DNA of 64,000 nucleotides from Candidatus Sulfotelmatobacter kueseliae (GCA_900290255.1 OMOD01000122.1:14314-78313); one strand, 5' to 3'. Shown: positions 1-64,000, counted from the first letter of the stretch. Notes: generated by a model from the sequence alone, not told the origin. Translations and numbers: made by a program.

Positions 1-199
1 GGCCGATGCTACCGTGTGGGCCCGCTTCACGGAGGGCACGCTGCTGGTGGCCCGCGAAGGAAAGACGGAAAAGGCCCAATTGCAGAAGGGGCTGGAGGTT
101 CTGAAGAAATCAGAACTCCTCGGAGTTGTCTTGAACGGCGTTACTAACCCGAATCATAAGAACTATTATCAGCGCTACGCACCACAGGAAGCTAAGTAA
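1..199 (+). CDS. C-terminal end of a BY-type tyrosine autokinase / chain-length regulator (partial; gene starts upstream of window)
   Basis: Frame is open from the window edge to TAA at 197-199. ...GTLLVAREGKTEKAQLQKGLEVLKKSELLGVVLNGV... resembles the end of CpsD/Wzc/EpsG-type kinases and is followed by a Tyr-containing tail (KNYYQRY). It heads a polysaccharide locus. Confidence 0.5.
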   Translation, partial: ADATVWARFTEGTLLVAREGKTEKAQLQKGLEVLKKSELLGVVLNGVTNPNHKNYYQRYAPQEAK

Positions 200-342
200 C
201 TCCAGTCCGCCTTTCGGCGTGTGTACCTCTCTGCGCCGAAGCCTGAACAACCGAACCAGTTTGACCGTCTCCCCCGGTAAAGCCAAGCACATTATTGGAT
301 CCCCACATTCAACTCGCTTTCGCATACTTGAGGAGAAAAGCC

Positions 343-852
343 GTGAATTCCAGAGCACTAGACACTCCAAGTAGCAGAGTTTTCGTCGCAAGAGCCATGG
401 GTCGCACCCTTGATGAGGATGCCTTTCACCGGATGATCTCAATCGAGCGGCGGAGAGCCGCCCGATCGCGCAAGTCGTTTCTACTGATGCTGCTGGATAT
501 GGGTGACCATTCGACTTCGAAGAATCAGGGGACCAGCCTCCGAAAGATTTTGTCTACATTGGGCCTGATACTGAGGGAAACGGATGTCACCGGTTGGTAC
601 AAGGGAGATTCCGTCGTCGGAGTAATGTTTACGGAGATCACTCTGGATGACGAAAACTTCATTTTCGCCACGATGATGAGCAGGGTAAGCCAAGCGCTGA
701 AGAGTCGTCTGTCCCCTCAGCAGTTTAACCAGATTGGTATCTCGTTCCACCTGCTCCCAGAAGTGCGGGACCATGGGCTCGCCTCACGAAGTCTCTATCC
801 GGCGGTGTATTCCGTTTCCGCTCCCAACAGTCGCACAGGAACATCACTGTAG
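343..852 (+). CDS. Stand-alone degenerate GGDEF-like domain protein, paralogue of the N-terminal domain of the priming transferase at 4012-5145
   Basis: ORF 295..852; likely GTG start at 343 behind AGGAGA (331-336). FLLMLLDMG...[22 protein letters not shown] follows the GGDEF-domain strand pattern. RxxD (RETD, 574-585) lies 5 residues before the GG[DE]EF position, which reads KGDSV (601-615). Clearly alignable to residues ~40-165 of ORF 3964..5145. Confidence 0.6.
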   Translation: MNSRALDTPSSRVFVARAMGRTLDEDAFHRMISIERRRAARSRKSFLLMLLDMGDHSTSKNQGTSLRKILSTLGLILRETDVTGWYKGDSVVGVMFTEITLDDENFIFATMMSRVSQALKSRLSPQQFNQIGISFHLLPEVRDHGLASRSLYPAVYSVSAPNSRTGTSL

Positions 853-1041
853 CCGCGCTCCTTTGCCGCGGCGGTGCAACCTCCCCTTCCTGATCACTGT
901 CTGGATGTGTCGTTACCCGAGAGACCACAAATTGAAGCGGACAAATTCTGATTACCAAGCAAACGGCCAACGCGTTGATCTTGAACTGTCGCGTTCCACC
1001 CTCCCCTCACCTTCTCGAGGTCGCGTTCCAGTCAGCGATGC

Positions 1042-2304
1042 TTGGGTCTTAGGGAGGTCTGCAGAGAGGTGAAACCAACTGTCCTGGTTGCGGCGACTTC
1101 ACATTGGTTTCCAACGTGTCGGCTTGCGATGGCCTTGGCCAACACCGGTTGCATCGTTGAGGCGGTTTGTCCCCCTCGACATCCTCTTTGCAGGACGAAC
1201 GCTGTGCGGCGAATTCACACTTACCGTGGATTGGCACCACTGAGCTCGCTGGCGAGTGCGATCGCCTCAGCAGAGCCGGATTTGATCATTCCGGGCGACG
1301 ACCTTTGCACGCGTCACCTGCACCAGCTCCATCGCAAGGAATCTCGGCGCGGGAAGAGGGGGGCCAAAACTTGTGAGCTGATTGAACGTTCGTTTGGTGC
1401 ACCCGAGAGTTTTCCCATCGTGTACGAGAGAGCTGCGTTCATGCGGCTTGCCGAAGAAGAGAACGTGCGGGTGCCAAAGAGCGGCGTCATTACGAATCTC
1501 GACGAGCTGAGGTGCTGGACAACCCAGGTGGGCCTTCCCGTCGTACTCAAAGCAGACGGCACTTCGGGTGGCGACGGTGTGAGAATCGCCCGTACGCTTG
1601 AAGAGGCCAAACGTGCTTTACGGAAGCTGCAAGCTCCGCCGCTCCTGGCACGCGCGTTGAAGCGAGCCCTGGTAGACCGCGACAGAACCTTGATATGGCC
1701 TTCACTCCTGCGTCAGCGCTCTGTTGTCAGTGCACAGACATACGTTCCAGGCCGGGAGGCAACAAGCACGGTCGCTTGCTGGAAGGGTACCGTTCTGGCC
1801 GCCCTTCATTTCGAGGTGATCAACAAGAGGTATGCCGTGGGGCCAGCGACGGTGATGCGCTTGGTTGAAAACGCCGAGATCTCATCCGCTGTCGAGAAAA
1901 TGGTCCGCCGGCTCAATCTTTCGGGCGTGCACGGGTTCGACTTCATGCTTGAGGCGAAGACGGGAAATGCCTACCTTATCGAGATCAATCCTCGAGCGAC
2001 GCAGGTCGGACACTTGGCTCTGGGGCCTGGTCGCGATCTTCCCGCAGCTTTGTACGCAGCCATATCTGGAATTGGAGTCCGGCCGGGACCGAAGGTGACA
2101 GAAAAAGATACGATTGCTCTGTTTCCGCAGGAGTGGGGGAGGGATCCAGCTAGCGCCTTTCTGTGTTCCGCGTACCATGACGTTCCTTGGGACGAACCCG
2201 AACTGATTCGGGCTTGTGTCCGTCGCCGCCGCAAACTGAGCACTTCGAGAACTGAGGCAAACTGGGACCCAGCTTTATCCCCAGTTCGCGCACCCCGCGT
2301 ATGA
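1042..2304 (+). CDS. ATP-grasp domain protein (carboxylate-amine/thiol ligase type)
   Basis: 420-aa ORF (alternative GTG start 1069). GLPVVLKADGTSGGDGVRIARTLEEAKRAL and NAYLIEINPRATQ are typical ATP-grasp motifs. Confidence 0.75.
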   Translation: MGLREVCREVKPTVLVAATSHWFPTCRLAMALANTGCIVEAVCPPRHPLCRTNAVRRIHTYRGLAPLSSLASAIASAEPDLIIPGDDLCTRHLHQLHRKESRRGKRGAKTCELIERSFGAPESFPIVYERAAFMRLAEEENVRVPKSGVITNLDELRCWTTQVGLPVVLKADGTSGGDGVRIARTLEEAKRALRKLQAPPLLARALKRALVDRDRTLIWPSLLRQRSVVSAQTYVPGREATSTVACWKGTVLAALHFEVINKRYAVGPATVMRLVENAEISSAVEKMVRRLNLSGVHGFDFMLEAKTGNAYLIEINPRATQVGHLALGPGRDLPAALYAAISGIGVRPGPKVTEKDTIALFPQEWGRDPASAFLCSAYHDVPWDEPELIRACVRRRRKLSTSRTEANWDPALSPVRAPRV

Positions 2305-2485
2305 AAGCTCGGCGCAAGGCTACGCTGCAAGCGGTCGATCGCGAAACCGAATGAATCTCAATATGGGTAACGAGCCAGCCGCCAGACAACTCGAGAAAGA
2401 GGTGGAACCATTCTTGGAGCACGTACTCCCACTTCGCTCCGGGCATGGCGATGCGCGCTGGAGTACCCGCCGGTTCCTGCGAGTG

Positions 2486-3919
2486 ATGAAGTTCGGCGGA
2501 ACCTCGGTTGGCGACGCGGCCTGCATCCGGAAGGTGATAGAAATCATCCGGCGGGGGTCAGCGGAAAGTGACCTTGTGGTAGTTGTGTCCGCGATGAGTG
2601 GTGTGACCAACCAGCTGATCGAGACGGCTACCCAATCAGAAGCCGGCGATCGCGGATGCGCGACGAAGATTCTCGAAGACCTGCGTGCGCAGCACGACAC
2701 GGCTCTCAAAGCGTTGATTCATCCGGGCCCGGAGCGTGATCGCATCGCTCGCAAGATACGAGAGCTTTTTGAACAGTGTGAACGTTGGTGCGCAAGCACG
2801 GCTGTGCTGGGCCAACTGACGCCGCAGATGCGGGACTCGATATCCAGTCTTGGGGAGCGCCTCTCGGCTCCTCTGGTTGCTGTTGCTCTGGCTGCGCAGG
2901 GCGTGGCCAGCGAAGCGGTCGACGCCACTCAGTTGGTGGTCACGGATGGGTATCACGGCGCCGCTGACCCTAAGATGGACCTCACCCGCGAGCGCTGCGA
3001 AGCACGCCTCAGGCCGTTGCTGCAACAGGGCGTCATCCCCATCGTGACTGGCTTCATTGGAGCAACAGAGGATGGTGTGCTCACAACTCTTGGCCGCGGC
3101 GGTTCGGACTATTCCGCAACCATCCTCGGAGCGGCTCTCGAGGCGGATGAAGTCACGATTTGGACAGATGTGGACGGTATGCTCACGGCTGATCCGCACC
3201 TGGTGCCTAGTGCGAGCACCATTCCCGAAATTTCCTACCGCGAGGCGGCCGAGCTTGCTTATTTCGGGGCCAAAGTTCTGCACCCGAAGACTCTGTATCC
3301 CGTCATGCAAAAGCGTATTCCGGTCTGGATCCGGAACACCTTCGCATCGGAAAAAGCGGGAACAAAAATCACGCCCGGGGGGCATGCAGCCAGCGTGGGA
3401 GCGAAGGCTCTTACCGCGGTCAGCGAGGCAGCGCTGATCACTCTTGGTGGACCTGTTCTCAGCGGTGTGCCCGACGTTGTCGGCCGGGCGTTGGCGGCCG
3501 CTGCATCGGTTCGGACTGACGTGCTGATGAGCTGCCATTCCCCCTCTTGCAACCACGTCTGTCTGGCCGTGGCTGCTGCGTCGGCTCAGAAGACGGTTGA
3601 GGCGTTGCGTCGCGAATTCGCGCGAGACGCGAAACATGATGGTGCAGAGCATGTGACTGTCGATTCGACCGTTGCGATCCTCACCGTGGTAGGGCACAAC
3701 CTGCACCTTGTTCGGGGGATTGTCGGACGCGCGGTTGATGAGTTGAGCCGGGAGAACGTGAACGTGATCGCGACTGCACATGGATCGATGGAGCGGAACG
3801 CTTCATTCGTAGTCGCCAGAAAAGACATCCAGACCGCACTGGTTACCACTCACCGGGAGTTCCAACTCTGCGTTTTGAACTTGCCGCAGGAAAGCAGATC
3901 CGAAGCACAAGCTCTGTAG
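2486..3919 (+). CDS. lysC: Aspartate kinase
   Basis: ORF 2351..3919; canonical start MKFGGTSVGD at ATG 2486. VVVVSAMSGVTNQLIE, TTLGRGGSDYSATILGAAL and WTDVDGMLTADP are aspartokinase signatures. The C-terminal ACT-like region carries VVGHNL...ISRENVNV. Confidence 0.9.
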   Translation: MKFGGTSVGDAACIRKVIEIIRRGSAESDLVVVVSAMSGVTNQLIETATQSEAGDRGCATKILEDLRAQHDTALKALIHPGPERDRIARKIRELFEQCERWCASTAVLGQLTPQMRDSISSLGERLSAPLVAVALAAQGVASEAVDATQLVVTDGYHGAADPKMDLTRERCEARLRPLLQQGVIPIVTGFIGATEDGVLTTLGRGGSDYSATILGAALEADEVTIWTDVDGMLTADPHLVPSASTIPEISYREAAELAYFGAKVLHPKTLYPVMQKRIPVWIRNTFASEKAGTKITPGGHAASVGAKALTAVSEAALITLGGPVLSGVPDVVGRALAAAASVRTDVLMSCHSPSCNHVCLAVAAASAQKTVEALRREFARDAKHDGAEHVTVDSTVAILTVVGHNLHLVRGIVGRAVDELSRENVNVIATAHGSMERNASFVVARKDIQTALVTTHREFQLCVLNLPQESRSEAQAL

Positions 3920-4011
3920 AGGCACCGCCATCCCCCAATGAGCCCAATTAACGGGTTCGCCAAGTGATTCCGACTCGCGCCAAAAGCGAAGGGAAAGCAA
4001 GAGAGGGAGTA

Positions 4012-5145
4012 GTGAATCTACGTCGATCAGATCGGACCCTGACACTGTCAGAGCCACCAAGAAGCCGGGAATGTCTGGTGCTCGACGAAGCATCGTTCCG
4101 GAGCATGATCGCGCTGGAGAGAAAGCGAAGCGAGCGCTCTGGAAAGCCAGTGCTGCTGATGCTGCTGGATGCCGGGAGTAGTCTGTCCTTCGAAAGGAAC
4201 GAAAGAGTGCTCAGCAAGATTCTTTCTGCACTTTCGTTGTCCACGCGAGACACCGACGTTACCGGCTGGTACCAGAACCACTCAGTGGTGGGCGTAATGT
4301 TCACTGAAATGGGCTCGGATGATCATGGCGAAATTCTCGGGACCATGATGAGTCGCGTGAGCCAGACTCTGCGAGACAACTTGAGCCTGGAGAAGTTCAG
4401 CCAGATCAGCATTTCCATGCACGTGTTTCCCGAAGACTGGGAGCACGAGACTTCGTCGGCCAACCTCGCTTTATATCCGGATCTTGAGCATCGCGAAAGG
4501 ACGCGAAGAGCCGTCCTCGTGATCAAGCGGCTGATGGACATCGTGGGCAGCGTGACCGCGATGGTGCTCTTCTTTCCCATATTCTTTCTGGTTGCGTTGC
4601 TGGTCAAAATGGGGTCCAAGGGGCCGATTTATTACAAGCAGGAACGCTTGGGACAATTTGGAAGGCCATTCACATTCCTGAAGTTCCGATCGATGTATGT
4701 GAACAACGATCACGAGATTCATCGCGAATTCATGAAGCACGTGATCAACGGAGACCACGACGGAGAAGTGGAGGGCGAGGGCAAGAAGGTCTACAAGATG
4801 ACGAACGATCCGCGCATTACGCCGATCGGCCGTTTCCTGCGCCGCACCAGTCTGGATGAGCTGCCGCAGTTCCTTAACGTTCTGCGGGGAGATATGTCGT
4901 TGGTCGGACCACGACCGCCGATCGCGTACGAATGCCAGGAATATGACGTCTGGCACCGGCGCCGCGTTCTCGAAGTCAAGCCTGGAATTACCGGGCTTTG
5001 GCAAGTGACCGGGCGCAGCCGGGTGCGCTTCGACGACATGGTGCGACTGGACCTCCAATACGTACGGACGTGGTCATTGTGGCTCGACATTAAGATCCTG
5101 CTCAAAACCCCGAGGGCCGTGCTGTTCGGCGGGGACGCATTCTAG
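4012..5145 (+). CDS. Priming phosphoglycosyl transferase (bacterial sugar transferase family, undecaprenyl-phosphate hexose-1-phosphate transferase type) with an N-terminal degenerate GGDEF-like domain
   Basis: ORF 3964..5145; likely GTG start 4012 behind GAGGGAG. C-terminal half: [27 protein letters not shown] (single hydrophobic helix), [64 protein letters not shown]-terminal ~125 aa are paralogous to 343-852, with RDTD (4246-4257) and QNHSV in place of GG[DE]EF. Confidence 0.9.
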
Positions 5146-5257
5146 ACGTTCCCCTATTTGTTAGTTGAAATACGGAAGGAGCATTGCAGTGGAAAGTCAA
5201 GTTGGGAGACCGACTGCGTTGGTTAAATCAGCAACGGATGACGCCAGTGGCTCGCGT

Positions 5258-6430
5258 ATGGACCTGGCGCAGACGCGAGTCGATGCGCCTGCAGAGACGC
5301 TTCCTAAAGCGAAGAACAGAATCTGGATTGATATCGACAATTCTCCGCATGTCCCGTTCTTCCTGCCAATCGTCGATGAATTGCAGAGACGCGGAATGGA
5401 ACTGACCCTGACCGCCCGCAACATGTATCAGGTTTGCGAGTTGCTCGACTTCTTTAAGCTTCCCTGCAAAGTGGTCGGCGGTCACTGGGGCAAGAACAAG
5501 GCTCTCAAGGTTCTGTGCAACTGCGTAAGAGTCGCGCAGTTGGTGCCGACGGCGCGTAAGGCCCGTCCGGATCTTGCGCTTTCCCACGGTTCGCGGGCGC
5601 AATTGCTTGCGTCCAAAATTCTGGGTATCCCCAGCATCATGATGCACGACTATGAACACTCCACGAAAACAGGTTTTCTTGAGGCTGACTGGGTCCTGAT
5701 GCCGGACGTAATCCCGGATGGATTGATGAGCAGGAAATCGGAAAGAGTGCTTCGGTATCCCGGCCTCAAAGAGGACGTGTACATCCCGCGCTTTCGTCCC
5801 GACCCCTCAATCCTGCCCCAGCTAGGGATCTCGCCCGATCAACTGGTGGTGACGGTCCGGCCGCCCGCAACCGAAGCGCACTATCACAACCCCGAGAGTG
5901 AAGTGCTGTTTACCGAAGCCATGCGTCTGTTGTCTTCTAACCCCAGCGTTCGTGCAGTGACCTTGCCTCGGAATGCACGGCAGAGCCAGCAACTGCAATC
6001 GGAATGGAAAGACCTGATCGCCTCTGGTTGCATGCTGATCCCAAGTAGTCCGGTCGATGGCCTCAATTTGCTCTGGTTCTCGGATCTGGTCATCAGCGGC
6101 GGTGGCACCATGAATCGCGAAGCCGCGGCTCTCGGAGTTCCCGTCTACAGTATCTTTCGAGGCAAAATTGGAGCCGTCGATCGCTACCTGGCCGAACAGG
6201 GCAGGATGACGCTCATTGAAAGTGCCCAAGAAGTCCGGACCAAGATTAAGGTGTGCCGGTGGAATCGACCCTCCGAACCGGAAGGCCGGTCCCGGCCTGC
6301 GCTCCAGTTCATCGTGAATAGTGTCCTGTCCGTGCTGGCCGCCCAGGATCCGCGATTTAGCGCCTGGCAAATGCGCGGCACTCCCGAGTCAAAGATTCAC
6401 CCGAGACAAGCCAGTACGGCGCAATCCTGA
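5258..6430 (+). CDS. DUF354 family protein (GT-B/epimerase-like fold, function unknown)
   Basis: ORF 5165..6430; probable ATG at 5258. RIWIDIDNSPHVPFFLPIVDELQRRGMELTLTARN...DLALSHGSRAQLLASKILGIPSIMMHDYEHS matches my recollection of the DUF354 N-terminal signature. Confidence 0.75.
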   Translation: MDLAQTRVDAPAETLPKAKNRIWIDIDNSPHVPFFLPIVDELQRRGMELTLTARNMYQVCELLDFFKLPCKVVGGHWGKNKALKVLCNCVRVAQLVPTARKARPDLALSHGSRAQLLASKILGIPSIMMHDYEHSTKTGFLEADWVLMPDVIPDGLMSRKSERVLRYPGLKEDVYIPRFRPDPSILPQLGISPDQLVVTVRPPATEAHYHNPESEVLFTEAMRLLSSNPSVRAVTLPRNARQSQQLQSEWKDLIASGCMLIPSSPVDGLNLLWFSDLVISGGGTMNREAAALGVPVYSIFRGKIGAVDRYLAEQGRMTLIESAQEVRTKIKVCRWNRPSEPEGRSRPALQFIVNSVLSVLAAQDPRFSAWQMRGTPESKIHPRQASTAQS

Positions 6431-6483
6431 ACCCCCAATTCTCTTGGGACTCCATCGAGAACTGACGGATCCTTCTTAGGAGA

Positions 6484-7635
6484 GTGATGTTGAGTCCAGC
6501 AATTCCGATTGGTACGAACTCGGCGGCTCTTCAGGCCGAGTGGGCGAGGCCGCGAGAGGCAGCCTCGAAAGCCGACCACGGGCTGGTCTATTGCATTCAA
6601 CCCCTGGAAGACGCTCGCTGGGAGCGGTTCTTAGAGGGGCATCCCCGCGCGTCCGTCTTTCATTCTTCGCCGTGGTTGAAGGCTCTGCAGCGGACTTATG
6701 GATACCAACCCGTTGCGTATACGACGTCTTCAGCCGTTCAGAACCTCGAAGATGCAATTGTGTTTTGCAAGGTCGATAGTTGGTTGACCGGACGAAGACT
6801 GGTCTCTCTGCCGTTCTCGGACCATTGCGATCCACTAGCGGGCGCAGACGACGTAGCTGTGATTACGACGAGAATTCTCCAACAGGAACTTAGTGCAAAC
6901 CGCTGGCGCTACGTGGAGCTGCGGCCCCTCCAACCCCTTGAGATCTCGACGCAGCTCCACCGCACGGACGTGACTTACGCCTTTCACCAACTGGATCTGG
7001 AGCCTGATCTCGATACCCTTTTTCACAACCTGCACAAGAACTCGACGCAGCGGAAGGTCCGCCGGGCGGAGCGCGAAGGTCTGGTATATCGCGAGGGCAC
7101 GACGGGAGAGTTTCTTGATCATTTCTACAGGCTCTTCCAAATGACCCGCCAGCGACACAACGTGCCGCCTCAGCCAAAGCGGTGGTTCGCCAACGTGATC
7201 ACTTGCTTCGGTGATGCACTCAAGATTCGGGTGGTGTTTGCAGGGGATCGTCCTGTGGCGGCGATGATCACGATTCGCTTCAAAGAGACGTTGGTCTACA
7301 AGTATGGATGCTCCGATCCTCGATTCAATAGACTCGGGAGCATGCATCTGCTGTTCTGGAGAGCGATCCAGGAGGCGAAGATGCTGGGATTACGGTCCCT
7401 CGATTTTGGTCGCACGGACGCCGGTCAACAAGGGCTCATCACTTTCAAGAACAGATGGGGAGCGACCCAATCGGTGCTGACTTATTTAAGATACGGAACT
7501 GAGGAAAAGTCGACGCACTTTTTCGATTTGCCAACAACGCAATGGAAGGCGCGAGCGACAAAATATGCGTTGTCCTGTTTGCCGTCTCGTGTGGTCTCAG
7601 CGGTCGGCCGGGTGCTCTACCGCCATATAGGGTAG
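6484..7635 (+). CDS. FemAB-like / BioF2-like (tandem GNAT fold) acyl- or aminoacyl-transferase, as found in exopolysaccharide loci
   Basis: SVFHSSPWLKALQRTYGYQP, HKNSTQRKVRRAEREGL and RFNRLGSMHLLFWRAIQEAKMLGLRSLDFGRTD..QGLITFKNRWGA are typical of FemAB-related EPS-locus proteins. Confidence 0.7.
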   Translation: MMLSPAIPIGTNSAALQAEWARPREAASKADHGLVYCIQPLEDARWERFLEGHPRASVFHSSPWLKALQRTYGYQPVAYTTSSAVQNLEDAIVFCKVDSWLTGRRLVSLPFSDHCDPLAGADDVAVITTRILQQELSANRWRYVELRPLQPLEISTQLHRTDVTYAFHQLDLEPDLDTLFHNLHKNSTQRKVRRAEREGLVYREGTTGEFLDHFYRLFQMTRQRHNVPPQPKRWFANVITCFGDALKIRVVFAGDRPVAAMITIRFKETLVYKYGCSDPRFNRLGSMHLLFWRAIQEAKMLGLRSLDFGRTDAGQQGLITFKNRWGATQSVLTYLRYGTEEKSTHFFDLPTTQWKARATKYALSCLPSRVVSAVGRVLYRHIG

Positions 7636-7661
7636 GAGCCGAGACAATCACCATCTAATCA

Positions 7662-8855
7662 ATGAAAACTTCCGGAGCATTACTTCCAATGACACAAGCA
7701 AGAGTCGCGACGTCGCCCCGGGTGGAGAATACTGCTGCCACGGTCAACCGCTTCGTCAATTTGGCCGTACGCGGACTGGTGCCGATGTTCGACCGGCAGC
7801 GGCAGTTGTTCTGCTATCGCTTGAAGAAGACTGACCAGGGCATGGTTCGGGAAGACATATCTCACCGCTACACGGCAATGACCCTGCTCGGACTTCATCA
7901 GCTGGGCCAAGCCGGAACGGTTTCACCGTTCGATACGGAGTCGATTCTCCAGACGTTGTTGTCCGACGTTTCATGGGTCGACAACATCGGAGACCTCGGC
8001 GTGCTTCTGTGGCTTTGTGCTGTGGTTTGCCCCCAGCGATTGTCCGCGCTCGAACCTCGTCTGCGACTTGAGACAGCACTGAAACGCTTTCAAGGTGCAA
8101 GGCAGGGCGCGACCATGGAACTTGCGTGGTTCCTGACCGGCCTCTCTTATTGGGGACAGGCGTATCCGGAAAAATTGCCACGGTTGGAAGCCCTCGCTTT
8201 CAAAACATACGACACTATGACGAGGAACCAGGGCGACCGCGGCTTCTTTGGGCACCTGTCAACTTCTCGCAGTCTTTCGGGCCTAGCTCGAGGCCGCATC
8301 GGCAGCTTTGCCGACCAGGTGTATCCCATCTATGCTATGGCGCAGTTCTCCAAAGCCTATCAGCATGAGGAAGCCGCCGATCGCGCCTTGAAGTGCGCGG
8401 TTGGAATCTGCGAGGTGCAGGGCCCACTGGGACAGTGGTGGTGGCATTATGATGCTCCCGGAGGACGGGTCACGGAGGGATACCCGGTTTTTTCCGTTCA
8501 TCAGCATGCGATGGGGCCAATGACGCTGTTCGGGCTCGGCGAAGCCATCAATCGCAACTTCGATGAGTGGATTTACAAAGGACTGCATTGGATCAACTCG
8601 GACAATGAACTCGGTTATGACATGGAGGACGCTTCGCGGTGCGTGATTTGGCGGTGCATCTTCCGCTCGCGGCGCTCTTTGATGAAATATTTCAGAGCCG
8701 GGTTTGGCCGCCATTCCGACACAGTCCAGCATCCGCACCCGGGTGACTTGAAGATTCTGTTCGAGTGCCGCCCCTATGAACTGGGCTGGCTGCTTTACGC
8801 TTTCTCCAGTCGGGCCCGGAAACATAGTCCAAGAGCGGACGGGCCCACAGATTAG
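7662..8855 (+). CDS. Hypothetical protein, possibly alpha/alpha-toroid-like
   Basis: 397-aa ORF in the operon, ATG start, no recognisable motif. Repeated aromatic/Gly-rich helical segments (AWFLTGLSYWG, QWWWHYD, HQHAMGP) only hint at a toroid fold. Confidence 0.5.
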   Translation: MKTSGALLPMTQARVATSPRVENTAATVNRFVNLAVRGLVPMFDRQRQLFCYRLKKTDQGMVREDISHRYTAMTLLGLHQLGQAGTVSPFDTESILQTLLSDVSWVDNIGDLGVLLWLCAVVCPQRLSALEPRLRLETALKRFQGARQGATMELAWFLTGLSYWGQAYPEKLPRLEALAFKTYDTMTRNQGDRGFFGHLSTSRSLSGLARGRIGSFADQVYPIYAMAQFSKAYQHEEAADRALKCAVGICEVQGPLGQWWWHYDAPGGRVTEGYPVFSVHQHAMGPMTLFGLGEAINRNFDEWIYKGLHWINSDNELGYDMEDASRCVIWRCIFRSRRSLMKYFRAGFGRHSDTVQHPHPGDLKILFECRPYELGWLLYAFSSRARKHSPRADGPTD

Positions 8856-9004
8856 TCGGCAGTCACAACGTCCCGAGTTTTGCAGACGAACAAGTAAGGC
8901 GAGGCAGATCTTCTCGCTTACAAATCTTAACCACAGGCATTTCGCAACAGACCCCTTAAAATCGGAGAGATCCGTTTACCATTCGGGTCCACGTAAGGCT
9001 TCAT

Positions 9005-10045
9005 ATGAGACCAGAGACTCTTCCCCCCCAATTGGAACATGTACGTCTTCAGGCCAAGCAGAGAACTCTTTCTCTGGTGATCGTGGTTTGGAATGCCAAG
9101 AAATACGTTCTCGACTGTCTGGAATCATTAAGAGAACACTGCGCAGGCGTGTATACCGAAGTCATTGTCGTCGACAACGCTTCTACGGACGGCACTCCCG
9201 AGTTGATTGAGCGACGATTTCCCGAATTCGAACTCATTCGTAACTCCGAAAACCTCGGATTTGCAAAGGCAAACAACATCGGGATGCTTCGGAGTACAGG
9301 AGACTATATCTGCCTGGTGAACTCCGATGTGAAGTTCACCAGCGACTGCCTCACGCCTCTGCTCGGTTATTTTGCCGACCATCCAACGGTCGGGATGCTC
9401 GGACCAAGAAGTCTGGGACCGAGTGGTGAAGTGACACGTTCTACCTTGAGGTTTCCGACCGTTTGGAATAACTTCTGCCGAGCTCTCGGCCTCGATCGCG
9501 CTTTCAAGAGATCCCGTCTATTCGGCGGCTTGTTGATGGCGGATTTTGACCATCGGTCGACGTTGCCCGTGGAAGTGCTCGTGGGTTGGTTTGTCGTCGT
9601 CCGCCGCAGTTCGGTCGAGCGAGTGGGCTTGTTAGACCCGCAATTCTTCATGTACGGCGAAGATGTTGACTGGTGCTACCGTTTCCGGCAAGCTGGAGAG
9701 CAAGTCGTTTTCTTCTCTGAAGCCGAAGCGATTCACTATGGAGGGGCGAGCTCATCTAATGCGCCTCTGCGCTTTTATCTCGAGCAGGAATTCGCCAACT
9801 GGCAGTATTGGCGAAAGCACCACAGCTGGCTGGGACAGTTGTCCTTCCTCGCGAGCTTAGCTGTTTATCATAGTGTTCGACTCTTAGTTTCTGCCCTGAA
9901 CTACTTGTTTTCGCCCGGACAGCGGTCAGAAGTTCGCGACAAGCTCACAAGAAGTCTGGTTTGTTTGCAATGGGTGTGTCAGCCCAACCGTCGCCCTTTG
10001 GATATGGGTCTCAATCTGGGCCGAAGCAGTTCTTCAGCAGCATAG
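9005..10045 (+). CDS. Family 2 glycosyltransferase (rhamnosyltransferase-like)
   Basis: LSLVIVVWNAKKYVLDCLESL, VIVVDNASTDGT, NLGFAKANNIG, YGEDVDWCYR. Confidence 0.85.
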   Translation: MRPETLPPQLEHVRLQAKQRTLSLVIVVWNAKKYVLDCLESLREHCAGVYTEVIVVDNASTDGTPELIERRFPEFELIRNSENLGFAKANNIGMLRSTGDYICLVNSDVKFTSDCLTPLLGYFADHPTVGMLGPRSLGPSGEVTRSTLRFPTVWNNFCRALGLDRAFKRSRLFGGLLMADFDHRSTLPVEVLVGWFVVVRRSSVERVGLLDPQFFMYGEDVDWCYRFRQAGEQVVFFSEAEAIHYGGASSSNAPLRFYLEQEFANWQYWRKHHSWLGQLSFLASLAVYHSVRLLVSALNYLFSPGQRSEVRDKLTRSLVCLQWVCQPNRRPLDMGLNLGRSSSSAA

Positions 10046-10062
10046 CCGATCGTAAATAGAAT

Positions 10063-10815
10063 ATGAGTCTCCGATCTCAGCTTGGGCGCATTCGATCCAA
10101 GATCCTATGCGCACTCTACCGGCGCACCGTGCCCTTGGGGACTGCCGGTCCAATCGTATCCTTCACCTTCGATGATTTTCCTCGTACCGCCTACTCGGTT
10201 GGCGGGTCCATCCTGGAAGAATTCGGAGCTCGGGGAACGTACTACATCACTGGCGGCCTCATGAACGCTTCTAACGAACTCGGTGAGCTCTGTTGCTGGG
10301 ACGACCTTCAATCCCTAATCGATAAGGGTCACGAACTGGGTTCCCAAACATTCCGTCACAGCTCCTGCCGTGCCTTGTCCCTTGCGGCGTTCCGGGAGGA
10401 CGTTCAGAAGGGAATGGAGGCCGTGGAACAGATCAAGGGCCACAACTCGACGAACTTCGCATATCCATACGGGCATGCGACATTCCGCAGCAAGAAGATC
10501 CTGGGACCACGTCTCACCAGTTCCCGAAGCATCATTCCTGGCTTCAACGGGCCAGAGATCGATCTCAATTTGCTCCGGGCAAACCGGCTGTATGGCGATA
10601 TCGACCAATCGGGGCCCGTCGAAGACTTAATCCTTCAAAACGCAAGACAAAGGAGCTGGCTGATCTTCTACACTCACGACGTGCGGGCCAACCCTTCCGA
10701 ATATGGATGTACCCCGGCACTCCTCGAGTTCGCTGTATCTCGTGCAGCACGCAGCGGCAGCCGGATTCTCACCGTTCAAAAAGCGTTGGCTGAAGTCGGT
10801 ATTCGCAAAGCTTGA
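10063..10815 (+). CDS. Polysaccharide deacetylase (NodB-homology) family protein
   Basis: IVSFTFDDFPRTAYSVGGSILEEFGARGTYYITGG, HELGSQTFRH, FAYPYGH. Confidence 0.8.
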   Translation: MSLRSQLGRIRSKILCALYRRTVPLGTAGPIVSFTFDDFPRTAYSVGGSILEEFGARGTYYITGGLMNASNELGELCCWDDLQSLIDKGHELGSQTFRHSSCRALSLAAFREDVQKGMEAVEQIKGHNSTNFAYPYGHATFRSKKILGPRLTSSRSIIPGFNGPEIDLNLLRANRLYGDIDQSGPVEDLILQNARQRSWLIFYTHDVRANPSEYGCTPALLEFAVSRAARSGSRILTVQKALAEVGIRKA

Positions 10816-11059
10816 TAAGGCCCAGGCCCCCAGCGGCGCTTCCTTCATCGATGTCTGAACCCGTAAAGGGCTGTGGACGCCGAGGCTTAGAGCGTCATTG
10901 GGCAAGATCGCAGGATCGCCACTTTGGCGCATCCGTCAGTGCCAAACGGCCAATACGGGATGTTCTTGCCGTTCATGCACTTCTGACAGCTTGGCGCCGG
11001 GAGATGGACTGAATACCATGTCACTTGAAGCTAGCCTTGATTTCTGACATGGGAGCCCA

Positions 11060-12646
11060 ATGAGTCGCATATTTCCCCCAGCTCAATTAGCCCTCATCCT
11101 CGCCGTCGTGCTCACGGGAAGTGCTTTCGCCGGAACGTATTACATCGCAGCCAACGGCAGTGATTCCAACAATGGAACGTCCAAGACGACACCCTGGGCA
11201 CATCTGCCGGGCATGGCAACCTGGACCGGAAGCCATACCCCAGTCGCTGGCGATACCTTCATTCTGCGCGGCTGCGACGTGTGGTCGAACGCCAACTTCT
11301 CAATCTTGTGGTCTTGGAGCGGGGCAACGGGGAATCGCATCCAAATCGGCGGACTCGACAAGACCTGGTACAACAGCACGAACTGTCCCTCGGGATGGAA
11401 TCGGCCAGTGTTTAACGCAGGCAATGCGGTGATGAACGGTACCGAATGCTCCGGAGACAGCAGAGGGACCAACACAAACAGTTTTATCTACAACACGGGA
11501 GCACACAACTTCTGGTCCTGGATTGAATTGAAAGGACTGTATTGGGCATCGGGCTGTGGGGGAATTGCAGACACCCATGCAGTTGCTGGAGACGTGATCT
11601 ACGACAACCTCTATGTCCACAAGTGGTCAGTCAACTTGTCTACCGCAGGCGACATATCAGGTTTTTTCACCATTCCCGGAGGAACTGGAGCCTGCAACAG
11701 CAATGCGGGGGCCGTGAATTGTACGGTGCAATATCTGGTGCAAGATAATTCGGATAGTCCTAACGGAACCAACCCCAACCAACGTTCCGGTGGTGGCGTA
11801 ATGGCGATGAACACAATCAACAGCATCTTCAGCTACATGACCAATGCCATTAAGCCTTACACCAACGGGGAAATTGGCGGGAACAACATCTCAAACGTCG
11901 CGGGCGGATTTGATGGCACGAACCACCCGAACTGCATCGAAACCATTCAGGCGAGCGGGAATAATACTTACTACTTCCACGACAACTGGGTACACGGCAA
12001 CTACTCCTGCCAACTATTCACGATTGGTAACCCCGGCGAGATTGACTATGCGTGGAACAACATCTTCGATTGCTCTGGGGGCGGTGTTGGCAACAACTGC
12101 CCCGCCTTGGAGCAGGGCAGTGGTGACCTCCACTCGCTTTTTTTCTGGAACAACACCATATTTAACGCCAATGGCAACTACTGCATGACGCTGGGCAGCA
12201 ACAACGCCTACCAGAAGGATTTTCAGGTCCGAAATAACCATTGCATCACAACGAACACGGGCGGAGTTGTCTTTGGCCTCAACAGCCCCAGCCCCGACAG
12301 CGGAGCGAATGCGCCAGTCACGGATCATAACTACATCGAGAGCGCATCCCAAGCAGCCAGCAACGGGTATACCAGTTCGCAACCCTACAACTACTCGCCC
12401 ACGTCTGCCTCTAGTCCCACCGTCGGAGCAGGGATCAACTTGACATCCTCTTGGCCGGGGGCATATTCGACCAACGACACGAACTATGCGTGTACCGAAC
12501 AGACAGTGAACGGAGTCGTCCAGTCGGTGTGCCCTGCTCGATCTTCGGTCAGCCGACCCAGCAGTGCGGCTTGGGACGCAGGAGCGTACTTCTTTCCCGT
12601 AGGGACGCCGAATCCTCCGACAGGCCTGGCGGCCGTCGTGCAATAG
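11060..12646 (+). CDS. Secreted right-handed beta-helix (pectate-lyase-fold) protein, candidate polysaccharide lyase/hydrolase
   Basis: Signal peptide MSRIFPPAQLALILAVVLTGSAFA|G. The mature N-terminus TYYIAANGSDSNNGTSKTTPWAHL is typical of parallel beta-helix proteins. The sequence is Asn/Gly-rich and periodic throughout. Confidence 0.65.
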   Translation: MSRIFPPAQLALILAVVLTGSAFAGTYYIAANGSDSNNGTSKTTPWAHLPGMATWTGSHTPVAGDTFILRGCDVWSNANFSILWSWSGATGNRIQIGGLDKTWYNSTNCPSGWNRPVFNAGNAVMNGTECSGDSRGTNTNSFIYNTGAHNFWSWIELKGLYWASGCGGIADTHAVAGDVIYDNLYVHKWSVNLSTAGDISGFFTIPGGTGACNSNAGAVNCTVQYLVQDNSDSPNGTNPNQRSGGGVMAMNTINSIFSYMTNAIKPYTNGEIGGNNISNVAGGFDGTNHPNCIETIQASGNNTYYFHDNWVHGNYSCQLFTIGNPGEIDYAWNNIFDCSGGGVGNNCPALEQGSGDLHSLFFWNNTIFNANGNYCMTLGSNNAYQKDFQVRNNHCITTNTGGVVFGLNSPSPDSGANAPVTDHNYIESASQAASNGYTSSQPYNYSPTSASSPTVGAGINLTSSWPGAYSTNDTNYACTEQTVNGVVQSVCPARSSVSRPSSAAWDAGAYFFPVGTPNPPTGLAAVVQ

Positions 12647-12710
12647 AGACAGTCCCACTATCTTGCGCTGGGGATCGCGGACCCCTGCGGTCGCCATTCT
12701 GCAGAACCCA

Positions 12711-13940
12711 ATGACCGGCAACCCGGCTCGCATTCGAGTGCTGTACAGCTTTCCGAATAAACTCGGCGGGGAGCGCATCTGCTACACAGCTTGGCAGCAG
12801 GTTAACGGACTTGCAGCGGCTGGAGCCGATCTGCTTGTGTTCCCGGCTTCGACCTGCCGGCTGGTCCCCTCTGCCGCAGTAGTGCGACCCACTTTAGCGC
12901 GGGGAAGACTAAGGATACCTTATAGGCTTCTCGGCAATGACCGTGCGCACGCCCTGCACGACTACATCGTGGCGCACCGGATCGAGAAGCTTGCGAGCCA
13001 GATTGACATTGTTCACACATGGCCATCCGGCGCACGCCGGACGCTCGAAGCTGCAAAGAGATTAGGGATTCCGACCGTGCTTGAGAGGTGTAACTCCCAT
13101 ACCCGTTACGTATACGAAGTTGTACAGAAGGAGTGCGAACGCGTGGGGGTTTGCCTTCCGCCAGGCTCCGAAGCTGCGTTCAATCAAAAGGTCCTTCAAA
13201 TCGAAGAAGAGGAGTTTCGACTGGCCGACCGACTTTTGTGCCCCTCAGAGTTCGTGGTCAAGACCTTCTTGGACAAGGGATTCCCACGTGATCGACTTGC
13301 GAGGCACATCTATGGTTTTGACGACAAGGTCTACCACCCCGCACCGAGTTATCAGCCAAGTCAGACCGGGCTGAGAATGCTGTTCGTCGGTTTCTGCGCG
13401 GTCAGGAAAGGAGTCCACTATGCATTGGAGGCGTGGCTCAAGTCACCGGCACATCGTGACGGCACCTTTATGGTCGCCGGAGAGTTCTTGCCCGAATACG
13501 CCAGGAAGCTCGGCCCGATGCTTTCACACCCCAGCGTCCGGGTACTAGGTCAGCGGAATGACATACCCGAACTAATGCGTAATAGCGACGTCTTGGTACT
13601 GCCGAGCATAGAAGAGGGTTTCGGACTCGTGTGCACGGAGGCTATGGGCAGTGGATGCGTTCCGCTCGTCTCAGATGCCTGCACCGATGTCTGCAAACAC
13701 ATGCAGAACTCATTAGTGCACCATGTGGGGGACGTTGAGGCTCTGACGCAGCACATCACACTTCTGCACAACGACCGGATTCTTCTCCAAAGGTTGCGCT
13801 CGACCGGATTGAATCTGAGAAACACCCTTACGTGGAACGTTGCAGGCGTCAAGCTTCTAGAGGTGTATCGCGAGACGATCAGTATGTACTCAAAGAACAG
13901 AGACCAGAGCGCCGCTTCTGGTGAGACTTTGAATGTCTAA
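12711..13940 (+). CDS. GT4 (GT-B, group 1) glycosyltransferase
   Basis: ORF 12663..13940; ATG at 12711. SDVLVLPSIEEGFGLVCTEAMGSGCVPLVSD is the E-x7-E region. Confidence 0.85.
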   Translation: MTGNPARIRVLYSFPNKLGGERICYTAWQQVNGLAAAGADLLVFPASTCRLVPSAAVVRPTLARGRLRIPYRLLGNDRAHALHDYIVAHRIEKLASQIDIVHTWPSGARRTLEAAKRLGIPTVLERCNSHTRYVYEVVQKECERVGVCLPPGSEAAFNQKVLQIEEEEFRLADRLLCPSEFVVKTFLDKGFPRDRLARHIYGFDDKVYHPAPSYQPSQTGLRMLFVGFCAVRKGVHYALEAWLKSPAHRDGTFMVAGEFLPEYARKLGPMLSHPSVRVLGQRNDIPELMRNSDVLVLPSIEEGFGLVCTEAMGSGCVPLVSDACTDVCKHMQNSLVHHVGDVEALTQHITLLHNDRILLQRLRSTGLNLRNTLTWNVAGVKLLEVYRETISMYSKNRDQSAASGETLNV

Positions 13941-15393
13941 CAGGGCTAGGACATTTCGCAACGTCATTTACAGCAGCCTCACCAAGGGGACAACCCTGAT
14001 TTGTATCGCCGTGACAAGCTCGGTGGTGGCCAGAAACCTTAGTCCGTCCGACTATGGAGTCATTGGATTTGCCACCATCATTATCGGATTCTTGAGCCAC
14101 TTCAGCGATGTTGGGGTGGCAAGCGCCGCTATTCGCCGTCCCGCGCTCGATCAGCACAGCCTCCGAGCTGCATTCACTCTGAAGATCATCCTGAGTTTCG
14201 GCGCATGTACTGCGGCTTTTCTAATCGCACCGTTCGCGCACCATTTTTTCGAGCATCCGCAAACCGCCAATGTGGTCCGGGTCTTGGCCGTGGAGTTTCT
14301 GGTAAGCACGATCGGATTCATGTCTCTGGTGACGCTAATAAGGGAACAGAACTACCGTGCCTTGGTGATTCCAGGGCTGGCAAGCGCCATTGTTCGGTGC
14401 GTCCTCGCGGTCACGCTGATTCTGTGGGGATGGAAGTACTGGGCGGTCGTCTGTGCCGACGTCGGCGGGGTTCTGGCCGCCAGCGTTGCCACACAGCTCG
14501 CGAGAAGAATCACCATCCGTTTTCGGTTCGATTTGACTGATTGGCAGGAGTACCTGCGGTTCGGCGTGCCTTTGCTCGGAAGCGGAGTCCTGATTTTTCT
14601 GGTAATGAACCTGGACAATTTTCTGGTTGGCTCCCGCCTGGGAAGCACCCAATTGGGCTACTATGCTCTGGCATTTACTTGGGGGAGCTTCATTTGCGGC
14701 CTGCTTTACGACACCGTCAACAACGTGCTGTTTCCGGCATTTTCCGCTCTGCAGAATGACGCCGCCGCAATGCGACGATGGTATCTCAAGACGATCGACC
14801 TGATCGCATTTGTCGCCGTCGTAGCCAACACCGCGCTACTCGCCAATACGCACTTTTTTCTTGTGACCTTTCTGGGCAAAGGCACGGACAAGTGGGTCCC
14901 GGCGGCTATGGCTCTTAAGATTCTTTGCGTCTACGGAATCGTACGTGCAATAACTGAGCCGCTCAGCAACTGCGTGATGGCCCTCGGGAAAACCAAGTCA
15001 TTGCTGCACGCAAATGCTTTAGCCGGCGGCCTTGAGCTACTTCTGTTCTTGGTTGTATTGCGAACCGGCAGAATTGAACTGGTTGCGGGCGCTGTGTTCG
15101 TCGCATACGTGAGCCAATCCATCATCTATCTGCCATTCTTGCGTCGAAATCTTGATATCGGGACCGGAGAGATCGCCGCGCAGTTGTGGCCGGTGATTCC
15201 CGCTCTCGCCGGCGGTTACATCATCACATCCCTTCTGCCGGTTTCGCTGGGAGGCACGTTCTTTACCCTTGCTTGCCGGGGATTGTTCAGCGCCTTGGTC
15301 GCCGCGTCGATCCATGGACTATGTACCCGCTTCCGATGTTTCCAGGAAGCCGGTGGAATGATTTCCCAAAACCTCGCTCGCGTGCGGGCGTAG
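13933..15393 (+). CDS. wzx: Wzx-type polysaccharide flippase (MOP superfamily)
   Basis: 486 aa and multi-span hydrophobic throughout. The N-terminus NVIYSSLTKGTTLICIAVTSSVVARNLSPSDYGVIGF is typical of polysaccharide biosynthesis protein/flippase families. Overlaps the upstream gene by 8 nt. Confidence 0.75.
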   Translation: MSNRARTFRNVIYSSLTKGTTLICIAVTSSVVARNLSPSDYGVIGFATIIIGFLSHFSDVGVASAAIRRPALDQHSLRAAFTLKIILSFGACTAAFLIAPFAHHFFEHPQTANVVRVLAVEFLVSTIGFMSLVTLIREQNYRALVIPGLASAIVRCVLAVTLILWGWKYWAVVCADVGGVLAASVATQLARRITIRFRFDLTDWQEYLRFGVPLLGSGVLIFLVMNLDNFLVGSRLGSTQLGYYALAFTWGSFICGLLYDTVNNVLFPAFSALQNDAAAMRRWYLKTIDLIAFVAVVANTALLANTHFFLVTFLGKGTDKWVPAAMALKILCVYGIVRAITEPLSNCVMALGKTKSLLHANALAGGLELLLFLVVLRTGRIELVAGAVFVAYVSQSIIYLPFLRRNLDIGTGEIAAQLWPVIPALAGGYIITSLLPVSLGGTFFTLACRGLFSALVAASIHGLCTRFRCFQEAGGMISQNLARVRA

Positions 15394-15430
15394 GGCCGTG
15401 CGAAGGGAGCAGGGGAGAGCGTCCGAACAA

Positions 15431-16609
15431 ATGAGCATGCAGGCCAGATTGGTTGCCTTTTACCTGCCCCAGTTTCATCCCATTCCGGAAAATGATGAAT
15501 GGTGGGGGAAAGGCTTTACGGAATGGACGAACGCGGCGAAAGCCAAGCCGTTGTTCAAAGGACATTATCAGCCCCGGCTCCCGGCGGACTTGGGCTATTA
15601 CGATCTGCGAGTACCGGAAGTCCGGGAGGCCCAGGCGGAACTGGCCCGTAATGCTGGCATTGAGGGGTTCTGCTACTACCATTACTGGTTTGGCGGAAAA
15701 CGCTTGCTGGAACGGCCGTTCACTGAAGTGGTCGCCTCAGGGAAGCCTGATTTCCCCTTCTGCCTGTGTTGGGCCAATCAAACCTGGACAGGCGTGTGGC
15801 ACGGCGCGCCCGGTCGGATTCTTATCGAGCAGACATATCCCGGGACCGAAGACAATCGAAAGCACTTCATGGCGTTGCGGGATGCATTCGTGGACAAGCG
15901 CTATATGCGGGTAGAGGGTCGTCCCATTTTCGTAATCTATCGTCCCACCGAGTTCCCCAATGTGACCTGCTTTGTTCGCGAATGGCAGGAGTTGGCTGTT
16001 CAGAGCGGGTTGCCCGGGGTGCATTTTGTCGCTCATCTGCTGCCGCACGAGGCAGCTTGGGATTACAGGTCGCAGGGATTTGACAGTTGCGTTGTGGTGA
16101 GCACTCAGAAAGTGTTTACCCTGCCGGTGCGCGAGCTGCTTCTGAGGAAGAACGGGAATGGTTCCCGAGAAGATCTGGGACATTCTCGCACGGGAACGGA
16201 TAGCGATGCGTTCCAGGGAGTGCTGCGTCATTGGTGGTGGCGACGATATCGATCATCGTTTGCACAGTTTGCCAACGTGAGGCTCTACCGGCATGCGCTT
16301 CCTTATCTGCTCGACGGTTGTAGTGAGGATCCGAACACGTATCCTTGCGTTACTCCAAACTGGGATAACACGCCCCGGTCCGGAGTCCGAGGGATCGTGC
16401 TGCACGACTCGACCCCCGATCTGTTTCGCGCTCACCTGCGGGAAGCCTTGACCTTAGTGCAGTCCCGCTCGATAGACCAGCGATTGGTTTTCGTAAAGTC
16501 ATGGAATGAATGGGCCGAAGGCAATTACCTGGAGCCTGATCAGAGGTTCGGGCACGATTACCTCAAAGTCATCCGGGCGGAAGTTTCGGAGCGGGAACAA
16601 ACCTCATGA
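15431..16609 (+). CDS. WbsX-like glycosyl transferase/hydrolase family protein
   Basis: ORF 15398..16609; ATG at 15431. RLVAFYLPQFHPIPENDEWWGKGFTEWTNAAKAKPLFKGHYQPRLPADLGYYDLR is the characteristic WbsX-family N-terminus. Confidence 0.75.
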   Translation: MSMQARLVAFYLPQFHPIPENDEWWGKGFTEWTNAAKAKPLFKGHYQPRLPADLGYYDLRVPEVREAQAELARNAGIEGFCYYHYWFGGKRLLERPFTEVVASGKPDFPFCLCWANQTWTGVWHGAPGRILIEQTYPGTEDNRKHFMALRDAFVDKRYMRVEGRPIFVIYRPTEFPNVTCFVREWQELAVQSGLPGVHFVAHLLPHEAAWDYRSQGFDSCVVVSTQKVFTLPVRELLLRKNGNGSREDLGHSRTGTDSDAFQGVLRHWWWRRYRSSFAQFANVRLYRHALPYLLDGCSEDPNTYPCVTPNWDNTPRSGVRGIVLHDSTPDLFRAHLREALTLVQSRSIDQRLVFVKSWNEWAEGNYLEPDQRFGHDYLKVIRAEVSEREQTS

Positions 16610-17631
16610 AAGTGTCGGCGGTTATCCCCACTTTCAATCGCAGGGACTACATAAAGCGCGCCGTGGATTCGATCCTGGCGCAAACAACCCCTGTCGATGA
16701 AGTCGTTGTCGTCGACGACGGTTCTACGGATGGCACCGCTGAAGCTCTGGACGTGTGGTTTGGATCACGCATCCGCGTTGTGAAGCAGGAGAATGGCGGT
16801 GTCTCCAAAGCCCGCCGCCATGGGATTCGAGAAGCCAGCGGGGATTGGATTGCATTCTTGGATAGTGACGATGAGTGGCTGCCGGATAGAAACGAACGCC
16901 TGTTGAAGGCGGCAGAGCGGGTGCCAGCAGATGTCGCATGGATTTTCGGCGACCTAGAAGTTGTCACTGATGAAGGACACGGAAGCACGATATTTGGTGA
17001 ACACGGGCTCTCTATCAAGGATTGTCCGCACGTATTTCCCGATTCGCTGAGCGTGCAGTTTCCTTTTCAGTTTGGACTTTTGCAGGGCAGCTTCATCCGC
17101 CGAAGAGTACTTTTGGAACTCGATTGCTTTAACGAGGGCCTGCAACATTCCGAGGACCTGCTCGCGGGATATCAGGTTGCCTGCAAATACAGATTTGCGG
17201 CAATTCCGTCGGTGGTCGGCAGATATTTCCGAACCTCGGATCTAAACGCGAATTCAGCATTGCTCAAAGGGCTCCAAAGCCAGGACTATTTCCGATCGAG
17301 AATGCTTTGTTTCGCACTGGCAGTGCAATCAGGACACTGGCGGCCCTGGAACGTGCGATACGCCGATGCGGCGCGCGAGTTGTGCAAGATTAGAGTGAAA
17401 GAGGGCAAATCGGCGCGGGGTCTGGCATTAGAGCAATTTCGGTTTGGCGGCATTTCGGCAAAGGCCATAGCATTTTTCTGTGCGGCCATGTTTGGACAAA
17501 AGGGAATCCAAGTTTGGAACGCCCTGGCTGACTTCCGCCGGCAACTTCGTCCAACACAGGTCCGACTTGAGAAGAAGAGCGGCCTGAAGGCATCTTTCGA
17601 ATCTTCTGGTGCAGCGAATAAGCAAGTTTAG
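16606..17631 (+). CDS. Family 2 glycosyltransferase
   Basis: VSAVIPTFNRRDYIKRAVDSILAQT, VVVVDDGSTDGT, FLDSDDEW. ATGA overlap with the upstream gene. Confidence 0.85.
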   Translation: MKVSAVIPTFNRRDYIKRAVDSILAQTTPVDEVVVVDDGSTDGTAEALDVWFGSRIRVVKQENGGVSKARRHGIREASGDWIAFLDSDDEWLPDRNERLLKAAERVPADVAWIFGDLEVVTDEGHGSTIFGEHGLSIKDCPHVFPDSLSVQFPFQFGLLQGSFIRRRVLLELDCFNEGLQHSEDLLAGYQVACKYRFAAIPSVVGRYFRTSDLNANSALLKGLQSQDYFRSRMLCFALAVQSGHWRPWNVRYADAARELCKIRVKEGKSARGLALEQFRFGGISAKAIAFFCAAMFGQKGIQVWNALADFRRQLRPTQVRLEKKSGLKASFESSGAANKQV

Positions 17632-17664
17632 CGCTTTCGCTTGGGATCTTGTGGAGACGCGTTG

Positions 17665-18651
17665 ATGAACGAACCGCTGGTGAGCGTAATCATTCCCACC
17701 TACAATCGGGCGGAAGTGATTTGCGAAACCATTGAGAACATATTCCAGCAGACCTACCCGAACCTCGAACTCATTGTGGTCGATGACGGTTCTACCGATG
17801 ACACACCATCGGTACTCCGGTCGTATGGCAACAGGATTCGCTGGGCCGCTCAGGAGAATGCCGGGCCGTCGGCGGCTCGGAACCGGGGCATCTCGATGGC
17901 GAAGGGTGAGGTCATCGCCTTTCAGGATTCCGACGATGCCTGGCATCCGACGAAAATTGAGCGCCAAGTTTCTCTCCTGCAGCGCGGTGGCGAGTCTGTC
18001 GTCTGCTGCCTGTGCAACTGTAATGTGGAACGGGATGGCCGCGTAGTCCATTCTTTTGAAACGGCCCCCATTTACCCACCTATTGAAGAGGGAATGTGGC
18101 TCAACGTGACCGAGGTGCTGGCCACGCGCTGTGTCCTTTTTAACCAGGCGGTGGCCGTTCGAAGAAAAGCGCTGGTGAGAGTGGGGGGTTTCGATGAGTC
18201 GTTCCGGCTCATGGAAGACATGGAGCTAGCGCTTCGCCTTTCGCTGGAGGGACCGTGGACGTTCATTCGCGAGCCGCTCGCTACCCGCCAAGCGAAACTC
18301 CGGCACACATTGTCGCACGAGGCAAGTGAAATTATAGTTGCCAAGAACGTGGTACGGATACAGGAAGGTATCCTGCGCATTATCGAGTCCAGCGGCCGGC
18401 TCGCTGCTTTGAGGCCGCAACTGGAGAGAGAATTGAGAAGATCGCGCCGATTTCTGCGTGCGGCCCAAATGAAGGAGAGCGATGTGTTCGGGGCGTCACT
18501 TGTTGGCTGGGTCCTGGAACGGACCGAGCATTACCGCCAGGCCGCCTACCGGCGAACTCCCTGGTTTCCACAGATGAAGGTTTCTGCGCTGGACTCCCGG
18601 AATTTCTGGGATTTGCGAAAGGCGTCGGCTTCCGAACCGTCCTTGCGATAG
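17665..18651 (+). CDS. Family 2 glycosyltransferase
   Basis: ORF 17641..18651; ATG at 17665. VSVIIPTYNRAEVICETIENIFQQTY, LIVVDDGSTDDT, FQDSDDAW. Confidence 0.85.
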   Translation: MNEPLVSVIIPTYNRAEVICETIENIFQQTYPNLELIVVDDGSTDDTPSVLRSYGNRIRWAAQENAGPSAARNRGISMAKGEVIAFQDSDDAWHPTKIERQVSLLQRGGESVVCCLCNCNVERDGRVVHSFETAPIYPPIEEGMWLNVTEVLATRCVLFNQAVAVRRKALVRVGGFDESFRLMEDMELALRLSLEGPWTFIREPLATRQAKLRHTLSHEASEIIVAKNVVRIQEGILRIIESSGRLAALRPQLERELRRSRRFLRAAQMKESDVFGASLVGWVLERTEHYRQAAYRRTPWFPQMKVSALDSRNFWDLRKASASEPSLR

Positions 18652-18669
18652 TCGAACGAGGCTTAACCC

Positions 18670-20082
18670 TTGGAACCGGAGCATCTACATTTCGGAGGCG
18701 GCACAGCTGATACCGTCCTCAACCCCATTGTTCTGCTGTTGGTTCTCATCGTGGGGGTACTCATCCTGGTCTGGCCGCGCAGCAAAGCGATCGCACCATT
18801 CATCGCTGCCTCTATTCTTATTCCGCTGGACCAGGTACTTGTGGTCGGTGGGCTCCACTTTCCAATGCTGCGCCTCCTCGCGCTTTTCGGCATCGTCAGG
18901 CTTATACGGGAGAAAATCTCATCGAGGGCTCGGATCTTCAGTGGCGGGGTCAACAAGATCGATCTTGCGGTCATTTTGTTTGCAACATCCACTGCCCTCG
19001 CCGGAATCCTGCTGTTTCAAGAAGTGGGAGCCGTGATCTTTCAGCTCGGAAATATGTACACAATCTTTGGTATCTATTTTCTACTGCGATTTCTGGTCCG
19101 CGATAGAGAAGACATTATCCGCGTAGTCCGGACACTTGCATGCGTCGCCGCGCCAATCGCTGTCGTCATGATTTGGGAAATAGCAACGGGGCACAATCCA
19201 TACGCAGTACTGGGAGGGGCGCGGGCTTCGTTCTACGCAAACCTCATGGAGCGCGATGGCAAATTTCGCGCGCTGGGATGTTTCGGGCATCCGATCCTGG
19301 CCGGAACGTTCGGTGCGATCGTGCTTCCACTATTCGTTTTGCTGTGGCGCGAGGGCAAGAAGCACCACACACTCGCCGCAGTCGGAATCGCTTCAACAGC
19401 GGTGATCGTCGGAACATCGAACTCCAGCACACCCATCCTGGCATATGTAGGTGGTGTGCTGGCTCTGTGTTTATGGCCGCTGCGCAACTGGATGCGAGCC
19501 ATACGGTGGGGCATCGTTTTTATCCTGGTCTGTGTGCATATTGTCTGGAAGCACCCAGTATGGTACCTCGTCGCCAAGGTCGACATCTCGGGAGGGTCGT
19601 CATCGTGGCACCGGTTTGCCCTGGTCGATCAATGCATCCGACACTTTGGAGATTGGTGGCTGATTGGTGTTAAGTCGACGGAGGCTTGGGGCTGGGACAT
19701 GTGGGATACAGCGAACCAATACGTGGGTACTTGCGATTCTTCCGGTCTGCTTCCGTTTTTGTTATTCATTGCCATTCTCGTATATGGATTTAAGTACCTT
19801 GGAAGGGCCAGAAGAGTTGCCAGTGACAAGAAGCAGAAGTTGTTCTTTTGGGCGCTGGGGGCTTCGCTCTTCGCGAATGTCGTCTCCTTCTTTGGCATCT
19901 CGTATTGGGACCAAACCCAGGTGGTTTGGTATGGACTGCTCGCATCAATCTCTGCATCTGTTGTGATTCGTTCAGAGTCTCCGCAATTACCCCATGAAAG
20001 CGGTAACTGGGCCGAACGAGCCTCGAAATTCACTACTGACGCTGAAACCGAAGCAGTCGAACCAGCCTCGGCCCAGACTTAG
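18670..20082 (+). CDS. O-antigen ligase/polymerase-like (Wzy-type) integral membrane protein
   Basis: 470 aa with about 10+ hydrophobic spans, a large loop region and a TTG start. Position between GTs in a locus with a Wzx. Confidence 0.7.
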   Translation: MEPEHLHFGGGTADTVLNPIVLLLVLIVGVLILVWPRSKAIAPFIAASILIPLDQVLVVGGLHFPMLRLLALFGIVRLIREKISSRARIFSGGVNKIDLAVILFATSTALAGILLFQEVGAVIFQLGNMYTIFGIYFLLRFLVRDREDIIRVVRTLACVAAPIAVVMIWEIATGHNPYAVLGGARASFYANLMERDGKFRALGCFGHPILAGTFGAIVLPLFVLLWREGKKHHTLAAVGIASTAVIVGTSNSSTPILAYVGGVLALCLWPLRNWMRAIRWGIVFILVCVHIVWKHPVWYLVAKVDISGGSSSWHRFALVDQCIRHFGDWWLIGVKSTEAWGWDMWDTANQYVGTCDSSGLLPFLLFIAILVYGFKYLGRARRVASDKKQKLFFWALGASLFANVVSFFGISYWDQTQVVWYGLLASISASVVIRSESPQLPHESGNWAERASKFTTDAETEAVEPASAQT

Positions 20083-20115
20083 CCTACACAAACATTCTCT
20101 AAAACTGTCGGGTTT

Positions 20116-21045
20116 ATGGTGCGAAGGCAACAATACTGCGGTGCATACGTCCTCTTGACTGCGGCCTACAATGAAGAGGCCTACATAGAGAGGACCATCC
20201 AGAGCGTTGTCTCGCAAACGCTCCGGCCGCGACGATGGGTAATTGTCGATGACGATTCTACAGACCGCAGCGGTCAGATTGTGCAGAGCTACGCCGAAAA
20301 ACACGACTTCATAAAACTTCTGCGGGTCACTAAAAAGGCAGGCCATAGCTTCGCTGCGAAGGTCGTTGCCCTAAGAAAGGGCGAAGAGTTGCTGCGAGGG
20401 CTCGAATACGACTTCATCGGGAATCTCGATGCGGATCTTTCTCTGGAACATCGCTATTTCGAAGAATTGATCCGGCATTTTCTCGCTCATCCGGAACTCG
20501 GACTGGCGGGTGGTTTTGTTTACGAGGACGATGGAAATGGATTTAGGGGCCGGTGGTTCAACAGCGTCAGTAACGTGTCTCACGCAGCACAACTGGTCCG
20601 CCGCCAATGCTATGAGGGAATCGGCGGATATGCAGTCTTGAAATACGGGGGCGAAGATTGGTATGCACAAACGTGTGCCAAGATGAAGGGCTGGCAGGTC
20701 GAGTCGATTCCACGATTGAAGATTTTCCATCATCGGCACACGGGGGCGAGCAGTCACCCGATTAGAAACGCTTTTCGTCTGGGGCGATTGGATTATTCTT
20801 TCGGGAGTGACCCGATGTTTGAAGTAGTGAAATGCCTCCGGAGACTCAAAGAGAGGCCACGTTTCGTTGCTGCGATGACACGGCTTTTGGGATTTGCGTG
20901 GTGTTATCTTTCCGGAGAGGAGAAAGCTGTGCCTGCAGAATTTGCAGCGTATCTGCGCAAGGAGCAGAGGTCAAGGGTCTCCTCCTTGTTCAGCACTCAA
21001 ACTTTCCGCTTCTCGCTGCGTAGCAGCAACAGGCAGGTTCCGTGA
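20116..21045 (+). CDS. Family 2 glycosyltransferase
   Basis: YVLLTAAYNEEAYIERTIQSVVSQT, WVIVDDDSTDRS, GNLDADL. Confidence 0.8.
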   Translation: MVRRQQYCGAYVLLTAAYNEEAYIERTIQSVVSQTLRPRRWVIVDDDSTDRSGQIVQSYAEKHDFIKLLRVTKKAGHSFAAKVVALRKGEELLRGLEYDFIGNLDADLSLEHRYFEELIRHFLAHPELGLAGGFVYEDDGNGFRGRWFNSVSNVSHAAQLVRRQCYEGIGGYAVLKYGGEDWYAQTCAKMKGWQVESIPRLKIFHHRHTGASSHPIRNAFRLGRLDYSFGSDPMFEVVKCLRRLKERPRFVAAMTRLLGFAWCYLSGEEKAVPAEFAAYLRKEQRSRVSSLFSTQTFRFSLRSSNRQVP

Positions 21046-22103
21046 ATCACATTCTTCATGTTGTTGGGGCTCGACCGAATTTTGTGAAGGCGGCGCCAGT
21101 GCTGCGCGCCATGCGGCAGCTCGGTCTGCGCCAAACGTTAGTCCATACGGGTCAACACTACGACCGGAATATGTCAGATGTGTTCTTTACAGAGCTCGAA
21201 ATCCCGGCGCCGGATTTCAATCTGGAAGTAGGCTCTGGTAGCCATGCTTTTCAGACCGCAGAGATCATGCGGCGCTTCGAGCCTGTGGTTCTAGATCGGA
21301 GGCCTGACATTGTGCTGGTGTATGGCGATGTGAATTCGACGGTCGCGGCTGCTCTGGTTTGCTCAAAGCTTCTGTTTCGTGTGGGTCACGTGGAAGCTGG
21401 GCTGCGGTCGTTCGACCGTACGATGCCGGAGGAGATCAACCGCATAGTTACAGACCGCCTCTCGGATGTACTGTTCACCCCCTCCGAAGACGGCGATCTC
21501 AACCTGAAGCAGGAGGGTGTGCCATCAGAGCGTATACACCGGGTCGGCAACGTGATGATCGACTCGCTGATTCAGGTCTTGCCAGCGGCCGGGAACTGTC
21601 CGAAGAATGGTGGACCTTCGCGATTTGCACTTGTGACGCTCCACAGGCCTTCGAATGTGGACGATAGCGACAATCTGCACAGGGTTCTCCAGTCCCTTAT
21701 TGAGGCAAGCGCGCAACTAGACATCATTTTCCCAGTCCATCCTCGAACTCGCCAGCGCATCGAGGAATTCGGAATCGACGCCGACCGGTTGCATCTGTAC
21801 GAGCCGATGCCCTACATCGAGTTCCTGTCGCTGCAGAGCCGGGCCACAGTGGTCATCACGGACTCCGGCGGAATTCAAGAGGAAACGACATACTTAGGCG
21901 TTCCCTGCCTAACGTTGCGTACCAACACTGAACGTCCGATCACGGTGGAAGTGGGAACCAACATTCTTGTGGGAGACGACAAGAAGCGGTTGGACGCGGA
22001 GTTGAAAAACATCTTGGCGGGGAAAGCCAAGAGGGGCCTAATTCCCCCGCTCTGGGATGGACACACTGGAGAACGTATAGCGCGAATAATCGCATCGTTG
22101 TAG
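21042..22103 (+). CDS. wecB: UDP-N-acetylglucosamine 2-epimerase (non-hydrolysing)
   Basis: ILHVVGARPNFVKAAPVLRAM, VHTGQHYDRNMSDVFFTELEIPAPDFNLEVGSGSHAFQTA, VEAGLRSFDRTMPEEINR, DSGGIQEE. Confidence 0.9.
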   Translation: MNHILHVVGARPNFVKAAPVLRAMRQLGLRQTLVHTGQHYDRNMSDVFFTELEIPAPDFNLEVGSGSHAFQTAEIMRRFEPVVLDRRPDIVLVYGDVNSTVAAALVCSKLLFRVGHVEAGLRSFDRTMPEEINRIVTDRLSDVLFTPSEDGDLNLKQEGVPSERIHRVGNVMIDSLIQVLPAAGNCPKNGGPSRFALVTLHRPSNVDDSDNLHRVLQSLIEASAQLDIIFPVHPRTRQRIEEFGIDADRLHLYEPMPYIEFLSLQSRATVVITDSGGIQEETTYLGVPCLTLRTNTERPITVEVGTNILVGDDKKRLDAELKNILAGKAKRGLIPPLWDGHTGERIARIIASL

Positions 22104-22258
22104 GTAAGGGTTGCGGATATAAGAATCCGTAAGTAATAGAGTACAGTGGAGTTAGGCATCTCTTTTGCGCTAGATATTTGTGTGATAAACTGACATAGTT
22201 AATTCCGCAGAACTCCCTCCTTAGTTACTTTGAACCAGCAAAAACCTCATTTGAATCT
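22104..22258 (+). promoter_or_regulatory. AT-rich intergenic region; likely operon boundary/promoter for the 22259-31864 operon
   Basis: This is the only sizeable, visibly AT-rich gap between 20 upstream and 8 downstream co-directional genes. No specific -35/-10 element or riboswitch was recognised. Confidence 0.3.
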
Positions 22259-23497
22259 ATGACAGATACAGTTATTGTTGGGGCAGGTCCTTACGGACTC
22301 TCGATCGGAGCCCACCTTCGGCAATCCAGAGTCCCATTTCGCATTTTCGGTCGTCCGATGGACAGCTGGCGGTCGCACATGCCGAAAGGCATGCTGCTCA
22401 AGTCGGACGGATTTGCCTCGAACATTTCTGATCCCAAGGGTCATTTCACCCTAGGGAAGTTTTGCGCAGAACGGGGAATCCCGTACGCCGACACGGGCAC
22501 CCCAGTTCGGCTCGAGACATTCACTGAGTACGGACTTGCGTTCAAAGAGCGCGTCGTGCCCGAGCTCGAGGATAAGCTCGTTATCAACATCGAGCACACA
22601 CCCGAAGGCTACTTGCTTCGACTCGATGATGGCAAACTCGTGAAAGCTCGCAGGGTGGTGCTTGCGGTTGGAATCACCCATTTCGAATACGTGCCCGACG
22701 TCCTGGCACATCTGCCGGCCGAATATCTCTCACACAGTGCCCGCCATAGTGAGCCTGGAGTTTATAGCGGGCGCAACGTCGTGGTGATCGGCGGCGGCTC
22801 TTCCGCGCTCGACTGGGCGGGACTACTGCACGAGGCGGGGGTGAACGTGCAGTTGGTCGCGCGTCAGACATCGCTGAAGTTTCATGGAAAGCCGACTGGC
22901 AAGCCCAGGTCACTCTGGAGGAGAATTCAGAAGCCTAAAACCGGTCTTGGTCCGGGCTGGCGATCGAGCTTCTATGCAAATGCTCCGGCCCTGTTTCACC
23001 ATTTGCCCGAGAGCTTGCGATTGGAGATCGTCCAACGGACGTTGGGGCCGTCGGGAGGATGGTTCATCAAGGACAAGGTAATGGGCAAGGTGCCTCTTTG
23101 GTTGGGTTACACCATTGAGAATGCCGAGGTCCAGGGGCGCCAGGTGCATCTTCGTCTGCGGGCGCAAGACGGAACCGCAAAAGAGATACTGGCCGATCAC
23201 ATCATCGCGGCGACTGGCTACAAGGTTGATCTTGAGCGGTTGACTTTCCTCAGTCCGGACATCCGTTCGAAGGTGAAGACCGTAAAGAACACCCCGGTGC
23301 TTTCCACTACCTTTGAATCATCCGTGCCCGGCCTCTATTTTGTGGGGATCGCTGCGGCAAACAGCTTTGGCCCTGTCATGCGGTTTGCCTTCGGCGCTGA
23401 GTTCGCCGCTCGGACAATTGCTCGAGCGATTTCAAAGTCGCCCTATCGGGATGCGGTTTCTGACTCCGTTTCCAGCGTGGCGACAACGGCCAGATGA
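22259..23497 (+). CDS. Two-dinucleotide-binding flavoprotein, class-B monooxygenase-like (FAD + NAD(P)H)
   Basis: VIVGAGPYGLSIGAHL (FAD GxGxxG), VVVIGGGSSALDWAGLL (second Rossmann), IIAATGYKVDL (ATG motif). Paralogue of 29313-30563. Confidence 0.7.
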   Translation: MTDTVIVGAGPYGLSIGAHLRQSRVPFRIFGRPMDSWRSHMPKGMLLKSDGFASNISDPKGHFTLGKFCAERGIPYADTGTPVRLETFTEYGLAFKERVVPELEDKLVINIEHTPEGYLLRLDDGKLVKARRVVLAVGITHFEYVPDVLAHLPAEYLSHSARHSEPGVYSGRNVVVIGGGSSALDWAGLLHEAGVNVQLVARQTSLKFHGKPTGKPRSLWRRIQKPKTGLGPGWRSSFYANAPALFHHLPESLRLEIVQRTLGPSGGWFIKDKVMGKVPLWLGYTIENAEVQGRQVHLRLRAQDGTAKEILADHIIAATGYKVDLERLTFLSPDIRSKVKTVKNTPVLSTTFESSVPGLYFVGIAAANSFGPVMRFAFGAEFAARTIARAISKSPYRDAVSDSVSSVATTAR

Positions 23498-23536
23498 ACT
23501 GGTATTGCCCGTGCTTTTCTTGAGTCGACCCGAGGC

Positions 23537-24814
23537 ATGAAGAGAGAAACCATCGCAATTCACGTCGGCTACGACGGCGATCCCACGACGAAGGCCGTGG
23601 CGGTACCCATCTATCAGACCGTCGCGTTTGAGTTTGACAGTGCGGAGCATGGAGCGGCGCTGTTCAACCTGGAGGTTCAGGGGAACATCTACACCCGGAT
23701 CGGCAACCCAACCAACACGGTGCTGGAGAAGCGCGTGGCTGCACTGGAAGGGGGAGTTGACGCGCTGAGCGTGAGTTCCGGGATGGCTGCGATCGAGTAT
23801 TCCCTGATTAACATCGCCGAAGCCGGGAACAACGTGGTTTCGCTCCCGCAGCTCTATGGCGCCACATATACCCTCTTGGCGCATATTTTCCCAAAGCGGG
23901 GAATTGAATCGCGCTTTGCGAAAAGCGACAGCCCCGACGACGTAGAGAAACTGATCGACGAGAAAACACGGGCAGTTTACTGCGAAAGCGTCGGAAATCC
24001 TGCAGGCAACGTTGCCGACATCGAGGGACTGGCGAAAGTTGCTCACAAGCACGGAGTTCCGCTTGTCGTGGACAACACCGTGGCTACACCCATTCTGCTG
24101 CGGCCGATCGAATACGGTGCTGACGTCGTGGTGCATTCCATGACCAAGTTCATGGGAGGGCACGGCACCAGCATCGGCGGAATGATCGTGGATAGCGGAA
24201 AGTTTCCCTGGCGCCGATATCCCGACCGCTTCTACATGCTGAATCGGCCCGAAATTGCCTACCACGGAGTGGTCTACGTCGATCACTACGGTGAAGCCGC
24301 TTTCGTTGCACGCTGCCGAACCGTGTGCCAGCGCAACACCGGCGCGACGATGTCCCCGTTCAACGGATTTCTATTTCTACAAGGAGTTGAAACCCTCGCC
24401 CTTCGCGTCGAGCGTCACGTGGAGAACGCCAGCAAAGTCGCGGAGTTCCTGCGCAGCCATCCGCGGGTGGCATGGGTGAACTACGCAGGCTTTCCTGACA
24501 ATCCGTTGTACCCAATGGCTCAGAAATACCTTGGTGACAAGCGTTGTTCGCTGCTCACGTTCGGAGTGAAAGGCGGGTTCGAAGCGGGAACAAAGTGCTT
24601 CAACGCGCTGCGTTTGTTCAAACGGATGGTCAATATGGGAGATGCTAAATCGCTCTCGTGCCATCCTGCTTCCACCACTCACCGGCAGTTGACTCCAGAA
24701 GAGCAGGCGAAAGTGGGTGTGACGCCTGAGATGCTCAGGCTGAGCGTGGGTATTGAGCACATTGACGACATTCTGGAAGATCTGGCTCAAGCGCTAGAGG
24801 CCACGACGAAGTAA
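23537..24814 (+). CDS. metY: O-acetylhomoserine sulfhydrylase/aminocarboxypropyltransferase family PLP enzyme
   Basis: Full-length Cys/Met-metabolism PLP enzyme: AVAVPIYQTVAFEF, HSMTKFMGGHGTSIGG (PLP Lys), GDAKSLSCHPASTTH. Confidence 0.9.
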   Translation: MKRETIAIHVGYDGDPTTKAVAVPIYQTVAFEFDSAEHGAALFNLEVQGNIYTRIGNPTNTVLEKRVAALEGGVDALSVSSGMAAIEYSLINIAEAGNNVVSLPQLYGATYTLLAHIFPKRGIESRFAKSDSPDDVEKLIDEKTRAVYCESVGNPAGNVADIEGLAKVAHKHGVPLVVDNTVATPILLRPIEYGADVVVHSMTKFMGGHGTSIGGMIVDSGKFPWRRYPDRFYMLNRPEIAYHGVVYVDHYGEAAFVARCRTVCQRNTGATMSPFNGFLFLQGVETLALRVERHVENASKVAEFLRSHPRVAWVNYAGFPDNPLYPMAQKYLGDKRCSLLTFGVKGGFEAGTKCFNALRLFKRMVNMGDAKSLSCHPASTTHRQLTPEEQAKVGVTPEMLRLSVGIEHIDDILEDLAQALEATTK

Positions 24815-24856
24815 TGGTTCACAAATGGAAGCAAGCACCTTGTGGGGAGGTGTGAT

Positions 24857-25924
24857 ATGCCACTGATTGTTGAAGGCCGGGTTCCGAGTCACTGGGCGGA
24901 GAAAAGAAGTCCGCGGCATGTGGTGCCGATCGACAAGCGTGGGCGTGCAGAGTGCCTTCAGCTCGCCCTGATCAATAACATGCCAGACGCTGCTCTGGAA
25001 GACACCGAATTGCAATTCTTCGAACTGCTGGACATCGCATCCGGCGACGTTCCGATTGTCATTAAGCTCTACTCGCTGACCGGAGTTCCTCGAACTGAGC
25101 GTGGACAACGCCACCTGAACAGCTTCTACTTCGACTTTGAAGACCTGTGGAATAGTCAGCTTGACGGTGTCATCATCACGGGCACGGAACCGCACCATCC
25201 GAACCTCAAGGATGAGCCGTACTGGACGCTACTCACCAAAGTTTTCGACTGGGCCGAGCGGAACACGTTCTCGACTGTGCTGTCGTGTCTCGCGGCACAT
25301 GCGAGCGTGCTGCACTGTGATGGCATCGGCCGCCACCGGCTCTCCGACAAGCAATTTGGCATTTTCGAATCCAGAAAGACCTGCGACAACGCACTGATGA
25401 ATGGCGCTGCGAGTGTTCTCCGTTTTCCGCATTCCCGTTGGAACGAAGTGCGGGAGGAGGAACTGACGGCGTCTGGGTACCTGGTTCTCACGAAGTCGGC
25501 GGATGCCGGAGTCGACCTGTTTGTGAAAAAGAAGAAGGAAAGTCTCTTTGTTCACTTCCAGGGGCATCCGGAGTACGGGGCGCAGACTCTGGCGAAGGAA
25601 TATCGGAGAGACATCAAGAGATTCCTTCGCGGAGAACGGGAAACATTTCCGTCCATGCCGCACGGGTACTTCGATGATGCATCGACTCAACTGTTGAACG
25701 ATTTTCGCCGGAATGCCTTATCTGTTCGATGCGAGGAGATCATCGAGTCCTTCCCCGAATCAGTTGTCAACGGACTCGAAAACACCTGGCAGTCATCGGC
25801 CATTTTTGTGTATCGAAACTGGTTGAGTTACATCGCATCCCGTAAGGCTAAGAGGTCTGCGCTTCCGGCTTTTGTGCGTGTTCGACCTCTGCGGTGCCAG
25901 TCCGTACGCAACGAAATCGCATAA
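24857..25924 (+). CDS. metA: Homoserine O-acyltransferase, MetA (HTS) family
   Basis: ORF 24842..25924; ATG 24857 behind GGGGAGG. LALINNMPDAALEDTELQFFELL, DGVIITGTEP, STVLSCLAAHASV, HSRWNEV. Confidence 0.85.
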   Translation: MPLIVEGRVPSHWAEKRSPRHVVPIDKRGRAECLQLALINNMPDAALEDTELQFFELLDIASGDVPIVIKLYSLTGVPRTERGQRHLNSFYFDFEDLWNSQLDGVIITGTEPHHPNLKDEPYWTLLTKVFDWAERNTFSTVLSCLAAHASVLHCDGIGRHRLSDKQFGIFESRKTCDNALMNGAASVLRFPHSRWNEVREEELTASGYLVLTKSADAGVDLFVKKKKESLFVHFQGHPEYGAQTLAKEYRRDIKRFLRGERETFPSMPHGYFDDASTQLLNDFRRNALSVRCEEIIESFPESVVNGLENTWQSSAIFVYRNWLSYIASRKAKRSALPAFVRVRPLRCQSVRNEIA

Positions 25925-25975
25925 CCGTAGTGATTTCGCGCCCGAGCCTCAAAGCCTTGGCGCGTTTGCTTTTGT

Positions 25976-27310
25976 ATGGCTTCGATTGAAAAGAGAATTA
26001 TCTCCGCGCTCTTGGCCAAGATGCGAAAGCGCCGCGGTGCGCGCATGGCTCCACACGGAAAGTTGAGCGTCGACTCCACAGCTGTGGTGCCGCCGGCCAG
26101 ACTCCGAGAAGCACTTTTTTCAGATTTTGCAGCTGTGGCCGAACTCAAGCGACGCTGGGGGCTGGGTGCTGATTCACTAGAAAACTGGGAACGCTTGTGG
26201 TGTCGTAACCCGGCACTGGTAGGAAGTGGAGTTAAGCGTCCGATCGGCTGGGTTCTGGAAGCAAACGGAGCCATTGTTGCGTACCTTGGTAACATCTCGT
26301 TGCAATGCCGTTATGGAGACAGAACGCTAACCGCTGTCACGGCAACTGCTTTTGTGGCGGAACCCCCGTACAGAGCACTCGCGGTAACTTTGGCGGCTGC
26401 TTTTTATCGTCAGAAATCTGTCGACCTCTTCATCACCAGTTCCGCAATTGAGGCTTCCGGCAAAATCGCACTTGCTTTCAAGTGCGCTGCTTTGCCGGAA
26501 TCGGATTATGACACCGTCCGATTCTGGGTTTTGCGTTCTTATCCGTTTGCCCAGGTATTGATGAACGAACTAAGGGTTAGCCGGCTACTCTTGCCGATTG
26601 GCAGCATTCTCGCCGCACTTGCGATCAGGGCGGATACGATTATCCGGAGGCGCTGGCCTAGGCGGTCTGCGATACGACTCGCCGTGAGCGAAATCAGCCT
26701 AGACGATGTCGGGGATGATTTTCAGACGCTATGGACAGAGAAAATCAAAGAGAAGACCCGTCTGTATGCGGACCGCAGTGCGGCCACTCTACGATGGCAC
26801 TTCGACATACCCGGAGATAGAGGACGCGTGCGCGTGCTTTGCTGCCATAAAGATGGAAAACTTGACGGCTACGCCGTAGTCCGCAGCGAAGTAGATCCCC
26901 GGGCTGGCCTGCGTACGTCGACCGTCGCGGATATGATAGTCAGGCAGGATGATCCAGCGGTTGTACATGCTCTCTTGGTCGCGGCCTACGAACACGCAAA
27001 GAATGAGGGAAGCGAAATTTTTCAGATACAAGGTTTCACGTGCGACGTACGGGAAGTATTTTCTGATTGGGCACCGTATCAGAGGAAATTTCCGGCTCAC
27101 CCCTACTTTTACAAAGCGACAGACCCAGTTCTGCATAGGGTCCTGGGCGACCCGAAGGCTTGGTATGCCTGCCCCTTCGACGGAGATGCAAGCTTAGTTC
27201 GGCCCTCCTATTCGAGTTGTGACTCTCATGCAACTTTTCAGCGGGAAACGGAAAGTACTCAAACCGTTGTCGCTGTTGTTTCCGAGAGTGAACGAACCCA
27301 CGTGTCTTGA
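25976..27310 (+). CDS. Tandem GNAT-like (acyltransferase-fold) protein, paralogue of the C-terminal domain of the NRPS-PKS
   Basis: 444 aa. Alignable by eye over its length to residues ~2325-2692 of ORF 47576..55654 (for example GWVLEANGAIVAYLGNISLQCRYGDRTLTAVTATAFVAEPPYRALAVTLAAAF vs VYEGKNGRIVGFLGVVRRKMSLRGRPLCIAVGGNFVVAPEARSSLAGLRLLTAY). The V-x-P-x-x-R...A/G stretch resembles GNAT motif A. Confidence 0.55.
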   Translation: MASIEKRIISALLAKMRKRRGARMAPHGKLSVDSTAVVPPARLREALFSDFAAVAELKRRWGLGADSLENWERLWCRNPALVGSGVKRPIGWVLEANGAIVAYLGNISLQCRYGDRTLTAVTATAFVAEPPYRALAVTLAAAFYRQKSVDLFITSSAIEASGKIALAFKCAALPESDYDTVRFWVLRSYPFAQVLMNELRVSRLLLPIGSILAALAIRADTIIRRRWPRRSAIRLAVSEISLDDVGDDFQTLWTEKIKEKTRLYADRSAATLRWHFDIPGDRGRVRVLCCHKDGKLDGYAVVRSEVDPRAGLRTSTVADMIVRQDDPAVVHALLVAAYEHAKNEGSEIFQIQGFTCDVREVFSDWAPYQRKFPAHPYFYKATDPVLHRVLGDPKAWYACPFDGDASLVRPSYSSCDSHATFQRETESTQTVVAVVSESERTHVS

Positions 27311-27349
27311 AGGCTGTGGGTCCATGCCCTCAGATATTCCACAGAACAA

Positions 27350-27622
27350 ATGGCGGAGGCTATTCGATCAATGCAAACAACAGATATCGAGCGGGACGTC
27401 CGAGAATTTGTCATACAGCATTTCCTTTCTGGTGATGCCGGCAAGCTGCGAGCTGACGGGTCCCTGCTGGGCGATGTAATCGACTCCATGGGCGTCATCA
27501 CTCTTGTCGCGTATGTTCAAGAACATTTCGGAATCACGGTCAAGGATGACGAAGTGCTTCCGAGCAATCTCGATACGATTGCCAACTTGGCGGCGTTCGT
27601 GGAGAGGAAGATCGGCGCCTAG
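27350..27622 (+). CDS. Acyl carrier protein
   Basis: 90 aa; LLGDVIDSMGVITLVAYVQEHFGI contains the DSxx phosphopantetheine-attachment motif. Confidence 0.8.
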   Translation: MAEAIRSMQTTDIERDVREFVIQHFLSGDAGKLRADGSLLGDVIDSMGVITLVAYVQEHFGITVKDDEVLPSNLDTIANLAAFVERKIGA

Positions 27623-27678
27623 GGTGAACTGCTCAGCATCCCTGCGAGGACAACCACGGGTAGGTTAAGCACAACAGA

Positions 27679-29310
27679 ATGGTCATGACTGAACTTGAAA
27701 GGCCGAAGACGTTGATGGTGGCGGCCATCCGCATCAGCGATGTCGTAAGACAGTGGGCCGAGCACTTGCCCGACCACCCAGCGCTGGTCGAGAGCACGGG
27801 CACCTGGACGTATCGGCAACTGGCTTCCGCAGTCTCAGAGACTGAATCCTGGCTTCGCGAATTGAGCGTGCGTCCGGGCGATCGAGTCATGATCGTGGGC
27901 GAGAACTGCCGGGCTTTCGTGGCAATTCTCTTGGCTTCGGCAGGCATCGACGCGTGGCCCGTGCTGGTGAACGCCCGTCTCTCGGGGCGGGAGATTGACG
28001 AGATTCTGGATCACTGTGGTGCTCGTCGCGTCTTTTACACGGCAAGCGCATCGCCACATGCGGCAGACCATGCCAAGCGAAGCGGCGCGTCGTTCGAGGA
28101 GAGGAAAGGCTTTGGTTCGGTTGGTATTGGCCCCTTGCAGGAAAGCGTTGAGCCGGAGCCACTCGAGGCAAGCGTTTCCGATCGCGTCGCCGCTCTGATC
28201 TACACGTCGGGCACAACAGGGCTCCCGAAGGGCGTCATGTTATCCCACAGGAACCTCCTGTTTATGGCGGAAGGATCAGCCAAGATCCGATCCGTCAGTC
28301 CGGGCGACAGACTCTATGGCGTCCTCCCCTTGTCTCACGCCGTCGGCCTTTCCGTGGTGTTGTTAGGCGCGTTGGTTGCCGGCGCATCGGTGTATTTGAC
28401 GCCGCGGTTCGACCCGATGACGGCGCGGGTGACGCTGGAGAAGGAGCGCCTCACCTTGCTGTTGGGTACGCCCGCCATCTTTAACCAACTACTGCAATAC
28501 GCGAAGCTCAGAAAGATTTCGTCTCTGAAGTTTCCGGTACTCCGCATCATTTCATCTTCCGGAGCTCCGCTCGATCCCATTACCAAGTCGGGAATCGAGA
28601 GTCTTTTTGGCATGGTGCTGCACAACGGTTACGGTGTGACGGAATGTTCCCCCACGATTGCGCTGACGCGCCCGGAAGCACCTCGCACTGACACCTCAAT
28701 CGGAGCCGTTTTTCCCGGGGTAGAGGTAAAGTTCGTGGACAGCGACGGCCACGCGGTGGCTCCAGGTGCGGTCGGCGAGTTGCGAGTGCGTGGGCCCAAC
28801 GTTATGAAGGGATACTACCGAGCTCCGGAGGAGACAGGGTCTGCGATCGACGCCGAAGGATGGTTCAACACTCGCGACCTTGCGCGGCTGGAGGACGGGA
28901 ACCTCGTCATTGTGGGGAGGGCGAAGGATCTGATTATCCACAAGGGGTTCAACGTTTATCCAGCCGAAGTGGAGGCCGTACTCAATTCTCATCCAGCGGT
29001 GGTTCAATCTGCTGTCGTTGGTCGATCCGTTGAAGGGGACGAGGAGATTGTCGCTTTCGTTCAAACCTCGCCAGAAGCAGCTTTGACGCCCGTTGACGTG
29101 GCCAAGTACGCCGAACAACGCCTTGCTCGCTACAAGCGGCCGTCAAAAATCGTGATTCTGACGGAGATGCCGACGACCGCGACCGGGAAAATCGCAAAAG
29201 GAGTGCTCAAGAAAGTTGTTGAAGGCAGCGAATTCGAGGTAAAGATCGATGTCAAGTTTAAAATCAGCGAGCTCCACTTGACCGGTGAGAGCCCAGGAGG
29301 AAGAAACTAA
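27679..29310 (+). CDS. AMP-dependent synthetase/ligase (acyl-AMP / acyl-ACP ligase type)
   Basis: ALIYTSGTTGLPKGVMLSHRNL, NGYGVTE, WFNTRDLA, GKIAKGVL. Confidence 0.9.
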   Translation: MVMTELERPKTLMVAAIRISDVVRQWAEHLPDHPALVESTGTWTYRQLASAVSETESWLRELSVRPGDRVMIVGENCRAFVAILLASAGIDAWPVLVNARLSGREIDEILDHCGARRVFYTASASPHAADHAKRSGASFEERKGFGSVGIGPLQESVEPEPLEASVSDRVAALIYTSGTTGLPKGVMLSHRNLLFMAEGSAKIRSVSPGDRLYGVLPLSHAVGLSVVLLGALVAGASVYLTPRFDPMTARVTLEKERLTLLLGTPAIFNQLLQYAKLRKISSLKFPVLRIISSSGAPLDPITKSGIESLFGMVLHNGYGVTECSPTIALTRPEAPRTDTSIGAVFPGVEVKFVDSDGHAVAPGAVGELRVRGPNVMKGYYRAPEETGSAIDAEGWFNTRDLARLEDGNLVIVGRAKDLIIHKGFNVYPAEVEAVLNSHPAVVQSAVVGRSVEGDEEIVAFVQTSPEAALTPVDVAKYAEQRLARYKRPSKIVILTEMPTTATGKIAKGVLKKVVEGSEFEVKIDVKFKISELHLTGESPGGRN

Positions 29311-29312
29311 TC

Positions 29313-30563
29313 ATGAATTCCGTTTCCCAAACAGGAGTCTGCGTCGTAGGGGCGGGTCCCTATGGTCTCGCGATTGCGGCGCACTTGCGCCATCTCGGCT
29401 TGGATTTCCGCATTTTTGGGTCTCCGATGCGGCGCTGGCTTACCCAGATGCCGACAGCCATGCTTTTGAAATCAGAAGGATGCGCCTCTAACCTGCCTGA
29501 CCCGGAGGGCCGCCATACCCTTCCCCAATTCTGCCGCGAGGCGGGTCTTCCATTCGCCGATTATGGTGTTCCCTTGTCGCGTGAGATCTTTGCTAGATAT
29601 GCGCTCTGCTTCCAGCAAAAGCTCGTCCCTCAGGTGGAAGATGTTTTGGTCGACGCGGTCAGCAGAACAGGGAACGGTTTTGAAGTACGCCTCAACAGTG
29701 GAGAGAAGTTAAGGGCAGCTCAGGTCATCATCGCTACGGGCATGGACCGCATGGAACAGGTTCCTGAGCAACTCCGCGGTTTGCCGTCTGAACTGTGTTC
29801 ACACTCTGCGGCGCACTACGACCTGAGCAAGTTCAAGGGCAAAGAAGTGATAGTGCTCGGCCGCGGACAGTCGGGGCTGGAGACAGCGGCGTTGCTCCGG
29901 GAGGAAGGAGCTTCTGTCACTCTTGTGGTGCGCGCGTCGACGATAGCCTGGAATAGGGTTCCGTCGACCGAGCACCGCTCGTTCTATCAGCGTCTGCGAC
30001 GTCCCAGAACGCAACTTGGCGAGGGCCTTCAGCTTTGGGTTTACGATAATGCGCCCCAGTTGTTTCACCTTCTCCCGCTGCAGGTTCGCCTTTCACGAGT
30101 GAAGGCATCGCTTGGTCCGGCCGGGGCTTGGTGGCTGAAGGACCGGGTCCTGGGGCAGATGCCGATTCTGCTTGGTCATCAATTGCGTAGTGCTGAAGAG
30201 CGGAACGGACACATCGTGCTGCATCTGACCGACCAGAATGAGCAACCAAAACAACTGATAGCCGATCACGTTATCGCAGGAACCGGGTATCGGTTTGACT
30301 TCCAAAAGCTTCCCTTCCTGGATGAGGGCCTCAAGTCGCGAATCAAACATGAAGCGCAGAAGCCTGAGCTATCGTCCCACTTCGAGTCTTCTGTGCCGGG
30401 ATTGTACTTCTGCGGTTTAGCCAGCGCGAACTCTTTCGGGCCCGTCATGCGGTTTCTGGCAGGAACAGGCTTCACAGCTCGTCGTATCTCGACGCATATC
30501 GCGAAAGGACAACACTCGCGGGCGGCTTCGTTCGCTCGACTGCAAAAATGCGGAGAAAACTGA
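29313..30563 (+). CDS. Two-dinucleotide-binding flavoprotein, class-B monooxygenase-like (paralogue of 22259-23497)
   Basis: VCVVGAGPYGLAIAAHL, VIVLGRGQSGLETAALL, VIAGTGYRFDF. Collinear similarity to 22259-23497 over the full length. Confidence 0.7.
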   Translation: MNSVSQTGVCVVGAGPYGLAIAAHLRHLGLDFRIFGSPMRRWLTQMPTAMLLKSEGCASNLPDPEGRHTLPQFCREAGLPFADYGVPLSREIFARYALCFQQKLVPQVEDVLVDAVSRTGNGFEVRLNSGEKLRAAQVIIATGMDRMEQVPEQLRGLPSELCSHSAAHYDLSKFKGKEVIVLGRGQSGLETAALLREEGASVTLVVRASTIAWNRVPSTEHRSFYQRLRRPRTQLGEGLQLWVYDNAPQLFHLLPLQVRLSRVKASLGPAGAWWLKDRVLGQMPILLGHQLRSAEERNGHIVLHLTDQNEQPKQLIADHVIAGTGYRFDFQKLPFLDEGLKSRIKHEAQKPELSSHFESSVPGLYFCGLASANSFGPVMRFLAGTGFTARRISTHIAKGQHSRAASFARLQKCGEN

Positions 30564-30592
30564 AACGGACGAGAAATCAGGACCGGGGAGAG

Positions 30593-31864
30593 ATGTTGCC
30601 TGCTCTGGATACGAAGTACCCAGCCCTGATCCTTAAAATGAGCCCCAACGTCATTCACCACGGGGCTTTGGCGGTTACACGAACGCTGGGCAGGCTTGGT
30701 GTGCCTGTTTATGCCGTTGTTGAGGACGCCTATGCGCCCCTGGCCTTGTCGCGGTATCTGACGAAGGCCTTCGTCTGGGACAGTCGCCCGACTGATTCAG
30801 AATCGTTCGTGAAGGCCATGTCGCTAGTTGCGGAAGCGATTGCTCAACCCGCAATCATCATTCCAATGGATGATCTGTCGGCGGTATTTGTTGCTGAAAA
30901 CGCGGCGAATCTCGGTCGATGGTTCGTTATTCCACGGGTCCCGCCACAGCTTCCGCATCAACTCGCGAACAAGGCCTGCCTTCTGACCCTCTGCGCTCAA
31001 GTCGGGATACCTAGTGCACGAAGTGTGGTTCCCCAGTCTTTTGCTGATGTCAAGGCGTTTGCCGAGGGTACAGAATTCCCAGTGGTGGTGAAGGCGGTCG
31101 AACAATGGCTTCCAGTAAGTAACGCGTGGTGCGCAAAAGTGATACAGACGCGTGAAGAACTATTCAGTCTTTGCGCAGATTACAACTGCGAGGAAACGCA
31201 GCGCCTGATTATTCAGGAGCATATTCCCGGAGACGATTGGATCTGCCATGGATATTACAATTCAGAAAAAAATATAAGCTTGACCTTTACAGGAAAAAAG
31301 CTACGTGGCTATCCGCCAGACGCTGGATCAACTTCGCTGGGCATTTCGGTTGACAACGAAACGTTGCGTAGCGCAAGCGAGAAGCTCCTAAGGTCTGTGG
31401 CGTATTCGGGAATTATCGACATGGACTGGCGAAAGGATGAACGGGATGGAGAGTTCAAGATGCTGGACTGCAACCCACGCGTCGGTCAGAACTTCCGGAT
31501 GTTCGAGAACAGTGCGGGAGTTGACGTGGTTCGGGCGCAGCATCTGGATCTGTCCGGGCGGCGCTTTGACAACGCCAGCCTGAGGGAAGGCCGGTTGTTT
31601 ACGGTTGAGCCGTACTATGCCTTGGCATTTCTCCGTGGCCTGCCTCGGAGTGCTTCGAAACAAGACGCAGCTGAGTATTTCCCGCACAAAGGCAAGGAGC
31701 TGGCGTGGTGGAGCGGCGACGATCCATTGCCGTTTCTTATGATGAGCGTTCGTCTGGTCATGAGAGTTCTAGGAAAGGCATTGGGGCGCCTCTGGTCTCC
31801 ACTCCGCTCGAGGTTTCGGCGTCACTTCCGAATTAAGAAACCAGCCGTTCTAGACGCCGGATGA
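30593..31864 (+). CDS. ATP-grasp domain protein (COG3919-like predicted ligase)
   Basis: ORF 30548..31864; ATG 30593 avoids overlap with the upstream gene. FPVVVKAVEQW..., IIQEHIPGDD, FKMLDCNPRVGQNF. Confidence 0.7.
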   Translation: MLPALDTKYPALILKMSPNVIHHGALAVTRTLGRLGVPVYAVVEDAYAPLALSRYLTKAFVWDSRPTDSESFVKAMSLVAEAIAQPAIIIPMDDLSAVFVAENAANLGRWFVIPRVPPQLPHQLANKACLLTLCAQVGIPSARSVVPQSFADVKAFAEGTEFPVVVKAVEQWLPVSNAWCAKVIQTREELFSLCADYNCEETQRLIIQEHIPGDDWICHGYYNSEKNISLTFTGKKLRGYPPDAGSTSLGISVDNETLRSASEKLLRSVAYSGIIDMDWRKDERDGEFKMLDCNPRVGQNFRMFENSAGVDVVRAQHLDLSGRRFDNASLREGRLFTVEPYYALAFLRGLPRSASKQDAAEYFPHKGKELAWWSGDDPLPFLMMSVRLVMRVLGKALGRLWSPLRSRFRRHFRIKKPAVLDAG

Positions 31865-31988
31865 AGTCGATTGGACGTGCGTCCCCCACCGAGACCTAAA
31901 CATCGCAGGGCCCAGTTTACGGGGTATTCCTCTTCTCCAAAGGCCCAACAGCGCTTGAATCTGCCAGAAGCTGAATCATAACCTGCCG

Positions 31989-32765
31989 CTAGCTCGGAGA
32001 ATTTTGGCCTGCCAGGAACCCGCCGTCGAGAACCATGCACTGGCCCGTCATGAAAGAGGCGCGATCCGAGCACATCCATACCACCGCCTCGGCCACTTCG
32101 GCCGGTCTTCCGAAACGGCCAACAGGATGGCAACTCAGAACATATTTGTGGACGTTGGGAGCCCCAAAGAGACGCTCGGACATAGACGTTTCGATCACTC
32201 CGGGGCAAACTGCGTTGATGCGAATTCCACTGCGTGCCATTTCCAGCGCGGTAGACTTCGTCAGCCCGATCACTCCATGTTTGCTCGCGCTATACGCTGC
32301 CGCCCCCGCAGACCCGACTAGGCCTGTAATCGAAGCCATGTTTACGATTGCTCCACCCTTACCCTGCTTCACCATCTGCTTAATTTCATACTTCAGGCAG
32401 AGCCAGGCACCCTTGAGATTGACTTGAATGGTCCGATCCCAATCTTCTTCGGATTGTCTGATGATCGGTGCCCAGACGCCTTCGATCCCTGCGTTATTGA
32501 AGGCTACGTCCAAGCGACCAAATCTCTCTACTGCTTTCTGGATGAGCGCTTCGACTTCGGAGGCTTTTGAGACATCGGCTTTTACGAATAGGCCCTCGCC
32601 TCCGGAGGCACGGATCAACTCGATCGTTTCCTCGCCTTCCGGCTCGCGTCGGCCCGCAATCACTACTTTTGCACCCGATTTCGCGAAAAGTACGGAGGTC
32701 TCACGGCCCACACCCGACGTCCCACCAGTGACGAGGCCGACCTTGCCTTCCAATTCTCTTGTCAT
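31989..32765 (-). CDS. Short-chain dehydrogenase/reductase (FabG/glucose-1-dehydrogenase-like)
   Basis: GKVGLVTGGTSGVGRET (TGxxxGxG), NNAG, YSASKHGVIGLTK (YxxxK), PGVIET. Confidence 0.9.
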   Translation of the reverse strand: MTRELEGKVGLVTGGTSGVGRETSVLFAKSGAKVVIAGRREPEGEETIELIRASGGEGLFVKADVSKASEVEALIQKAVERFGRLDVAFNNAGIEGVWAPIIRQSEEDWDRTIQVNLKGAWLCLKYEIKQMVKQGKGGAIVNMASITGLVGSAGAAAYSASKHGVIGLTKSTALEMARSGIRINAVCPGVIETSMSERLFGAPNVHKYVLSCHPVGRFGRPAEVAEAVVWMCSDRASFMTGQCMVLDGGFLAGQNSPS

Positions 32766-32894
32766 AGTTCCCCTTGCGAATCAGACTATCTCAAGATAGA
32801 CGAAAGAGACCGCGGATTGCTTGATGCTTTCGATAAAACGGTTACGTCTGAATACCTTCGGTGAGAAGGCCGGTGAGTGTCAAGGGAGAATGGG

Positions 32895-33344
32895 ATGAGC
32901 TCTGGCAGATTCGGAGAGACAGGATGCAAGCTGGTGGGGACCTGGAAGTTGGTGTCTGTCTCGGGCACAACATCGACCGGGGAGCGAAGCGAAACTCCCT
33001 ACGGTCTCAACCCAATTGGCTTTCTTATCTATTCTGAAGATGGCAAGGTAACCGCCATGATCAGCTACGGCGGCCGAAAGCCAATCTCTGTCGGAGCTGG
33101 GGCGGAAGAACAGGCTGAGGCATTCAGAACATTTCTTGGCTATGCGGGGCGGTACACGCTCAGCGGAGACAAGGTCACCCATCACATCGAAATTTCATCG
33201 ATTCAGAACTACGTAGGCAAGGAACTGGTCCGAAGCGTCAAATTCCAGGATGATCGAATTACATTGGTTACACCGCCGACGCCAGTGAGCGGGAAAGTCC
33301 AAACCCTCGAATTGGTCTGGCAACGTCTACCGGTTGAGTCTTAA
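32895..33344 (+). CDS. Lipocalin-like domain protein
   Basis: ORF 32877..33344; ATG 32895 behind AGGGAG. LVGTWKLVSVSGTTSTGERSETPYGLNPIGFLIYSEDGKVTAMI and GYAGRYTLSGDKVTHHI are typical of lipocalin-like beta-barrel proteins. Confidence 0.6.
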   Translation: MSSGRFGETGCKLVGTWKLVSVSGTTSTGERSETPYGLNPIGFLIYSEDGKVTAMISYGGRKPISVGAGAEEQAEAFRTFLGYAGRYTLSGDKVTHHIEISSIQNYVGKELVRSVKFQDDRITLVTPPTPVSGKVQTLELVWQRLPVES

Positions 33345-33382
33345 TAGGTGCAACGGCGTGTACAGCGCCGCGTCAAAGCAAT

Positions 33383-33422
33383 AGTAGTGCACACAATGCC
33401 AGAGTAGTGGACACAATGCCAG
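33383..33422. repeat. Tandem direct repeat, 2 x 20 nt (agtagtgSacacaatgccag), 127 nt upstream of the P450 start
   Basis: 33383-33402 agtagtgcacacaatgccag is immediately followed by 33403-33422 agtagtggacacaatgccag (19/20 identical). Confidence 0.9.
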
Positions 33423-33548
33423 CCGATGGGCGATCACAACGGGAAGAACCCTGAGTTAAGCTTGTTCTTCTTTAGTGCTGACGCTGCGGAACGAAAAACC
33501 AACAGTACGACATGCTAACTTAGATTTCATCTTGCGAGGAAATAAAGG

Positions 33549-34778
33549 TTGTCCCAGCTAATCGCCAAAAACAAGAAAGTCCTTTTCAGCGACGAGATCC
33601 TGCAGGACCCGTATCCTACATATGCCCGCCTCCATGAGGAAGGTCCCTTGCATTACGTCGAGGTCGCCGGCAAGTGGGCCGTGTGGTCGATTTTCAGCCA
33701 CGCCGAATGCTCATCGATTGCGAAGGACACGCGGCTCTCTGCCAAACGCGCGCAGCAAATGTTACTGCCCTTGCCGCTGAGCCGCCAGGCCGAATTCGGC
33801 GAACTCGCGCGCATGTTGAGCCTGTGGCTGATTTTCATGGATCCGCCGGAGCACACGCGGTTGCGGAAGCTTCTCAATAAGGGATTTTCAGCCGGCGCTG
33901 TCGAGGCCCTGCGCCCTAAAGCCGAGGCCATCGTCGATAAAATGCTGAAGCCACTGAAACATGGTTCGGAAGTCGAACTGATGAGTGAGTTCGCAAATCC
34001 GATGCCGGTACGCATCATTTCAGAACTGCTGGGCGTACCGGAGGCAATGCATGGCACATTTGTGAATGCCTCCCGGGCAATTGCAGTGTTTAGGGGTAAC
34101 CCGAATCGAACCGTGGAAGAGGCCCGCGCCGCCCAAGACGCTCTTATTGAACTGACCAACTTTTTCCGAAAGACTGTGGCGGAACGAAGACGCAATAAGG
34201 GAAACGACCTGATCAGTCTCCTGATTGACATCGAGGAAGAAGGAGAAGTGCTGACGGAAGAAGAGCTCTACGCGCAATGCGTCGCGCTGCTTTTCGCAGG
34301 ACATGAGACGACCCGCAACCTGATCGGTAATGGAATGTACACGCTGCTTCAAAACCCGCAGCAGACAGCGGAACTACGCGAGAATTCTGATCTGATTCGA
34401 TCGGCCGTGGAGGAACTCTTGCGTTTCGAAAGCCCTGTGCAGTTTACGGCACGCGTGCTCAAAGAAGATATTGAGCTTTGCGGCCAGTACATACCGAAGG
34501 GATGGTCGATACTATGTATGCTCGGTGCTGCAAACCGGGATCCCAGGCAATTCAAGGAACCGAATCGGTTAGACCTGAAGAGACTGAACAATCAACACTT
34601 GGCGTTCAGTGCGGGTCTGCATTTTTGCATCGGGGCCCAACTGGCACGCTTAGAAGGGCAGATTGCGATCCTGAATCTAGTACAGCACTTTCCAAAGATG
34701 AGACTCGCAGGTCCGCGGCCCGAATGGGCTTCCACATTTGGATTTAGGGGCCTGAAAAGTCTTCCCGTAGTTTTGTGA
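33549..34778 (+). CDS. Cytochrome P450
   Basis: FSAGLHFCIGAQLA (heme Cys loop), AVEELLRFESP (ExxR), LLFAGHETT (I-helix). TTG start behind GAGGAAA. Confidence 0.9.
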   Translation: MSQLIAKNKKVLFSDEILQDPYPTYARLHEEGPLHYVEVAGKWAVWSIFSHAECSSIAKDTRLSAKRAQQMLLPLPLSRQAEFGELARMLSLWLIFMDPPEHTRLRKLLNKGFSAGAVEALRPKAEAIVDKMLKPLKHGSEVELMSEFANPMPVRIISELLGVPEAMHGTFVNASRAIAVFRGNPNRTVEEARAAQDALIELTNFFRKTVAERRRNKGNDLISLLIDIEEEGEVLTEEELYAQCVALLFAGHETTRNLIGNGMYTLLQNPQQTAELRENSDLIRSAVEELLRFESPVQFTARVLKEDIELCGQYIPKGWSILCMLGAANRDPRQFKEPNRLDLKRLNNQHLAFSAGLHFCIGAQLARLEGQIAILNLVQHFPKMRLAGPRPEWASTFGFRGLKSLPVVL

Positions 34779-35184
34779 AGCTTGGTTCCTGATCTCCACT
34801 CAGCCCCTGCCTCGCTCGAATCCCTCAAAAGTCATCCTTCCCACCCGTCCATCTTCATCTTTCTGTCTTCCAAGCCGGCCTGACCTAACCCTGGAAACCT
34901 CTGACAAAACCTCGTTGCCGCGCGACTCGTACGCCGTGCGCCCGGCTGTGGCACTGCATACAAAGTGTGATGAGGTTTATCTCGGAATCCGCTCCCGAGT
35001 GACTGCGGAATTCCTTTTGGTGGACCCCGATGTTGGCCATCGTGCCGCATGTTCGGCACGGATCATTTCCAAGCAGTAGCTGCGGGATGGGTCACTCCCC
35101 AGCATCCCGGGCTCGCCCGGAACGGGCCACCGAAAGCTGCGTGGCTGGGGAGCGGATTGACTTTCAAGGTCGCTGGGGCAGTCC

Positions 35185-35430
35185 CTACGCAGCCTTTTTC
35201 ACAACACCGGGCATCTCATTCCCAGCGCCGGCAAGGGCACGGAGCTCCGAGGCCATGCAAATCAAGAAGCACACCACACTGCCCTCGAGCAGATTCCGGT
35301 CCGACAGGTCTATTTTCAAGAACAGCGCCCTCGCAATGTGGATATGGAAAATTCCCCCGCAGACGAGCGCGATCCAACCGACGTAGTAGGTAATTCTTCC
35401 AACCAGCTGCAATCGAGCAACGTGACCCAT
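35185..35430 (-). CDS. Small two-span membrane protein (paralogue of 35989-36210)
   Basis: ATG preceded by AGGAGG at 8 nt. Two hydrophobic helices. LLEGSVVCFLICMASE aligns with FLDGAMLFFVMAIASS of the divergent neighbour. Confidence 0.55.
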   Translation of the reverse strand: MGHVARLQLVGRITYYVGWIALVCGGIFHIHIARALFLKIDLSDRNLLEGSVVCFLICMASELRALAGAGNEMPGVVKKAA

Positions 35431-35741
35431 GGTGATTACCCTCCTGGCTTTTCGTTAGCTGAATGAAAAATCCTTAAAACTGGTGCAATTGACGAACGGG
35501 AGCATTGTACACGGCGAAAGAAGGCATGTTGCTGATAAAACGACACTCCCCCTTGTCACGGTATTGTTTGGTGGTGAACTTCCAAATTCGACATCAGTCC
35601 GCATAATTTGACACCGCCAGCAGTCACAGCGCAGAACCTGTTGCCTCAGTTTCTCTACGTTGCGGGATCGAGCCGCAACCGCGGCCTTGGGGCGGATTCG
35701 TTTTATGCCGCTGCCTCGCTCAGTTGCTTGAGGAAAGTTGT

Positions 35742-35795
35742 TTCTGGGCTTCGGGCAAGGGAAGAACCGCGTCACTGAAAACAGCAGAGTCTCCG
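35742..35795. repeat. Copy 1 of an imperfect ~55-nt direct repeat (second copy 36414-36471)
   Basis: ttctgggcttcgggcaagg...ctgaaaacagcag...ctccg. It shares 17/19 nt at the start and an identical 13-mer ctgaaaacagcag with copy 2. Confidence 0.8.
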
Positions 35796-35800
35796 CATCT

Positions 35801-35819
35801 CCTAATTTGCCAAATTAGG
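35801..35819. promoter_or_regulatory. Perfect 9-1-9 palindrome cctaatttg-c-caaattagg between the divergent small membrane-protein genes
   Basis: Exact inverted repeat with a 1-nt spacer, too short a loop for a hairpin and so more like a dimeric-regulator operator. Lies 170 nt upstream of ATG 35989. Confidence 0.35.
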
Positions 35820-35988
35820 ACACTGCCAACATGAAACAAAAGGCCGCAGTTGTGGGATAAGGTATACTCACGCAAAGGTAGGGGCGAGAACGCGGATTCT
35901 CGCATAACATGCTGGCATCGTTGTTCAGGTTGTGTCGGGGGGCGACGGTAGTCTCCTCCTCTGGAAATCGACGAAAAGGAGAATGAAC

Positions 35989-36210
35989 ATGGAAAAACGA
36001 CTATGCAACGCATCCTATTGGATCGGTATCGTCAGCACGGTACTTGCTGTGATCATGCGGGGGCTCGCAATAGTGGGTGTTTTTGTGTTCCCCGCATCTC
36101 CGGGGGCGATCCGGATCTCCTATCACACCTTCCTTGACGGGGCCATGCTGTTCTTTGTCATGGCGATTGCCAGTTCGGTCACCATGTGGGCTAAATCGCA
36201 AAAATCGTAG
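35989..36210 (+). CDS. Small two-span membrane protein (paralogue of 35185-35430)
   Basis: ORF 35932..36210; ATG 35989 behind AAGGAG. Two hydrophobic helices. Confidence 0.55.
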   Translation: MEKRLCNASYWIGIVSTVLAVIMRGLAIVGVFVFPASPGAIRISYHTFLDGAMLFFVMAIASSVTMWAKSQKS

Positions 36211-36413
36211 AGTGCCTGGTCGATGAAGAGCCCTTCGGCTGCGCTTGGCCCTGAAAAAGGGATGCCCAGCGCCGAGAAAAAGCAAGTGGCAGCATAGCCG
36301 TTGCCACAGTGGCCCTGTAATCAATCTGGCCCGGTTACGATCGTGTGGGTACGTGGTGGAGACAAGCCACACCGATGCCCTAGCAGCGGCTCGGACAACA
36401 GTGTCTGACCTGC

Positions 36414-36471
36414 TTCTGGGCCTCGGGCAAGAAGCGGAAGAATCGGGTTGCTGAAAACAGCAGGGTTTCCG
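36414..36471. repeat. Copy 2 of the imperfect ~55-nt direct repeat
   Basis: ttctgggcctcgggcaaga...ctgaaaacagcag...ttccg; see 35742-35795. Confidence 0.8.
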
Positions 36472-36689
36472 GATCGCCATTGTCCAAGTTGGCTCCCTCC
36501 AGAAAGTCGGCACAGATCATTCAAATCCCTCCGAGCTGTTGAAGATCGCAGCCGATCACTACCCAAACATCCGAGTGCCAGCGGCAGCATCACCATCACC
36601 TCCAACGCTTCCGATCCTAGTGGCGGTCGTGCCTGTTCCGACAACGTAATGGTCAGGGTGGAGGACAGACAGTGATTCCGCCGAAGAGA

Positions 36690-37526
36690 TCAGCTCCTCC
36701 GCTCTTGCAGATATCTCCGCAGAGCATCCTGCCAGTTGGGCATAGCAATCCCGTATGGCTGCAGGCTTCTGGCAGAGAGAACCGAGTAAGCCGGACGCGG
36801 CGCGGGACGCGCCATCCGCTCAGTACTGACCGGCCACACCTCCGTGGCCAGTCCGGCGCTCTTTACGATTTCGTGCGCGAGCTCAAACCAGGAACAGTGC
36901 CCAGCGTTAGTGATATGCACAATACCGGTCGCGCCCTTGCGGCACAGTTGGATGATCGCCCGCGCCAGATCCAGGGAATACGTGGGGCAGCCACGCTGGT
37001 CGTTCACAACATCCAGCGCGGGGCGGCTGGCCGCCAGCTTCAGAATCGTGTGCGGGAAGCATTTGCCGCCCATGCCGAACATCCACGCTGTCCTTACAAT
37101 GCAGCACTGCGGAAGGACTTCCAGCAACCGGACCTCCGCCTCCGCCTTCGACCGACCATAGATGCTCTGCGGATTCCGTACATCGTCAATCTCGTAGGGG
37201 GATGTTTTCGTTCCGTCGAAAACATAATCCGAACTGAGAAACAGGACCTTCGTGCTGACCCGCTTCGCAGCCTCAGCGACATTCACGGCCCCATCACGGT
37301 TTACCGCGAATGCCAGTTCCTGATTGCTCTCGCAGCCATCCACATCTGTGTAAGCGGCCGCCAGTACAATCCAGTCCGGCTGGTTCTTCTCAACAACCTC
37401 GCGCACGTTGGCCGCGTCGCGAATGTCCACATCCTCGACGCTGAGACCCGCAACATCGTCTCCGGTCCACTCGCGCATGAGCGCCTGACCTAGCAGGCCG
37501 GAGGCACCAAAGATCGTTACTCGCAT
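36690..37526 (-). CDS. rfbD: dTDP-4-dehydrorhamnose reductase
   Basis: MRVTIFGASGLLGQAL, AAYTDVDGCE, SSDYVFDG, YGRSKAEAE, full length. Confidence 0.9.
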   Translation of the reverse strand: MRVTIFGASGLLGQALMREWTGDDVAGLSVEDVDIRDAANVREVVEKNQPDWIVLAAAYTDVDGCESNQELAFAVNRDGAVNVAEAAKRVSTKVLFLSSDYVFDGTKTSPYEIDDVRNPQSIYGRSKAEAEVRLLEVLPQCCIVRTAWMFGMGGKCFPHTILKLAASRPALDVVNDQRGCPTYSLDLARAIIQLCRKGATGIVHITNAGHCSWFELAHEIVKSAGLATEVWPVSTERMARPAPRPAYSVLSARSLQPYGIAMPNWQDALRRYLQERRS

Positions 37527-37543
37527 GGTGTGATTTCTCTTTC

Positions 37544-38125
37544 TTACTCGAAGGTCTCGGTATCGCGGAGAGCGACGCCGCGCTGGTCTTTCGGAGATAC
37601 GATTGGCTCGCCTCCCAGTTCCCAGTCAATCTTCAAGTCCGGATCGTTCCACGCCAGCGTGCGCTCGTATTGCGGAGCGTAGTAATCGGTGGCCTTGTAC
37701 AGAACGTGTGCCTTGTCCGAAGTTACGCAGAATCCGTGGGCAAAGCCCGCCGGTATCCACAAGATGCGCCGGTTGTCGCCAGACAGGCGAACGGCTTCCC
37801 ATTGGCCAAACGTCGGCGAACCGCGGCGCAGGTCCACGGCAACATCGAGGATCTCGCCTTCCACCACCCGCACCAGTTTGCCCTGCGGATGCTTGATCTG
37901 GTAATGCAGCCCGCGCAGGACATTGCGCTGAGAACAGGAATGATTGTCCTGCACAAACCGATCCTGGATGCCCAGGTCCGCCAGGGCGCGCTGGTTGTAG
38001 CTTTCCAGGAAGAATCCGCGCCCGTCGCCGAACACGCGCGGCTCGAGAAGCAACAGGCCGGGCAGAGAAGTCGAAGTTTTCTTGAACGCATCCATCGCAG
38101 GTTTCACCACGGAAGCTTCACCCAT
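37544..38125 (-). CDS. rfbC: dTDP-4-dehydrorhamnose 3,5-epimerase
   Basis: Start taken at ATG 38125-38123, which overlaps the rfbA TGA (TGATG). LLLLEPRVFGDGRGFFLESYN, RGLHYQ, AHGFCV. Confidence 0.9.
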   Translation of the reverse strand: MGEASVVKPAMDAFKKTSTSLPGLLLLEPRVFGDGRGFFLESYNQRALADLGIQDRFVQDNHSCSQRNVLRGLHYQIKHPQGKLVRVVEGEILDVAVDLRRGSPTFGQWEAVRLSGDNRRILWIPAGFAHGFCVTSDKAHVLYKATDYYAPQYERTLAWNDPDLKIDWELGGEPIVSPKDQRGVALRDTETFE

Positions 38126-39018
38126 CAGAATACCTTCTCCGTCAAAAGCTGCAGCAGATATGCGCCGTAGCTGCTGTTCTTCATCGCGCTCGCGATCTGC
38201 TCCACCTGGGTTCGAGAGATGTAGCCGGAACGGTACGCGATCTCCTCCGGGCACGCCACCATCAATCCCTGCCGCTTTTCGATCGCCTGAATGTAGAGCG
38301 CGGCATCCATCAGCGACTCGTGCGTCCCGGTGTCGAGCCACGCCATACCACGCCCCATCACCACGACTCTCAGGTTTCCGCTTTTCAAGTAGGAGCGGTT
38401 GACGTCGGTGATCTCGAGTTCGCCGCGCGCGCTCGGTTTCAGCGATTTCGCGATCTTCACCACGTCAGAATCGTAGAAATAGAGCCCGGTAACGGCATAG
38501 CGCGACTTGGGCTGCTTCGGCTTCTCTTCGATGCTCAACGCCCGGCCTTCGGCGTCGAATTCCACTACGCCATAGCGCTCCGGGTCGTGCACCGGGTAGG
38601 CGAAAATGCGTGCCCCGCCGACGGTTTGCGCCGCCTCCCGCAAATCGCGGACCAGGTCATGCCCGTAAAAAATGTTATCGCCCAGAACCAGGGTACAGGG
38701 ACTGCCGGCAAGAAACTCTTCGTCCACGAGAAACGCCTGCGCGATCCCTTCGGGCTTGAGCTGCACCCGGTACTGCAAACGAATTCCGTACTGGCTGCCA
38801 TCGCCGAGCAGCGCCTGGAACTTGGGGACGTCGTCCGGAGTCGAGATGAGCAAGATGTCGCGAATCCCCGCCAGCATCAGCGTGCACAGCGGGTAATAAA
38901 CCATGGGTTTGTTGTAGACGGGAAGCAGGCTCTTGCCCATCGCCTGCGTAACCGGATACAGCCGTGTGCCCGATCCTCCCGCCAGAATGATGCCTTTGTA
39001 AGAAGACGTCTTGTTCAT
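38125..39018 (-). CDS. rfbA: Glucose-1-phosphate thymidylyltransferase
   Basis: [50 protein letters not shown]. Confidence 0.95.
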
Positions 39019-39031
39019 GGTCAGCTGCGCT

Positions 39032-39613
39032 TTACACAGAGTAGTGTTTTGCGATCCATTGTCGATAGCTGCTGCTCGTCACGTCCCGCACCCAGGCTTC
39101 GTTTTCGAGATACCAGGCCACGGTCTTGCGGATCCCGCTCTCAAATGTTTCCGTGGCACACCACCTCAGTTCTCGCTCGATTTTACTTGCGTTCATGGCG
39201 TAGCGGCGATCGTGACCGGGACGGTCCTTCACGAAAGTAATCAACTTCCGATGCGGAACAGGGTCACCGGGCCGCAACTCGTCGAGCAGCTCACACACCT
39301 TGTTCACGATCTCCATGTTCTTCTTCTCGTTCCCACCGCCAATGTTATAGGTCTCGCCTGGCTGTCCCTTGGCCAGCACGGTGCGGATGGCATCACAGTG
39401 GTCTTCAACATAGATCCATTCACGCACATTCTGTCCGTCGCCGTAAGCCGAGAGCGGTTCTCCGTTGCAGGCATTCAAAATCATCAAGGGAATCAGCTTC
39501 TCAGGAAATTGATAGGGTCCATAGTTGTTGGAGCAGTTCGTCGTGAGCGTGGGTAGGCCGTAGGTGTGATGGTATCCCAGTCCGCGAAGTACGTCAGCGC
39601 TCTTAGACTTATT
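39032..39613 (-). pseudogene. rfbB: 5'-truncated dTDP-glucose 4,6-dehydratase (only the C-terminal ~193 codons remain)
   Basis: Reading up from ORF 39032..39487 in frame gives ...[46 protein letters not shown]..., typical of mid-RfbB. The frame is closed by TAG at 39616-39614. No Rossmann GxxGxxG region or catalytic Tyr is found upstream in any frame. Confidence 0.8.
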
Positions 39614-39689
39614 CTAAGCGCACGTGGGAGTCTTTCTGCATGATACCTTCTTGAATCCTCGGCAATACTTAAGCGCCTAAGTATCCTCA

Positions 39690-39705
39690 CCTATGTATAC
39701 ATAGG
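39690..39705. promoter_or_regulatory. Perfect 16-bp palindrome cctatgtatacatagg flanked by 11-nt direct repeats gcgcctaagta (39673-39683, 39705-39715)
   Basis: Exact self-complementary 16-mer, 71 nt upstream of ATG 39776, in the low-GC junction region. Confidence 0.35.
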
Positions 39706-39775
39706 CGCCTAAGTAAAAGTCAAGAACTTTTTTGGTTGATTTCGCCCATTCGGAAGATTAGCTTCTAGATCATCT

Positions 39776-39961
39776 ATGGCCAGGAAAAAGAATCCGAATG
39801 CCGTCGCCCTGGGAAAGCTGGGTGGTTCGAAGGGTGGCAAGATCCGGGCGGCCAAGTTAACTCCGGGAGAAAGAAGCGAGATTGCGCGCAAGGCTGTTCT
39901 GGCTCGGTGGGCCAAATCTAGGGAAAAAGCCCGGGAGCACGGCCCGCACGACGAAACCTGA
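39776..39961 (+). CDS. Small basic hypothetical protein (61 aa)
   Basis: MARKKNPNAVALGKLGGSKGGKIRAAKLTPGERSEIARKAVLARWAK... is a Lys/Arg-rich small ORF of a type common in soil bacteria. No function known to me. Confidence 0.4.
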   Translation: MARKKNPNAVALGKLGGSKGGKIRAAKLTPGERSEIARKAVLARWAKSREKAREHGPHDET

Positions 39962-40553
39962 TCGGCTGACATTCCCTCGAAATTGAGCAGAACCAACTTG
40001 GGTAGTTTCTCACCCGGCATCATCCGATTGTCTTGGTCTAAAACAGCCCGCTACCCACTTTCATGCCTTTTCTCACTTATCCTCGAGTGATAGGATAGAG
40101 GCGAATATAAGGCGAATATCGGATCGCGGCGAGGATTTAGCAGGAGATGGCAGCGACTAACTCGAGCAGGAGGCATATCCAATGCGGTTCAACTCGAAAA
40201 GCGACTGGCCCGGCTCGAAAAGCGCGTGGCGGAGAAGACAACCAGCTAGCCTGCTGAGGCTGGGAAAGGTCCTATCGATCAGTAGGAATAACAACTGACG
40301 GTGAGGGTCAAAACCAAAACATCGCATCTATTTGGAACGAATTGGGGCATGATTGCGCCAAACGCTGACGTTGTTAAACCAGTTATAAACTGCCGGTTAC
40401 GTTTGTAACCTGCAACGTATTCTTTAATTCGGACTATTCATTGTCCTATACTCGGTAGGTAGAACCCTTAATCCGAGTTTTCCTCGGTCGTCGCGAGGCA
40501 GGCAAAACATCGAGTTGAAATGCGCCGGGGCCAAAAGACCATGTCAAGAAACC

Positions 40554-40700
40554 TTAAGGCGCGGCTGGCAAGAGAAGGGACTGGCGAGTGATGAAGTATG
40601 CGTGATCTGAACACATCCATACCACCGCCTGGGCCACATCGGCCGGTCTTGCGAAACGACCAATAGGATGGCAACTCAGAGCGACATTGTGAACATAGCC
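40554..40700 (-). pseudogene. 3' fragment of an SDR gene, paralogous to the end of 31989-32765
   Basis: Translation [38 protein letters not shown]... aligns with [39 protein letters not shown].... At the DNA level 40612-40680 vs 32071-32139 is 64/69 identical by hand alignment. No N-terminal SDR part is present. Confidence 0.75.
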
Positions 40701-40766
40701 GAGAGAGTACTCAGTTGGGAGTAGCTGCACCCACCGCTCCAACAAAACACAGAGGAAACTTGCATT

Positions 40767-41018
40767 ATGGAAGAATTGTTGACCAAAGTGCGGACGGCCT
40801 TTCAATCAGCGTTCAGCATTGATCCGCAGACCGTTACTATTGACACTGTACCAAGCGACGTTCCGGCTTGGGACTCCATGGGACATGTCACGCTGGCTAG
40901 TAGCCTCGAACAAGCCTTCGGCTTGACTTTCGATGTAGACGACCTGATGGCGATGGAGGACGTGAAATCAATCTGCCGGGTCGTACAATCCAAGCTAGGT
41001 CAGGTTCAACGTGCGTAA
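40767..41018 (+). CDS. Acyl carrier protein
   Basis: 83 aa; DVPAWDSMGHVTLASSLEQAFGLTF contains the DSxx attachment motif. Confidence 0.8.
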   Translation: MEELLTKVRTAFQSAFSIDPQTVTIDTVPSDVPAWDSMGHVTLASSLEQAFGLTFDVDDLMAMEDVKSICRVVQSKLGQVQRA

Positions 41019-42507
41019 TGGTATTGAGGGGAACTTCGCGCGCTGTCTGGTTGAGCGTTTGGGAGAAACCTCCTGTTTGATTGACGCGGCAACTGGGCAG
41101 ACCGTTCCTAGTCATGATCTCCCCAATCTGATTGTCGGTTTCGCGGCCGGTCTCCGATCGGCCGGACTGGGGCCGGGTGACAGGATGTTGGTGGGTTGTC
41201 GCGTGAGTCCAGCCAGCACGTTGGCCTACCTCGGCGCCATGTACGCCGGAGTGGTACCCGTGCCGACAGAAGAGCGCCTGCTGTCCGCCTCCGGAGGTTT
41301 CCTGCTAGCTCAGTCGCAAGCTAAAGTCGTATGGACCGACAAAGGGACCAAGTGCGATTGGCTGAAGAGCCATAGCGTCTGTCACATCGAAGGAACTTTC
41401 GAGGCCTGTTCTCCCGACTCGCTCCCGCCGCACCCTTGCGCAGAGAATGATCTCGCCGTCTTGATGCCGACGTCAGGTTCTACAGGCGTGCCTAGGTTGG
41501 TCATGGTCGCTCATAGCAACTTGAAGTCCAATACGGAAGCGATCATTCGCAGCCAACGTCTAGGAACCGATGAAAGGGCCATGCTGATCATGCCGGTGAG
41601 TTATTGCTTCGGCGCCAGCGTGATGCACACTCACCTTTATCAAGGCGGCGGAGTCGTCTTTGATTCTCGGTTCATGTTTCCGGACAAGGTGCTGCACGCC
41701 ATCAACACCTATGGCTGCACGACGTTTGCTGGAGTTCCGGTCATTTACAACGTTTTGCTCCGGCGGTCGAATCTCAAGTCGATCCCCCTGCCTAGTCTGC
41801 GCCGTTTTCTTCAAGCCGGAGGTGCGCTTGCTCCTGAAAATGTGCGGGAGATGCGCCACATCGTACCCACCGCAGAATTTCTGGTCATGTATGGCCAGAC
41901 CGAAGCCACAGCACGGATTTCCTGTCTGCCCAAGGCTCGTTTACAGGAGAAGCTGGGGAGCGCGGGCATTCCACTGGACAATCTTGAGGTCCGCATCGTG
42001 GATGAGGAAGGACGGGAAGTACCGCAGGGGCAGATCGGGGAAATTCAAGTCCGAGGTCCGTCGGTGTGCTTCGGATACCTGGATGATCCCGAATCTACCG
42101 ACCGCAAGTTCGGCGGCGGCTGGCTTAAGACCGGCGATTTTGCCTGTTGCGATAAAGATGGATATCTTTGGATCAAAGGGCGCACGGACGAGTTCATCAA
42201 AATTCGTGGCGTTCGGGTAAGCGTTGGTGAAGTCGAGACCAAGGTGGCGGCCATGCCCGGCGTTAGCGAATGTGCGGCGGTGGCAGTGAAACATCCAGAG
42301 GCCGGTGAAGCCTTGGCGCTACTGATCGTTCCTGACAACAGCGCGACAGAGAGCGCGGTTGCTGAAAATCATGGGGATGACCTCGGCGATCGAATCCGGC
42401 GCGCACTTCCGCCGCACTGGACCTGCGCTTCCGTCAAGATAGTCGCTGAATTGCCGAGAACAACGAATGGCAAGATCGCCCGTTCTCAGTTGCAGACGTT
42501 GTTATGA
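41011..42507 (+). CDS. AMP-dependent synthetase/ligase
   Basis: VLMPTSGSTGVPRLVMVAHSNL, YGQTE, WLKTGDFA, GKIARSQL. GTG start overlaps the ACP stop. Confidence 0.9.
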   Translation: MRNGIEGNFARCLVERLGETSCLIDAATGQTVPSHDLPNLIVGFAAGLRSAGLGPGDRMLVGCRVSPASTLAYLGAMYAGVVPVPTEERLLSASGGFLLAQSQAKVVWTDKGTKCDWLKSHSVCHIEGTFEACSPDSLPPHPCAENDLAVLMPTSGSTGVPRLVMVAHSNLKSNTEAIIRSQRLGTDERAMLIMPVSYCFGASVMHTHLYQGGGVVFDSRFMFPDKVLHAINTYGCTTFAGVPVIYNVLLRRSNLKSIPLPSLRRFLQAGGALAPENVREMRHIVPTAEFLVMYGQTEATARISCLPKARLQEKLGSAGIPLDNLEVRIVDEEGREVPQGQIGEIQVRGPSVCFGYLDDPESTDRKFGGGWLKTGDFACCDKDGYLWIKGRTDEFIKIRGVRVSVGEVETKVAAMPGVSECAAVAVKHPEAGEALALLIVPDNSATESAVAENHGDDLGDRIRRALPPHWTCASVKIVAELPRTTNGKIARSQLQTLL

Positions 42508-43667
42508 GCCAACTGGCAGAGCCTCGGTTAGCAGAACTCGAGCAGGCTGTCGGAGCGTTGCTGGATAAGCCGCCATACGCGGTGCCTCCCAGCGAACGTC
42601 GCGAGGCCTTGCTTGCCCTGTTCAAGCAGGAACTGAGCTACGCCTGCGACCGCAGCCAGCAGTTCCGCAATTACGTGCGGCACTGGCCAATCAGCTTGTC
42701 GGCCGCAGATGCGGTTGCCGATCTTCCATATCTGCCGGTCAGTACGTTCAAGGCCAATCCACCGTTGAGCCTGGTCGAGACCCGCGACATCAAGCGTACT
42801 CTCTCCTCCAGCTCGACCAGTGGCCAGATTCCCAGCCGGGTGGTTCTGGACGCCGCCACAGGCCGGCGGATGACCAGGGGCGTGACGGCGATCATTCGCG
42901 ATTTCATCGGACCGGCGCGCAGGCCCTATCTGGTCATCGATATACCAGAGAACTTGAAACCACAGGTTGAGCTGGGTGCGCGAGGCGCTGCCATTCAAGG
43001 TCTTGGCTCTTTCGCCACGGAAACTGTGTGCTGCTTGCGCCGTGACGATGCAGCAGATTCGGTCCTCGAGCTGGAGAAGCTTCTTGCCTGCGCTGAGAAA
43101 TGGAGAGACAGCGCAGTCTTGGTGTATGGGTTCACGTATGTGATCTGGACCCAGTTCGTGCAGCCCCTGCAGCGCCAAGGCGTCACGCTGCGCATGCCCA
43201 ACGTCCACGTCCTACACAGCGGCGGATGGAAGCGGCTGGAGCAGCAGGCAGTGACGAAAGACGCGTTCATGCGCGGCGTGGCTTCGGTCTTTGCCTGCAG
43301 CGCAGACCGTGTCATCGATTACTACGGTATGGTGGAGAATGTGGGCGTCGTTTATCCAGATTGCGAGCACGGCCACAAGCATGTACCCACGTTCGCGGAG
43401 GTGATCATCCGCGATCCGCTGACACTCGCGCCCGTCGAAGCCGGGCAGCAAGGACTGGTTCAAGTCTGCAGCGTTCTGCCCACGAGTTTTCCCGGATTCC
43501 TGCTGCTGACCGACGACATGGCGGAACTGATCGGTCAGGATGGTTGCCCATGCGGACGGCGCGGCACGTATTTCCGCTTCACGCGGAGGGTGCCAAAGGT
43601 GGAGGTGCGAGGCTGCGGCAATCTGGAAACCACCCGCTCGCGGCAAGGGACAGGTGCGCATGAGTGA
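42504..43667 (+). CDS. LuxE-like acyl-protein synthetase family protein
   Basis: LPYLPVSTFKANPPLSLV, LSSSSTSGQIPSRVVLD, LHSGGWKRLE. The overall layout resembles the LuxE/F390-synthetase-like adenylate-forming family. ATGA overlap with the upstream gene. Confidence 0.7.
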   Translation: MSQLAEPRLAELEQAVGALLDKPPYAVPPSERREALLALFKQELSYACDRSQQFRNYVRHWPISLSAADAVADLPYLPVSTFKANPPLSLVETRDIKRTLSSSSTSGQIPSRVVLDAATGRRMTRGVTAIIRDFIGPARRPYLVIDIPENLKPQVELGARGAAIQGLGSFATETVCCLRRDDAADSVLELEKLLACAEKWRDSAVLVYGFTYVIWTQFVQPLQRQGVTLRMPNVHVLHSGGWKRLEQQAVTKDAFMRGVASVFACSADRVIDYYGMVENVGVVYPDCEHGHKHVPTFAEVIIRDPLTLAPVEAGQQGLVQVCSVLPTSFPGFLLLTDDMAELIGQDGCPCGRRGTYFRFTRRVPKVEVRGCGNLETTRSRQGTGAHE

Positions 43668-44916
43668 TGTGATCCATTCGATTACCTCACCTGAGGAGAT
43701 CAACCGCGCGGCGCGGCAACTGCGGGAAACCGCGCTCGAAGCGGATCTCAGCCCTGACGTGGTGCTTGAAGTTTTCGAGCGGTGGTCTGCTGCCTTGGAT
43801 GCGCCAGGCCTGCGCGACGTTCCTGGTGCGGCCTTTCTCCGTCTCTGGCTCCGGCGCGGCACGTTGCAGCCGATTTTGCTCCGCGAGCTGGGCCCAGAAT
43901 CACTTCATGGTGGATGGCGGGAGGAAGGGCATGCCCGGCTGAAAGCATTTCCTCTGGGAGTAGTCGGTCACTGGCCGGCCGGGAACATTGAGATCCAGCC
44001 CGTCCTGTCTCTCACGTGTGCCTTGCTCGGCGGGAATGGCTGCTTGGTGCGGGTACCGAGCGGGTTGGTCGAGACAACGCGCCTGATCTTGGAAAAGCTG
44101 CTAGAGGTTGATCAGGCGGGTCTATTGACCAAGCGCCTATTCCTAGCCAGCTTCGATCATGCACGCACCGATTTGCACGCGGCCATAGCGCAGACCGTAG
44201 ACGGCGCTATGATCTGGGGTGGTGCCGAGTCAGTCTCGGAGGTGCGAGCGTTGCCCTTTCCTCACTGGGCGCGCGTGGTGGTCTTTGGTCCACGGCTCTC
44301 GGTGGCGGCGATGGATGCGGGCGCATGGGGCTGCCGGAACGAGCGGCCGTCGTGGTGCCGGCGCATCGCACGCGACGTGTGGCAGTTTGAGCAGCAAGCC
44401 TGTTCCTCGCCGCAGACGTTGTTTCTCGAGCGCGGCGACGACTGCGATCCCGGCGAGTTTGTCGAAGATCTGAAGTGCGCTTTTCAGGAGGAGAACCGAG
44501 CACATCCGCGGCGGGAAATCGAACCGGCGTTGACCTCGGCAATCTGCCAGGCCCGCGCGTCCTGGCTCTTAGATGATGCCGCGAATCGTGCGTGGTTTCC
44601 CGGGTCGCCCGATTGGACGATCTTACTAGGGAAAGGAGTGGACATACCTGAGCCGACGCAAGGCCGAACGCTCAGCGTGCTGGTCGCGGAGGACCTTATG
44701 GAGGTGGTCTCGCGATTCGATGGGACCGTGCAGACGCTGGGGTTGGCGATCAAGGACGCGGCGCGGGAGGAAACGCTAGCTGCGGCTGCAGGACGTCACG
44801 GAGTGGACAGGGTGGTGCGGCTTGGCCAGATGCATGTTTTCGGCTCCCCGTGGGACGGGGTAGATTTGGTGCGGCCGATGGTGCGTCTGGTTCGGCATGT
44901 GTGTTCGCAGGATTAG
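43660..44916 (+). CDS. LuxC-like acyl-CoA/acyl-ACP reductase family protein
   Basis: ORF 43540..44916; ATG 43660 overlaps the upstream stop by 8 nt. FPLGVVGHWPAGNIEIQPVLSLTCALLGGNGCLVRVPSG and EQQACSSPQTLFL resemble the LuxC (aldehyde-dehydrogenase-like) family. Confidence 0.7.
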   Translation: MSDVIHSITSPEEINRAARQLRETALEADLSPDVVLEVFERWSAALDAPGLRDVPGAAFLRLWLRRGTLQPILLRELGPESLHGGWREEGHARLKAFPLGVVGHWPAGNIEIQPVLSLTCALLGGNGCLVRVPSGLVETTRLILEKLLEVDQAGLLTKRLFLASFDHARTDLHAAIAQTVDGAMIWGGAESVSEVRALPFPHWARVVVFGPRLSVAAMDAGAWGCRNERPSWCRRIARDVWQFEQQACSSPQTLFLERGDDCDPGEFVEDLKCAFQEENRAHPRREIEPALTSAICQARASWLLDDAANRAWFPGSPDWTILLGKGVDIPEPTQGRTLSVLVAEDLMEVVSRFDGTVQTLGLAIKDAAREETLAAAAGRHGVDRVVRLGQMHVFGSPWDGVDLVRPMVRLVRHVCSQD

Positions 44917-44940
44917 AGCTGGAGTGGGAGAGAAGTCCAG

Positions 44941-45840
44941 ATGAATCATGCAGAACTTTTCCTGGAAGCCTTGGATCGAAAGGCCAAGATCTTTGCCCCC
45001 AATGCCCGCGCCACATTCGAAGCCAACCGGGAGCTGTGCTCGTGGTTGCTGAGTCCGCTGGCACGGTGGGCTGAGGCAGCTTACGGGAGCAACGTATTTG
45101 ACGAGGCCGCACGCGGCTACGCCGAATATTGCTTCGGCGTGGCCAAGGCCAAGCAGGTTTACGAACGCGCCGGCAGATACACTCCCGAAGCCATGCCGGA
45201 AATCATGTCCGGGGTCTATGAGCATGAGGGCTACATGATTCCGTACATGTGGGCAGCAATTCTCATCTATCCGTTTTGGCCGTCGATGGTCAGCCATATT
45301 GCGCTATTCCGCGACGAGTTCGTGCGGCGGTTACCCCGAAATGCCAGTGTGCTCGAGCTGGCCTGTGGCCATGGCGTGTTAAGTCTTCTGGCTGCCGAGG
45401 AGCGCCCGGACATTCAGGTCGAAGGTACCGATATCAGCGCACCCGCCGTGGCCGTAGCCAATCGCCTGCTGGCTGTTTCCCGACACGCGGGCCGCGTTCG
45501 CTTCGCAGTCCAGGACGCACTGCAACCCGACAACCAAGGCGGGAACGGAAAATGCCAGGGCGTGATCTCCGCCATGCTGGCCGAGCACCTGATGGATCCA
45601 AAGCCGCTGTTTGCGACGATGGGGCGGCGCGTCGCGCCGGAAGGACTGGTATTCTTCAGTACAGCTCTGGAGTCGCCGCAGCGGGACCACGTGTTTGAAT
45701 ACAACCACGAGAGCCAGCCTCTGCAGATGGCCGAGATTGCTGGGCTGCGGGTGACCCGGCTCGTATCCGATGCCAGTGCAATACCCACCGGATCACGCTT
45801 CCTGCCCCGGGCCACGGCCATGATTCTGAAGTCTCGCTGA
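44941..45840 (+). CDS. Class I SAM-dependent methyltransferase
   Basis: VLELACGHGVLSLL (motif I), DISAPAV, a Rossmann-type layout. Confidence 0.75.
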   Translation: MNHAELFLEALDRKAKIFAPNARATFEANRELCSWLLSPLARWAEAAYGSNVFDEAARGYAEYCFGVAKAKQVYERAGRYTPEAMPEIMSGVYEHEGYMIPYMWAAILIYPFWPSMVSHIALFRDEFVRRLPRNASVLELACGHGVLSLLAAEERPDIQVEGTDISAPAVAVANRLLAVSRHAGRVRFAVQDALQPDNQGGNGKCQGVISAMLAEHLMDPKPLFATMGRRVAPEGLVFFSTALESPQRDHVFEYNHESQPLQMAEIAGLRVTRLVSDASAIPTGSRFLPRATAMILKSR

Positions 45841-46126
45841 TTAGACAACCCAGACAGGCGTTACAGCCACCCTCAAACAAGGCCTGTGCCGCACTACCAG
45901 CGGCAGGCCAATCCCTATCTGACCTCCACTATTTCCGAGTACTTCTCCCGAAGATGCGATTGTCGTGGATGAATCAACGACCTCGGGGCGGAAGATGGCG
46001 GCAGCCATGAAATGGGTTTGGATCGAAATCGAGGGCACAATGCCGTTCTCTTCACGTCGGTAGCGGTTAGCGGCGAAACGTTCTCCGCCGAGCTACGCCG
46101 CCGCATCGGCGTCAGGTTCCACGGGC

Positions 46127-47200
46127 GTGTACGGAACTGCTCCGCAGTTTGGCATCTATGGCGTGGCCACGGGCAGCGGCAACTCGGTGGGTGTGTACGG
46201 TAATGGCGTCGACGGCCTGCAGGGCGCCGGCACCATCCACGGCGTCTACGCCAACGGCACCCAATACGGCGTCACCTCCTTCACTTCTGCCGGCGTTGCG
46301 GGAATCTACGGGGTTTACGGAGGCGCAAGCGGAACCGGGCAGACCTGGCTTGATAACACAGGCACTGGCGGCGCCGTTTGGGCTGACACCATTAGCCCCA
46401 CCGGCGGTTACTTCATCCCCGCCTTGCTCGCCACGACCGACAATAACGAAGCAGCTGTCTTCGAGAACAATTCAAACGATTACGAAACGATCGACGTTTA
46501 CAACTATGGGAGCGGGGGCACCGGCAACGTCGTGCGCGCCGAGGGCAGCACGGGAAGTTGCACCCTCACCGGCGGCGGTGACACCGCCTGCACGGGCGTC
46601 CTGAAGTCCGTGGTTGCAACCAGCCAAGGTGCGCGGCGGGTCGAAACCTACTCTGTACAGTCATCGGAGAACTGGTTTGAAGATGCGGGCACGGCCCAGC
46701 TTGTCAATGGAGCCGGCCGCGTCAACCTGGAATCCGTCTTCGGGCAAACTGTGAATACCGGCGTCGAATATCACGTCTTCCTGACTCCGGACGGCGACTG
46801 CAAGGGGCTCTACGTCAGCGCCAAAACAGCGTCCGGTTTTGAGGTACACGAACTCGGCGGCGGCACTTCCAGTGTCGCATTCGAATACCGCATCATGGCC
46901 AAGCGCGTAGGTTATGAGAGCGTCCGCCTTGCGGACGTCACGGAGCGATTCAACCGACAAGAAGCACGAAGCAAGAACATGCGGCGACCTGCGCGGTCGT
47001 CAGCTGATCGGCGATCCAGTTCACGGATAACAACGCCGCCGCCAGTGCATCCAGTGGTCGAGCAACAACTGGCCCCGAAAATGCTGGTGCTGCCGGTTCT
47101 GGCATCGGCTGCGCCGCTGCCAGCGCCGGTAACGCCCAAGCTGACACCCACGCCGCCAGTCCGGGCTGCGCTGCAACCGATGGCTGCTCAACCCAAGTAA
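46127..47200 (+). CDS. Gly-rich GxYG-repeat protein with conserved C-terminal domain; no signal peptide, possibly 5'-truncated
   Basis: GTG start. Repeats GIYGV/VGVYGN/HGVYAN/GIYGVYGG are followed by ETYSVQSSENWFEDAGTAQLVNG...YHVFLTPDGDCKGLYV...FEYRIMAKRVGYE and a Pro/Ala-rich tail. Confidence 0.45.
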   Translation: MYGTAPQFGIYGVATGSGNSVGVYGNGVDGLQGAGTIHGVYANGTQYGVTSFTSAGVAGIYGVYGGASGTGQTWLDNTGTGGAVWADTISPTGGYFIPALLATTDNNEAAVFENNSNDYETIDVYNYGSGGTGNVVRAEGSTGSCTLTGGGDTACTGVLKSVVATSQGARRVETYSVQSSENWFEDAGTAQLVNGAGRVNLESVFGQTVNTGVEYHVFLTPDGDCKGLYVSAKTASGFEVHELGGGTSSVAFEYRIMAKRVGYESVRLADVTERFNRQEARSKNMRRPARSSADRRSSSRITTPPPVHPVVEQQLAPKMLVLPVLASAAPLPAPVTPKLTPTPPVRAALQPMAAQPK

Positions 47201-47232
47201 GTGCTGTCGGCAGATAACACCCTGCGCTGCCG

Positions 47233-47263
47233 AGGGGACCAAGGCTCCAAGCCACGGTCCCCT
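47233..47263 (+). terminator. Candidate hairpin downstream of 46127-47200
   Basis: aggggacc (47233-47240) pairs with ggtcccct (47256-47263), an 8-bp stem with a 15-nt loop and no T-tract. Confidence 0.2.
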
Positions 47264-47539
47264 TCGGCGCAGTATGCGAACAGGGATCGTGCTAGGGAAG
47301 CAGTAGCAAACGGAAAGCATAGAAACGCCGCTCGGTCGCTCGGGCAGCTTTTCTTTGTGAAAGAACCCCGTCAGGGGCGCGAACCTGCAATGAGCTTCTT
47401 CTTGGGATGGTTTCTTCTTGCCTTTTGAGGCTGATGGTTCTGTTACGCGCTCTTGACTCAGCCCTCGGCCTCGCAACAGATTCCGCGTGTGGGACAGGTG
47501 CGTTGGTCGAACGCTTACGTTTCAGAAGGCCAGGACCTC

Positions 47540-47564
47540 GCTCGCCATCTCAGTTTTGGCGAGC
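47540..47564 (-). terminator. Candidate hairpin just downstream of the NRPS-PKS stop
   Basis: gctcgcc (47540-47546) pairs with ggcgagc (47558-47564), a 7-bp stem with an 11-nt loop, 12 nt after the stop at 47576. No U-tract. Confidence 0.2.
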
Positions 47565-47575
47565 AAAGCCTGGCG

Positions 47576-50500
47576 CTAGTCATCAAAGTTAAGGCACCAC
47601 TCTCCATCCAAACGTGATAGGCTGGCGTCCCCTCGAACTAGGAGTTCCAGAAGTTCGGGCTTGCGAGAGTGCGCGATTGTCCAGCCACCGCGGCCGCATG
47701 TGAAGAAACAATTTTTCTGCGATAAGGCGTCCATCAAGTGGATTGGAGCAGTCCCGTGGAGGCCGACCGCGCCTTGACTCCAGGCATCGTAGAAAAGATG
47801 GTCAAGAATGTCCTTGCCGAACCGGCTCTCACCACCGATCTGCACCGCTTGGGCCACATCGCCAATCTTCGGATAGTAGATATACCAGCCAACGACCTTC
47901 TGACGGTCATCACGAAGAACAATCTTCCGCAGTTCTGACCGGGGGTGCATCCGCTCCATGAACGTCAAGAGCCATTTCAGCGAATCGACTTCATAATCAG
48001 GCAGAATTGAATGGTCACTGCGGAATTTCGCTAAACAGTGAAGAAGCACTTCAACGTCTAGCTCTGCGGCCTGCAGATGAGACGGGATCGGACGTAAGGG
48101 GCTGAAGGGAAGTCTTGCACCGATGGCGTCCACGACGCTACAAAAGGGTCTTGCGGCAATCCTAAGGCTGGCGGAGAGCGTGGGCCCCGCTAACTTGGAC
48201 ATGGCGTGGGCAGCGTAATTCGTCAGCCGCAAGGGGCGTGCCCAGTGCATGCTCAAGGGCATAATAGTCCTGAAGCCCATTCGTTCCAGCAGACTCCTAG
48301 ATATATCGTTTGCTGAATCCGTCAACGAAATGTCCTGCTCTCCTGCCATGTACGCCGTCAGCAGACGCAAGCCAGCCAGCGAGGACCGCGCCTCCGGAGC
48401 AACCACAAAATTGCCACCAACGGCGATGCAAAGCGGCCGTCCGCGGAGAGACATTTTCCGTCGGACTACACCTAGGAAGCCTACAATTCTGCCGTTCTTG
48501 CCTTCATAAACACGGGAAGGCGTTCTCTCGTCGATCAAAGGACTCCTGAAATAAAGCTCCTCAAAATATGAGTGGAGTCCGGACGGAGGAGCGCCCTTGC
48601 CGTAACGCAGGAATTTCCACCACAGGTCCGCTACCTGCGGGATATCGTCGACAGCAAACGGGCGCAGACCCGGATCTTTCCGCGCCAACCCTAGCGAAGG
48701 CCCATCTTCCGCCTTCATACCCCGCCCGAGAACACTCGCCAGTTTTCGTGGGGTAGGGGCATCGTAAAGAGCCGCGAGCGGCGGGGTGCATCCTAACTCG
48801 CTTTGGATCAAGGCGAACAACTGCGCCGCAGCCACGGAGTGGCCGCCTAAAGCAAAAAAGTCGTCGTCTGGCCCAATCTCGCTGCCATTCAACACACGCT
48901 GCCAAAGCGGGATCAAGGATTGGACTAACGTGGCCTCCGACATCCCGGAGATGGTCGGCGTATCCGAGAATTGCTGTGGCGCCCCGGGTGTCGAGCCCAA
49001 AGCCGGCGACACGGATTGCCGCGTCATTTCTCGGTTTGGAATGCGTTTGTAAACGATCTCAGTGGCGGAAGCAGTCTCGCTCCACTTGAGCCGGGCTAGC
49101 TGCGTTACTTTCCGTGAAGGATCGGCCGCCAGCTCTTCAAAGATGGAGCCTAGCGTCACCAGCCATTCTCGTACGGTAAGATCCGCAAAGAGCTTGATGT
49201 CATAGTGGCAGTGCAACGCCAGGTTTTCTTCTGCCTCCACCACATTCAGATAAAGCTCGAACGATTCGAAAGCCTTGGGGTTGGCCTCGTAGTCGACGGC
49301 AAATCCGAATTGCGGTAACTCGTTTTGCTTGAACTTCTTGATGTTGGTAAGTCCAACCGAGATCGGGGAAATGCCAGGCGTAGGCGCAGCCGGGTGGAGA
49401 TCTTCCATCAAGCTCACCATTGTAAAGATGGCGTGCTCGTGAGCGGCGAGAAGATCGGCTTGTACGCGCTTTAGGAAAGCCTCCGCTGCTTCGCCTTCGC
49501 GTAACTCCACGGCAAAGGGAAGAAGGTTGACGCAGTGTCCGACGAGACCAGGCTGTCCGATAGACGGTTGTTCCGCAGTGGGCAGAGTGATCACAAAGCG
49601 ATGCTGCCGCGAGATGCGGGCTAGCAGAATGGCCAGAGAACTGAGCAGGACCGCGAAGAAGCTGCAGTTATGTTCGGCTCCCAGCGCTCTGAGATCGCGC
49701 ACTACCGAGGCTGAAATCGAGTGATCGAGACGGCGGGCGTTGAATTCACGCCGCGCACTCCGCGGGTGGTCTGTCGGAAGCACGAGCACGGGGAAACCAT
49801 CATGGAATTTCGCGTGCCAATAGTTGCCCGCTTGCTTGAATTCTGCGGAGCGCTCCCGCTCCGTTGTGTTCTTCACGTAATCGCCGTAACTGTCTGCGAG
49901 CTCTAGGTGCACAGGCGCACCTGAGAGTTCTTCCGAATAGAAGGCGCAGAGATCGTGGATCAGGACATCCAGCGACCAGCCATCGCAAATAATGTGGTGT
50001 GCCGTGATGATGACCGCAGCACGCTCGGCACCGAGCAAAACCATTTGGCAGCGGAACAGAGGGCCTGCGGGCAGAGGGAACGGCAATGCTGTTTCATCGG
50101 CAATCAGTTTGCGGAAACGTTGCTCTTGCCAGTCCGGTTCGTTGGCCGGAACCTGCATTGAGAGATCAGTCACCGGCATCGCGATCTTCAGGGCCGGGGC
50201 GATCTTCATCATCCTGCCAGTTTCGTCGAAACTGGTGCGTAGGGCGTCATGTCGTTCCACCAGACGTTCCATGGCGCCCATCATTTTCGCGACTGAGATC
50301 TTGCCGGTGAATCGCAGCGTCATGGATTCGTTGTAAGACGCCGACAAGCGCTCGGACAAACGCGAGGACGAGAAAATACCCCGCTGCGGAACCGTAGCTT
50401 CGATATCGCGTGGACTGGAACGCACGATGGCGGGCTTCGAACCATCTGTCGATAATTTCTGGACCACCGGCGTCTCATCTTCCGCGGCTATGCGATTTCC

Positions 50501-53500
50501 ACCGCCTTTCTCGAGAAGCGCAACCAGCCGGGCGATCGTGCGCGCTTGCTCGACAACCGCTTCTTCGAGCGTGCTGCCCTTGGACTGGATACTTGGCTGA
50601 GCATTCGTCCGGACGTCCGCAAGAGAGTTTGCGGTCGGAATAGGAGTGGCTTCGGCGAGAGCCTCGGCAGGCAGGGTCGAATCAAGATGCGCCGCCAACA
50701 TGTCAATGTTGGGGAACTGCTTCATGAGCTGACTGAAGCTGACCTTCACGGAGAACTCCTTTTGGACAGCGAAGGCGACCTGGGTTAACGACAGCGAGTC
50801 GAATCCCTGCTCCATGAACGTAGCGGAAGTGTCAATTTGCGAACGTTCGCGTCCGGAGACAGGTAAGAGCAGATCAATCACGCGCGCAGCGATGCGGTCC
50901 TTGCGCGAGCCTGCCCCGCGTCCCGACGTAACGGCCTCTGTGAGTGCAGACGGGAGAGCAGACGGCGCCACGGAGGGCTCGGTTGATGGCTCAACTCGGA
51001 CGCCAGCCGCCGCACTCGAACTCCTGTTCTCGGGATTTTGCGCAGTGGACGCCTCGGCGGGATCCACCCAGAACCGCTGCCGCTCAAACGGGTAGGTCGG
51101 CAATGGTATGCGATGACGCTCTTCGTTAGTGTAAAAGCCTTCCCACTCAATGGACACGCCATTCTGCCAGAGGGACCCCAGGGCAAAAAGCAGAGTAGCC
51201 CACTCGGTGTTGTTCTCCGCCGTGTCGGCAAACGTCGGGATCGCGGTACAAGGATGATCGGGCGTAAAGTGCTGGCGGGCCAATGCACACATTGTGGAAC
51301 GTGGTCCGCATTCCAGGAAAAAGTCGTGTCCTTGCTCCTTAAGGCATAGGATGGCTTTTGAAAACTCCACTGTAGCCCGAGCATGATTGGCCCAATACGC
51401 GGGATTGCTGGTCTCGGCGGCGGTAATGGAGCGTCCTGTTACCGTCGAGACAAAGGGCTTGGCCGGAGCACGCAAGCGGATTTTGGCAACGGCCTGGCGC
51501 AACGGCTCGATCATGGGATCCATCATCGCGGAGTGGAAGGCATGTGAGGTGTGCAGTTGGCGGCAGACAAAGTTTTCGGCCTCGAGTTGCTTCCGGAATT
51601 GCGCAATATTCTCTTCCGGCCCCGACACCACGCATAGAGCGGGAGCATTGTTGGACGCAAGCTGAAGTCCAGGCGGAAGAATCTTTGCAACCGATTCCGC
51701 GCTGCTGCTCACGGCCATCATGGAGCCACGCGGCAGTTCCTGCATCAAGCGTCCCCGCAGAGCGACAACGCTGAGTGCATCCTCGAGATCCCACACCCCG
51801 GCGAGCGTGGCAGCGACAAACTCTCCGATGCTATGTCCCGCCATCAGGGCAGGCTCGACGCCGAGGCTTTGCCAGAAGCGCGCCAGCGCGTATTCGATGA
51901 CAAAAATCGACGGCTGTGTGAAGAACGTGTCCCGCAATGATATCTGAGCCGTCTCTTCGTCTCCGCTCTGGGGATAAAGAAGTTCGCGCAAATCCCGGCC
52001 GAGATGCGGTTTAAGGCACTCGCAACAATCGTCAACGACTGCGCGAAAAAGCGGCTCGTCACGATAGAGGTTCAATCCCATGTTGACGTACTGCGTGCCC
52101 TGACCGCCGAAAAGGAAAACGATGGGTGGATCGCGACGCTCGCAGCGTTTGCTCCCGCAGCGTAACGGATTCGGTTGCAAGAGCAGCTTGGCGGCATCGC
52201 CGGAATCGGCGGCTACCACGAATCGCCGCTGCGCCAGCTGTTTGCGCCCGGTTTGGAAGGTGTAGGCCACATCGGCCAGATCTTCCGGTGCGCTCGCGAG
52301 ATGCTCGGCCAACGCCCGGCTGTAGGCATCAAGGGCTGCTGGACTCTTGGCTGAGAGCGGCAAGAGTTGCAGTGGGCGCGAAGGCCGCCCGCTCTTTGCC
52401 ACCGGCGCTTCTTCCAGGATGACGTGGACATTCGTCCCGCCAAAGCCAAACGAGCTGACCGCTGTGCGACGCACTCCCTTTCCACGAGGAAACGGGATGA
52501 GCTTGTCGGCCATGAGGAACGGGCTGCCACCGAAATCGATCTTGGGATTGGGTGTCTTGAAATGCAGGGTCGGAGGAATTTGCTCGCGATGGAGAACGAG
52601 GGCCGCTTTGATCAGGCCTGCAACTCCAGCGGCATTGGTGGGATGCCCGATGTTTCCTTTGATGGATCCGATATAACAGAAGTTCTTCTTGTCGGTCTTG
52701 TTCTCAAAAACTCTTCGCAGAGCTTCGAATTCAATCGGATCGCCGACCGGGGTGCCCGTACCGTGCGCCTCGATGTAGCCGATAGTCTCGACCGGGACGT
52801 TAGCATTTGCCTGCGCCAGGGCAATGGCCTCCGCTTGGCCGTCCACGCTCGGGGCCAGAAAAGAAGCGGGGCGGGCACCGTTGTTGTTCTTGCCGGTGCC
52901 GCGAATGACGGCATAAATGGTGTCGCCATCGGCTAGAGCTTCGGCATACCGCTTGAGGACGACCACGCCGGCGCCGTCGCAGAACATGGTTCCGGTAGCG
53001 TCAGCATCAAAAGGACGGCAGTGGCCATCTTTGGAGAACGTGCCTCCCTGCTGATATAGGAATCCGCTCCTCTGCGGCACCGTGATGTCGATGCCGCCCG
53101 AGAGTGCGATGTCACATTCGTAGTCGAGCAGTGAGTGGTAGGCTTCGTCGATAGTCAGGAGCGTAGTCGAACAGGCTGTATTGAGGCTGACCGCGGGTCC
53201 GCGAAGGTCCAGCAGATAAGCGGTGCGCAGGGCGATGTAGTCTTTTTGGTTGCCGTACTCAACGGCCAGCTTGCCGGCCATGGCCAACAAATCCGGTTGC
53301 GTCAAGAGGTTCGTGGTGTAGTAGTGATTGTCACCGATACCCGCGAACACTCCAATGCGCCCTTTATAGCGCTCGGGGTCGTACCCGGCGTTTTCCAGCG
53401 CCTGCTGCGCCAGTTCGAGAAAGATCCGCTGCTGCGGGTCCATGACCTTGGCTTCAAGCGGATTGATGCCAAAGAACGCGGCATCGAAGAGATCCGCGCC

Positions 53501-55654
53501 CTCGATCAAGCCGCGGGCCCGGATGTAATCGGGATCGCGGCGCAGATGGGGATCGATGCCAGGTCCCAGTTCTTCGGGTGTGAAAAAAGAGATCGATTCG
53601 ACGGCATTGCAGAGGTTGCGCCACAGCTGATCGAGATTGGCCGCTCCCGGGAAGCGGCCCGTCATACCGATCACCGCGACACCTTCCCGCAGAAGCCCGT
53701 CCTCGGTGGCCGGATTTCGTTCTGACTTGGGCTGCGGATTCCGCCGATGCCGCGCCCGCTCTTCAGCTTCGGCAACCAGATCGGACTTGCTCTCACTCTC
53801 TTCTAGGAACTCTGCGAGCTTCGCGATCGTGGGATACTGAAAGACCTTGACGGGAGGAATCTCGCGCCCAAAGCGCGTGTGATACTGATTCACCATACGG
53901 ACCGCTGCCAGCGAATTGCCGCCGAGATCGAAGAAGCTGTCATCAATTCCAACCTCTTCGAGTTGCAGCAGCTCGCACCAGAGACTTGCCAGTTGCCTTT
54001 CGGCTGCTGTGCGCGGAGCGATAAATTCCTGGGCGAGCAGCGGCCGTTTGCCCTCGGGCCGGGGCAGGGCTTTGCGATCAATCTTGGCGTTCGGAGTCAG
54101 AGGGAATTTCTCCAGACGCACGAAAACGGAAGGGATCATGTAGTCGGGAAGCGTAGTTTTGAGGAACTGAACGAGAGAGGTGGAACTCAGACCTTCGCGG
54201 CCCGTGTAATAGGCGGCTAGGCGTTTCTCTCCCGGACGGTCCTCGCGTAGGATCACGACGGCCTGGGCGATTCCTTCAACTTTGGCCAGCGAGCTTTCGA
54301 TCTCGCCCAGTTCGATGCGAAAGCCGTGGAGCTTCACCTGGTTGTCGAGACGCCCCAGAAATTCCAGTGAACCGTCGGGCCGATAGCGGACTTGGTCACC
54401 AGTACGGTAGAGCCGCTCACCCCGTCCCTCGCGGGTGGGATCGAGGACAAACCGTTCAGCCGTCCACTCGGGGGGGTTGAGATACCCACGAGCCAAACCC
54501 GCACCGCCAATCCAGAGCTCGCCGGGAGTCCCTTGGGAAACCGGTTTGTGGTTTTCATCGAGCAGGTGGAATTGCGTGTTGGCAATGGGTGTGCCGAGCG
54601 AGACCAGGTCGGGTGAGGTCACGCGCTCAGTCGAGGACCAGATCGTGGTCTCCGTCGGCCCATACATGTTCCAGAGTTCGCGGCAGCGAGGCAGCAATTG
54701 CCGAGCGATGTCCGCGGTCAGAGCCTCTCCCCCGCAAAAGACTCGCAGGTCACTCTTTCCTTCCCAGCCGTTTTCGAGAAGCATGCGCCAGGTCGCCGGC
54801 GTCGCCTGCATCACGGTGATCGCGTGTTGATGTAGCAGCGTCTGGAGTTCACGGGCGTCCGCAGCCTGTTCCGCAGTGGCGAGAACAATCTCGGCGCCGC
54901 AGACCAGCGGGAGCAGGAATTCCAGGAGCGAGATGTCAAAGGAACTCGTCGTGACCGCCAGGAGCCGATCGGAAGAAGCTATGCCCGGTGTTTCCGCCAT
55001 CGACAGCAAGAAATTGACCAGTGCCCGGCGCTGGATCATGACCCCCTTGGGTTTTCCCGTCGAGCCCGAAGTGTAAATCAGATAGGCGAGATGTTCGGGC
55101 TTTCCAGATGAGGCGAGGTTGGTCGCCGGCAGCCCGGCGATCGACTGATTCTCGACGTCGAGTGAAATAACTCGCGCAGCAGTTTCCGGCAGGCTCCCCC
55201 GCTTGGAAGAATGTGTCAGGAGAAGAGGGACTGCGGAGTCCGCCAGCATGAACGCCAGACGGTCGTTCGGAAACTTCGGATCCAGGGGCAGGTAAGTTCC
55301 GCCGGACTTGAGGATGGCAAAAAGGCTCACAACGGAAGCGAACGAACGGTCAAGATACACACCCACCACGCTCTCAGGACCGACTCCTTGCTGGCGAAGG
55401 AAGTGTGCTAGGCGGTTTGAGCGGGAATTCAGCTCCCGGTAGGAAATTCGTTCTGCACCCAGGGAGAGCGCGGGAGCGTCAGGCGTACGCTCGGCTTGCT
55501 CCTCAATCAGCTCGTGCGGGCCTCGCCGCAGGGGCGCAAAAGTTCTTGCGACACCACGAGTCAGTTTCCCGTGACCCGGGCCACTAGTCTTGGAGGGCGC
55601 TGTCGAACCACCATCCCGGACTGCAATTTCTTCGACATCACTGCGTAACTTCAT
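47576..55654 (-). CDS. Hybrid NRPS-PKS megasynthase, domain order A-T-KS-AT-T-C-T-(GNAT-like), 2692 aa
   Basis: Single uninterrupted ORF. The core motifs of every domain were located by eye (see the domain sub-features). Confidence 0.95.
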   Translation of the reverse strand: MKLRSDVEEIAVRDGGSTAPSKTSGPGHGKLTRGVARTFAPLRRGPHELIEEQAERTPDAPALSLGAERISYRELNSRSNRLAHFLRQQGVGPESVVGVYLDRSFASVVSLFAILKSGGTYLPLDPKFPNDRLAFMLADSAVPLLLTHSSKRGSLPETAARVISLDVENQSIAGLPATNLASSGKPEHLAYLIYTSGSTGKPKGVMIQRRALVNFLLSMAETPGIASSDRLLAVTTSSFDISLLEFLLPLVCGAEIVLATAEQAADARELQTLLHQHAITVMQATPATWRMLLENGWEGKSDLRVFCGGEALTADIARQLLPRCRELWNMYGPTETTIWSSTERVTSPDLVSLGTPIANTQFHLLDENHKPVSQGTPGELWIGGAGLARGYLNPPEWTAERFVLDPTREGRGERLYRTGDQVRYRPDGSLEFLGRLDNQVKLHGFRIELGEIESSLAKVEGIAQAVVILREDRPGEKRLAAYYTGREGLSSTSLVQFLKTTLPDYMIPSVFVRLEKFPLTPNAKIDRKALPRPEGKRPLLAQEFIAPRTAAERQLASLWCELLQLEEVGIDDSFFDLGGNSLAAVRMVNQYHTRFGREIPPVKVFQYPTIAKLAEFLEESESKSDLVAEAEERARHRRNPQPKSERNPATEDGLLREGVAVIGMTGRFPGAANLDQLWRNLCNAVESISFFTPEELGPGIDPHLRRDPDYIRARGLIEGADLFDAAFFGINPLEAKVMDPQQRIFLELAQQALENAGYDPERYKGRIGVFAGIGDNHYYTTNLLTQPDLLAMAGKLAVEYGNQKDYIALRTAYLLDLRGPAVSLNTACSTTLLTIDEAYHSLLDYECDIALSGGIDITVPQRSGFLYQQGGTFSKDGHCRPFDADATGTMFCDGAGVVVLKRYAEALADGDTIYAVIRGTGKNNNGARPASFLAPSVDGQAEAIALAQANANVPVETIGYIEAHGTGTPVGDPIEFEALRRVFENKTDKKNFCYIGSIKGNIGHPTNAAGVAGLIKAALVLHREQIPPTLHFKTPNPKIDFGGSPFLMADKLIPFPRGKGVRRTAVSSFGFGGTNVHVILEEAPVAKSGRPSRPLQLLPLSAKSPAALDAYSRALAEHLASAPEDLADVAYTFQTGRKQLAQRRFVVAADSGDAAKLLLQPNPLRCGSKRCERRDPPIVFLFGGQGTQYVNMGLNLYRDEPLFRAVVDDCCECLKPHLGRDLRELLYPQSGDEETAQISLRDTFFTQPSIFVIEYALARFWQSLGVEPALMAGHSIGEFVAATLAGVWDLEDALSVVALRGRLMQELPRGSMMAVSSSAESVAKILPPGLQLASNNAPALCVVSGPEENIAQFRKQLEAENFVCRQLHTSHAFHSAMMDPMIEPLRQAVAKIRLRAPAKPFVSTVTGRSITAAETSNPAYWANHARATVEFSKAILCLKEQGHDFFLECGPRSTMCALARQHFTPDHPCTAIPTFADTAENNTEWATLLFALGSLWQNGVSIEWEGFYTNEERHRIPLPTYPFERQRFWVDPAEASTAQNPENRSSSAAAGVRVEPSTEPSVAPSALPSALTEAVTSGRGAGSRKDRIAARVIDLLLPVSGRERSQIDTSATFMEQGFDSLSLTQVAFAVQKEFSVKVSFSQLMKQFPNIDMLAAHLDSTLPAEALAEATPIPTANSLADVRTNAQPSIQSKGSTLEEAVVEQARTIARLVALLEKGGGNRIAAEDETPVVQKLSTDGSKPAIVRSSPRDIEATVPQRGIFSSSRLSERLSASYNESMTLRFTGKISVAKMMGAMERLVERHDALRTSFDETGRMMKIAPALKIAMPVTDLSMQVPANEPDWQEQRFRKLIADETALPFPLPAGPLFRCQMVLLGAERAAVIITAHHIICDGWSLDVLIHDLCAFYSEELSGAPVHLELADSYGDYVKNTTERERSAEFKQAGNYWHAKFHDGFPVLVLPTDHPRSARREFNARRLDHSISASVVRDLRALGAEHNCSFFAVLLSSLAILLARISRQHRFVITLPTAEQPSIGQPGLVGHCVNLLPFAVELREGEAAEAFLKRVQADLLAAHEHAIFTMVSLMEDLHPAAPTPGISPISVGLTNIKKFKQNELPQFGFAVDYEANPKAFESFELYLNVVEAEENLALHCHYDIKLFADLTVREWLVTLGSIFEELAADPSRKVTQLARLKWSETASATEIVYKRIPNREMTRQSVSPALGSTPGAPQQFSDTPTISGMSEATLVQSLIPLWQRVLNGSEIGPDDDFFALGGHSVAAAQLFALIQSELGCTPPLAALYDAPTPRKLASVLGRGMKAEDGPSLGLARKDPGLRPFAVDDIPQVADLWWKFLRYGKGAPPSGLHSYFEELYFRSPLIDERTPSRVYEGKNGRIVGFLGVVRRKMSLRGRPLCIAVGGNFVVAPEARSSLAGLRLLTAYMAGEQDISLTDSANDISRSLLERMGFRTIMPLSMHWARPLRLTNYAAHAMSKLAGPTLSASLRIAARPFCSVVDAIGARLPFSPLRPIPSHLQAAELDVEVLLHCLAKFRSDHSILPDYEVDSLKWLLTFMERMHPRSELRKIVLRDDRQKVVGWYIYYPKIGDVAQAVQIGGESRFGKDILDHLFYDAWSQGAVGLHGTAPIHLMDALSQKNCFFTCGRGGWTIAHSRKPELLELLVRGDASLSRLDGEWCLNFDD
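47579..48682 (-). other. C-terminal ~370-aa tandem GNAT-like domain (paralogue of 25976-27310); not a TE or R domain
   Basis: No GxSxG or Rossmann motif. FVVAPEARSSLAGLRLL resembles GNAT motif A. Collinear similarity to the stand-alone 444-aa protein. Confidence 0.55.
48731..48943 (-). other. Peptidyl carrier domain T3 (Ser2273), no cognate A domain in cis
   Basis: DDFFALGGHSVAAAQL. Confidence 0.8.
49100..50413 (-). other. NRPS condensation domain
   Basis: HHIICDGWS (HHxxxDG at residues 1886-1892), preceded by ATVPQRGIFSSSRL and followed by YGDYV and LPTDHPR. Confidence 0.8.
50675..50902 (-). other. PKS-type acyl carrier domain T2 (Ser1620)
   Basis: FMEQGFDSLSLTQVAF. Confidence 0.8.
51215..52126 (-). 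other. Acyltransferase domain (Ser1275), malonyl-type HAFH motif
   Basis: FLFGGQGTQY, MAGHSIGEFVAA, LHTSHAFHSAMM. Confidence 0.85.
52409..53686 (-). other. Ketosynthase domain (Cys828, His964, His1004)
   Basis: VAVIGMTGRFPGA, SLNTACSTTLLTI, IEAHGTGTPVGDPIE, GSIKGNIGHPTNAAG, SSFGFGGTNVHVILEE. Confidence 0.9.
53801..54013 (-). other. Peptidyl carrier domain T1 (Ser581)
   Basis: DDSFFDLGGNSLAAVRM. Confidence 0.85.
54050..55522 (-). other. NRPS adenylation domain (residues ~45-535), predicted glycine-specific
   Basis: LAYLIYTSGSTGKPKGV, SSFDISLLE, NMYGPTETT, GELWIGGAGLARGY, YRTGD, PNAKIDR. Hand-extracted 10-residue code: D-I-L-Q-F-G-M-I-W-K. Confidence 0.85.
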
Positions 55655-55747
55655 CGGCCTCAGTCGAGCCGCAAATGCAGCTAACGATATAGGGGTTAGA
55701 GGGAGCAGGGGAGAGTTTATAGCATAGCCGAGGCCCCTTACGCTGTC

Positions 55748-55763
55748 TGTGATTCAAATCACA
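55748..55763. promoter_or_regulatory. Perfect TGTGA-N6-TCACA palindrome (CRP/FNR-family consensus), ~100 nt upstream of the NRPS-PKS start
   Basis: tgtgattcaaatcaca at 55748-55763; start codon at 55654. Confidence 0.4.
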
Positions 55764-55810
55764 AGCAATGGTTGGGCCGGCTTCCTCGAAGAGACTGCCG
55801 GACTTAGCGT

Positions 55811-55831
55811 CCGCTTTCACGCGGAAAGCGG
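55811..55831 (-). terminator. Candidate hairpin between the VOC gene and the NRPS-PKS
   Basis: ccgctttc (55811-55818) pairs with gaaagcgg (55824-55831), an 8-bp stem with a 5-nt loop and no clear U-tract. Confidence 0.25.
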
Positions 55832-55922
55832 CGGCTAACGGCGTAAATGTCTATTTGTTCGGGCTAAGGCTTTGAAAACAGGCAAGATGCCGGTTCACGC
55901 CACTGAGAAAACCCGGAACCGG

Positions 55923-56306
55923 TCATTCTTCATAGATCTCGATAGGCAAGTTGTCCGGATCGCGAAAAAAGGTGAAGCGCTTGTTCGTAAACTCATCCAC
56001 CCGGATGGGCTCTACTTGTACGCCCTTAGCCAGCAAGGCCCGGGCCGCTACCTGAACGTCGTCGACTTCGAAGGCGATGTGGCGCAAGCCGCAGGCCTCC
56101 GGAAACGACAACCGCCTGGGAGGATCAGGGAAAGAAAACAATTCGATCTGGTATGAATTCCCCACCTTCAAATCCAACTTAAAGGATCCTCGCTCCTGGC
56201 GATGGACTTCTCGGACAATCTCAAAGCCAAGCGTCTCTACGTAGAAACGCTTCGACCTCGTGTAGTCAGAGCAAATGACAGCAATGTGATGTACGCGTCT
56301 GAACAT
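55923..56306 (-). CDS. VOC (glyoxalase/bleomycin-resistance/dioxygenase) family protein
   Basis: HHIAVICSDYTRSKRFYVETLGFEIV, GLRHIAFEVDDV, 127 aa. Confidence 0.8.
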   Translation of the reverse strand: MFRRVHHIAVICSDYTRSKRFYVETLGFEIVREVHRQERGSFKLDLKVGNSYQIELFSFPDPPRRLSFPEACGLRHIAFEVDDVQVAARALLAKGVQVEPIRVDEFTNKRFTFFRDPDNLPIEIYEE

Positions 56307-56570
56307 TTCTCCCCTCGAAGCGTCTCGATCGGTCCGAAAGCTAAACGGCGTTCTTAAAGGCGAATCAAGCCCAGCCTGTTGTATCTTGCGTCCTCGTGTA
56401 AGGGCAAGTTCGTTCTTGTTCGCGTTTAGTCATATTTTCGGCGTTTCACATGCAGGAGGATGTGCGGGACTACGGTCTTCTTTGCCGCACTACCTCATAT
56501 TGATACAAAATTGGATTGTCGTCACTTCTGGAAAAGGGTGTGCGAGTAGTATCGATGTGAAGGACGGTCT

Positions 56571-57719
56571 GTGAACCAACAAATCCAATTCTCGAGGAGA
56601 AGAACCGGAGCGCTATGTCTGTGCGCGGTCTCAGCCGTTCTTATGGCCACGCTGTGGCCCTTTGATTTTCTTCCAAGGAATGCCGTCGACTGGATTCAAG
56701 GCACAAACGGACTAAGGTTCAGGAAAGCCGGCGTGGTCCTCAGCAGCGATCCTCTGAAAATGGCAAATACCGAGGCCGATTCGTACAGCGTTGAGGTCTT
56801 GCTTCGGCCGGCAAGCGTCAAGCGGGACTATACGATCTTGGGCTTCCACAACCCGACACGGACGAAACAGTTGCTCGTCAAGCAATGGACGGACGGTCTT
56901 CTGGTGACTCACGATGCTTCCGTCGATCGCGACGGAACGGGAACTATCAAGTTCGATGTTAACCATGCGTTCGTTCCTGACAAACTCGTCCTTGTGACAC
57001 TCTCTTCGGGGCCAAGTGGAACGAGAGCTTATCTGAACGGCCGACCGGCAGGTTCTTTCCCTCGATTCAAGATCTCACGCAGTGAATTGGCAGGCGAGAT
57101 CGTTCTTGGGACTTCACCAGTGACCTACCAGCCATGGCCGGGTGAAATCCATGGTCTTGCCGTCTTCGCAAAAGAGCTCACGGCTGACGAAGCACTCCAG
57201 CACTACCATGACTGGAGCAATCCTGACGGCCGCACCCCGGATCGTGAAGCAGCGATCGCTCAGTACAGCTTTACTGAGGGGGCGGGCCGTGAAGTTCAGA
57301 ACGACATATCCTCCGAACCGAATCTGCGAATACCTTCAGCTTTCTCAGTCCCGCACAAAGCCTTGTTGCGGCCTGCGGCCGAGGAGTTCAGGCCTGACCG
57401 GCGCTACGCGTTCGACATCGTGATCAATATCGCGGGATTCGTTCCGTTAGGTCTGATTATGTGCTCGTATCTCATGTGGACGAAAGGTCGTTGGAGAGCG
57501 ACCCTGATCGCCATCTTCCTCTGTGGAACGCTGAGCTTCATGATTGAGGTGTTGCAGTACTACATCCCGCGACGGGAATCGGGAACGACCGACGTCATCA
57601 CGAACACGCTGGGAGCTGCTCTGGGTGCCGCGCTCGTCCATGCAAGTGTCTTTCGGCTGATACTAGAGAAGATGACGCTAATCCCCGGCGCTCAAGGGGC
57701 CTCGCAACACGGACGATGA
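56571..57719 (+). CDS. VanZ-like membrane protein with N-terminal anchor and LamG/concanavalin-like extracytoplasmic domain
   Basis: C-terminal VINIAGFVPLGLIMCSYL...FLCGTLSFMIEVLQYYIPRRESGTTDVITNTLGAALGAAL is VanZ-like. The middle region (SVEVLLRPASV...YLNGRPAGSF) looks like a lectin/LamG beta-sandwich. Confidence 0.65.
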   Translation: MNQQIQFSRRRTGALCLCAVSAVLMATLWPFDFLPRNAVDWIQGTNGLRFRKAGVVLSSDPLKMANTEADSYSVEVLLRPASVKRDYTILGFHNPTRTKQLLVKQWTDGLLVTHDASVDRDGTGTIKFDVNHAFVPDKLVLVTLSSGPSGTRAYLNGRPAGSFPRFKISRSELAGEIVLGTSPVTYQPWPGEIHGLAVFAKELTADEALQHYHDWSNPDGRTPDREAAIAQYSFTEGAGREVQNDISSEPNLRIPSAFSVPHKALLRPAAEEFRPDRRYAFDIVINIAGFVPLGLIMCSYLMWTKGRWRATLIAIFLCGTLSFMIEVLQYYIPRRESGTTDVITNTLGAALGAALVHASVFRLILEKMTLIPGAQGASQHGR

Positions 57720-58347
57720 GTTGGATTCTGAATCAGTGACCTACCACAGATTGCTGTGCGCAATCAACGGCTTGCCGCCCCCGCAAGACGCGCAACGTCG
57801 TTCTCCTAATCAGCAAATCAACCGACCCTGGCGTCTTCTTTTCTCACACGGTTAACAAAGTGTGTAAGGGTCAGCAATGAGAATGCTTTCCAGGCCGGGA
57901 AACGAACGAGCCGATGGTACGCTGATAGAGAATCCGACGGAGGAAAGGGCTTGCTTTCGGATCGGAGGGAGTAGATAATCGTCCCCATCTTTGGGGCAAC
58001 ATGGGGACGGGGATCGCGCTCAACGAGGACTAGAAGGGAACTGTTAGATGAACTTGCGGGCGACCAAAGCCCAACCAATGGGGCTCTGGAAATGGCTGAA
58101 GTCTCAGATTGTGCAGCGCGTGCCGGAAGCGGACGCATTGTGCGAATATGACTGCCGCAAGCAGCAGTGCGTCGACGGAGAATGGGCGACCTGCGAGCGG
58201 AGACTAGAGAAAGCGAAAGGGGAGCTGTGGCCAGAGTCTCCTCCCGCAGCTCGTCGGGCAAACGGCCGCCCATAGCGGCCTCGATTCCTCAAAGTAGCGT
58301 GCCCTCGGTGGAGTAACCGGGACCCCTCCTGCACGAGACGAAGCTTT

Positions 58348-58664
58348 ATGAAGAAAGACACCCGCCTAAGGTTCAGAGTCAGCCCAAATCTCAAGAGAGA
58401 CATCGAAGCAATCGCGACTCGCGAAGGCAGAGTGTTGCTCGGATATGCGAAGCCTTCATCGTGGTCAGATCCGACGTATATAAGAAGCAAGGAGCGAACT
58501 TCTATAGTTCGGGACGTCTGGAAGCTGCACTGCTTCTATCCAGACATGTCCAACTCTCCAGGGAACAACCGTATTCGAAATCGAGCCGGAACCTTGACCG
58601 CGCGCTGCGCTTCTGGCCGACCGCAGGGCAGCAGCGGACTTCTCCTTGGGCAGTCATGAAGTGA
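58348..58664 (+). pseudogene. Frameshifted ribbon-helix-helix (CopG/antitoxin-like) gene
   Basis: MKKDTRLRFRVSPNLKRDIEAIATREGR (frame of 58348) continues sensibly as SVARICEAFIVVRSDVYKKQGANF... only after a 1-nt slip at ~58431, into the frame of ORF 58461..58664. Confidence 0.4.
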
Positions 58665-58675
58665 CCGTGCCGGGG

Positions 58676-58840
58676 GAGGAAGATGTTTTCCGGCTTCAGA
58701 TCACCGTGGGCGATTCCCTTGTTGGGGGCCGCGCCGATGCCGCACACGATCTGCTCAGCAGACTCAATCGCCCCGCGCACGGGCAGGGAACCGAAACGCC
58801 GCCGCTAACGCAAGGTCTCGCCCTCCAGCGCAAACGCGGA
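58676..58840 (-). pseudogene. Remnant of a Ser/Thr protein kinase (subdomains V-VIb only, with in-frame TAG)
   Basis: AFALEGETLR-TAG(58807-58805)-RRRFGSLPVRGAIESAEQIVCGIGAAPNKGIAHGDLKPENIFL. The catalytic-loop motif H-x-D-L-K-P-E-N is present, but the sequence loses kinase character immediately after it. Confidence 0.5.
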
Positions 58841-59167
58841 ATTCTTGCGCAAGGGGACTGCACACCTCTTGTCGAGATATTCGAGAATCTCCAGGAACCG
58901 GGGTATCGCCTCCTCCCGGCGCGCGATGACCTCTACGACAAGCTCTCCAGGAAACGAGCCGCACTGCCGGTTCAGTGCCACAATAAGTTCTTGGATCTCC
59001 AGGATAAATGTCGGAGTAACATCTAGGAGGAGTCTGCTGGCATTCCTTTTGAATGGATGTCCAGCGAGATGCACACACGCACTGGAATCGTCAGTGCGGG
59101 CGGCTAGCGTTCTCTGTGCTTGGCCAAGACCGGATTTGCCCTGGCCAGTGAGTGGTGTCTATCTAAT

Positions 59168-59422
59168 ATGAAGCCGAACAAGATCTTAAGAAACCTTATC
59201 CTTGAAGTCGTCGATGACCAGATCAGCAGCGGGGAGCCGCCCGAGACTAGGGTAACGTACCATCGTCTCGTGAAAGATGGAATCGAAGAGCAGGAAGCAA
59301 AGCGGCTGATCGCGTGTGTGCTGGCTAGCGAACTCTTCGATGTTATGAAATCGGAGCAGCCCTACGACCATGATCGATACGCTAAAGCCCTCAATCGTCT
59401 GCCCGAATTGCCGTGGGATTAG
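59168..59422 (+). CDS. Small conserved hypothetical protein
   Basis: ORF 59120..59422; ATG 59168. An 84-aa acidic helical protein ending LNRLPELPWD. Confidence 0.45.
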   Translation: MKPNKILRNLILEVVDDQISSGEPPETRVTYHRLVKDGIEEQEAKRLIACVLASELFDVMKSEQPYDHDRYAKALNRLPELPWD

Positions 59423-59896
59423 AACAATAGACCAGCTAAGGATCTACTGCCCAGTGCTGGGTCGACCAAGGCATTCCCATCCTCACGCGGGATCGGTACT
59501 TCGCCGGGCTTTCGCTCAAACAGCGGATCTCAATCCTGTAGTGGACGGAGACGCAGTGAGCCGACGTGCAGTCGTCGTACCCTATTTGCGACTCAGATAT
59601 AGTCTTGAGTGTCATGGAAAGAGAGAATGCCGGCGCGGGGAAGGTAGGATTGTCTTGGGCGGTAGACAAGGGTCTCGCCCAGGAGGGCAGAATGCAGGAT
59701 GCAGGAATGCCCGATTTCGCCAGGTGCTTAGCTGCGTGGGCGATTAGGGAAATTACTGAATTGGTTGGGGCTGGCAGCCGGGTTGACCCGCCGCCACCGA
59801 TCTTGCCCGCCTGGTTATAGGAAGGGCAGTGCAGCGCCCAACGATTCGAAGTCGCAGTGAGACCTTACTAATTGCGCGGGAAAAGGATGCTGATCG

Positions 59897-60376
59897 ATGA
59901 ATGCACCAGCGATGACATTTGAAGAAGTACGAGCCGCCTTGAAGCAACGTTTTCCTATGATCATGGTTGATACCGTGACCTCGCTGGAGCCAGGCAAGAG
60001 GATCCGAACAACGAAGAATGTTACGGGGAATGAGATTCAGTTCCTTGGGCATTTCCCCGAACACGCGGTGATGCCAGGAACCATGATTGTGGAGGCAATC
60101 GGCCAGTCCGCCTCCATTCTGTTCTCGAAGACGACCGGGACGGGAACACAGCCAGGTGAGTTTCTTGTGCTCGGCGCGATCAACGAGATGAGGTTTCTGG
60201 TCCCCGTGTTACCCGGAAGCAGGTTGGACATTGAGGTGCAGGTGCTGAAGTTCATTGAAGATTTCGCGCTCGTGGAAGCGGTTGCCACAGTCGACACTAC
60301 GGTGGTGGCTAGAGGTAAGCTGGGCTTCGCCCGCCGTGGCTTGCAAGCTCGCCCCTCTGAGCCCAGTTTCTCTTAA
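59897..60376 (+). CDS. fabZ: 3-hydroxyacyl-ACP dehydratase
   Basis: RFPMIMVDTVTSLEPGKRIRTTKNVTGNEIQFLGHFPEHAVMPGTMIVEAIGQ is the FabZ hot-dog signature (HFP...MPG...EA.AQ). Confidence 0.85.
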   Translation: MNAPAMTFEEVRAALKQRFPMIMVDTVTSLEPGKRIRTTKNVTGNEIQFLGHFPEHAVMPGTMIVEAIGQSASILFSKTTGTGTQPGEFLVLGAINEMRFLVPVLPGSRLDIEVQVLKFIEDFALVEAVATVDTTVVARGKLGFARRGLQARPSEPSFS

Positions 60377-60680
60377 GTCCGGATGCTCGGCGGATTTGGA
60401 GGCTCTGGCTCGCCAGGCATTGTGGGAGCCTCGATCAGCGTCGGACCTTCCCTCTCACTTCCTTCCCGCACCGCCTTCGCGACGCCGTCCAGCACGCAGG
60501 CGTGGGTGCGGTGTGAGCATAGCATCGGTTAGGGACGAACTCCACGAAGCAAGGCACACATCATCCCGCATACGGGCAGGTCCGCACGGCATCTGCTGAC
60601 CCTGCGGGTTCTGCTACACTTCAGCCAAGGTTTTGCTCCATGCGCACTCCGTATTAAATAGGACTTGAAAGGAAACCACG

Positions 60681-62045
60681 ATGAGCATTGATATCGCGTC
60701 ACCTCACCTTTTCTCCGAATTCAGGAACAAAATATCAAGCCGTCGTGCACGAGTCGGAGTCATTGGGCTGGGCTATGTTGGACTTCCCCTGGCTCTGTTA
60801 TATGTCGAACAAGAGTTTCCTGTAACTGGTTTCGACATTGACCAGAACAAGGTGCAAGCCCTCACAGAGGGGAAGTCATACATCTACCGAATTGCCGAGA
60901 CGGAGATACAGGAAGCACGTGCAAAGGGGCTGACAGCGACCTCTGAGTTCTCTCTGTTGGCGGAGATGGATGCGATTATCATCTGCGTTCCTACGCCGTT
61001 GAATGAGTACCATGAGCCCGACCTCACGTTCATCACCAACACTGCTCACGCGATCGCCCCGCACCTACGAGCCGGGCAGCTGGTGATGCTGGAGAGCACG
61101 ACCTATCCCGGGACGACCGAGGAAGTACTTGTACCCATTCTTGAAAAGGAAAATCCGAATGGTCTAAGGGCAGCCCGCAGTATCCCGTCCGCCCCGCCCG
61201 CGAACGAATTCTATGTGGTCTTCTCTCCGGAAAGAGAAGATCCAGGAAATACCACAGTGGCGCGTCACGACATCCCGAAAGTGATCGGAGGGTTGGATTC
61301 AAGGGCGGCGGACTTGGCGGCTGCTCTGTACGGATCGATCTTCCGTCGCACTGTGCAGGTCTCTTCTCCTGCGGCCGCGGAGATGACCAAACTATTGGAG
61401 AACATCTATCGTTGCGTCAATATCGCGCTGGTCAACGAACTGAAGCTGCTCTGTTTGCGGATGGGGCTCGACATTTGGGAGGTGATCGCGGCGGCGTCCA
61501 CCAAACCGTTCGGATTCCAGCCCTTTTATCCAGGGCCGGGGCTCGGTGGCCACTGCATTCCTGTGGATCCGTTCTATCTATCTTGGAAGGCCAAGGAATG
61601 GGACTTTCGAACTCGCTTCATCGAACTGGCGGGTGAAATCAATGTGGGGATGCCGTACCATGTCGTCGCTTCGGTGGCCTCAGCGCTCAACCAGCAGAAG
61701 AAAGCGCTGAACGGTGCCCGCATAATGATTCTAGGCGTCGCCTATAAGAGAGACATCGACGATTTACGGGAGTCTCCTGCTTTAACGATCATCGAGTTGC
61801 TGCAGAAAGAAGGTGCCGAGGTCAGCTACAACGACCCCTACATTCCAATGATTGGCAAGGGACGCCGGTACAACCTGCAGCTGAGATCTTCTGCTCTGGA
61901 AAAACTAGATGCATACGACTGTGTGCTGATTGTCACCGACCATTCCGCTTATGACTACGCCAAGGTGGTGAAGGAAGCGCAGCTCGTGGTCGACACGCGC
62001 AATGCGACAAAAGGGATAAGCAGTTCGAAAATTGTGCGCTGTTGA
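60681..62045 (+). CDS. Nucleotide-sugar 6-dehydrogenase (UDP-N-acetyl-hexosamine dehydrogenase type, WbpA/TviB/WecC-like)
   Basis: RVGVIGLGYVGLPLALLY, FSPEREDPGN, GLGGHCIPVDPFYL, GVAYKRDIDDLRESPA. Confidence 0.9.
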   Translation: MSIDIASPHLFSEFRNKISSRRARVGVIGLGYVGLPLALLYVEQEFPVTGFDIDQNKVQALTEGKSYIYRIAETEIQEARAKGLTATSEFSLLAEMDAIIICVPTPLNEYHEPDLTFITNTAHAIAPHLRAGQLVMLESTTYPGTTEEVLVPILEKENPNGLRAARSIPSAPPANEFYVVFSPEREDPGNTTVARHDIPKVIGGLDSRAADLAAALYGSIFRRTVQVSSPAAAEMTKLLENIYRCVNIALVNELKLLCLRMGLDIWEVIAAASTKPFGFQPFYPGPGLGGHCIPVDPFYLSWKAKEWDFRTRFIELAGEINVGMPYHVVASVASALNQQKKALNGARIMILGVAYKRDIDDLRESPALTIIELLQKEGAEVSYNDPYIPMIGKGRRYNLQLRSSALEKLDAYDCVLIVTDHSAYDYAKVVKEAQLVVDTRNATKGISSSKIVRC

Positions 62046-62230
62046 TCGGAAGCGGAGAATGCATACACTGACAAGTGTTCCCTGTGGTGCTCTTCACGAC
62101 TTCAAGCTTCGTCAGTTCAAGGTCGGGCCAGCGCTGCAATTACTCATTGACTCCATAGCCCAGGGATGGCCCGTACGATGCGTTTTTTTCGATTGTGGCG
62201 GGGATGAAATTCGGGCGAGGGGGGAAGACC

Positions 62231-62503
62231 CTATGCTGAAGCCGCCGATGTTCTTGGCTCCGAGAATACGATCCATTCCAAGGTTGAGAACGGTAGATAA
62301 ACGTTCGGTGCATCCATCTTAGCCATTGCGCTGCCTGTAATCTCTCGCAAGGCCGTCACCATGTCGTCGCTCAGAAAACAGAGCCCAGTTTCATCTGTGG
62401 CAGCAACCGTGCCGGAGAACGCCCGGCTGAAAAGAGAGACTTTCACGACCACGCGCTTGCCCACAAGCTTGGCTTTGAACGAAGGCGAGTCTGGCAGCGA
62501 CAT
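62231..62503 (-). CDS. Hypothetical protein (90 aa)
   Basis: ORF 62231..62548; ATG 62503 is preceded by GGAGG. No recognisable motif. Confidence 0.35.
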   Translation of the reverse strand: MSLPDSPSFKAKLVGKRVVVKVSLFSRAFSGTVAATDETGLCFLSDDMVTALREITGSAMAKMDAPNVYLPFSTLEWIVFSEPRTSAASA

Positions 62504-62715
62504 AGTTCCTCCGCAGAAATACTTCTGGCAATAGATTGCGGCCCGCACGTCGATTGAACAAGCCCGGTTCAGGATCTGCCGTTACGACGGTAATTAACCC
62601 CGTAGTGCTCCGCGCAGCGAAAAACCTGTCGCCTGATCCCCTTGATGGTTGCCTTGCAGGAGATGGATCAATGAGTGCAATGGCGATTTAGCGTCAACAC
62701 TCCATAGTCTCCGCG

Positions 62716-63489
62716 TCACCCACGTTCCCTTTTCTTGGTCACCCCACGCAGGAATATCGTCTGCCCGACCGCCAGTCGACCGGTGCGAGTGACGGCGCCG
62801 TAGATTCCTGCGTTGTTCTGGTTCACCCGAACGACCGCCTTTAGCACTTCTGGCGCCGGACTGGCTGAATCGGGATCAAAGTTCACAATGGAGCAGCGTT
62901 CATCGCGCATCGTGACGGTAATGGCGGGGGCGTCGTCTTCCTCGCCGAATGAGAGCATACCGCCCAACCACTCGTCCTCCTGGAAGGGAACTGATCGCAG
63001 CGAGCGAACCACAACATTCGGGCGAAATCGCCGCACGTCCGGGCTCACAGCTGCGAGTCGTGCGATCTCGCGCACCGTATCGAGGGCGATCACGGAGATG
63101 CTCGCTTCATCGAAGATGCCATGCTTCAACTGCATCATCTGCACGGGAGCCCCGTACCGGCGTCCGATCTCCGCGGCCAAGTCCTCTCCAAAGACAGGCA
63201 TCTCTAAGCCATCCGGCGTGCAAATATGCGTCGGAAGGTGAAGGTCTCCCTGAGCTCCGTCTTCACGAGCATCGCCTTCACGGCGCTGCGGAGCAAACAG
63301 GAGCAAGTCGGGTAGCTTGCTTGCCGTTAGCCACGGAAACCCGCTCTGGTTATCCGTCCGCCGGAATGCTAGGCGTCTGTCACCATCGAGGCCGTGCCAG
63401 CCCATATTGGCGACCTCGAGCCGTTCGCCGCCCATGGACTTGACGGGATACCGAAAGAGCGCCTCTACATGTCCGATCTCTACAAGCAT
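62716..63489 (-). CDS. MOSC domain-containing protein
   Basis: ORF 62716..63567; ATG at 63489. VGHVEALFRYPVKSMGGERLEVANMGWHGLDGDRRLAFRR is the MOSC N-terminal beta-barrel signature, followed by RFRPNVVV. Confidence 0.8.
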   Translation of the reverse strand: MLVEIGHVEALFRYPVKSMGGERLEVANMGWHGLDGDRRLAFRRTDNQSGFPWLTASKLPDLLLFAPQRREGDAREDGAQGDLHLPTHICTPDGLEMPVFGEDLAAEIGRRYGAPVQMMQLKHGIFDEASISVIALDTVREIARLAAVSPDVRRFRPNVVVRSLRSVPFQEDEWLGGMLSFGEEDDAPAITVTMRDERCSIVNFDPDSASPAPEVLKAVVRVNQNNAGIYGAVTRTGRLAVGQTIFLRGVTKKRERG

Positions 63490-64000
63490 GCTCGATCCGA
63501 GTCCGCCCAACAGCGTATCACTGGAAACCAATGGGGGCGCAAAGGCAACGACAAGAAAACGTGACAAGCAGGCTGACTCGCCATCTCACATGTCTGAGAG
63601 GTTTGGCTTTGCATTCCGCTTTTGGACGATACAACAACCTGCACTTGTAACGAACGCGCGCTATGTCGTTCTCGGTGAGGGAGGCTTGATTTGAAAGCAA
63701 TAGCGCAGATTGCTGGCAGGATTCGATCATGCCCAGGTGTGTATAGAGGGCGTCAAAACTTAAGACAGAGCAACTCAAGGCGGGCCAACCTTGTGTCTTT
63801 TCAGACCCCCAGCGGCTCGCGCTCCTCGTCCGACCGACGAACCCTCTGGATAGAAGCAGTCGCACCCACCCCTTCACAAGCGAACACTCGCCGTAACCTG
63901 CGAAGATCATTCAGAATGCGCCCGCTTGCTTGAATGTGTTGTTGCAACCTCTGCAGCTTGTAGAATACCAAACGAAGCGCATCTAACTGGCGGCCAGCGG

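Follow-up and report, generated by a model that had tools for sequence, protein, structure and literature searches.

A 2692-amino-acid NRPS-PKS encoded in the window (the whole 64,000-nucleotide stretch of Candidatus Sulfotelmatobacter kueseliae DNA that we analyzed) is predicted to begin its product with glycine, extend it by one malonyl unit, join this to a second glycine held on the third carrier domain (T3) and hand the chain to an acceptor through the end domain X; taken as a whole, we regard this explanation as probable. The gene occupies positions 47576–55654 on the minus strand, based on the ORF list, its translation, Pfam and NCBIfam, and its domains follow the order A-T1-KS-AT-T2-C-T3-X, an architecture common to 14 full-length orthologues. 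The host is an uncultured soil acidobacterium, and, as far as sampled, the megasynthase is restricted to two genera among peat and soil Acidobacteriota. According to Pfam, the protein does not begin with a C domain and has neither a TE nor an R domain. The substrate calls are routine; assembly lines that extend glycine with malonate are known, as in althiomycin-type modules. The unusual part is how the rest of the enzyme would finish, with no thioesterase, a C-T pair lacking an A domain and a GNAT-type end domain.

The A domain (positions 54050–55522, minus strand as for all domains below; residues 45–535) matched the Pfam families AMP-binding (PF00501; residues 51–392, E = 9e-89) and AMP-binding_C (residues 451–524), and scored 444 bits against the amino-acid adenylation model TIGR01733, whose cut-off is 317. 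Its specificity code was mapped to GrsA by anchoring on the conserved cores FDxS, GGE, NxYGPTE and GKxDR. In the numbering of the ORF, nine of the ten code residues lie in a pocket segment at positions 54638–54940, which comprises FDISLLE from residue 239 (D240, I241 and L244), ITVMQ from 279 (Q283), VFCGGE from 305 (F306 and G308) and NMYGPTETTIW from 329 (M330, I338 and W339). The tenth, K524, is in the A10 motif NAKIDR from residue 522 (positions 54074–54091), which is invariant in all orthologues. These residues are equivalent to GrsA 235, 236, 239, 278, 299, 301, 322, 330, 331 and 517, and they give the code DILQFGMIWK that the sequence-only reading had proposed, with every motif at the place it had named, in the ORF's own numbering. 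D240 and K524 occupy the positions of GrsA Asp235 and Lys517, which in NRPS A domains bind the alpha-amino group and the carboxylate, respectively.

This code is identical at 9 of 10 positions to DILQLGMIWK, a glycine code listed in PMC12283262, and the sole mismatch is at 299, within the one or two differences from glycine codes anticipated earlier. That source names positions 299, 322 and 330 as variable among glycine codes and describes the DILQ half as separating glycine from related Cys and Thr codes. In the 14 full-length orthologues the code was DILQFGMIWK, DILQLGMIWK or DILQFGLIWK; their A domains (69–79% identity) keep DILQ.G..WK and vary only at 299 (F/L) and 322 (M/L), and three of them carry the canonical glycine code DILQLGMIWK.

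Searches of the PDB pointed in the same direction. For the whole A domain, the best single-domain scores were those of DhbF (5U89, 537 bits) and AB3403 (4ZXH, 472 bits). The pocket segment ranked AB3403 (120 bits) and DhbF (99 bits) highest, followed by two entries of unestablished substrate, 8WWW (88 bits) and 8XJZ in its second A domain (65.6 bits), while among entries known to use a substrate other than glycine the top score was 51.5 bits (7EMY). AB3403 was crystallized with AMP and glycine, and the structure of DhbF-A1, the glycine module, contains a glycyl inhibitor (PMC10510592). The codes read from the alignments are DILQLGLIW for DhbF-A1 and DILQLGVVW for AB3403 (4ZXH/4ZXI), compared with DILQFGMIW here, with Leu at position 299 in both structures and Phe in our protein. 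The A domain here heads a PKS module, whereas the DhbF-A1/AB3403 type sits after a C domain, and DhbF was solved with an MbtH-like protein, none of which was found in this genome. Every computational test run agreed on glycine and on malonyl, and the predicted specificity of the A domain is well supported in silico, as the sequence-only reading had held.

The extension module begins behind T1 (positions 53804–53995; Pfam PP-binding, residues 554–617), a PCP-type carrier whose serine motif LGGNS (Ser581) is kept in orthologues. The KS (positions 52559–53686; Pfam ketoacyl-synt and Ketoacyl-synt_C) has a Cys-His-His triad formed by Cys828 in TACST and the histidines of EAHGTGT and NIGH, all invariant among orthologues, and it is the most conserved domain (84–90% identity). 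The AT (positions 51215–52120; Pfam Acyl_transf_1, E = 7e-58) carries the motifs GQGTQ, DTFFTQP, GHSIGE (residues 1273–1278, including Ser1275), RGRLM and HAFH (residues 1371–1374, positions 51533–51544), which were invariant in 15 sequences. As in malonyl-type domains, the variable position of GHSxGE is Ile and not Gln, and HAFH is present instead of YASH; we take HAFH, GHSIGE and DTFFTQP to be established malonyl fingerprints. The arginine for the extender carboxylate (RGRLM) and the oxyanion motif GGQGTQY both aligned to CurL, whose KS-AT (PDB 4MZ0) was the best PDB match of the AT (227 bits) and shares GHS.GE and SHAFHS with it; Pfam also matched a CurL-like KS-AT linker. CurL is part of a PKS that has several modules and processes its chain reductively, whereas the module here is a minimal KS-AT-ACP that would take an aminoacyl starter from a PCP.

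T2 (positions 50675–50872; Pfam PP-binding, three stretches) is a PKS-type ACP with the motif GFDSL (Ser1620). Pfam identified no KR, DH or ER domain across the NRPS-PKS, and no interdomain gap is long enough for one; because the module lacks these domains, the T2-bound unit is expected to stay at the beta-keto level. Based on the code, the structural neighbors and the motifs of the extension module, the glycine starter, the malonyl-CoA specificity of the AT and the 4-amino-3-oxobutanoyl group predicted on T2 are all well supported in silico. The sequence-only reading had arrived at the same malonyl-type AT, unreduced module and T2-bound intermediate, although the HAFH motif it cited lies outside the interval 54050–55522 to which it was assigned.

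[quoted passage not shown] The predicted A(Gly)-T-KS-AT(malonyl)-ACP array likewise would perform one unreduced malonyl extension of glycine. The althiomycin glycine, however, arrives with its nitrogen acylated by the upstream peptide, closure of the pyrrolinone ring is the work of a TE, and the pathway needs an O-methyltransferase, whereas here glycine would be a free-amine starter and a C-T-X tail takes the place of the TE. The NRPS-PKS has no althiomycin-type upstream C domain, terminal TE or dedicated O-methyltransferase, and a methyltransferase gene adjoining it is not conserved at orthologous loci. On chemical grounds, a free-amine gamma-amino-beta-keto thioester should lactamize readily to pyrrolidine-2,4-dione, and the linear T2 intermediate may therefore be lost before the C domain can use it, except where its transfer is rapid or its amine masked.

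The C domain (positions 49085–50401; Pfam Condensation, E = 5e-66) has an intact HHIICDG motif at residues 1886–1892, is the genome's sole C domain and found its best PDB matches in the elongation C domains of Txo1, Txo2, McyB and TycC. The HHxxxDG motif and all three carrier serines are invariant among orthologues. T3 (positions 48719–48922), which has no A domain of its own, carries the PCP motif GGHS (LGGHS, Ser2273) and is closer to T1 (32% identity) than to T2 (25%). By sequence comparison, the A domain of the NRPS-PKS is the only conserved amino-acid activator: in the window's two stand-alone ligases Cys or Ala replaces Asp235, and they are for that reason not expected to activate alpha-amino acids, and the second amino-acid-type A domain of the genome has no orthologue in five megasynthase-carrying genomes. 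None of the window's neighbor genes was found within 12 kb of six orthologous genes, and the flanks of these six share no gene with the window or among themselves. Because no neighbor recurs, the NRPS-PKS looks self-sufficient.

With Asp235 missing from both ligases of the window and no conserved partner gene, T3, too, is most likely loaded by the glycine A domain of the enzyme itself, a proposal reached by exclusion and by precedent. In HMWP2 of the yersiniabactin pathway (ArCP-Cy1-A-PCP1-Cy2-PCP2), both PCPs receive their substrate in cis from the one upstream A domain (PMC9547227). As in HMWP2, a condensation-type domain is directly followed here by a PCP without an A domain, and there is no other dedicated amino-acid activator. 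The analogy spans some differences, as HMWP2 uses cysteine and Cy domains where a C domain and, by prediction, glycine are found here, and only in our protein is the A domain separated from the A-less C-T pair by a full PKS module; double loading is thus proposed by analogy. The sequence-only reading had the C domain pass the T2 unit to whatever is loaded on T3; the proposed transfer is retained here, and its open-ended acceptor can now be narrowed to a group most likely supplied by this A domain.

The end domain X (positions 47579–48700) showed only weak Pfam GNAT matches. Its AlphaFold2 model (pLDDT 94) is a tandem-GNAT structure, and the top Foldseek matches were N-myristoyltransferases (NMTs; for example 3IU1 and 1NMT), which have the same two-lobed GNAT fold (E about 1e-12), at a TM-score of only about 0.5 and a sequence identity of only 10–13%. 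In the NMT reaction, an amine is acylated from a phosphopantetheine thioester. As X is fused behind a carrier domain, its donor is probably a carrier-bound chain, not acyl-CoA as in NMT, and we infer that X hands the chain to an acceptor. Relatives of X form 1821 clusters, mostly of stand-alone proteins of about 365 amino acids; stand-alone relatives reach 53–67% identity, and the close ones sit in carrier-protein cassettes. Many members of the X-related family are found in polysaccharide loci.

Other ways of finishing the chain were considered. T3 might be charged in trans with a different amino or acyl group, for example by one of the ACP/ligase cassettes of the window or by X acting as a loading acyltransferase. 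This would suit the lack of an A domain before T3 and the presence in the window of two ACP-ligase pairs and a LuxE-like enzyme, as well as a related-genome locus that combines the same cassette with three X genes, a free C domain and an A-T protein; moreover, the loading modules of CurA-type PKSs use GNAT domains to charge their carriers. However, the altered ligase pockets, the PCP character of T3, the unconserved second A domain and the lack of window neighbors near the orthologues all argue against it, and the LuxE cassette was present in only one of five other megasynthase-carrying genomes that are at least 97% complete, so we consider charging in trans rather unlikely. Release as a tetramic acid is, in our estimate, distinctly unlikely. 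It could occur through lactamization at T2 to pyrrolidine-2,4-dione or through Dieckmann cyclization of N-(beta-ketoacyl)-glycyl-S-T3 to 3-(aminoacetyl)tetramic acid, and in the latter case X would occupy the release-domain place of PKS-NRPS tetramate synthetases. The layout KS-AT-T-C-(A)-T-release is that of tetramate-forming PKS-NRPSs, which our protein resembles; it would also keep the beta-keto group, having no KR, and it lacks a TE or R domain. A Gly-malonyl beta-ketothioester has further been proposed to cyclize to a pyrrolinone in althiomycin (PMC3445576). Release at T2, however, is difficult to reconcile with C, T3 and X all being conserved with intact catalytic residues. The acyl-CoA N-acyltransferase fold of X and its stand-alone relatives in carrier cassettes fit acyl transfer better than C–C bond formation, and we know of no GNAT-type Dieckmann cyclase.

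Alternatives at the level of substrate or reduction appear weaker. There is only a slim chance that the A domain activates another small substrate (alanine, serine, sarcosine or beta-alanine) or that the AT uses hydroxymalonyl- or aminomalonyl-ACP. The former could be suspected from Phe at position 299, where Leu or Met is documented and the accessible part of PMC12283262 does not document Phe in glycine codes, from the absence of the exact code DILQFGMIWK from the literature searched, and from the unestablished specificity of 8WWW, the third-best pocket match. Against this, Phe in place of Leu would shrink the pocket, not enlarge it, the two residues interchange at 299 among orthologues, and the DILQ half is the part that sets glycine apart. 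The unusual extenders are suggested by the fourth-best structure match of the AT, ZmaA, but CurL outscores it and the three malonyl fingerprints are in place. ZmaA is a hydroxymalonyl-ACP acyltransferase; the orthologue flanks share no gene, and therefore no conserved neighbor could make a hydroxy- or aminomalonyl extender. Reduction of the beta-keto group in trans, with a nearby SDR as the reductase, had been raised in the sequence-only reading; it would give a 4-amino-3-hydroxybutanoyl (GABOB-like) unit. Gamma-amino-beta-hydroxy acids are common NRPS-PKS units, and a FabG-like SDR with KR-domain similarity is indeed encoded in the window at 31989–32765. It nevertheless lies 15 kb from the NRPS-PKS, on the far side of unrelated operons, and neither an SDR homologue nor any other conserved neighbor was found within 12 kb of the six orthologous genes. 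The suggestion is thus without support, and we see only a very faint prospect that it is correct.

In the favored route of two glycines and one malonyl unit, the A domain would activate glycine and charge T1, the AT would move malonyl from malonyl-CoA to T2, and the KS would accept the glycyl group and condense it decarboxylatively with malonyl-T2 to give 4-amino-3-oxobutanoyl-S-T2 with the beta-keto group retained. The steps up to this intermediate are read from intact motifs conserved across the family, and the later ones are inferred. The canonical C domain would then couple the beta-ketoacyl donor to the aminoacyl group on T3, most likely a second glycine that this enzyme's A domain also supplies, in the way that the A domain of HMWP2 serves its A-less Cy2-PCP2 module. 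X would finally pass the (4-amino-3-oxobutanoyl)-glycyl thioester to an amine or hydroxyl acceptor with no hydrolysis, and the enzyme would work without dedicated partner genes.

More speculatively, this one self-contained protein may use two glycines and one malonate to build a novel small metabolite or decoration of a surface, and the NMT-like X may represent a new release catalyst for NRPS-PKS enzymes, either transferring (4-amino-3-oxobutanoyl)-glycyl to the amine of another molecule or closing 3-(aminoacetyl)tetramic acid; we offer this as a tentative idea. For an orphan megasynthase, the substrate calls offer concrete chemistry to start from and to test. If the proposed Gly-C2-(Gly) unit is true, it would define the cargo for a large uncharacterized family of carrier-protein-dependent acyltransferases comprising about 1800 clusters.

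The adenylation (A) domain at 54050-55522 on the reverse strand corresponds to residues 45-535 of the 2692-aa megasynthase ORF (47576-55654). We took domain boundaries from Pfam and NCBIfam searches of the ORF translation, which placed AMP-binding at residues 51-392, AMP-binding_C at 451-524, the PP-binding domain T1 at 554-617, KS at 657-1032, a KS-AT linker at 1096-1158, AT at 1179-1480 and Condensation (C) at 1752-2190. The second carrier (T2) lies at about 1600-1656 and the third (T3) at about 2250-2310, and the last ~370 residues (X) gave no confident Pfam or NCBIfam domain. No KR, DH, ER, TE or R domain was detected in the megasynthase with these databases and the interdomain gaps are too short for one, in agreement with the sequence-only reading, which had described the module as free of KR, DH and ER.

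A homologue search of metagenomes and MAGs with the X region as query yielded 14 full-length orthologues of the same architecture, some of them named Candidatus Sulfotelmatobacter. The KS (52559-53686) is the most conserved domain, with its Cys-His-His triad present; identity among orthologues was 84-90% for KS, compared with 69-79% for A, 60-73% for C and 55-68% for X. Two orthologous genes were broken into shorter frames, one of 985 aa (G721:C7:659688-661457) and a pair of 1548 and 1236 aa (G763:C1:1008381-1015188), which could reflect frameshifts, decay or long-read assembly errors.

We further analyzed the substrate specificity of the A domain. A motif search in the translation identified the code residues D240, I241, L244, Q283, F306, G308, M330, I338, W339 and K524, equivalent to GrsA positions 235, 236, 239, 278, 299, 301, 322, 330, 331 and 517. 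The columns were anchored on cores that are universally conserved (FDxS, GGE, NxYGPTE and GKxDR), and alignments to AB3403 and DhbF placed them identically; 1AMU ranked 29th in the structure search. The ten residues named by the sequence-only reading were thus exact in the ORF's own numbering, and so was its statement that the resulting code, DILQFGMIWK, differs at one or two positions from glycine codes: there is one mismatch to DILQLGMIWK, at position 299, and two to DILQLGLIWK. A survey from 2025 that covered 93 glycine-activating domains lists DILQLGMIWK among the glycine codes and confines variation within the main glycine code family to positions 299, 322 and 330 (PMC12283262). The exact code DILQFGMIWK appeared in no paper of the literature searched. 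Among the orthologues, whose A domains are 69-79% identical to that of the window, 10 of 14 carry DILQFGMIWK, three DILQLGMIWK and one DILQFGLIWK; the family therefore toggles between the noted and the canonical glycine code.

Comparison with solved structures gave a similar picture. Over the whole A-T1 region, DhbF 5U89 (537 bits) and AB3403 4ZXH (472 bits) had the highest scores for a single domain, and a 131-residue pocket segment again ranked AB3403 (120 bits) and DhbF (99 bits) as the top two. Next among the pocket matches came 8WWW (88 bits) and, at 65.6 bits, the second A domain of 8XJZ; neither has an established substrate, and literature searches on these two entries returned nothing useful; the best match with a known non-glycine substrate was 7EMY (51.5 bits). 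According to a review, 4ZXI holds AMP and glycine, and 5U89 is the DhbF glycine module trapped with a glycyl vinylsulfonamide (PMC10510592). Phe in place of Leu at 299 would add bulk to the pocket, fitting the smallest amino acid. Because the code, the orthologue codes, the nearest solved structures and this added bulk all agree, the A domain very probably activates glycine; judged on sequence, it has every feature expected of glycine-specific A domains.

The AT motifs GGQGTQY, DTFFTQP, GHSIGE, RGRLM and SHAFHS were invariant in 15 sequences. Motifs of this set are malonyl fingerprints, whereas methylmalonyl ATs have GHSQGE and YASH. HAFH, which had already been read in the AT, is indeed there at residues 1371-1374, though like GHSIGE (1273-1278) it falls outside the coordinates given with that reading (54050-55522). 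The best structural match was the CurL KS-AT (227 bits), with SHAFHS common to both. ZmaA-AT, which uses hydroxymalonyl-ACP, ranked fourth, so a small doubt about malonyl stays; by its motifs, the AT has the sequence features of malonyl-specific extender ATs.

Because the module has no reductive domains, the predicted T2-bound product stays 4-amino-3-oxobutanoyl, as originally proposed; a literature search on names of this intermediate found nothing useful. The accompanying suggestion that a nearby SDR might reduce it in trans did not hold up. The FabG-like SDR (31989-32765) lies 15 kb from the megasynthase with other operons between, and none of the six orthologous genes has an SDR homologue within 12 kb, so trans-reduction is unsupported.

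Of 400 genomes sampled from the order, six, belonging to two genera, contained the megasynthase. The 12-kb flanks of six orthologous genes had no gene in common with the neighbors in the window (ACPs, ligases, LuxE, LuxC, methyltransferase, SDR, FabA-like and VOC genes), and essentially none with each other. The only neighbor with a counterpart near an orthologue encodes a VanZ/concanavalin-like lectin protein upstream of the megasynthase (56571-57719; 34% identity to L034:6720-7934, a locus of genome G763). Dependence on the LuxE/LuxC cassette was rejected, the cassette being present in only one of the five other carrier genomes. Given this and the lack of common flanking genes, the megasynthase looks self-sufficient, without dedicated partner genes.

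The HHIICDG motif of the C domain is intact, and the domain resembles the ordinary elongation C domains of Txo1, Txo2, McyB and TycC. This motif and the three carrier serines are invariant among orthologues, so the C-terminal tail is apparently in use. The signature of T3, LGGHS, is that of a PCP, and its sequence is nearer to T1 (32% identity) than to the PKS-type T2 (25%), which suggests that T3 is aminoacylated by an A domain. At the Asp235 position, the two ligases of the window (41011-42507 and 27679-29310) carry Cys and Ala, and they are therefore activators of carboxylic acids, not of alpha-amino acids; lacking Asp235 and not conserved at orthologous loci, they were rejected as T3 loaders. 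The genome, 96% complete, encodes a single C domain, no detected MbtH and one further A domain above the amino-acid model cut-off. This 531-aa domain (L036:5771-7366, on contig C5 of the same genome) was also rejected, given its code DIFFSSVVVK, its position beside a radical-SAM protein and a CofD-like protein, and its absence from all five other carrier genomes. The A domain of HMWP2 loads both PCP1 and the A-less PCP2 (PMC9547227). With an enzyme that looks self-sufficient and with these candidate trans loaders rejected, the most economical reading, reached by exclusion and this precedent, is that the one A domain may load glycine on both T1 and T3, which we propose tentatively.

The end domain, X, gave only weak GNAT matches in Pfam; its conserved residues include E367 and G271 in the numbering of the domain. 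Its AlphaFold2 model (pLDDT 94, built on 93 sequences) matched N-myristoyltransferases best, with E about 1e-12 and TM about 0.5, and Eis-type acetyltransferases next. With such a fold, which serves acyl transfer from a thioester to an amine, fused C-terminally to a carrier, X may release the chain by passing it to an acceptor. Cyclized products are serious rivals to a linear chain. On T2, the free primary amine should let the gamma-amino-beta-keto thioester cyclize easily, by lactam closure, to a pyrrolidine-2,4-dione. The chain expected on T3 would be an N-(beta-ketoacyl)-aminoacyl thioester, a classic Dieckmann substrate leading to 3-acyltetramic acids. The same KR-less logic, glycine and then malonyl, gives a pyrrolinone in the althiomycin pathway (PMC3445576). 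The Gly-malonyl unit of the megasynthase would work like the last two modules of althiomycin synthetase but is of another type, lacking an upstream C domain, a TE and a conserved O-methyltransferase.

At E <= 1e-3 the X family comprises 1821 clusters, the majority being stand-alone proteins ~365 aa long; for some of the free copies in related genomes, identity to fused X is 53-67%. A specific link between the N-myristoyltransferase fold and glycine was rejected, as the family is broad and one related locus pairs X with a Leu-like A domain; a 357-aa ORF at 46127-47200 was discarded as an X homologue for want of BLAST similarity. A single-sequence query of genome contigs gave just one locus, which proved to hold a stand-alone X homologue and not the megasynthase. 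A free X homologue of 377 aa (L001/L009, G503:C1:2746584-2747672) is 62-63% identical to fused X. Its genome, G503, also has a full megasynthase elsewhere, suggesting recent recruitment of fused X from a free acyltransferase. Another locus of G503, from the same genus (L037, G503:C1:2324000-2343900), encodes an acyl ligase, LuxE, LuxC, a methyltransferase and a FabA-like protein, then three tandem stand-alone X proteins (53-55% identical to fused X). Its opposite strand carries a free C domain in which HHxxxDG was not found, together with a P450, an A-T protein whose code (DAWFLTNVVK) is Leu-like and a protein homologous to ORF 25976-27310 of the window. The locus appears to be a dissociated relative of the window cassette combined with NRPS parts.

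The Gly-malonyl substrate prediction is in itself ordinary. The predicted layout is a variant in which one autonomous gene combines a glycine starter whose amine is free, a C-T pair with no A domain of its own and a GNAT domain at the end. These substrate predictions turn an orphan megasynthase into simple mass-spectrometry questions.
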